NCBI GenBank assembly: GCA_016699145.1
Contig: CP064962.1
Coordinates: 540,001 to 572,000 of the forward strand
DNA length: 32,000 nt
DNA from: Candidatus Saccharimonadota bacterium
GTDB taxonomy: Bacteria > Patescibacteriota > Gracilibacteria > UBA1369 > 2-02-FULL-48-14
Direction of reading: 5' to 3'
The notes under the pieces are model-generated. The model was not told where the DNA came from. It did not search any database and saw only the letters and a list, made by a program, of their open reading frames with translations. A program made the position numbers and the translations under genes. This document shows positions 1-32,000 of this stretch, one piece after another (the first letter of the stretch is position 1; every line of letters begins with the position of its first letter).

Positions 1-2
1 GA

Positions 3-3000
3 GGAAATCCAAGTTTACAAACAGGCAGCCTTGTGAAATACAACGGCGCGGCTGGCCCTTACACTCTTAAGGATTTCACCTACAAATCCTTAGAAATTGC
101 GGGCGGAGCCAGTTCCATCTTTGCCTTGCCAGCCACCCTAAGCATCGGTGAAAACTTAAGCATCACTTCAGGAATTTTGCGCTTGGCAGGCAATGCACTC
201 ACCGTGACGGGAACTTTTTCCAACACAGGCACCTTGCAATTGCAAGGGGGCGAAAGCGTAACTTTGACCAACGACAGCAATTCCGGAACAGTGGAATATG
301 TGGGTGATGGAGACAGTGGAGCCGATGACTACACTTTAAAAAATTGGACTTATTACCATCTCAGCATCGCCACCACCGATGCCAACGATTCCATCACGGC
401 TTCCACTTCCCCTGTCGACATCAATGGAAATCTTTCAATTTCGAATGGAACCTTCGTGGCCCCCACGGTCTTGAATCTCAGCGGAAATTTTGCACGCAGC
501 GGAGGCACATTCAACCCCAATAGTGGAACCGTGGTTTTGAATGGCGGCAACCAAAGCATCAGCGGAACCCTCACTTTCAACAACCTCAGCAAAATCACCA
601 GCTCAAGCGTCACTCTCACCTTACCCGCCAGTACCACTCTCACCATTACCGGCACCTTGACGCTCAAAGGAGTTTCCGGCCAGCTCCTCGCCCTTCGCAG
701 CAGTTCCAATGACATGCAAGCCGTAATCGACGCACAAGGTTCACGCATCGTGGAATACCTCGACATAAAAGACAACAGCAACATCAATGCCACCGCGATT
801 TCTTGTGGAAATTGTGTCAACAGTCTCAACAACAACGGCTGGAATTTCAACATCGCCAACATCAGCGTCAGTGCCATTTCAGGGAACACCACCGAAGCAG
901 GCGGCACAGCCACTTTCACCGTAGTGCTCGACACCGAACCCAGCGCCGACGTTAGTTTCAATATCAGCAGCAGCGATACTAGCGAAGGCACCGTGTCCCC
1001 CTCCTCTCTCACTTTCACATCCGAAAATTGGGATACGCCTCAAACCGTCACCGTAACGGGAGTGAACGATGCTTTTGTGGACGGAGACATCAGCTTCAAC
1101 ATTGTGAATGGCAGCATCACTTCAGCAGATGGCGAGTACAACGGCTTGAATCCCAGCGACGTGAGTGTAACGAACACAGACAACGACATCATAGGCCTCA
1201 CCATCGTTGAATCCGGCGGTAACAGCGCTGTGACCGAAGGGGGAGCCACCGATTCTTACACCGTGGTTTTAAACACCGAACCCACCGACGACGTGACCGT
1301 GAGTTTCACCGTAGGTTCCCAAATTTCTTTGAGCAGTCCGAGCTTCATTTTCACCCCAGAAAATTGGGACGATCCGCAAACCCTCACTATCACCGCCGTC
1401 AATGACGCCATTGCCGAAGGAGCTCACTCCACCAACATTTCTCAAACAGTGTCCAGCAGCGACCCTCAATACGATGGCCTGGGTCTGAGCAGTATCAGCG
1501 TGGCCATCACCGATAACGACACCGCGGGCCTCACTGTCAGCGCCATTTCGGGCAACGTTTCTGAAGCCGGAACCACCGCCACTTTCACCGTAGTGCTCAC
1601 CTCTCAACCCATCGCAAACGTCAGCTTCAGCGTGATGAGCAGCGACACCACCGAAGGCACCGTATCCCCCAGCTCTCTAACCTTCACTTCCGAAAATTGG
1701 AGCACCCCCCAAACGGTCACCGTAACAGGGGCCAATGATTTTGTGGTGGATGGAAGCATTGCCTTCAGCATCGTGAATGGAAGCACCACTTCCGACGACT
1801 TGAATTACAGTGGCATAAATGTCAACGACGTGAGCCTCAACTGCAGCGACAACGACGTAGCCGGCTTCAGCGTCAGCGCCATTTCGGGCAACGTTTCTGA
1901 AAGCGGTAACACCGCGACCTACACTGTGGTCTTGATTTCAGAACCCACTGACGACGTGAGCTTCGACGTAGAAAGCAGCGACCTCAGCGAAGGCACTGTC
2001 TCCCCCAACTCCCTCACTTTCGATGCCAGCGATTGGAACATTCCACAAACCGTGACCGTGACCGGAGTGAACGATGACAACGACGATGGCACCGTCGCCT
2101 TCACCATTCTCAACGGAACCGTCAGCTCTGACGACTCCAATTACAACGGCCTCAGCCCCAGTGACGTGAGCGTGAACTGCACCGACGACGACAGCACTTC
2201 CATCACTTTAACGCAATCGGGTGGAAACACCGCCGTTTCCGAAGCAGGCACCAGCGACTCCTATTCTTTCGTACTCACCAGTCAACCCTCTGCCAACGTA
2301 ATCATCACCTTCACAGGCAATTCCCAATTGGAATTGAGTGAAAACAGCCTTACTTTCACACCTGAAAATTGGGATGCACCCCAAATTTTAACGGTCCAGG
2401 CAGCCAATGATTTTGTGGCCGAGGGCCCACATTCTGTAGAAATTTTCCATTCTGTAAACAGTGACGATTCCACTTACAATGGCTTTGAATTGAGCAGCGT
2501 CAACGCGGCCATCACCGACAACGACGTGGCCGGCTTCAGCGTCAGCGCCATTTCAGGTGAAGTGACCGAAACCGGAACCACCGCCACTTATACAGTGATG
2601 TTGACTTCTCAACCCACCGCTGAGCTCAGCTTCAACATCGTGAGCAGCGACCCTTCCCTGGGCACTGTCTCCCCCTCTTCACTCAGCTTCAATTCAAGCA
2701 ACTGGAGCTCCCCACAAACTGTCACGGTAACGGGAGTGAACGACTTCACCGTGGAAGGAACTTCCACTTTCACGCTCGTGAATGACGTGGCCAACTCCAT
2801 GGACAGCGCGTACAACAACTTGAATCCTGCCGATGTCTCTGCCTCAAGAACCGACAACGACCTTGCAGGCATTACTTTGGTGGAATCTGCGGATGAAAGC
2901 AGCGTCACTGAAGGCGGAGCCACGGACTCCTACACCCTAGTACTCGATGCCAAACCCAGCAGCGAAGTGAGCATCACTCTCACGGGGGATCCACAAATCA

Positions 3001-3338
3001 GCCTGAGCAGCGAAATGCTGATCTTCACTCCAGACAATTGGAACCTGGCTCAAACCATCACCATCACGGCCGTAAACGATTCTATTTTAGAAGAAGACGA
3101 CATGGTGGGCATCGGGCACACGGTGAGCAGCAGCGATCTCAACTTTGACTCCCTCGCCGTGGACTCCATTTTTGTCACCGTAAACGACAATGATGTCGAG
3201 GATCCAGAAGAGGAAGAACCCACCCCGAAGATGAGGAAGAAGACGAAAACAGTGGAGGAGGCAGCGGAAGTGGCGGAGGCGGCCACAGTTCCTCAGGGGG
3301 TAGCTCTCACGAAGAAGAGGATGACGAGGATTCCGTGA
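3..3338 (+). CDS. Giant cell-surface repeat protein, 5'-partial. Beta-helix-like Gly/Thr/Asn-rich N-region followed by seven ~110-aa Calx-beta-like Ig-fold repeats.
   Basis: The frame of ORF 33..3338 has no stop back to nt 3, so the GTG at 33 is probably internal and the gene continues upstream of the window. The N-part has degenerate strands such as 'SGTVVLNGGNQSISGTLTFNNL'. From about aa 276 there are seven repeats with the signature 'VSAISGN..E.G.TATFTVVL...P...VSF..SSD..EGTVSP.SLTFT.ENW..PQTVTVTG.ND'. The last ~37 codons (from 3228) are a Lys/Arg-rich tail unlike the rest; see the frameshift finding. Confidence 0.85.
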   Translation, partial: GNPSLQTGSLVKYNGAAGPYTLKDFTYKSLEIAGGASSIFALPATLSIGENLSITSGILRLAGNALTVTGTFSNTGTLQLQGGESVTLTNDSNSGTVEYVGDGDSGADDYTLKNWTYYHLSIATTDANDSITASTSPVDINGNLSISNGTFVAPTVLNLSGNFARSGGTFNPNSGTVVLNGGNQSISGTLTFNNLSKITSSSVTLTLPASTTLTITGTLTLKGVSGQLLALRSSSNDMQAVIDAQGSRIVEYLDIKDNSNINATAISCGNCVNSLNNNGWNFNIANISVSAISGNTTEAGGTATFTVVLDTEPSADVSFNISSSDTSEGTVSPSSLTFTSENWDTPQTVTVTGVNDAFVDGDISFNIVNGSITSADGEYNGLNPSDVSVTNTDNDIIGLTIVESGGNSAVTEGGATDSYTVVLNTEPTDDVTVSFTVGSQISLSSPSFIFTPENWDDPQTLTITAVNDAIAEGAHSTNISQTVSSSDPQYDGLGLSSISVAITDNDTAGLTVSAISGNVSEAGTTATFTVVLTSQPIANVSFSVMSSDTTEGTVSPSSLTFTSENWSTPQTVTVTGANDFVVDGSIAFSIVNGSTTSDDLNYSGINVNDVSLNCSDNDVAGFSVSAISGNVSESGNTATYTVVLISEPTDDVSFDVESSDLSEGTVSPNSLTFDASDWNIPQTVTVTGVNDDNDDGTVAFTILNGTVSSDDSNYNGLSPSDVSVNCTDDDSTSITLTQSGGNTAVSEAGTSDSYSFVLTSQPSANVIITFTGNSQLELSENSLTFTPENWDAPQILTVQAANDFVAEGPHSVEIFHSVNSDDSTYNGFELSSVNAAITDNDVAGFSVSAISGEVTETGTTATYTVMLTSQPTAELSFNIVSSDPSLGTVSPSSLSFNSSNWSSPQTVTVTGVNDFTVEGTSTFTLVNDVANSMDSAYNNLNPADVSASRTDNDLAGITLVESADESSVTEGGATDSYTLVLDAKPSSEVSITLTGDPQISLSSEMLIFTPDNWNLAQTITITAVNDSILEEDDMVGIGHTVSSSDLNFDSLAVDSIFVTVNDNDVEDPEEEEPTPKMRKKTKTVEEAAEVAEAATVPQGVALTKKRMTRIP
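858..3200 (+). repeat. Seven tandem coding repeats of ~330 bp, in two alternating subtypes ordered A-B-A-A-B-A-B
   Basis: Subtype A begins 'VSAISGN' and subtype B begins 'LT(I/L)VESGGN / ITLTQSGGN'. Some blocks are identical at the nucleotide level, e.g. cagcgccatttcgggcaacgtttctgaa near 1537 and 1872. Boundaries are approximate. Confidence 0.8.
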
Positions 3339-3967
3339 GTTCTCTTGAAGAAAATTTTGAAGAGACCTTGCCCAATCACTGGTCAGACAGTTATTTGAAA
3401 AACACTTTGGAAGAAAGCTTCATTATTGAAGTGGCCATTGCTCAAGAATCCTTCCTCGACCTACTTTCCGAATTCTTCATCCTCCCCGACTTGACCATCA
3501 GCCGCAGCGATGTTTTGACCTTCTTACTCGTACAAAGTGGCGTGGACATCACCTTGCTCAGCACCCATGTGGAACGCCCCGACTTTTCAGACGTGACGAG
3601 CAAAGACGAAGGTTTTGGCATCATCAATTTTGCAGCGGAAGCCGGATTGATTGACGGCTACGGCGATGGAACCTTCAAACCCTCCCGCATCACCAACCGA
3701 GTAGAAGCGCTCAAACTTGTGTCCACGTTCTATCAAGAAGTGCCCAAAGAACTGCGTGGAGATGAGTTATTGGCCCGTTACAATTTGGAAGAAAATCCCT
3801 TCAGTGACGTCGATTTGGATGAATGGTACGCTCCTTACGTCATCGCCGCCTACAGCAACGGAATCATTCAGGGTTACCCCGATGGAACTTACAAACCTTC
3901 GCAAAGCATCACTCACGCCGAATTCTTAAAAATAGCCATTTTAGGAAAAAGGACTTTGTGGGAGTAG
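3335..3967 (+). CDS. SLH (S-layer homology) cell-wall anchoring module with two SLH repeats. Probably the C-terminus of the upstream giant protein.
   Basis: Two SLH motifs are present: 'FSDVTSKDEGFGIINFAAEAGLIDGYGDGTFKPSRITNRVEALKLV' and 'FSDVDLDEWYAPYVIAAYSNGIIQGYPDGTYKPSQSITHAEFLKIA'. The listed GTG start overlaps the upstream TGA (GTGA). This frame is open back to 3194 and there encodes an acidic/Gly-Ser linker. Confidence 0.75.
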   Translation: MSSLEENFEETLPNHWSDSYLKNTLEESFIIEVAIAQESFLDLLSEFFILPDLTISRSDVLTFLLVQSGVDITLLSTHVERPDFSDVTSKDEGFGIINFAAEAGLIDGYGDGTFKPSRITNRVEALKLVSTFYQEVPKELRGDELLARYNLEENPFSDVDLDEWYAPYVIAAYSNGIIQGYPDGTYKPSQSITHAEFLKIAILGKRTLWE

Positions 3968-3974
3968 AAATCGC

Positions 3975-4003
3975 TTGACGAGGGCGTTTTAGCACTTTAA
4001 TAT
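3975..4003 (+). promoter_or_regulatory. Sigma-70-type promoter of dnaK (TTGACG, 17-nt spacer, TAATAT)
   Basis: The -35 ttgacg is at 3975-3980 and the -10 taatat at 3998-4003, with a 17-nt spacer. It lies 28 nt upstream of the dnaK ATG and overlaps the CIRCE operator. Confidence 0.55.
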
Positions 4004-4015
4004 TGTGAGTGCTAA
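3989..4015 (+). promoter_or_regulatory. CIRCE operator (HrcA-binding inverted repeat)
   Basis: The sequence is ttagcactt-N9-gagtgctaa, against the consensus TTAGCACTC-N9-GAGTGCTAA (17 of 18 arm positions). It overlaps the -10 element immediately upstream of dnaK. Confidence 0.85.
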
Positions 4016-4030
4016 TTTAACGAAAAACCT

Positions 4031-6012
4031 ATGTCTCGTATCATCGGAATCGATCTCGGAACCACCAACACCTGTTTTGCCGTCATGCAAGGAGGAGACG
4101 CCACCGTCATTCCCAACGTTGAAGGCAAAAACACCACCCCTTCCATCGTGGCCACTAAAGACGGCGAGCGCCTCGTGGGCGAACCCGCCAAGCGTCAAAT
4201 GGTGATGAACGAAAAAAACACCGTCTTTTCAGCCAAGCGCCTCATCGGGCGTCAATTCAATGAAGTGAAAGAGCTCGTTGCACGCTTCCCTTTCGAAACC
4301 AAAAAGTCCAGCAACGGCGAAGTGGACATTGTGCTTGAAGGCAAGGCCAAGAAGCCCGCCGAAATCAGCGCGATGGTTTTGCAAAAAGTAAAAGCGGACG
4401 CTGAAAAATACCTCGGTGAACCTGTAACTCGCGCGGTGATCACCGTGCCCGCTTACTTCAACGACGCACAGCGCCAAGCTACGAAAGACGCCGGAGAAAT
4501 CGCCGGCCTCACCGTGGAACGCATCATCAATGAGCCCACCGCCGCAGCCCTGGCCTACGGTCTAGACAAGCACACTGGAGACAAAAAAATCGCAGTCTTC
4601 GACCTGGGAGGAGGAACTTTTGACGTGTCCATTTTGGAACTCGGCGACGGCGTCTTCCAAGTGCTGTCCACCAACGGAGACACCTTACTGGGAGGAGATG
4701 ACTTCGACAATGTGCTCATCGAATGGCTCGCGGATGAATTCAAAAAACAAGAAGGCATCAACCTTCGCGAAGACAAAGTGGCACTGCAACGCCTCAAAGA
4801 AGCCGCCGAAAAAGCAAAGATCGAGCTCTCTAGCCAACATGAAACCGAGATCAATTTGCCTTTCATCACCGCCGACAAAAACGGTCCCAAGCACATGGTG
4901 CTCAAGCTCTCTCGCAGCAAGATGGAAGACCTGGTGGCTCCGCTCCTCGAGCGGCTCATGAAGCCTTGTAAGCAAGCCATCGACGACTCCGAAGTTTACG
5001 TGAGCGACATCGACGAAGTGGTACTCGTGGGAGGAATGACTCGCATGCCCGCCGTGCAAGCCAAGGCCAAAGAAATCTTCGGCAAAGAACCTCACCGTGG
5101 CATCAACCCCGATGAAGTCGTAGCCCTCGGCGCTGCGATTCAAGGAGGAGTTTTGCAAGGTGACGTGAAAGACGTTTTGCTGCTCGACGTGACTCCTCTG
5201 ACCTTGGGAATTGAAACCCTCGGCGGAGTGATGACCCCCATGATCGAACGCAACTCGACCATTCCCACTTCAAAATCCCAAGTGTATTCCACCGCAGCAG
5301 ACAACCAACCTTCCGTGGACATCCGCATTTTCCAAGGTGAACGCCCCTCGCTCAAGACAACAAATTCCTCGGAAACTTCCAACTCGACGGCATCCCTCCG
5401 GCCCCGCGCGGCGTGCCTCAAATTGAAGTGACTTTCGACATCGACGCGAACGGAATCATGAATGTGAAGGCCACTGACAAAGCCAGCGGAAAAGTGCAAC
5501 ACATCACTATCACCGGCCACTCCGGACTCTCCAAAGAAGAGATTGAAAAAATGAAGAAAGAGGCCGAACTCCATGCCGACGAAGACAAGAAAAAGAAGGA
5601 TGCCGTAGAAGCACGCGTGAACGCCGAATCCCTCGTCTCACAAACCGAGCGCACCCTCAAAGACCTCGGAGAAAAAGTACCTGCAGATGTGAAGGGGGCC
5701 GTAGAAAGCAAGGTCGCCGACCTTAAAAAAGTCCTCGAAAACAAGGACGCGACGCCCGACGAACTCAAGACAGCCAGCGAAGCCCTCTCCAGCGAAATCC
5801 AAAAAATCGGCTCCGCAATGTATCAACAGCCCGGCGCCGGCGCCCCTGGTGCAGAAGGCATGGGTGGGATGGGCGGCGCAGCCGGCAGCGACGACCCCGA
5901 TGTGAAGGTCTACCCCAAGGATTCAAAGCCTGAAGACGCTGCATCCGACACAAAACCCGACGATGAAAATGGCGAAAATAAGGGGCCGACTATTGATGGA
6001 GAGGCGAAGTAG
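4031..6012 (+). CDS. dnaK: Hsp70 chaperone DnaK, split in this sequence by a 1-nt frame break (ORF pieces 4031..5431 and 5413..6012)
   Basis: Hsp70 signatures '[15 protein letters not shown]', '[10 protein letters not shown]' and '[10 protein letters not shown]' occur in the first piece. The second frame reads '..[41 protein letters not shown]' from 5344 onward. The frames meet at the C-run 5344-5347. The restored length is 660 aa. Confidence 0.95.
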
Positions 6013-6135
6013 CATAACTCAAACTACAATGACCCATTGAAACAGTCCCCAATCAAAGTATAATAATCACATGCAAATCATTCCAAAGATATCTTCAGTT
6101 ATGAAAACCACACCACTCCCCGTGGAATTCAAAGG

Positions 6136-6624
6136 TCAATAATCAACGCCAAAAACAGCATAAATGATACTCATATCTGAGGAAATCTCCTCCTCTTCAG
6201 TCAGCTCCATGCCTGCTCGTATTTTTGCAGCCACTAAAAGATCCCGGTACAGCAGGTCATTGGTATAGACGAAATAATTCCAGCGTTTATCATTTTCAAA
6301 ATCATAGGGAGCTAAAATGTTTAAAAGTTGCTCCCGATCTTGAATCCTTTCAAAGGCAAGAGCCATTCCTTCTGCTGCGATAGTTCCATCCTCACTGCTG
6401 AGCATCTGATTCATTAAAAGATCTTTATCGTCAATATCTGCTTTCAATCCTTCAATCATCGCAAGGACATCTTCACCCCACCCCATATCACCCTCAGCAG
6501 TGACAGAAGCCACCTCAGCAAAAGTGTAGGCGATGCGTAACCTTTCCAAGAGATTGAAATGCATGCTCACAAACATAGCGATCAAGAGCACAGGGATGAA
6601 CAATAAAAGATACTTTTTAGACAT
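6136..6624 (-). CDS. Hypothetical membrane-anchored or secreted protein
   Basis: It is an ORF convergent with dnaK. The ATG at 6624 gives 'MSKKYLLLFIPVLLIAMFVSM', an N-terminal hydrophobic anchor; the ORF-track start at 6648 adds 8 aa. I recognise no family motif. Confidence 0.6.
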   Translation of the reverse strand: MSKKYLLLFIPVLLIAMFVSMHFNLLERLRIAYTFAEVASVTAEGDMGWGEDVLAMIEGLKADIDDKDLLMNQMLSSEDGTIAAEGMALAFERIQDREQLLNILAPYDFENDKRWNYFVYTNDLLYRDLLVAAKIRAGMELTEEEEISSDMSIIYAVFGVDY

Positions 6625-6791
6625 AAATATAAATGGCGAGGAGTGCACCCAACCTTAAATCATTTTCATGTTTTGTACAAGATGGACTGATGGCCTCTAG
6701 CGCCTCCATCAAAAAAAATATAAACTAAAACCATGACCAAAGCCCTCATTGAACTCCAGAAAAAAATCAAAAAATATCTCAAATCCATCCA

Positions 6792-7187
6792 ATGAACACC
6801 TCCCTATCCTTCGTCCACTTCTGCGACCATGCCTCCATGAGCACGGATGGAAAGTTGAATTTGGTCGGGATCTTCGAAGGCCTATTCGCTCAAGAAATGC
6901 CCACACGACATCCACAGATGTTTGCACTCATCCGCTTGAACTTTCCAAAGGGAAACCATACCATCACAGTAACTTTGATGCAGCAAGACAAAGTGCTCGC
7001 CAAAACAACTTTTGAAAAAGATGTGGCCAAGGGAACTCCACAAAACCTGCTCTGGGGCATTTACGCCTTAGACATCGAAAGCTGGGATCCCATCGAGCTC
7101 AAAGCTTACGAAAATGGCACGGAACTCGGTGGAGCCACTTTGCCCATTTACCGCCTCCCTAAACCCTTTAAAAAACCTTCCAAATGA
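6792..7187 (+). CDS. Small protein of an unrecognised family, paralog 1 of a tandem pair (131 aa)
   Basis: It shares 'F.CD.AS.S.DGK.N..GIFE...A...P..HPQMF...RL..PKG.H..T.TLMQQDKVLAK..FEK' with the next gene. Its stop overlaps the next start (ATGA at 7184-7187). Confidence 0.7.
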   Translation: MNTSLSFVHFCDHASMSTDGKLNLVGIFEGLFAQEMPTRHPQMFALIRLNFPKGNHTITVTLMQQDKVLAKTTFEKDVAKGTPQNLLWGIYALDIESWDPIELKAYENGTELGGATLPIYRLPKPFKKPSK

Positions 7188-7591
7188 AAATCCAACCCGT
7201 TGAATACGCACTCTTCTGTGATTACGCCTCCGTTTCCATGGATGGCAAAATCAACATGAACGGCATCTTCGAACGCATCCTTGCCGAAAAAACCCCCGTC
7301 ACTCATCCGCAAATGTTCGTGGTGTCTCGCCTCATCTTACCCAAAGGGAAACACAGCGTGACCTTTACGCTCATGCAGCAAGACAAAGTGCTCGCCAAAT
7401 CCAATTTCGAAAAAGAAATCCCCAATGAACTCGGCGTCCACAATCATTTTTGGAGCATTCAAGGCCTGAAAATAGAAGCGTGGGACCCGCTTGAACTTCA
7501 AATTCTGATTGAAGGCAAACAAGTTTTTGTGAAGCGTTTACCCATCATTAAAGTAGAGCGCAAGGGAAAAGATCCCAACAAAGCAGCATAG
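7184..7591 (+). CDS. Small protein of an unrecognised family, paralog 2 of a tandem pair (135 aa)
   Basis: It aligns along its length with the product of 6792..7187, with roughly half the residues identical by eye. It includes a 27-nt block identical at the DNA level (6978-7004 = 7373-7399). Confidence 0.7.
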   Translation: MKIQPVEYALFCDYASVSMDGKINMNGIFERILAEKTPVTHPQMFVVSRLILPKGKHSVTFTLMQQDKVLAKSNFEKEIPNELGVHNHFWSIQGLKIEAWDPLELQILIEGKQVFVKRLPIIKVERKGKDPNKAA

Positions 7592-7647
7592 CTTGCCTTG
7601 CCCCACTTTCACTTCTTCGCTATCCTGGCCGGGCCTAATCAAAGCTC

Positions 7648-8967
7648 ATGCTCGACCCCAAATTCATCGTTCAAAATCCAGCCGCTGTGAAGACTGCTGC
7701 CGAAAAAAAACACATCAGATTTGACGTGGAACATTTCATTCAAGTGGATGAGAATCGCCGCGCTGTGACCGCCGACCTCGAAGCCATTCGCGCCGAAAAA
7801 AACGCGGCAAACGACAAAATCAAAGCCCTCAGCGGCAATGAAAAACAAGCCGCCATCGAAGAAATGCGCAGCAAAGGCGATCTCGAAAAATCCCTCGGCG
7901 AAGAGCTCAATCGAATCGAAATGGAATGGAAAGGTCTGCTGCTACGTGCCCCAGCCCCTTGCTCGCCCGAAACGCCGGAAGGAAAAGACGACAGCGAAAA
8001 TGTCGAACTCTACAAGGTCGGTGACTTGCCTCAATTCAAAGACCAAGACGGCGTCGTGTTCGAGCCCAAAGACCACATCACACTGGGTGAAGAACTGGAC
8101 ATCATCGACGTAGAACGCGGCGTGAACATCGGTGGTTCTCGCAGCTACTTTCTCAAAAACGAAGGCGCACTTTTAGAACTCGCCATACTCCGCTTCACCC
8201 TCGACAAGCTCGTGTCCAAAGGCTTTGTGCCCTTCCTTCCTCCCCTCATGGTGAATCGTAATGCCATGGAGGGCACCGGTTATTTCCCCGGTGGCGAAGA
8301 ACAAGCCTACACTCTCGGTGTGAAACGTCCAGAAGACGAGCATATTGAAAGCGATGATAAATACCTCATTGGGACCAGCGAAGTTCCTGTGACTTCTTAC
8401 CACCGTGATGAAATCCTCAAAGAAGACGAATTGCCCAAACGTTACGCCGGTTATTCCTATTGCTTCCGCCGTGAAGCCGGCACGTATGGAAAAGACACCC
8501 GCGGCCTCTATCGCATTCATCAATTCCAAAAAGTAGAACAAGTTGTGCTCTGCAAAAACGACCCCGAGGAATCCAAAAAAATGCATGAAATGCTCCTGAA
8601 AAATGCCGAAGAAGTTTTACAAGATTTACACCTGCCTTATCGCGTCGTAGCCGTGTGCAGCGGAGACATGGGCCAGGGCCAATACTACAAAAACGACATC
8701 GAAACTTGGATGCCCAGCCGAGGCAACTACGGCGAAACGCACTCTTGCTCCACCTTCCACGAATTCCAAGCCCGCCGTCTCAACATCCGTTACAAAGACG
8801 CAGACGGCAAAATGCAATTCGTCCACACCCTCAACAACACCTGCGTGGCCTCCCCTCGCATCCTCATTCCCATCCTCGAAATCTACCAAAACGCCGACGG
8901 ATCAGTGACGATTCCGACGGTGCTAAGGCCTTATATGGGTGGACGCGATAAAATCACTAGGAAATAA
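7648..8967 (+). CDS. serS: Seryl-tRNA synthetase
   Basis: It has an N-terminal coiled-coil arm followed by a class-II core. Core motifs are 'YCFRREAGTYGKDTRGLYRIHQFQKVE' (motif 2), 'GETHSCSTFHEFQARR' and 'LNNTCVASPRILIPILE' (motif 3). Confidence 0.96.
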   Translation: MLDPKFIVQNPAAVKTAAEKKHIRFDVEHFIQVDENRRAVTADLEAIRAEKNAANDKIKALSGNEKQAAIEEMRSKGDLEKSLGEELNRIEMEWKGLLLRAPAPCSPETPEGKDDSENVELYKVGDLPQFKDQDGVVFEPKDHITLGEELDIIDVERGVNIGGSRSYFLKNEGALLELAILRFTLDKLVSKGFVPFLPPLMVNRNAMEGTGYFPGGEEQAYTLGVKRPEDEHIESDDKYLIGTSEVPVTSYHRDEILKEDELPKRYAGYSYCFRREAGTYGKDTRGLYRIHQFQKVEQVVLCKNDPEESKKMHEMLLKNAEEVLQDLHLPYRVVAVCSGDMGQGQYYKNDIETWMPSRGNYGETHSCSTFHEFQARRLNIRYKDADGKMQFVHTLNNTCVASPRILIPILEIYQNADGSVTIPTVLRPYMGGRDKITRK

Positions 8968-8972
8968 GCTGA

Positions 8973-9353
8973 ATGAAACCACTGGATCTCCTGCTAAATC
9001 GTTTCACTCAAAAACGCATTCAAATCGAAGGTGATCATGTGGAATACGAAGATATATCAAGAAATCTGAGTCTAAATTTAAACGAAGTGACTCACATGAA
9101 TTATGGAATTACCCAGCTATACATCAATGGAATAAGAATGAACCGATTCTATAACATTGATCTCCAAACGGCAGACCCAAAACGAAAGATAAAGATTATC
9201 ATGCAAGTCATTGCACCTTTTAAAAGATTCTACCAGAATACAGAAATCAAATTCCAAGAGATCATCAACCATCTAAAACCAACCGCCAAGCGCCTCGCAA
9301 ATGATGCTTTAAAAAATTGTCGAATGGAGAAACTTTGGAGCTTGCAAAGGTAA
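8973..9353 (+). CDS. Hypothetical protein (126 aa) in an AT-rich islet
   Basis: The ORF starts 6 nt after the serS stop. Its composition is clearly more AT-rich than the flanking housekeeping genes. No motif recognised. Confidence 0.45.
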   Translation: MKPLDLLLNRFTQKRIQIEGDHVEYEDISRNLSLNLNEVTHMNYGITQLYINGIRMNRFYNIDLQTADPKRKIKIIMQVIAPFKRFYQNTEIKFQEIINHLKPTAKRLANDALKNCRMEKLWSLQR

Positions 9354-9602
9354 CCATGAATCGTAAGGGTATAGAAATGACGAAAGGGGTTTTTAAAAAA
9401 AGAAAAGGCAATGATCCCATGGAAAGAATCGTATCTAGAGATCAACCTATTTAAATGACCCAGCTAATAAATTTAAAAAACAAATCAAAATACCCTATGT
9501 AATGGATGGCATTGTTTTACAATTTTTGCTGGAACATCTCTGGAATGAAGGGCGCACACTGGCTCTTGCCCGAGGTGAAAAAATAGCTCCAATCATTTAG
9601 TT

Positions 9603-9655
9603 TCAAGCCCACCTCACCGGCTCCAAGTCATTCCATTCCAAATATTCGTTCGTTT
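9603..9655. repeat. Direct repeat copy 1: orphan duplicate of the last 17 codons plus stop of ung
   Basis: tcaagcccacctcaccggctccaagtcattccattccaaatattcgttcgttt is identical (53/53) to 10789-10841. Confidence 0.95.
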
Positions 9656-9664
9656 CTTGAACTC

Positions 9665-10693
9665 CTATAGCCAAAGTATCATGCCATAACCAGCATTTCG
9701 AGTATCCGGAAATATATAGATCGAAAACACATAATTATGGTCAGGAGAAAATCCAACGGCAGGCGCCCATCTACTGCCAGATGTAGCCTCAGGATCTTTA
9801 AAGATTACACAACGCCATTCTCTCTGTGCAGGATAATCTGTAACTGGGCTCTGAACATAGTTACAACCCATTACCACCTGCGAAGCATCCACCTGAAATG
9901 AGAAGTCCCCAGGGCGAAGTTCTAGCACACGGAAATTAGATGCCTGTACCGCTTCAATAATTTCTTTAGCTGTTGCCCACTTTTCTCTAGGGTCAGCCGC
10001 AACACGCCGCATTGCGTCTGCATGAGGTAAAAGTACAAACTGACCTTCTGGAGTGACTATTACATTTGTAATATCTAAGTCTCGCTGTCTAATTGCTGGC
10101 TCACCATCATCTTCATAAACTCCAGCTAAACAAGGCCCCCCGGGCAGTGCAGCGGCCAACTTGAGCTTAGCAGCGTCATTTGCTAATAAATATTCTCGCA
10201 ATCGAGCTTCCAGTCCGTACTCACCTTCCCAAACTTGACCTGCTGTTTTATCCTCTCTGAGGGCAGCAGGATAGTATCCTGAATCATATCCTTCTGGCCT
10301 GCCTCCTCTTGTCATTACTACAATACCTCGATCAAAATCTTCCTTCATTTGCCCAATATAAGCCTCTAAAAGCTCACCAAGTCTTTCTGGTACTTGAGTG
10401 GTAATACAAGGTTTGATAAGCTCTCCCTTCGTAGAAATCGCTTCATCCTCACCTTTTTGCATCCCAGCAAGCACTTGACTTATTTGACCCTTAATCCTTT
10501 CCAATGAGAGTGTTCCAAAGTCAGCTGAAAAATTTAATGGTTTCCCCTCAATTCTCATCATTATTGCAGGGAGAAGTGCATCGAGTCTGTGCTCTCGGGT
10601 GAGAAGCTCGAGAAGCAAGGATTTGGCCTGCCCCTTATTCACAGGTATGGCATAGCGAAGTTCTTCAGATAAGAAAGATGGACGTAACTCCAT
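9665..10693 (-). CDS. Hypothetical protein, 342 aa, the sole cargo of the repeat-flanked cassette
   Basis: It is a long uninterrupted ORF with an ATG start, preceded by a consensus promoter. I recognise no catalytic or family motif, and specifically no Tyr/Ser recombinase, DDE or HUH signatures. Confidence 0.75.
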   Translation of the reverse strand: MELRPSFLSEELRYAIPVNKGQAKSLLLELLTREHRLDALLPAIMMRIEGKPLNFSADFGTLSLERIKGQISQVLAGMQKGEDEAISTKGELIKPCITTQVPERLGELLEAYIGQMKEDFDRGIVVMTRGGRPEGYDSGYYPAALREDKTAGQVWEGEYGLEARLREYLLANDAAKLKLAAALPGGPCLAGVYEDDGEPAIRQRDLDITNVIVTPEGQFVLLPHADAMRRVAADPREKWATAKEIIEAVQASNFRVLELRPGDFSFQVDASQVVMGCNYVQSPVTDYPAQREWRCVIFKDPEATSGSRWAPAVGFSPDHNYVFSIYIFPDTRNAGYGMILWL

Positions 10694-10724
10694 ACAGAAT
10701 TAATAAAAATAATAAAAAGAACGA

Positions 10725-10753
10725 ATCATATCCATTCTACTTAATTTTGTCAA
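10725..10753 (-). promoter_or_regulatory. Sigma-70-type promoter for the 342-aa ORF (TTGACA, 17-nt spacer, TATGAT)
   Basis: The minus strand reads ttgaca (10753-10748), a 17-nt spacer, then tatgat (10730-10725). This is about 32 nt upstream of the ATG at 10693. Confidence 0.55.
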
Positions 10754-10788
10754 AGGAACATGTTTATGCACAAAATAGAACCGCCTCC

Positions 10789-10841
10789 TCAAGCCCACCT
10801 CACCGGCTCCAAGTCATTCCATTCCAAATATTCGTTCGTTT
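10789..10841. repeat. Direct repeat copy 2: the functional 3' end of ung
   Basis: It is identical to 9603-9655 and encodes ..KTNEYLEWNDLEPVRWA* on the minus strand. Confidence 0.95.
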
Positions 10842-11454
10842 TGCTGAACGGTTTGGATCCAAAAAAACCGCTGTAGGCCGAAAAAGGGGATGGATGAGCC
10901 GCCTTCAAAATACAATGTTTTTCTGTGTCTATTTTCGCTCCTTTTTCTTGGGCATAACGGCCCCACAAAATAAAAACCAAATGCTCTTTTTCGCGCGACA
11001 AAACATCCACCACGGCATCTGTGAATTCCTCCCAACCCTTGTGCTGATGCGAACCCGCTTTGTGCGCTTCCACCGTGAGCGTGGCATTGAGCAGCAAAAC
11101 CCCCTGCTCAGCCCAGTCGTCTAGACATCCTTCCACGCGAAGTGCACCCCCCACATCTTCCTGAATTTCTTTAAAAATATTTTGCAAAGAAGGGGGCAGC
11201 GTCACCCCTGGATTCACCGAAAAACACAGCCCATTCGCCTGCCCGACTCCGTGGTATGGATCTTGCCCCAAAATCACGACCTTCACTTTTTCAAAAGGAC
11301 ACAATTCAAACGCCCGAAAAATATTCACAGGCGTAGGGAAAACTTTCTTCTGCCCGTACTGCGCACGCACAAAATCAGTCAATTTCACAAAGTAAGGCTT
11401 TTCAAACTCCTCAGCCAGCTGGGTTTTCCACGAGGGATGAATTTTAACGTCCAT
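10789..11454 (-). CDS. ung: Uracil-DNA glycosylase, family 1
   Basis: It carries the 'GQDPYHG' water-activating motif, 'GVLLLN', and the 'HPSPFS' Leu-loop region. At 221 aa it is the typical length. Confidence 0.95.
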   Translation of the reverse strand: MDVKIHPSWKTQLAEEFEKPYFVKLTDFVRAQYGQKKVFPTPVNIFRAFELCPFEKVKVVILGQDPYHGVGQANGLCFSVNPGVTLPPSLQNIFKEIQEDVGGALRVEGCLDDWAEQGVLLLNATLTVEAHKAGSHQHKGWEEFTDAVVDVLSREKEHLVFILWGRYAQEKGAKIDTEKHCILKAAHPSPFSAYSGFFGSKPFSKTNEYLEWNDLEPVRWA

Positions 11455-11556
11455 GCGCCAATTCTAACGAGTCCGGCTTGCTTATTCAAAGGTTCTTGCT
11501 CTTCCTTTTTTTTAAGATAGCCTCTAATATTTCCACCGTCCTTTCATTTTTCTTCC

Positions 11557-11955
11557 ATGAAAAAAATCCTCCGCATCGTTTTGAAAGTTTTTTTATGCCT
11601 CATTTTGGTCGCTCCCATTTTGGGAAGCCTGGGCATTTTCCCCGAACCCACCGCCGATCTCTACAACACGCCTGAAGCTTTCGCCTTCATCCAAACCTTG
11701 ATGGATGCAAAATACATCCCACTTCTCAATACTTTGATTTTCGCCCTCGCCATTGTGCTCACCTTCATGAACCGCATGGCTTTGGTCGCTCTGCTCATCC
11801 TCCCCATCACCGTGAACATCGTGGCCTTTCACTGGGTGCTCGACGGCGGTCCTTTCACAAGCGGAGCCATCATGGGCAATCTTTTGCTGCTCATCAACCT
11901 GTACTTTTTATGGGACAATCGAAAAAGCTATGGCGTCCTCTTGAAAAAATCCTAA
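11557..11955 (+). CDS. Small integral membrane protein (about 4 TM helices)
   Basis: It has a hydrophobic N-terminus 'MKKILRIVLKVFLCLILVAPILG' and three further hydrophobic stretches. It is divergent from ung. Family not recognised. Confidence 0.65.
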   Translation: MKKILRIVLKVFLCLILVAPILGSLGIFPEPTADLYNTPEAFAFIQTLMDAKYIPLLNTLIFALAIVLTFMNRMALVALLILPITVNIVAFHWVLDGGPFTSGAIMGNLLLLINLYFLWDNRKSYGVLLKKS

Positions 11956-11968
11956 ATCCCACGCCTTC

Positions 11969-12727
11969 GTGAGCAGCCTCCAAAAACAAAACGCCCCCCT
12001 TCGCGAACGACTGCACAAAGTCATCGCCGCCAGTGGACTCTGCTCTCGTCGTGAAGCCGAAGAACTCATCGCCAAAGGTCGTGTCCACGTGAATGGCAAA
12101 CGGATTCAAAAAATGGGCATCAAAGTCAGTCCTCTCGACAAAATTGAAGTGGACGGACGCGTCTTACCCGAAAAAGCCGCTCCCCTCACCCTTGCACTGC
12201 ACAAACCCGTGGGTCTCCTGACCTCCAAAAAAGATCCCTTCCACTCTGAAACAGTGATGGATCTTCTGCCCACTTCCTATCAACATTTGAACCCCATTGG
12301 CCGCCTCGACAAAGACAGCGAAGGCTTGCTCTTACTCACCTCTGACGGCGCTCTTTTGGAGCGCCTCACCCATCCTAAGTACGGCCATGTGAAGACCTAC
12401 GAAGTGCTGGTTCAGGGCGACGTCACCGACAAAGAAATCGAGCTGCTGCGCACCGGTCCCATCCACCTCGATGACTACTTGCTACGTCCCATGCAAGCTC
12501 GCATCCTGAGCCAAGAGGTGTCTCGCATGAGCGGCAAAACTTATACTTGGCTCGAAATGAAATTGGGGGAAGGCCGCAAACGCCAAATCCGTCGCGTGAT
12601 GGAAGGTCTCGGCTTCCCTGTACGACGACTCATTCGCACCGCCATTGGAAAAGTTCAGCTCGGCAAATTGAAACCAGGTAAAACACGTCCTTTAACAGAT
12701 GAGGAATTGCGTGACCTTTATTCTTAA
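11969..12727 (+). CDS. rRNA pseudouridine synthase, RsuA/RluB family, with an N-terminal S4 domain
   Basis: The S4 motif is 'RLHKVIAASGLCSRREAEELIAKGRVHVNG' and the catalytic-Asp motif is 'GRLDKDSEGLLLLTSDG'. It has a GTG start. Confidence 0.9.
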   Translation: MSSLQKQNAPLRERLHKVIAASGLCSRREAEELIAKGRVHVNGKRIQKMGIKVSPLDKIEVDGRVLPEKAAPLTLALHKPVGLLTSKKDPFHSETVMDLLPTSYQHLNPIGRLDKDSEGLLLLTSDGALLERLTHPKYGHVKTYEVLVQGDVTDKEIELLRTGPIHLDDYLLRPMQARILSQEVSRMSGKTYTWLEMKLGEGRKRQIRRVMEGLGFPVRRLIRTAIGKVQLGKLKPGKTRPLTDEELRDLYS

Positions 12728-12788
12728 AGTGGACAATACTGATTTTGGGTGATCTACAACATTTTTCAAAAAAATCCAGCTCATTTAT

Positions 12789-12816
12789 TCGACAGATGAG
12801 TCTTTCCTTATATAAT
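12789..12816 (+). promoter_or_regulatory. Sigma-70-type promoter upstream of rpoB (TCGACA, 16-nt spacer, TATAAT)
   Basis: tcgaca is at 12789-12794 and a perfect tataat at 12811-12816. This implies a leader of about 110 nt containing small hairpins (12827-12839 and 12874-12889). Confidence 0.5.
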
Positions 12817-12932
12817 TACGCGCGATAAGCCCTCGGCTTCGATTGTGTTGAGAGAGGGGGCACAGGTAAAACTCGCCGTGACGACGGCGTGCGTTTGCTT
12901 CTGCTTTACATCCTTAAAATCGTCTTCGGCCT

Positions 12933-15900
12933 ATGCCCAAAACCACTGCAAAGACAAAGACGTCCGCTTCAGCGTCCCCTACGGCGCTTGGACGTACTTC
13001 GACGAAGCCTTTGGAACGTGTCTACTTTGTGGACAACCAATGGAACGTCGAGCTCCCAGACCTTATTGAAATCCAAACGGATTCCTACAAATGGTTTCTA
13101 GGAGAAGGGATTCGCGAACTTCTCGATGAAATCTCCCCCATTTCCGACTTTTCCGGAAAGAAACTCGAGCTCCAATTCTTGGATCACTCTCTGGGTGAAT
13201 GCAAATACACGGCTGAACAATGCCGCCGCAAAAATCTCTCTTACGAAGCGCCTCTTAAAGTGCACGTTCAACTCATCAACAAAGAGAGCGGAGAAATCAA
13301 GGAGCAGGACGTATTTCTCGGCCCCATCCCTCTGATGACCGACAACGGTAGCTTCATTGTGAACGGAATCGAACGCGTGGTGGTTTCCCAAATCGTGCGC
13401 AGCCCCGGTGTGTTCTTCTCTAAAAACGCTGCTGCCCCTGGCATGCACAACGGAAAAATCATCCCTAAGCGCGGAGCTTGGCTTGAAATTGAAACTGACA
13501 AAAAAGGCATCATCACGGTGAAAATCGACCGCAAACGCAAAATCTACGTGACTTCTATGCTGCGTGTATTCGGATTCGACACCGATAAAAAAATTCTCGA
13601 CCTCTTCAAAAACGATGTGAAAGATCCCATCCACGATTACATGATGCTGACTCTTGAAAAAGATCCAGCCAAAACCATGGATGAAGCCTACAAAGCCATC
13701 TACAAAAAGATTCGTCCTGGAGATTTGGCCACGCCTGAAAATGCCAAGGCTCTCATCGAATCTTTGTTCTTCGACTACAAGAAGTACGACATGGGCTCTG
13801 TGGCTCGTTACAAAATCAACCGTCGTTTCGACCTCAAAACTCCGAACGAACGTAAATTCCACACCTTCCAAACCGACGATTTCATTCTGATTTTGAAGCA
13901 CCTCATCAAGCTCAATAACAAAGAAGCAGAGCCCGATGACATCGATCACCTTTCTAACCGCCGCATTCGCCCGGTGGGTGAACTCGTGCAAAACAAGTTC
14001 CGCGTGGGACTGCTTCGCACCGAGCGCATCGCCAAAGACCGTATGACCGTGATGGACCTCGAAACTGTGACTCCGACCCAACTCGTGAACTCTCGTCCAA
14101 TCACTGCCGCGCTTCGCGAATTCTTCGCAAGCTCTCAGCTTTCTCAATTCATGGATCAAACAAACCCTCTCGCCGAGCTCGAGCACAAACGCCGTCTCTC
14201 TGCGATGGGGCCTGGAGGTCTCTCTCGTGAACGTGCGTCTTTCGACGTTCGTGACGTACACCCTTCTCACTATGGAAGGATCTGTCCAATCGCAACCCCT
14301 GAAGGACCCAACATCGGTCTCGTGGTTCACCTAGCGACCCATGCGCGCCTCAACAAATACGGCTTCATTGAAATGCCGCTCCGCGAAGTGCTTCACAGTT
14401 TGAAGAACGATGGAAAAGCTGCCCTCGGACACACTCTGGCTGAAACCCTAGAGGGCATCAAAGCCGGTACCAAACTCGGAGAAAAAGAGGTGAAGGCACT
14501 CGCAAAATCCAAGGACCTCAAAGAAGTTCCCGTGACCGCAACTCTCGGAAACAAGATCTCTTACTTCGACGCCGAGGATGAACGTGAAATCATCTACGCT
14601 CAAGCCGGAACTCCCATCGCAGAAAATGGAGACCTCGAAGAAGACACTGCCGTTGCTCGCAAAAACGGAGAACCGATCCTCACCGACGAAAAAGAAGTGA
14701 CGCACATTGACATCTCCCAACAGCAGATCATTTCTGTGTCCACTTCCCTCATCCCTTTCTTGGAGCACGACGACAACACCCGTGCCTCCATGGGGTCCAA
14801 CATGCAACGTCAAGCCGTTCCTCTCTTGAAACCTCAAGCTCCCATTATAGGAACCGGTATGGAGGGTAGCGCCGGACGCAACTCTCAACAAGTGCTCGTG
14901 GCTGAAGACAGTGGAACCGTGTCTTATGTGGACGGATCTCGTATCGACATCATCTACGACTCTGGACGCAAAGCCAGCTACTCTCTCGATGTTTACCGCC
15001 GCACCAACCAAGGCACCTCCTTCCACCAACGCGCTCGCTGTGATGCGGGTCAAAAGGTGAAAAAAGGCGACATTTTAGCCGATGGGGCTTCCACCGAAAT
15101 GGGAGACATCGGTCTGGGACAAAACGTGCTCGTGGCCTACATTCCTTGGGAAGGTTACAACTTCGAAGATGCCGTTATTTTGTCCAGTCGCCTGGTCAAA
15201 GACGACCGTTTCAGCTCTGTCCACATTGAAGATTTCACCATCGACGTGCGCGACACCAAGCTGGGACCCGAAATCGTGACTCGCGACATCCCCAACGTGG
15301 GCGAGGCCCGCCTTAAGGATCTCGATGAAAATGGCATCATTCGCGTGGGCGCTTCTGTTCGTGAAGGAGACATCCTCGTGGGTAAAATCACCCCTAAAGG
15401 AGAAACCGAACTCACTCCTGAAGAGCGCCTGCTAAGAGCCATCTTCGGAGACAAAGCTCGCGACGTGAAGGACACTTCCCTGCGCCTCCCCGGTGGAGAA
15501 GGAGGAAAAGTGACCAGCGTGACCGTATTCTCTCGTGAAAAAGGCGACGAACTCGAAAACGGAGTCATTCAACAAATCCGTGTGTCTTTGGCTCAAACCC
15601 GTCGCATTCAAGTCGGGGACAAAGTCGCCGGACGTCACGGTAACAAAGGTGTGATCTCCATCATCGTTCCCGAAGAAGACATGCCCTTCATGCCCGATGG
15701 AACTCCCGTAGACGTGGTTTTGAACCCGCTCGGTGTGTCCAGCCGTATGAACATTGGACAAATTTTGGAAACCCACCTCGGTTGGGCCGCGAAGAAACTC
15801 GGACTCTACATGGCCACCCCTGCCTTGAACGGAATCACCAACGAACAAATCAAAGAGATGCTCATCAAGGCTGGCCTCCCTGAAAATGGAAAGATTCAGC

Positions 15901-16502
15901 TTTACGACGGAAAAACGGGTCAAGCGTTCGACCATGAATCCACAGTGGGCATCGCCTACATCCTCAAACTGGCTCACTTGGTTGAAGACAAGATTCACGC
16001 CCGCTCTGTCGGACCTTACTCACTCGTCACTCAACAGCCTCTCGGAGGTAAAGCTCAACACGGAGGACAGCGTTTTGGAGAAATGGAAGTGTGGGCTCTC
16101 GAAGCCTATGGCGCTTCCCACATTTTACAAGAAATGCTCACCATCAAGTCCGACGACGTGTACGGACGTGCCAAGGCCTACGAATCCATCATTAAGGGTG
16201 AAGCCATCCGTAAACCTCGCACTCCTGAATCTTTCAACGTTTTGGTCAAAGAATTGCAATCTCTGTGTCTCAACGTAGACCTCTTGCAAATCACCGAAGA
16301 TGAAGACGTGAACATAGAAGAAGAGTACGTAGAACCTGAAGAAGAAGTGATCGTGGCAGAAGCTCCTCACACCGAAATAAACGGCGAAGAAGTTGAAAGT
16401 TCCGTCGAAGATCTCTTGGAAGGCGACGAACTCGATGAAGAAGATGCCGAAATGATGGGCGAGAGTGAAAAAGAACCCGACTTCAATAAAGAAGAGGAAT
16501 AA
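12933..16502 (+). CDS. rpoB: DNA-directed RNA polymerase beta subunit
   Basis: Signatures include 'FMDQTNPLAELEHKRRLSAMGPGGL' (Rif region), 'GRHGNKGV' and 'NPLGVSSRMNIGQILE'. It is 1189 aa with an acidic C-terminal tail. Confidence 0.97.
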   Translation: MPKTTAKTKTSASASPTALGRTSTKPLERVYFVDNQWNVELPDLIEIQTDSYKWFLGEGIRELLDEISPISDFSGKKLELQFLDHSLGECKYTAEQCRRKNLSYEAPLKVHVQLINKESGEIKEQDVFLGPIPLMTDNGSFIVNGIERVVVSQIVRSPGVFFSKNAAAPGMHNGKIIPKRGAWLEIETDKKGIITVKIDRKRKIYVTSMLRVFGFDTDKKILDLFKNDVKDPIHDYMMLTLEKDPAKTMDEAYKAIYKKIRPGDLATPENAKALIESLFFDYKKYDMGSVARYKINRRFDLKTPNERKFHTFQTDDFILILKHLIKLNNKEAEPDDIDHLSNRRIRPVGELVQNKFRVGLLRTERIAKDRMTVMDLETVTPTQLVNSRPITAALREFFASSQLSQFMDQTNPLAELEHKRRLSAMGPGGLSRERASFDVRDVHPSHYGRICPIATPEGPNIGLVVHLATHARLNKYGFIEMPLREVLHSLKNDGKAALGHTLAETLEGIKAGTKLGEKEVKALAKSKDLKEVPVTATLGNKISYFDAEDEREIIYAQAGTPIAENGDLEEDTAVARKNGEPILTDEKEVTHIDISQQQIISVSTSLIPFLEHDDNTRASMGSNMQRQAVPLLKPQAPIIGTGMEGSAGRNSQQVLVAEDSGTVSYVDGSRIDIIYDSGRKASYSLDVYRRTNQGTSFHQRARCDAGQKVKKGDILADGASTEMGDIGLGQNVLVAYIPWEGYNFEDAVILSSRLVKDDRFSSVHIEDFTIDVRDTKLGPEIVTRDIPNVGEARLKDLDENGIIRVGASVREGDILVGKITPKGETELTPEERLLRAIFGDKARDVKDTSLRLPGGEGGKVTSVTVFSREKGDELENGVIQQIRVSLAQTRRIQVGDKVAGRHGNKGVISIIVPEEDMPFMPDGTPVDVVLNPLGVSSRMNIGQILETHLGWAAKKLGLYMATPALNGITNEQIKEMLIKAGLPENGKIQLYDGKTGQAFDHESTVGIAYILKLAHLVEDKIHARSVGPYSLVTQQPLGGKAQHGGQRFGEMEVWALEAYGASHILQEMLTIKSDDVYGRAKAYESIIKGEAIRKPRTPESFNVLVKELQSLCLNVDLLQITEDEDVNIEEEYVEPEEEVIVAEAPHTEINGEEVESSVEDLLEGDELDEEDAEMMGESEKEPDFNKEEE

Positions 16503-16537
16503 ATCGAATCTCAACATTGTTCTCTCAATTCCTAATT

Positions 16538-17482
16538 ATGGACACCTTACTTTGGTCCCTCATCCTCGTTGCCTCTCTCGCTGTTCTAGCGCAGTCCGCT
16601 AAGGTCTTCGCAGCAGCAGGTGCAGACACCGCCAAATCCCTCGGTTGGACTTCCCTTTTCATGGGAGTCACCGTGATGGCACTCGGAACTTCTGTTCCCG
16701 AACTCGCCACCTCACTGTGGGCCGCGGGCACTCAAAACACGAGCCTCGTGGGGGCCACCGTAGTGGGTTCCAATATTGCAAACGTACTCCTCATTTTGGG
16801 AGTCTGCGCGTTGCTCACCAAGGGCCTCAACCTTGGCAAGGAAGGCATGCAGCGTCAAGTCGGCCTGCTGCTCGTCTCCGCCTTTCTGCTCATGGTGACC
16901 CTCTACGACGGCCGCTTTGAATGGTTTGAAGGGATACTCATGCTCGGTTTCTACATCCTCTACAGCTTCTTCTCTATTGAAGAACATAAACAGGGCCGCC
17001 TGGAGGCATTGCAAAACTGGTTCACCGGACCAGAATTCAGCTCCAAACTGCTGGTTTTAACTCTCGGCTGCGGCCTCATAACGGTAGCAGCTTCCTACGG
17101 AGTGGTGCGCTCCATTGAAGAGCTCACTTCCATCACGAAGCTTCTTCCCAGCGTACTCAGCGCCAGCGTGCTGGCCCTGGGCACTTCTTTGCCTGAACTC
17201 AGCACGGCCTATTACGCCACTCGAAAAGGAAACACCGACCTTGCCGTAGGGACGGTGCTTGGATCTCTGGTCTTCAACGCGACCTTGGTCTTGGCCCTGC
17301 CTTCCTTCATTCAAACCCTCAATGTCCATCACGACACTCTGGTGCTAGGGCTCCCCTTCCTTCTCATTTCCACCTTGCTGCTGCTCTTTGCACTCACTCA
17401 AAAAAAACTCAGCACTTACGAAGGATGGGCTTATCTATTGCTTTACATCCTCTTCCTCTTTCAACTTTACACCTCCTTTTAA
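16538..17482 (+). CDS. CaCA-family (YrbG-like) cation/Ca2+ antiporter
   Basis: Two internal repeats carry the alpha-1 and alpha-2 signatures 'GTSVPELATS..GSNIANVLL' and 'GTSLPELSTA..GSLVFNATL'. The protein is hydrophobic throughout. The ATG at 16538 is preferred; the ORF-track TTG at 16517 is the alternative start. Confidence 0.88.
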   Translation: MDTLLWSLILVASLAVLAQSAKVFAAAGADTAKSLGWTSLFMGVTVMALGTSVPELATSLWAAGTQNTSLVGATVVGSNIANVLLILGVCALLTKGLNLGKEGMQRQVGLLLVSAFLLMVTLYDGRFEWFEGILMLGFYILYSFFSIEEHKQGRLEALQNWFTGPEFSSKLLVLTLGCGLITVAASYGVVRSIEELTSITKLLPSVLSASVLALGTSLPELSTAYYATRKGNTDLAVGTVLGSLVFNATLVLALPSFIQTLNVHHDTLVLGLPFLLISTLLLLFALTQKKLSTYEGWAYLLLYILFLFQLYTSF

Positions 17483-17491
17483 TCCTCTCTT

Positions 17492-20400
17492 ATGATGACT
17501 GACCCAAAGAAAGCTCCAGTACTCTTCGATGCTATCGCGATTGCTGTGGCTTCCCCCGAGCAAATTCTCTCTTGGTCTCACGGTGAAGTTAAAAAACCTG
17601 AAACCATCAACTACCGCACTCAAAAACCCGAACGCGACGGTCTCTTCTGCGAACGTATTTTTGGACCGATTAAAAACTGGGAATGTGCTTGTGGAAAATA
17701 TAAGCGTATTCGATACAAAGGTGTGATTTGTGAAAAATGTGGAGTGGAGGTGACCCGCTCCATCGTTCGCCGCACTCGCATGGGCCACATCACACTCGCC
17801 GTGCCCGTGACTCACATTTGGTTCTTACGTTCAACTCCAAGCCGCATTGGGCTCCTCCTGAACTTGCCAGTAAAAATTCTGGAACAAATCGTGTACTTTG
17901 CCGCGTACATCATTACCGAAGTCGATCAAAAGGCTAAAGAGGAAGCCTTGGTTCAACTGGATGAAGAATTCAAAAACTATAGAAAAGATGTGATCCGCGA
18001 ATACGAAGAACGCATCAAGAGTGGAACCGGGAACATAAAGGAAATTGAAAAGGAACAGGCTGCCAAAATTGAGGAATTGGTGGAAACCGCTGAGCAAGCT
18101 CGCAAAGACCTCGAGTCTTTAGAGAACAGCACCGTGCTCACCGAGCTCGATTACCGCGACATGTCCATGAAGTTCGGCCACGTATTCAAGGCCGGAACAG
18201 GGGCAGAATCCTTGCACAAACTCATCCGCGACATGAACCTCGAAGAAGAGATTAAAAAGCTCGACATCGAAATTGAAAAGTCCAGCGGACAAAAGCGCAC
18301 CAAGCTCATGAAACGCATCAAGCTCATGGGTTCCCTAGTGAAGGCCGGCATCAATCCTGAATGGATGATCATGACCGTGCTCCCCGTGATTCCACCCGAT
18401 CTTCGCCCCATGGTGCAACTCGATGGAGGACGTTTTGCCGCTTCCGATCTCAACGATCTGTATCGCCGTGTGATCAACCGTAACAACCGTCTCAAGCGTC
18501 TCATCCAAATCGGAGCACCTGAAGTGATCTGCCGAAATGAAAAACGTATGCTGCAAGAAGCGGTAGACACTTTGATCAACAACAGCGCGCGCCAAGGAAA
18601 ACCGTGTTCAACAGCGGGGATAAGCGCAAACTTCGCTCCCTTTCAGATATGCTCAAGGGTAAACAGGGACGCTTCCGCCAAAACCTGCTCGGAAAACGTG
18701 TGGACTATTCCGGTCGCAGCGTCATTGTGATCGGTCCTAAGCTCAACCTGGACCAATGTGGACTTCCCAAGCTCATGGCACTCGAACTCTTCAAGCCTTT
18801 CGTCATTGGAAAACTCATCGAAGGGGGCTACGCTCACAACATCAAGAGCGCGGAAAAGATGATTCAAAACAACGACCGCGTCATTTGGGATATGCTTGAA
18901 GAAGCGACCAAAGAACGTTTTGTGCTCCTCAACCGTGCACCCACCCTGCACCGTCTCGGAATCCAAGCGTTCCGCCCCGTGCTCGTAGAAGGAAAAGCCA
19001 TTCAAGTTCACCCCCTCGTCTGTGCCGCCTTCAACGCGGACTTCGATGGAGACCAAATGGCCGTGCACGTTCCCCTCTCTCAAAAGGCTCAAGAAGAAGC
19101 GCGTGAACTCATGTGCTCCGCAAAGAACCTTTTGAAGCCTTCCGCCGGAGAACCCATCACCGTACCCATTCAGGACATGGTGCTTGGACTCTACTACCTC
19201 ACCGCAGAGCGTCCAGGTAAGAAGGGGGAAGGAAAAATCTTCGGTAATCTTGAGGAGGCCCTCATTGCCGAGCAGTTTGGTGAACTTCACCTGCAATCCA
19301 AGATCAAGATTCGTTTCAACGGTGAAATGATCGAAACCACCCTCGGACGTGCCATTTACAACACCGTGGTGCCCGAACAAATGGGTTACCAAAATCACAC
19401 CCTCAAAAAGAAAGAGATCTCTGAAATCGTAGCCTTAGTTTTCGAAAAATGCGGCACCGAACCCACCGCCAAATTCTGTGACGACCTCAAAGCACTCGGC
19501 TTTCAATACGCCACTCGTTCCGGAATTTCTATGGCCAGCGCCGATCTCATCATTCCTAAAGAGAAGGTCAAGATCATGAAAGAATCCGAAGAAATTGTGG
19601 ATCAAATTCACGAGTTCTACAACAAGGGCTTCATCACTGAAGATGAACGCTACAACCAAGCCATTAAGATTTGGTCCAAAACCAAGAACGAGATCGGTAA
19701 AGCAATGATCCTTGGCTTCGAACCCGAAAACGACATCTACTACCAAGTGGACTCTGGGGCTCGTGGTAACTGGGGACAAATCACCCAGCTCTGTGGAATG
19801 AAGGGACTCGTGGCCAACCCTGCCGGTAAGACCATCGAACTTCCCATCAAATCCAACCTCAAAGAAGGTTTCTCCATTCTTGAATACTTCATTGCAACGC
19901 ACGGAGGACGTAAAGGTAAGTCCGACACCGCGCTCAAAACCGCTGAAGCGGGTTACCTCACTCGCCGTCTCGTGGATGCTGTTCAAGACATCATCATTAA
20001 GGAAGACGATTGTGGATCCAAGGACACCCACTTGGTGACTCGTGAAGAATCCGAAAAGATTGGTGAACCGTTTGAAAACCGCATTTTCGGCCGCACTCTC
20101 GGTGCCGACGTCATGGAAAAGACGGGCAAGAAAGTGGCCATCCCGAATGGAACGCCCATCGACAAGGCTGCCGTGAAGATTCTTAAAGAAAACGACGTCA
20201 GCGAAGTGCGTGTGCGCTCTGTAATGACCTGTCTGACTCTGAACGGAGTCTGCCAAAAATGTTACGGACGTGACCTCGGATCCAGCCAAGAAGTGGAGAT
20301 GGGAACCGCCGTCGGAATCGTGGCCGCTCAATCCATCGGGGAACCGGGAACTCAGCTCACCATGCGTACTTTCCACATGGGAGGAATCGCGAACGAAGAC

Positions 20401-21303
20401 GACATCACTCAAGGTCTCACCCGTGTGGAAGAACTCTTCGAAGCCCGCACACCTAAAAAGCCTACCGTATTGGCCGAAATCGATGGAAAAGTACAGGTGA
20501 CTTCTAAGGGAAACCAAATCCACATCACCATCACTCCCACCAACATTCCCACCGAAACCATCGATGTGGAAGACGGCATGGAAGTGCTCGTAAAGAAGGA
20601 CGACAAGGTCAGCCTTAAAGATGTGCTCGCTGAAAAGAAAGGCAAGAAACTCCGCTCCCCTATGGATGGAGTGGTTGTGAAAGCGGGAAAGAAAGAAATC
20701 GTCATTCAACCGGACCTTGCCGAACAAGTCTACAAGGTGGACGCCGGCAAAAGCATTAAAGTGAAAACTGGAGACGTCGTGGCTCGTGGAACCGCTCTCA
20801 CCAGCGGACACATGAACCTCCGCAAACTCATGAAGCTTTCAGACATCTACACCACTCAAAAATACATCATGAGTGAGGTGCAGAGCATCTACGCGTCTCA
20901 AGGTCAGTCCATCAACGACAAGCACATCGAAATCATCACTCGGCAAATGTTCTCTAAGGTTCGCATCGTGGAACCTGGAGCCAGCAACTTCCTGCCCGGT
21001 GAAGTCGTGGATTACCAAACTGTGTTCGAAGAAAACATAAAGCTCGAAGGAGACAAACAAGAGCCGATCAAGTTCGAACGTTTGCTGCTCGGTCTCACTC
21101 GTATCGCCTTGCACACTCGAAGTTGGCTCTCCGCCGCTTCCTTCCAAGAAACCATACGTGTGCTCGTCGAAGCCTCCACCACTCACCGCGTGGACATGCT
21201 CGACGGTCTCAAAGAAAACGTCATCATTGGTCGCCTCATCCCTGCAGGAGAAACCTTCCGCAAGAAGATGCGTGGCGAAGCCATTGATACGCGTGAGGAT
21301 TAG
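17492..21303 (+). CDS. rpoC: DNA-directed RNA polymerase beta' subunit, split in this sequence by a 1-nt frame break (ORF pieces 17492..18730 and 18604..21303)
   Basis: It has the Zn finger '[23 protein letters not shown]', then '[25 protein letters not shown]' and the catalytic '[12 protein letters not shown]'. The frames join at ..NNSARQGKP|[19 protein letters not shown].. around 18602-18604. The restored length is 1270 aa. Confidence 0.95.
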
Positions 21304-21340
21304 TTTTGTATAAAACCGACCTACTGGCCAATCAAAGAAA

Positions 21341-21366
21341 GGGCGCTTCGAAAGAGGCGCTCTTTT
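21341..21366 (+). terminator. Rho-independent terminator after rpoC
   Basis: gggcgcttc-GAAA-gaggcgctc forms a 9-bp stem (two G-U pairs) with a GNRA loop, followed by tttt. It lies 38 nt after the rpoC stop. Confidence 0.55.
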
Positions 21367-21556
21367 AGAACAGCCTATTTACAAGACGCAATTTGTATTG
21401 TAAACCCCTCCCCGGGGAGAAACTTTAACCTGTAAAAACAGTAGCCAACACCAACGCCTCTTTTTTTAAAATCCCAGTCTTGCTACAATTGCAACACGTC
21501 CATCCTCGTAGCAAAACTCATCCAAAATCAGCAATCCTCCTCTAACCCCACCCCTT

Positions 21557-21949
21557 ATGGATCCCGTCGTACACTTTGAAATGGCCTACGAAAACCGTCA
21601 GCGCATGTCTGATTTTTACCAAAAAACCTTCGACTGGAAGCCCATCCACATGCCCCACATGGATGACTATGTTTTAGTCCAAACAGGCGAAACCGACGAC
21701 AAAGGAATGATTCAAAAGCCGGGCATGATCAACGGTGGTTTTTATAAAAAACCCGAAGATCCCAAGGCACAAGCGCCTTCCGTCGTCATTGCGGTTGAAA
21801 ACCTCGAGGAAAGCCAGAAAAAAGTCACTGAAAATGGAGGCATTATTCTTGACCAGCCCATGGAAATCCCTGAGGTTGGCCATTATTTCAGTTTCCAAGA
21901 CACCGAAGGCAACCGCGTGGGTGTGCTGCAACCTTTACCGATGAACTGA
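21557..21949 (+). CDS. VOC-superfamily (glyoxalase/bleomycin-resistance fold) protein
   Basis: It is 130 aa, with 'VVHFEM..' at the N-terminus and 'GHYFSFQDTEGNRVGVLQP' at the C-terminus. Both are typical of small VOC proteins. Confidence 0.75.
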   Translation: MDPVVHFEMAYENRQRMSDFYQKTFDWKPIHMPHMDDYVLVQTGETDDKGMIQKPGMINGGFYKKPEDPKAQAPSVVIAVENLEESQKKVTENGGIILDQPMEIPEVGHYFSFQDTEGNRVGVLQPLPMN

Positions 21950-21970
21950 AGCGAAGGCACTAAAATTCTC

Positions 21971-21999
21971 TTGCAATAGCCAATCTTATCGACTAAACT
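21971..21999 (+). promoter_or_regulatory. Candidate promoter for rpsL-rpsG (TTGCAA, 17-nt spacer, TAAACT)
   Basis: ttgcaa is at 21971-21976 and taaact at 21994-21999. The match is moderate only. Confidence 0.3.
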
Positions 22000-22042
22000 G
22001 CTCCAGCTAATGGACCCGCAGGGTCTCTAATAAAACTGTTTA

Positions 22043-22456
22043 ATGCCCACGATCAATCAACTCATTCGTAAGCCTCGCAAGGCTCAAACTCGCAAGAGCA
22101 AGGCTCCAGCGCTTCAGCTCATTATGAACACGCTGAAGTCCACCAACCGTCCTCTGTCCTCCCCTTTCAAACGTGGAGTGTGCACGAAAGTGACGACTAT
22201 GACGCCTAAAAAGCCTAACTCTGCGCTTCGAAAAATTGCTCGTGTACGCCTCACCAATGGAATTGAAGTCACCGCTTACATCGGAGGAGAAGGTCACAAC
22301 CTTCAAGAACACTCCATTGTACTTGTGCGTGGTGGACGTGTGAAGGATTTGCCCGGTGTGCGTTACCACATCGTTCGTGGAAGCCTCGACACCCAAGGAG
22401 TACAAAATCGACGTCAAAGTCGTTCTCTTTATGGAGCTAAGAAACCTAAGAAATAA
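22043..22456 (+). CDS. rpsL: 30S ribosomal protein S12
   Basis: Signatures are 'PTINQLIRK', '[11 protein letters not shown]' and '[17 protein letters not shown]'. It carries a short lineage-specific insert, '[17 protein letters not shown]'. Confidence 0.97.
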
Positions 22457-22459
22457 ACC

Positions 22460-22927
22460 ATGAAAACGAAAACCACCACCTACGTACCTCCCCACTCCGA
22501 TTTCACGAGTGAAAAGTTCATCAACACCATCATGCTCGATGGAAAGAAGACCGTGGCTCGCCGCATCTTCAACGACATGCTGAGTGAAGTGGAACGCCGC
22601 GGACACAAGAATCCTAAAGAGACTTTCCTCCGTGCCATCGACAACACCAAACCTGCGATGGAAGTTCGCCCCAAACGTGTGGGTGGAGCCGTGTACCAAG
22701 TCCCCTTCGAAGTTCCTGTGAAGCGTCAGCAAATGCTCTCCTTCCGCTGGATACTCACCGCCGCTCGCGGACGCAAGGGTATGCCCATGTACAAGCGCCT
22801 CACCGCTGAAATCCTCGAGGCTGCTGAAGGAACCGGATCTGCAATCAAGAAAAAGGACGACGTAGAAAAGATGGCTCAAGCCAACCGCGCCTTCGCTCAC
22901 TACGCTCGCTTCACAAAGAAGAAGTGA
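22460..22927 (+). CDS. rpsG: 30S ribosomal protein S7
   Basis: Signatures are 'DGKKTVARRIF', 'VGGAVYQVPFEV' and 'KMAQANRAFAHY'. It starts 3 nt after rpsL. Confidence 0.96.
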   Translation: MKTKTTTYVPPHSDFTSEKFINTIMLDGKKTVARRIFNDMLSEVERRGHKNPKETFLRAIDNTKPAMEVRPKRVGGAVYQVPFEVPVKRQQMLSFRWILTAARGRKGMPMYKRLTAEILEAAEGTGSAIKKKDDVEKMAQANRAFAHYARFTKKK

Positions 22928-22947
22928 AACGCTTTCATGACTCATCT

Positions 22948-22973
22948 AAGACCGGGCTTTGTCCGGTTTTTTT
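22948..22973 (+). terminator. Rho-independent terminator after rpsG, potentially bidirectional
   Basis: The hairpin is accgg-gctttgt-ccggt, extendable with A-T and G-U pairs, followed by a T7 run. It sits between the convergent rpsG and the minus-strand gene ending at 22992. Confidence 0.55.
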
Positions 22974-23675
22974 GTTTCTAATTTAGGATACTCACATCTT
23001 TTTAGAAGATCTCCCGCCATCCACCACATGGCCAATCACAAGGCGAGAATGATTGCCAAGTATGTCATCAAGAGCAGAATGGGCTAGATGAGCTGCCAAA
23101 GAATCCCTACGATACCTGGCTTCAGCAGCATTCACGTGTTCAGAAAGACGGAAACCAATAGCCGTTAAAATATCTTCTGGAGAAGAGGATTTAATAGTAA
23201 AAGGCTTATATGCTCCTTCCCCAGGAACAAATCGCACCCACGGTGCATTCATATCCACAGAAACAGGGACAAGCTCAAATACAGGGACTATAAGGTCAAG
23301 CGCTTCCAAACCATAGGCGGTTGTGCTAGCTCTACTAACAGCAACTTCTCCCATCGTTCTCGTATCAACAAAAGCATGTTGCACGCGCCCAACCAATGCA
23401 CTCGATTTCTGAGGATTCAAAAAGTCACAAAGGGCATTGGCAAGTTTTTTTCGCCTCGGTCCAGCCCATCTACTCTCATCCGTGAGACCAACATGTGTAT
23501 CATGAAATACAACCGCACTTTCACCATCATGAAGGCGGCCTTGAAAGACAAGCCCTGTAGGAGCAACATAAGTTCGCCTTGGCCCAAACGGATCGTTGTC
23601 TCGTGCGGCCGTTAAAGGCATACAGGCCGAAACGATTCGCTCAACAGTAAGTCTAACCTCATCAGGCCCTTCTAG

Positions 23676-24517
23676 GAGCTGTTAACATAAGACTTTGAGT
23701 AAAAGTGCCACAAGGCAGAGGGAGATAAAGGAGGCATACATCAGGTCTAATTTGTCATAGCGAGTTGAAATTCTTCTGTAATTTTTCATTCGGTGAAATA
23801 GGCGTTCAATCTCGTTGCGGTAGGCATAAATGTTCTTGTTGTATTCCCACGGAAATTTCATTTTGCCTTTGGAGGAACGACTGGAGTTATGCCTTTTTCT
23901 TTGCACAGCTCCAGAACTTTGTAGCATGAATAACCTTTGTCCATAGCCAAATGATCTACTGTTTTTGGAAACGAATAATCTCTCAAAATTTGTTTTCCAA
24001 CTTTCACATCGCTCACTTCACCACCTGTTAAAACAAAGTGCATCCCATGATCTGGATCTCCAGCAATCATGTGAATTTTTGTAGTGTACCCACCTCTACT
24101 TCGGCCTAACGCTTGTGGCCCCTTTTTTTCATGGCTCCCGCTGCACTGTGGTGCGCTCTATTTGTTGTACTGTCCAGGAAAGCTATTCGCACTTGAAGTA
24201 CATCTGCTACTTCAAGTGCTCTAAGCATTTGTCCAAAAAGTCCAGATTCGCTCCACCGTTTGTATCTTGTATAAATCGTGTGCCAGTCATTCTCTTTTTC
24301 TCTGTAATCGTAGGGCATTTGTCTCCATGCGCACCCTGTTTTAAGTACATAACAAATGGCATCCATGCAACGTTTCAGTGGAATCTTTTCAGGCTTTCTG
24401 GGCTTTGGAAAATAAGGCTGGATCAGTTTGAACTGTTCATCCGTTAGCATCTGGTACATGGCGTTAGGGTTAGAGTAACTTCACTCTACACCACTCCTCT
24501 ATTTATGTTAACAGCTC
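23676..24517 (-). mobile_element. IS5-family insertion sequence (IS427/IS1031-like two-ORF type), 842 bp
   Basis: It has 15-bp perfect terminal inverted repeats gagctgttaacataa (23676-23690, with the reverse complement at 24503-24517). It is flanked by CTAG on both sides (23672-23675 and 24518-24521). Because CTAG is palindromic, the boundary between IR and target duplication is ambiguous by up to 4 nt. Confidence 0.9.
23682..24459 (-). CDS. IS5-family DDE transposase (orfA 24459..24106 plus orfB). It needs a -1 shift at A7G and carries one further 1-nt frame break.
   Basis: orfA contains '..CAWRQMP..W.TIYTRYKRW..G' and 'FLDSTTNRAHHSAAGA'. The -1 frame after aaaaaaag (24129-24122) reads 'KGPQALGRSRGGYTTKIHMIAGD'. 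The C-terminus reads 'YAYRNEIERLFHRMKNYRRISTRYDKL'. A second break lies at 23867-23870, between ..GITPVVPPK and GKMKFPWEY. Confidence 0.88.
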
Positions 24518-25027
24518 CTAGAGTACAAACATCCTCATCCACATATCGAGCAGGATTAAAATCCGCAAGCACCTGCAAAGCTTCTTGCCGCCAGTCATAA
24601 GGCCTACCCAGAGCCTTTTTTTGAGCAAAAATGGCAGTGATCAACTTAGAAAGTTTCCTATCACCTGAACCCATCGAAACCGATTGAACAGCGGGTATCT
24701 TTCCAAAGTCCTTCCAAGTGAGTTGTAAAATACCTTCTAAAGAAGTTCGAAAAAGCCTTTCTGAACCGTCCGGAGAAAGCCCCGCGTTCTGAAAAAAACC
24801 TATAAGTTGCTCTAAACTTAAAACAAGTCCTAAGTTGTCATCGATCTCTTCAACATCAACATCCTTGCCCGGTCCTTTTTTCATTGGATTTTAAGTTAGA
24901 TCTAAACGGTGTGATGATTATTAATAGCACAATCCTGAATACAATCAATAAACTTATGCATGCGTGTCAAAAAATACTGGTGCCGGTAAAAGAGTTTCGT
25001 TACAATCGAAACACTCTCACGCCATCT

Positions 25028-25534
25028 ATGAAAATTCGCGCTCTTCTCTTTTTACCCCTCTTGCTCGCCTCTTGCTCAATCTTTGGAAAACTGAGCGAAG
25101 TGGAATACAACAATAAAATAGTGGAACGGATGAATCTCGTCTCCACTACGATTGAAGAAAGCGCCACCCTCTACCACGAAACCGTTCCCAATCCCGTCAG
25201 AGAAAATTCTGAAATCGAAGTCACCCAAATGAACCTAAGCTACGCCGAAGCCAGCAAGGCCTTGGATGAAGTAGAAAATCTGCTGCTTTTGGAAAGCCGA
25301 AACATCGAACAGCAAAACAGCGTTCAAACTGAATTGAAGACTTATCAAAGTGCCGCAAGCGAATACCTGAGCAGCTACAAAGAAATGCTCGCCTACTACG
25401 AAAGCGGTGCTTTTAAAGAAGACTTGGATCCAGTGGAAAGCTTAGACGAGGAGCTCCACACGAATTACACCACTTTCATTCAAGCCAACAATGACTTTGT
25501 AGACGTGCTTGAAAGTCATATGAGTTCAAATTAG
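25028..25534 (+). CDS. Lipoprotein of unknown function (168 aa)
   Basis: The ATG at 25028 gives 'MKIRALLFLPLLLASCSIFG', a signal peptide with the lipobox L-A-S-C. The ORF-track start at 24884 (TTG) adds an implausible 48-aa extension that reaches back to the divergent gene's start codon at 24882-24884. Confidence 0.7.
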   Translation: MKIRALLFLPLLLASCSIFGKLSEVEYNNKIVERMNLVSTTIEESATLYHETVPNPVRENSEIEVTQMNLSYAEASKALDEVENLLLLESRNIEQQNSVQTELKTYQSAASEYLSSYKEMLAYYESGAFKEDLDPVESLDEELHTNYTTFIQANNDFVDVLESHMSSN

Positions 25535-25551
25535 AGGCCATCCTCACAACC

Positions 25552-25579
25552 TTGACTTTCGCGCTTGCTTGCCTATAAT
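25552..25579 (+). promoter_or_regulatory. Sigma-70-type promoter for fusA-tuf (TTGACT, 16-nt spacer, TATAAT)
   Basis: ttgact is at 25552-25557 and a perfect tataat at 25574-25579, 48 nt upstream of the fusA ATG. Confidence 0.55.
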
Positions 25580-25626
25580 GCGGACACTTTTAATTCGGCG
25601 TTTTCGCTAACTTTTTCAATCCATTT

Positions 25627-27723
25627 ATGGCAGCTGACCCCACCACACAGACCTACGACCTCGCACACATTCGTAACATCGGTATTGCCGCGCACATTGA
25701 TGCCGGTAAGACGACGACAACGGAACGCATCTTGTTCTACACCGGACGTTCTCACAAAATCGGCGAAGTGCACGAAGGGGCCGCAACCATGGACTGGATG
25801 GAACAAGAAAAAGAACGTGGAATCACCATCACCGCCGCCGCAACGACTTGTTACTGGAAGGATATCCGCATCAACATCATCGACACCCCTGGACACGTGG
25901 ACTTCACGATAGAAGTAGAGCGCTCCATGCGTGTGCTCGACGGAGCGGTTGCCGTATTCGATGGATCTCAAGGTGTGGAACCTCAATCTGAAACGGTATG
26001 GCGTCAAGCGGACAAATACAATGTTCCTCGTATCGCTTTCGTCAACAAGATGGACAAAATGGGAGCCGACTTCTACATGTCTCTCACTTCCATTCACCAA
26101 CGTCTCTCTAAAAAGGCTTTCGCCATTCAACTTCCCATCGGACAAGACAGCACATTCAGCGGAATCATCGATCTCGTGGAACGCAAGGCTTACCGTTTCG
26201 AAGGAAAGCACGGAGAAACCATCATCGAAATGCCTATTCCCGAGGACATGAATGAACTTGTTGAAAAGCACCGCGCCATCCTTGTAGAAGCCGCTGCCGA
26301 CCAGGATGAAGCCTTGATGGAAAAATACTTGAATGGAGTCGAACTCACCAACGAAGAAATTAAATTTGGAGTCCGCAAAGGAACCATTTCTGGAGCTCAC
26401 TACGCCGTGTTCTGCGGATCTGCCTTGCACGACATGGGAGTGCAACTCGTCATTGACGGAGTGCGCGACTACCTCCCTTCCCCTCTCGACATCGGAGCGG
26501 TCAAAGGAATCAACCCAGACAACGACCAAGAAGAAGAGCGCAAACTCGATCCAAACGCTCCTTTCGCTTCCCTCGCTTTCAAAATCGCAACCGATCCTTT
26601 CGTAGGGAAACTTTGCTTCTTCCGTGTTTACTCCGGAAAAATGGAAGCCGGTTCTTATGTGCTCAACACCAACACCGGTGAAAAAGAACGCGTGGGACGT
26701 CTCGTTCGTATGCACGCCAACACTCGTGAAGAAATCAAAGAAGTGGAAGCCGGAGATATCGCTGCGGCCATTGGTCTCAAGCGCACCTTCACCGGAGACA
26801 CCCTCTGCGACCCCGATCATCCCATCATTTTGGAATCCATCACCTTCCCCGAACCGGTGATCCAAATCGCGATTGAACCCAAGACCAAAGCCGATCAAGA
26901 AAAGATGGGCATGGCCATGCAGAAACTTGCTGAAGAAGATCCCACGTTCCGCGTTTCTTCTGACGAAGAAACAGGACAAACCCTCATCGCAGGAATGGGA
27001 GAACTGCACCTCGACATCATCGTGGACCGTATGAAGCGCGAATTCAAGGTTGAAGCCAACGTAGGAGCTCCTCAAGTGGCTTACCGTGAAACCATCCGTA
27101 AAGAAGTCGTGTGTGAAGAAAAGTACTCCAAACAAACCGGAGGACGTGGACAATATGGACACGTGAAGATGAACCTCATCCCCAACGAAGCTGGAAAGGG
27201 TTACGAATTCATCAACTCTGTAGTCGGAGGTAAGATTCCTCGTGAATTCATCCCCGCCGTAGACAAAGGTGTTAAAGAAGCGCTCACTCGTGGAATCATT
27301 GCGGGTTACCCCGTGGTGGACGTGAAGGTAGAACTCTTCGACGGATCTTACCACGATGTGGATTCCTCTGAACTTGCGTTCAAACTGGCCGCTTCCATCG
27401 CCTTCCGTGACGGAGCCGCAAAAGCCAATCCCGTGATTCTTGAACCTATAATGAAGGTGGAAGTGATCACTCCAGACGACTACTTCGGAGACGTGATGGG
27501 TAACATTTCTTCTCGACGTGGACAAATTCAAGAATCCGGAGCTCGTGGGATGGCCAAAGTCATCAACTGTCTCGTGCCTCTCTCCGAAATGTTCGGATAC
27601 GCAACGGACCTCCGCTCCATGACTCAAGGACGCGCAAGTTATTCCATGGAATTCAGCCACTACGCCGACGCCCCTGCCAACGTGATCGCCAAGATCAAGG
27701 CCGATCGTGGGGTGAAGAACTAG
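25627..27723 (+). CDS. fusA: Translation elongation factor G
   Basis: GTPase motifs are '[15 protein letters not shown]' (G1), 'DTPGHVDF' (G3) and 'NKMDK' (G4). The 698-aa protein is full length. Confidence 0.97.
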
Positions 27724-27745
27724 AGGCTTACTATCAATTTTTAGC

Positions 27746-27774
27746 TTGCATAAGAGCTTTGCATCCACTAAAAT
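27746..27774 (+). promoter_or_regulatory. Candidate internal promoter for tuf (TTGCAT, 17-nt spacer, TAAAAT)
   Basis: ttgcat is at 27746-27751 and taaaat at 27769-27774, within the 98-nt fusA-tuf spacer. Confidence 0.35.
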
Positions 27775-27821
27775 CGCTTCGCTTTTAAATGGCTATCAAA
27801 TTTTTTTAACCCTCTAAGGCT

Positions 27822-29006
27822 ATGACAGCTTTCGACAGATCTAAGCCGCACGTGAACGTTGGTACCATCGGACACGTCGACCATGGAAAGACAACCCTTT
27901 CCGCAGCACTCACTGCAGTGGCTGCCGCTCACTTTGGCGGAGAAAACAAAGCGGTTGCGTTCGACCAAATCGACAACGCTCCTGAAGAAAAGGCACGTGG
28001 TATCACCATTGCTACTTCTCACCAAGAGTACACCACGGACAAGCGTCACTATGCACACGTCGACTGTCCTGGTCACGCCGACTACGTAAAAAACATGATC
28101 ACTGGAGCCGCTCAAATGGACGGTGCCATCCTCGTGGTTAGTGCCGCAGACGGACCAATGCCTCAAACTCGTGAACACATTCTCTTGGCTCACCAAGTGA
28201 ACGTTCCTTACATCATCGTGTTCCTCAACAAAATGGACATGGCTGATCCTGAAATCGCTGAACTTTCTGAAATGGAAGTTCGTGATCTCCTCACCAAATA
28301 CGGTTACCCAGGGGACACCACTCCTTTCATCAAAGGATCCGCTCTCAAGGCTCTCGAAAACCCATCCGGACCTGATTCTGCTCCTGTAGTAGAACTTCTC
28401 AAGACCCTCGACGAATACATCCCCCAACCTGAACGTGAACTCGACAAGCCTCTCCTCATGTCTGTAGAAGACGTGTTCTCCATCAAAGGACGTGGAACTG
28501 TTGCTACCGGACGTATCGAACAAGGAGTTGTTAAGATCAACGAAGAAGTTGAAATCGTTGGACTCAAAGAAACCAAGAAGGTTGTTTGTACCGGAGTTGA
28601 AATGTTCCGCAAACAGCTCGACCAAGGTCAAGCTGGAGACAACGTAGGACTGCTGCTCCGCGGTGTGGAACGTGAAGACATCGAACGTGGACAAGTGATC
28701 TGTAAGCCTGGATCCATCAAACCTCACACGAAGTTTGAAGGTGAAATCTACGTCCTCAACAAAGAGGAAGGTGGACGTCACACTCCTTTCTTCAAGGGTT
28801 ACAAGCCTCAATTCTATTTCCGAACAACAGATGTTACTGGTGCTATCGAGCTCCCAGCTGGTGTAGAGATGGTCATGCCTGGTGATAACATCAGCGTGAC
28901 CGTAGAACTCGGAGCTCCTGTAGCTCTCGAGCACGGAACTCGCTTCGCCATCCGTGAAGGAGGACGCACCGTTGGATCCGGAGTCGTAGGAAAGATCATT
29001 GCTTAA
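27822..29006 (+). CDS. tuf: Translation elongation factor Tu
   Basis: Motifs are '[10 protein letters not shown]', 'DCPGHADY' and 'NKMD'. It is 394 aa. Confidence 0.98.
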
Positions 29007-29037
29007 TCGCAAGGTCCCCAACTCAAACTTAGAAAAA

Positions 29038-29062
29038 GCCTCGCAGAAATGCGGGGCTTTTT
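29038..29062 (+). terminator. Rho-independent terminator after tuf
   Basis: gcctcgca-GAAA-tgcggggc forms an 8-bp stem (one G-U pair) with a GNRA loop, followed by ttttt. An A-run upstream could make it bidirectional. Confidence 0.7.
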
Positions 29063-29173
29063 CGATGCAAGTAATAACAGAAAGAATGCCCCCTCATAAA
29101 CAAGATTTACTTTATAAAGTGAATCTTATTATACTTCAACTACCCTCCCTTTTCTGAAAAAATCTCAAGTATT

Positions 29174-29711
29174 ATGAAAAAAAACTTTAGCATTCACAAT
29201 AGCCATTTTTCTTTTAGTAGGCTGTAGTCAGCCTAACAACAATTTGCCAGTAAATGAACCTTTATTTAATGAAGCAGTCATGAGTACATATAATAACGAA
29301 GAACTTAATATTTCCTTCAATTATCCAACAGATTGGGACGTTATTGAAGAAAACAATTCAATCACTGTACGAAAGAACAATGTTCAGCTTGAAAAAGCGA
29401 CAACAAGTTTATGTAGCACAGAACATCCACAAGTTAACTTCTTATATAAACCAGACAATTATTCATCAGAAAATATGCATGACAACGTACCTTATTCTGC
29501 AGGTGGAGGGCTTGGGACATTTGGAGACGATCTAGAAGAAACCCGCATTGCTGGTGAAAATACCCTTCAAGGAATTTACGGAGATGCCTGTGGTGGCGTT
29601 GACTATTTTGTAGAGCAAGCTCCAGCACAGTACTGGCTGATTACAATACCTAAACTTGATAACAAAGAACTGACTGAGGTTGAAGAAATATTAAATTCCC
29701 TTTCTTTTTAG
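29174..29711 (+). CDS. Lipoprotein of unknown function. Its ATG and signal peptide are out of frame with the body because of an A8 tract.
   Basis: The ATG at 29174 is followed by A8 (29177-29184). The body frame is open from 29178 and reads KKTLAFTIAIFLLVGCSQPNNN.. (signal peptide, lipobox L-V-G-C), continuing into ORF 29244..29711. With A7 the reading would be MKKTLAFTIAIFLLVGCS... Confidence 0.7.
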
Positions 29712-29927
29712 AGTTTCGTTAAAGACATTAATAGCAAAAATATCCTTAACGGGATCTCAAACATAGAAATGGGTTTTGGACCCGGCATATCTCAAAGGGT
29801 TTTCTTTTTCGACCCATCAACGAACAAAGCATTCCATAGAGGGTGCTATGTGAAGTACATCTAGCTTCGGTGACATACTTGTAAGAAAGGGAGCCCTATG
29901 AGATAATTAAACTTCTAAAAAGTACAT

Positions 29928-30629
29928 TTGAGTAACCATCACTTAAGATTGGTTGGGCCTCTCCCTGATGAGCAAAGTCATCATTCTCGAAGGCGCCTTG
30001 GCTTTTTCAGAGAAGCAATCTTAGCAATCATCAGCGCAATAGAAACAATCGAACGGAACAAAGGGGTAAGCACACTTCTATCAGCAATGGGACAAGTAAT
30101 CACCCCCATCAGAGAGGCAGTCACGACTCTCTTAGACCAATTGGAGGGGATAGAACCAATCAAAGATGAAGAAGCCCTATTAAGAGTTGTTGAAAATAAA
30201 CTCAGTAGTCTAGCGAGTATAGAAGAAGTCAATAAAAATTTTCTCGAAAAGTGTTTCGTTCCCCCTGGACCAAAAACAGAAACGTTCACTCGCCAGATAG
30301 GAAGAGAATCAATTACTACAACTACGGTATCAGGAGATCAGCTACGCAACGCATTCGGACAGCTAAACAAAAACCCATTTGCCGAGACCCGAGAAACCTA
30401 TGGAGACACTGCAGCAGATTTCCTACACGAGCTAACAATAGTTCTTCGAATAATCAGCGATTATGATGCAAGCTCAACTCATAAGTCAGATGCATTCTCA
30501 ACAGCTTTTAACGAACTAAACACCGCATTAAGGGATTGTACAATGGGGGACGTGCCAAGACACCTCGAAAAATTTGTAAGGACACTCAAAGAAAAGGCTG
30601 CAGGAAATGTAGTCCGACTGCATCCATAA
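29928..30629 (+). CDS. Hypothetical protein (233 aa, start uncertain)
   Basis: It is an ORF with a TTG start in an AT-rich islet. It looks mostly helical by eye, and I recognise no motif. Confidence 0.5.
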   Translation: MSNHHLRLVGPLPDEQSHHSRRRLGFFREAILAIISAIETIERNKGVSTLLSAMGQVITPIREAVTTLLDQLEGIEPIKDEEALLRVVENKLSSLASIEEVNKNFLEKCFVPPGPKTETFTRQIGRESITTTTVSGDQLRNAFGQLNKNPFAETRETYGDTAADFLHELTIVLRIISDYDASSTHKSDAFSTAFNELNTALRDCTMGDVPRHLEKFVRTLKEKAAGNVVRLHP

Positions 30630-30690
30630 TCTTTGCCTTGAAACCCTCTAAAATGCTAGGGTGATTTTATCTGTATTTACTAAAAATCCT

Positions 30691-31104
30691 ATGCCCACCC
30701 TCATCACCATCCAAGCCACCGTCAATGCTCCCGTCGAAAAAGTCTGGGACATGTGGACCCAACCCGAGCACATCACAAAATGGAACGCTGCTTCCGACGA
30801 CTGGCACACCCCCAGCGCCACGAACGACCTACGCGTCGGTGGAAAATTCACCTCTCGCATGGAAGCCAAAGACGGCAGCATGGGCTTCGATTTCTGGGGA
30901 ATTTATGACGAAGTGAAACCCAACGAACTCCTCGCCTCCACCATGGGTGACGGTCGTTCCCTCAAAGTCAGCTTCACGGCAAAAGAGGGCCAAACAGAAG
31001 TCGTCGAAACCTTCGAAGCCGAAAGCGAAAATTCCGAAAACATGCAAAAAGACGGATGGCAATCCATCCTGAACAACTTTAAAAACTACGTTGAAAGCTT
31101 TTAA
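30691..31104 (+). CDS. SRPBCC-superfamily protein (AHSA1/START-like)
   Basis: Typical AHSA1-like sequences are 'VNAPVEKVWDMWTQPEHITKWN' and 'GGKFTSRMEAKDGSMGFDFWGIY'. The ATG at 30691 is preferred over the GTG at 30661. Confidence 0.8.
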   Translation: MPTLITIQATVNAPVEKVWDMWTQPEHITKWNAASDDWHTPSATNDLRVGGKFTSRMEAKDGSMGFDFWGIYDEVKPNELLASTMGDGRSLKVSFTAKEGQTEVVETFEAESENSENMQKDGWQSILNNFKNYVESF

Positions 31105-31120
31105 TGCGTCCTTAATAACA

Positions 31121-31804
31121 ATGACTTCTCAAAAAAAATTCCTCCTTTTCGGCTTAGTTCCCGCGCTCATCTTCCAAACAATAGGGGCCACCCTTTACTT
31201 CGATCTTTGGGCGGAAGGAACCGGGGCCAAAATCATTTACAGCCTGACCAAAGTGCTGCTTTTGATCTGGCCGTTGCTGTGGTGGAAGTATGTCAAAACA
31301 CCCCTAAAAATAACCCCTCATAAAGCAGCCAAAGAAATCGCATGGGGCCTGAGTACCGGCCTCTTTCTTTCTCTAGGAATTTTATTGGTCTTCACTGTCT
31401 TTCCAGAAAAAGACCTCTTAACAGAACAAATTCAAGAAAAAATCGATGCCTATTTTGGAATGAGCGCAGCGCTCTATTTGCTCTTCAGCGTCTTCTTATG
31501 TGTCGGACATTCTCTTTTAGAAGAATACTATTGGCGTTGGTTCACAGGTTCGGGCTTGAAACAAACCCTCCCAAAAATGCCGGCACTCTTCCTCACCAAC
31601 CTCGGTTTTGCAGCTCATCATTTCATCATCTTAAACTCGTTGACCACTGGAACCTGGGCCGTGTTTGGAACTTTCGGCGTCTTCGCGGGAGGAGTGATCT
31701 GGTCCCTGCTCCATGAAAAAACCCAATCCCTCTTCGCCCCTTGGCTCAGTCACCTCTGTGTGGATGTAACGCTCATGGGCATCGCTTACTATCTCCTTTT
31801 TTAA
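31121..31804 (+). CDS. CPBP-family (CAAX/Abi) intramembrane metalloprotease
   Basis: The protein is polytopic with 'LEEYYWRWF' (EExxxR), 'FAAHHF' (FxxxH) and 'HLCVD' (HxxxD). The ATG at 31121 is preferred over the TTG at 31091. Confidence 0.85.
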   Translation: MTSQKKFLLFGLVPALIFQTIGATLYFDLWAEGTGAKIIYSLTKVLLLIWPLLWWKYVKTPLKITPHKAAKEIAWGLSTGLFLSLGILLVFTVFPEKDLLTEQIQEKIDAYFGMSAALYLLFSVFLCVGHSLLEEYYWRWFTGSGLKQTLPKMPALFLTNLGFAAHHFIILNSLTTGTWAVFGTFGVFAGGVIWSLLHEKTQSLFAPWLSHLCVDVTLMGIAYYLLF

Positions 31805-32000
31805 TGGACTATTTTTGCGACACAAAATGGACACTCAAAAAGTATGTCATTTTTCTAGATATAGATGGAACTCTCGTCGGCGAGGGTGAAACAAAAATAG
31901 ACAGCAAAACAAAACGCGCTTTTGATGAGCTCAAAAAGAACAATTTCATTGTGCTCTGCTCCAACAGTCCCAATAAAAAACGCAGCGAAAAAATGGCTAA
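31804..32000 (+). CDS. HAD-superfamily phosphatase, 3'-partial (runs off the window)
   Basis: The ATG at 31804 overlaps the previous stop (TAATG). It reads 'KKYVIFLDIDGTLVGEG' (motif I, DxDxT) and 'IVLCSNS' (motif II). The frame has no stop up to nt 32000, and this ORF is not in the supplied ORF track. Confidence 0.75.
   Translation, partial: MDYFCDTKWTLKKYVIFLDIDGTLVGEGETKIDSKTKRAFDELKKNNFIVLCSNSPNKKRSEKMA

Follow-up and report, generated by a model that had tools for sequence, protein, structure and literature searches.

Why does the 3′ end of an ung gene occur twice, on both sides of one small gene, in the 32-kb stretch of DNA analysed here (hereafter the window)? The ung gene itself, encoding a uracil-DNA glycosylase of 221 aa (10789..11454, minus strand; Pfam UDG PF03167, E=1.6e-17), is intact. 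In a self-comparison of the window, it was found that positions 9603-9655 and 10789-10841 form a direct repeat with 53/53 identical residues. The 53-nt sequence has just these two matches window-wide, even when up to 3 mismatches are allowed, and a 53/53 match appeared by chance in 0 of 100 dinucleotide shuffles. A preliminary description of the locus had reported such a copy of "the last 17 codons plus stop" of ung. The copying of 53 nt of the ung end was thus confirmed, but the segment really comprises 16 complete codons and the stop codon, preceded by 2 nt of a Lys codon. One copy, R1 (10789..10841, minus strand), is the functional ung 3′ end, which encodes the C-terminal peptide TNEYLEWNDLEPVRWA and has the stop codon at its outer edge. 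The other copy, R2 (9603..9655, minus strand), is a displaced non-coding duplicate of these final 53 nt of ung, including the stop codon. The repeat begins at the last base of the ung stop codon (10789), and the outward neighbours differ (c at 10788 and t at 9602). Past the other end, the sole common stretch is a shifted GTTCA pentamer (tttcttgaac versus ttttgctgaac), so identity is indeed lost as quickly as had been described. A dif/Xer (IMEX) site seems unlikely, as the repeat shows no obvious palindrome of the dif type and there is no switch in GC skew at this place. No likeness to tRNA-Ser was found in the context of the repeat.

What lies between the two copies? The repeat spacing is 1,186 bp, and the 1,133 bp between R1 and R2 contain a single intact ORF of 342 codons (ORF342; 9665..10693, minus strand) and one sigma-70 promoter. 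The cassette leader (10694..10788, minus strand) is 95 nt in length and consists of 36 nt, the −35 box TTGACA (10753-10748), a 17-nt spacer, the −10 box TATGAT (10730-10725), and a 5′ UTR. The promoter (TTGACA-17-TATGAT, 10753-10725, minus strand) scores 11/12 as a sigma-70 promoter. All of this agrees with the earlier account of a 1,133-bp segment holding a promoter and one 342-aa ORF oriented like ung. Neither a recombinase nor a transposase is encoded between R1 and R2, ORF342 being the only ORF there, and no inverted repeats were found at the cassette ends in a search of the region 8000-13000. Thus, for the bracketed segment, profile searches and the repeat search bear out the absence of an integrase, a transposase, and inverted repeats. 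The larger ORFs of the window gave no integrase match when scanned against Pfam. There are no tRNA genes in the window and no Rfam matches near the cassette, and the RNA fold downstream of ORF342 is no better than that of shuffled sequences (z = −0.28). Only 9 nt (9656..9664, minus strand) separate the ORF342 stop codon from R2; read on the minus strand, this junction is GGAGTTCAAG and overlaps the GTTCA pentamer, which also occurs just upstream of R1. R2 is followed by low-GC non-coding DNA (9354-9602). This DNA is part of the rest of the variable ung-serS interval (8968..9602; GC 0.36-0.38), which lies outside the bracketed unit and includes ORF126 (8973-9353, plus strand), an ORF that has no homolog in the corresponding intervals of relatives.

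How did this arrangement arise? The cassette is a genuine insertion, akin to those of known integrative elements, and a recent one judging from the perfect identity of the two copies. With moderate confidence, I favour a crossover insertion behind ung of a cassette made up of a promoter and a variable-protein (VP) gene of the diversity-generating retroelement (DGR) type, catalysed in trans and preferably by a site-specific recombinase, in the manner of a cis-mobilizable element (CIME). One reciprocal crossover would have taken place within the 53-bp segment common to the chromosomal ung 3′ end and a small circle (53 bp + 1,133 bp). The cassette would have landed immediately behind the ung stop codon, and the same crossover would have rebuilt an intact ung (R1) while the R2 copy of the ung end was shifted to the far side of the cargo, ahead of the original downstream DNA. 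Catalysis would be in trans, because the unit encodes no recombinase. After the insertion, the promoter of the VP gene would drive its transcription, with probable additional read-through from ung. I infer the circular intermediate, the enzyme, and the direction of the event (an insertion here, not a loss elsewhere). The repeat layout and the edge at the ung stop codon support the geometry proposed in the preliminary description, namely a single crossover with a 1,186-bp circle or, equivalently, an att duplication. An identity block with its edge at the stop codon of the target is also what an element that restores the 3′ end of the gene it enters should leave.

Integration into the 3′ ends of protein-coding genes is known for phage 21 and e14 in icd and for ICESt1 and ICESt3 in fda. 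As in the window, these elements bring a gene 3′ end with them, the gene stays intact, the displaced end becomes the far-side repeat, and the identity block reaches the end of the gene. In contrast to the window unit, which has one gene and no integrase, they carry their own integrase and are tens of kilobases in size. No relevant publication on ung as an integration site came up in a literature search. A CIME is a decayed remnant of an ICE or IME that keeps attL and attR but has no integrase (PMC5704250). The bracketed unit had been thought not to be a described mobile-element class; however, a recombinase-less unit flanked by att sites is a described category, and that category is the CIME. 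Like a CIME, the window unit lies between direct repeats, one of them extending over the 3′ end of its target; it contains no genes for an integrase, a relaxase, or transfer (ORF342 has no profile match); and its mobility, if any, depends on an enzyme in trans. CIME-style tandem accretion is seen in two related loci (L011 and L012). Unlike typical CIMEs, the unit is only 1.19 kb in length with one gene and need not have originated by decay, no related autonomous element with the att of the window is known, the target is ung rather than a tRNA gene or a described protein-gene target, and the host is a bacterium of the candidate phyla radiation (CPR).

Is the interval behind ung occupied in the same way in relatives? 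The synteny rpoB-rluB-ung-[X]-serS-DUF6941x2-dnaK is kept in relatives whose ung is 86%, 79%, and 77% identical, while X differs in each of them and is ORF342 in none. Thus, the interval is variable, and the situation that would have spoken against an insertion, in which all relatives have the 342-aa gene behind ung without a repeat, did not occur. The ung orthologs, from 86% down to 65% identical, are of equal length and have a conserved C-terminal peptide. Self-BLAST of 11 ung-bearing loci revealed no second ung 3′ end, and four more loci from relatives showed no sign of one either. The 53-mer was not encountered in other settings either; its halves are not in IMG/VR, and a metagenome scan with a degenerate pattern of the ung C-terminus returned 9 loci, none of which has a second copy. 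Exact-protein look-ups of ung, ORF342, and a paralog (P0010) returned no other contigs, and the databases contain no strain-level relative. ORF342 has a paralog with the locus tag IPG41_04320.

Might the unit be an artefact of assembly or polishing? Two other genes of the window are split into overlapping ORFs, dnaK (4031-5431 / 5413-6012) and rpoC (17492-18730 / 18604-21303), which suggests residual indel errors in this long-read metagenome-assembled genome. However, indel errors do not give rise to a 1.1-kb insertion with clean 53-bp borders, a promoter, and an intact 342-aa gene with homologs, and the NCBI record lists the ORF342 protein as IPG41_02935. An artefact is therefore highly improbable.

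A more serious alternative is that RecA did the work. A circularised fragment from a very close relative or from within the genome, in which the final 53-60 nt of ung preceded the promoter and ORF342, may have been inserted in the Campbell manner with neither a dedicated recombinase nor an att site. Campbell insertion-duplication, known mainly as a laboratory tool, has an identical topology (target fragment, insert, target fragment), and a perfect identity of 53 bp satisfies the minimum homology that RecA needs. Since the downstream interval is unrelated between relatives, their conservation ends at the stop codon, and the identity ends at precisely the same place. The distal junction, 9 nt past the ORF342 stop codon with only the GTTCA microhomology and no 3′ UTR, looks more like an arbitrary breakpoint, such as the end of a random fragment, than a dedicated att arm. 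The lengths of the repeats in the window and in two related loci (53, 79, and at least 89 nt) also fit homology better than a fixed core. However, the donor must have had ORF342 already behind an identical ung 3′ end. The nearest ung among 5.8 billion proteins is 86% identical; L016, the closest relative, has an ung 3′ end that is 86% identical to R2, with differences at 7/51 positions; no donor arrangement was found in the loci examined; and a natural source of a 1.19-kb circle with 53 bp of ung was not identified. The 85-nt boundary element and the exclusive association with tRNA-Ser in the family of ORF342, which are described below, would be left unexplained as well. I regard the RecA route as possible but rather unlikely. 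If a single isolated RecA crossover did produce the unit, this is a neat but unremarkable case of insertion-duplication.

What is the cargo? ORF342, which had been called an orphan ORF, proved to be an intact member of a CPR-specific VP family whose homologs adjoin a template repeat (TR), Avd, and RT. At L001/2, L003-6, L009, L012, and L023, the homolog is followed by a TR, bAvd, and RVT_1. In five loci besides the window, the last ~114 nt of the homolog, its variable repeat (VR), pair with a template repeat adjoining Avd and RT. Across the VR/TR pairs, 105 of the 107 mismatches are at TR adenines. ORF342 is homologous over its full length to these VR-bearing targets, and the alignment extends to the VR end; the segment that aligns with the VR of the DGR-linked homologs comprises the last 38 codons (9668..9781, minus strand). 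A DGR target is expected to carry its VR on a C-type lectin fold (PMC8144416). This cargo family is itself notable; it is DGR-diversified with neither a Pfam domain nor a detectable C-type lectin fold. ORF342, ORF126, and ORF132 have zero matches in profile searches of Pfam, NCBIfam, PHROGs, and PADLOC.

Is ORF342 still a DGR target? No TR-like copy of positions 9601-9820 exists in the 32-kb window, tblastn with the RT and Avd proteins of the family as queries gave no match in the window, and none of the best 120 RT relatives in an RT profile search came from the contig of the window. With no RT, Avd, or TR in the window, ORF342 is an orphan or a remote copy. DGRs can act in trans on distant targets, and what defines such a remote target is a matching TR at another location, with no differences other than A-to-N (PMC5758913). 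Like remote targets, ORF342 is homologous to VR-bearing genes while lying away from RT, Avd, and TR. Relative to the family, however, its VR 3′ end is degenerate; the GC-rich sequence that is conserved in the DGR-linked homologs as GGCGCGGTGCTCTGGCTAAGGGGC is GGCATGATACTTTGGCTATAG in ORF342. Judging from this degeneration, ORF342 may be a DGR fossil. An origin of the whole unit by DGR reverse transcription was rejected because the unit includes its own promoter and because the ung copy is found downstream of the VR, whereas template switching from a TR transcript would place it elsewhere.

Homologs of ORF342 sit in unrelated contexts in other genomes; thus, genes of this family move. The family is absent from IMG/VR, INPHARED, and PLSDB in a family scan and in tblastn searches against phages and plasmids. 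Since both the gene family and the 53-mer halves are absent from the collections searched, no autonomous element with this att was found, nor was an empty site or a circular junction. Around the VP gene in the DGR-linked loci, the island cargo includes RhuM, AAA_14/DUF4143, a ResIII helicase with an N6_N4 methyltransferase, an HTH_17 excisionase-like protein, and toxin-antitoxin pairs.

Do other members of the family occupy similar units? At L012, a whole DGR (VP-TR-Avd-RT) lies between 79-nt repeats with 1 mismatch, each consisting of the last 10 nt of a tRNA-Ser gene and 69 nt of flank. At L011, a 4.4-kb island with a VP gene lies between two identical tRNA-Ser(cga) copies; the identity begins at the tRNA 3′ end, and the bracketing repeat, at least 89 nt in length, takes in the whole tRNA-Ser. 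Thus, a VP gene in a recombinase-less unit between long direct repeats that include a host-gene 3′ end is found three times, namely in the window (53 nt), L012 (79 nt), and L011 (at least 89 nt). All of the tRNA genes predicted in the VP-family loci (7/7) are tRNA-Ser genes, and the tRNA 3′ end faces the unit in 6/7 cases, while the distal copy of L014 points away. A recombinase domain was found in no ORF of the tRNA-Ser-linked VP units. In addition, a conserved 85-nt element that starts with TGGCGGAGAG and resembles the 3′ half of tRNA-Ser lies at cassette boundaries; an nhmmer profile detected 7 copies in 5 loci. At L022, the order is the conserved element, the VP gene, AAA_14/DUF4143, and tRNA-Ser. 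No convincing conserved fold or covariation was seen in the element on either strand. These tRNA-Ser-linked VP/DGR cassettes, with the 85-nt element at one boundary and a tRNA-Ser gene at the opposite end, are a pattern from the present analysis and not a published family. Judging from its recurrence at the boundaries, the element is what the att sites of a common recombinase would resemble.

The presence of the same family in recombinase-less, repeat-bracketed units at tRNA-Ser 3′ ends is why I favour a site-specific recombinase for the insertion behind ung. This site-specific step is a conjecture, and no recombinase was identified anywhere. The nhmmer profile and pattern searches found no 85-nt element near the window cassette. 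Lacking both this element and a tRNA-Ser, the window cassette may not belong to the tRNA-Ser-linked system.

The same loci bear on the idea that the unit is what decay has left. A larger prophage, ICE, or IME with its own integrase may have integrated into the ung 3′ end, and an internal deletion may then have left attL, one gene, and attR. The outcome fits the definition of a CIME (PMC5704250), and VP genes are among the typical island cargo in the DGR-linked homolog loci. However, the deletion must have reached to within 9 nt of the gene and 36 nt of the promoter while both 53-bp repeats were kept perfect, and no integrase was found in ~12 related loci. Decay of a larger element is thus an unlikely origin.

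When the 600-nt flanks of all orphan homologs were examined for bracketing repeats, only the window and L010 stood out. L010 (CP064978.1) carries a different family member and was counted as another genome. Its orphan cassette lies between two arrays of the heptamer ATCTAAA, the only ones in 20.7 kb. Together with the GTTCA microhomology near one junction of the window unit, this may point to an origin with no crossover at all, in which the capture of a linear fragment left a long target-site duplication or repair product, made by filling in a 53-nt stagger or by template switching. However, of the stagger positions that leave ung intact, only ~1/53 would put the end right at the stop codon, the bracket lengths vary widely among related cases, and no system is known to make 50-nt duplications of such a type. 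Such a repair product is very unlikely. The window unit also differs from transposons and IS elements, as it has neither a transposase nor inverted repeats and the 53-nt duplication is far above typical TSDs.

If the insertion behind ung was indeed a crossover catalysed in trans, does it represent a wider system? I speculate, and consider it rather doubtful, that in CPR bacteria (Peregrinibacteria/Peribacteria) VP genes and even whole DGRs travel as recombinase-less cassettes, which an enzyme in trans inserts at the 3′ ends of conserved genes, usually tRNA-Ser (marked by the element resembling its 3′ half) and here ung, leaving repeats of 50-90 nt. This would be an integron-like shuffling of hypervariable-protein genes, with the window as the first example at a protein-coding target. 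Like an integron gene cassette, the window unit is a single-gene unit of ~1 kb that a recombinase encoded elsewhere would have inserted, and the cassettes at L011 and L012 are parted by a conserved site. In contrast to integron cassettes, the window unit has no attC-like imperfect palindrome and no intI/attI platform, has its own promoter, and is flanked by copies of a host gene end. DGR targets are usually thought of as immobile components of a DGR locus or prophage. If VP genes with their own promoters move as att-flanked cassettes, this would explain how tiny CPR genomes gain and reshuffle hypervariable surface or binding proteins, and it would suggest that a lineage with few known mobile elements has a recombination system that has escaped notice. 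The window offers a clean, apparently recent event with base-exact junctions, so that attB, attP, and the junction of the circle are predictable from them. The empty site is predicted to read ...CCGTTCAGCA-[53 nt]-AACTAAATGATTGG..., and the circular form (attP) ...TGGCTATAGGAGTTCAAG-[53 nt]-GGAGGCGGTTCTATTTTG....

The homologous cassettes also differ at their 3′ ends. Those of L010 and L014 have in common a 3′ UTR of ~130 nt with a terminator, which the window cassette lacks because of the 9-nt distance between the ORF342 stop codon and R2. At the other end, a TTGACA-17-TATxxT promoter likewise lies upstream of the homologs in L010, L022, and L014. Since these family members have an equivalent promoter in unrelated contexts, the promoter of the window cassette is simply that of ORF342 itself.

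It was found that nucleotides 9603-9655 and 10789-10841 of the window are identical over 53/53 nt. No further copy of this repeat occurs in the window, even at three mismatches, and none arose in shuffled sequences; the perfect duplication of the ung end noticed in the preliminary description thus holds. The copy at 10789-10841 forms the 3′ end of the minus-strand gene ung (10789..11454), which encodes 221 aa and matches Pfam UDG. The repeat starts with the final base of its stop codon, and the adjoining bases of the two copies differ. At the other end, the identity is over after 53 nt, beyond which only a shifted GTTCA pentamer is common to both. The two copies are separated by 1,133 bp, in which there are a TTGACA-17-TATGAT promoter (11/12 matches) and a sole ORF, the intact ORF342 (9665..10693, minus strand, 342 aa), whose end is 9 nt from the distal repeat copy. 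There are no tRNA genes in the window and no integrase matches among the larger window ORFs scanned against Pfam. The repeat, the stop-codon boundary, the single ORF with its promoter, and the lack of an integrase match support the structure first proposed, a one-gene cassette (9603-10841) inserted behind ung. A transposon was rejected since there are no inverted repeats at the cassette ends, and an integron cassette was also rejected as the identity of the unit. The only transposase-like sequence of the window is a fragment ~13 kb from the cassette, a 117-aa ORF (24106-24459) matching the N-terminal domain of IS4/5-family transposases (DUF4096).

The intact gene with homologs and the clean borders make an assembly artefact unlikely, although the apparent frameshifts in dnaK and rpoC speak for it. 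The two genes are split into overlapping ORFs (dnaK, 4031-5431 and 5413-6012; rpoC, 17492-18730 and 18604-21303), probably by indel errors of the assembly rather than by real frameshifts. A gene of the Na+/Ca2+ exchanger family (PF01699; 16517-17482) lies between rpoB and rpoC and breaks the usual rpoBC pair.

Is ORF342 ancestral at the ung-serS site? Three relatives, whose ung proteins are the closest to that of the window (86%, 79%, and 77% identity), have the gene order rpoB, rluB, ung, interval, serS, two DUF6941 genes, and dnaK. The interval holds Pro_dh and a 260-aa ORF in one relative, a 301-aa ORF in another, and a 124-aa ORF in the third, all unrelated from relative to relative. Except for the 53-nt copy, which is 77-86% identical to the ung ends of the relatives, window 8968-10788 has no nucleotide or protein match in these intervals. 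This sequence comparison indicates that the repeat is native ung sequence, since it alone resembles the relatives' ung ends; that ORF342 is not ancestral here, since it has no match in their intervals; and that the interval, given its unrelated contents, is a hot spot. Self-BLAST revealed a second copy of the own ung end in 0/11 ung-bearing loci (two of relatives and nine from a metagenome scan), and four additional loci from relatives show no evident second copy. The databases have no strain-level relatives, the best ung being 86% identical, and accordingly no empty site was seen. The stretch from serS to the distal repeat copy (8968-9602) is low in GC (0.36-0.38) and contains ORF126; none of the libraries and none of the relatives' ung-serS intervals has a homolog of it.

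ORF342 (source record IPG41_02935, on a 1,338,973-bp contig) matches nothing in Pfam, NCBIfam, PHROGs, or PADLOC. Besides itself, only 10 relatives were found among 5.8 billion proteins, one of them a paralog in the same genome, and the named ones are all from Peregrinibacteria/Gracilibacteria-type bacteria of the candidate phyla radiation (CPR). An exhaustive profile search extended the family to ~100 clusters at 50% identity. At several loci (L001/L002, L003-L006, L009, L012, and L023), the last ~106-114 nt of the homolog recur downstream of it, and bAvd and an RVT_1 reverse transcriptase (RT) come next. At five such loci, 105/107 differences between the two copies are at adenines of the downstream copy, the hallmark of a diversity-generating retroelement (DGR). 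Since the alignment of ORF342 with the DGR-linked homologs reaches the last residue, ORF342 is, as judged from sequence, a member of a DGR variable-protein (VP) family, the genomic context of its relatives being decisive. It had been described as an orphan ORF; the template repeat (TR), bAvd, and RVT_1 beside its homologs now give it a class. Neither RT, Avd, nor TR was found in the window, and the GC-rich 3′ end kept in other variable repeats (VRs) is degenerate in ORF342. Thus, ORF342 is an orphan VP. It could be a fossil or a remote target served by a DGR at another place in the genome, targets away from their DGR being a known arrangement (PMC5758913); no RT from the window's contig is among the 120 closest RTs listed. 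Genes for a ResIII helicase (~857 aa) and an N6_N4 DNA methyltransferase consistently come after the DGRs of this family (L001 8817-13039, L003 8733-12914, and L023 2788-7013), and L023 additionally has an HTH_17 (excisionase-like) gene. The VP is often flanked by RhuM or AAA_14/DUF4143 genes.

The AlphaFold (AF2) model of ORF342 (window 9665-10693; mc05a183ff24d) is confident (pLDDT 83, core >90). Foldseek found no match for it in PDB or BFVD, and the 52 family members scanned have no common Pfam domain, with two isolated weak hits. This is unexpected, since VRs are reported systematically on C-type lectin folds (PMC8144416). Judging from the model, the ORF342 family may lack the C-type lectin fold that other VR domains are reported to have.

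RT-less homologs of ORF342 are found in unrelated settings, and each has a TTGACA-17-TATxxT promoter of its own, which indicates that gene and promoter relocate as one. All tRNA genes predicted in the family loci (7/7) are tRNA-Ser (anticodons tga, gga, cga, and gct). They were found in L007 (3913-4002), L011 (783-872 and 5245-5333; cga, identical), L012 (5938-6027; gga), L013 (9162-9252), and L014 (9603-9690 and 12431-12522), and a tRNA-Ser 3′ end (5056-5080) terminates L022. Six of the seven have the 3′ end towards the VP or DGR unit, the exception being the second L014 gene, which bounds an island with its 5′ end.

In L012, an entire DGR (VP, TR, Avd, and RT; a 3,007-bp unit) is enclosed by 79-nt direct repeats with one mismatch (2862-2940 and 5869-5947), which consist of the last 10 nt of tRNA-Ser(gga) and 69 nt of flank. 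No recombinase gene was found on this 7.6-kb contig. In L011 (783-5333), a 4.4-kb island with a 218-aa ORF, an AAA_14/DUF4143 ATPase, HTH, RhuM, and a VP lies between the two tRNA-Ser(cga) copies, with the tRNA 3′ end as the exact start of the identity. As the second copy lies at the end of the contig, an assembly-graph loop of integrated and circular forms is a possible alternative. A conserved ~85-nt element (CTGGCGGAGAGTCGTGGACGACCTTAGAACC..ATCGAGGCTAATCAT..CAGTTCAATGTGTTTGCGAAAACGGTTTTGG), which opens with the final 10 nt of tRNA-Ser and looks like a degenerate 3′ half of a tRNA, is located at cassette boundaries in L003 (4781-4864), L009 (9645-9728), L011 (1605-1677 and 2893-2982), L012 (2044-2130 and 2926-3012), and L022 (2701-2787), always upstream of a (RhuM-)VP unit and between cassettes. 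At the loci scanned against Rfam (L011 and L022), it has no match, and no convincing fold is seen; it is a candidate att site. The ORFs in or beside the family units have no recombinase domains, and the units look as if cassettes had accumulated in tandem and site-specifically through an enzyme whose gene lies elsewhere. An 86-nt tandem-like repeat in L012 (2617-2702 and 2737-2822; 90% identity, 120-nt spacing) lies inside a 226-aa ORF of the cassette adjoining the DGR. In L010 (CP064978.1, another Peregrinibacteria genome), a VP cassette without an adjacent RT lies between two ATCTAAA heptamer arrays (9614-9659 and 10854-10881), the only two in 20.7 kb, and in L015 the VP gene is followed by an AGTAATG heptamer array (1763-1846).

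The window cassette and the family units are alike in gene family, in lacking a recombinase, and in having a long repeat that includes a host-gene end; the ~85-nt element and a tRNA are both absent from the window cassette. The geometry calls for one reciprocal exchange, in which the chromosome and a 1,186-bp circle would have crossed over inside the 53-bp segment, or else for a duplication arising in repair. Because of the family-wide pattern, I favour insertion by a site-specific recombinase acting in trans. RecA-mediated insertion-duplication is a serious rival, since 53 perfect bases suffice, the repeat lengths vary across the parallel cases, and the distal junction is arbitrarily close to the ORF342 stop codon. 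Both crossover models predict the stop-codon boundary: an element-borne gene end needs to match only to the stop codon, while the downstream interval is variable, so that homology between related genomes ends there. The same boundary argues against a random staggered break. A decayed larger element is possible but would need an improbably tidy deletion.

The window unit works like cis-mobilizable elements (CIMEs), which keep attL and attR without an integrase (PMC5704250), and like elements integrating into the 3′ end of protein-coding genes. CIMEs being already described, the earlier idea of an undescribed class is not supported. With neither a cognate recombinase nor an autonomous relative found, the unit is not assignable to a specific element family. 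Mainly from the related loci, a CPR cassette system shuffling DGR target genes is a possibility.

ORF342 of the window lies in the interval adjoining serS. The tRNA-Ser genes at the family loci and this position beside serS may point to a preferred kind of integration site or to some functional connection with serine.
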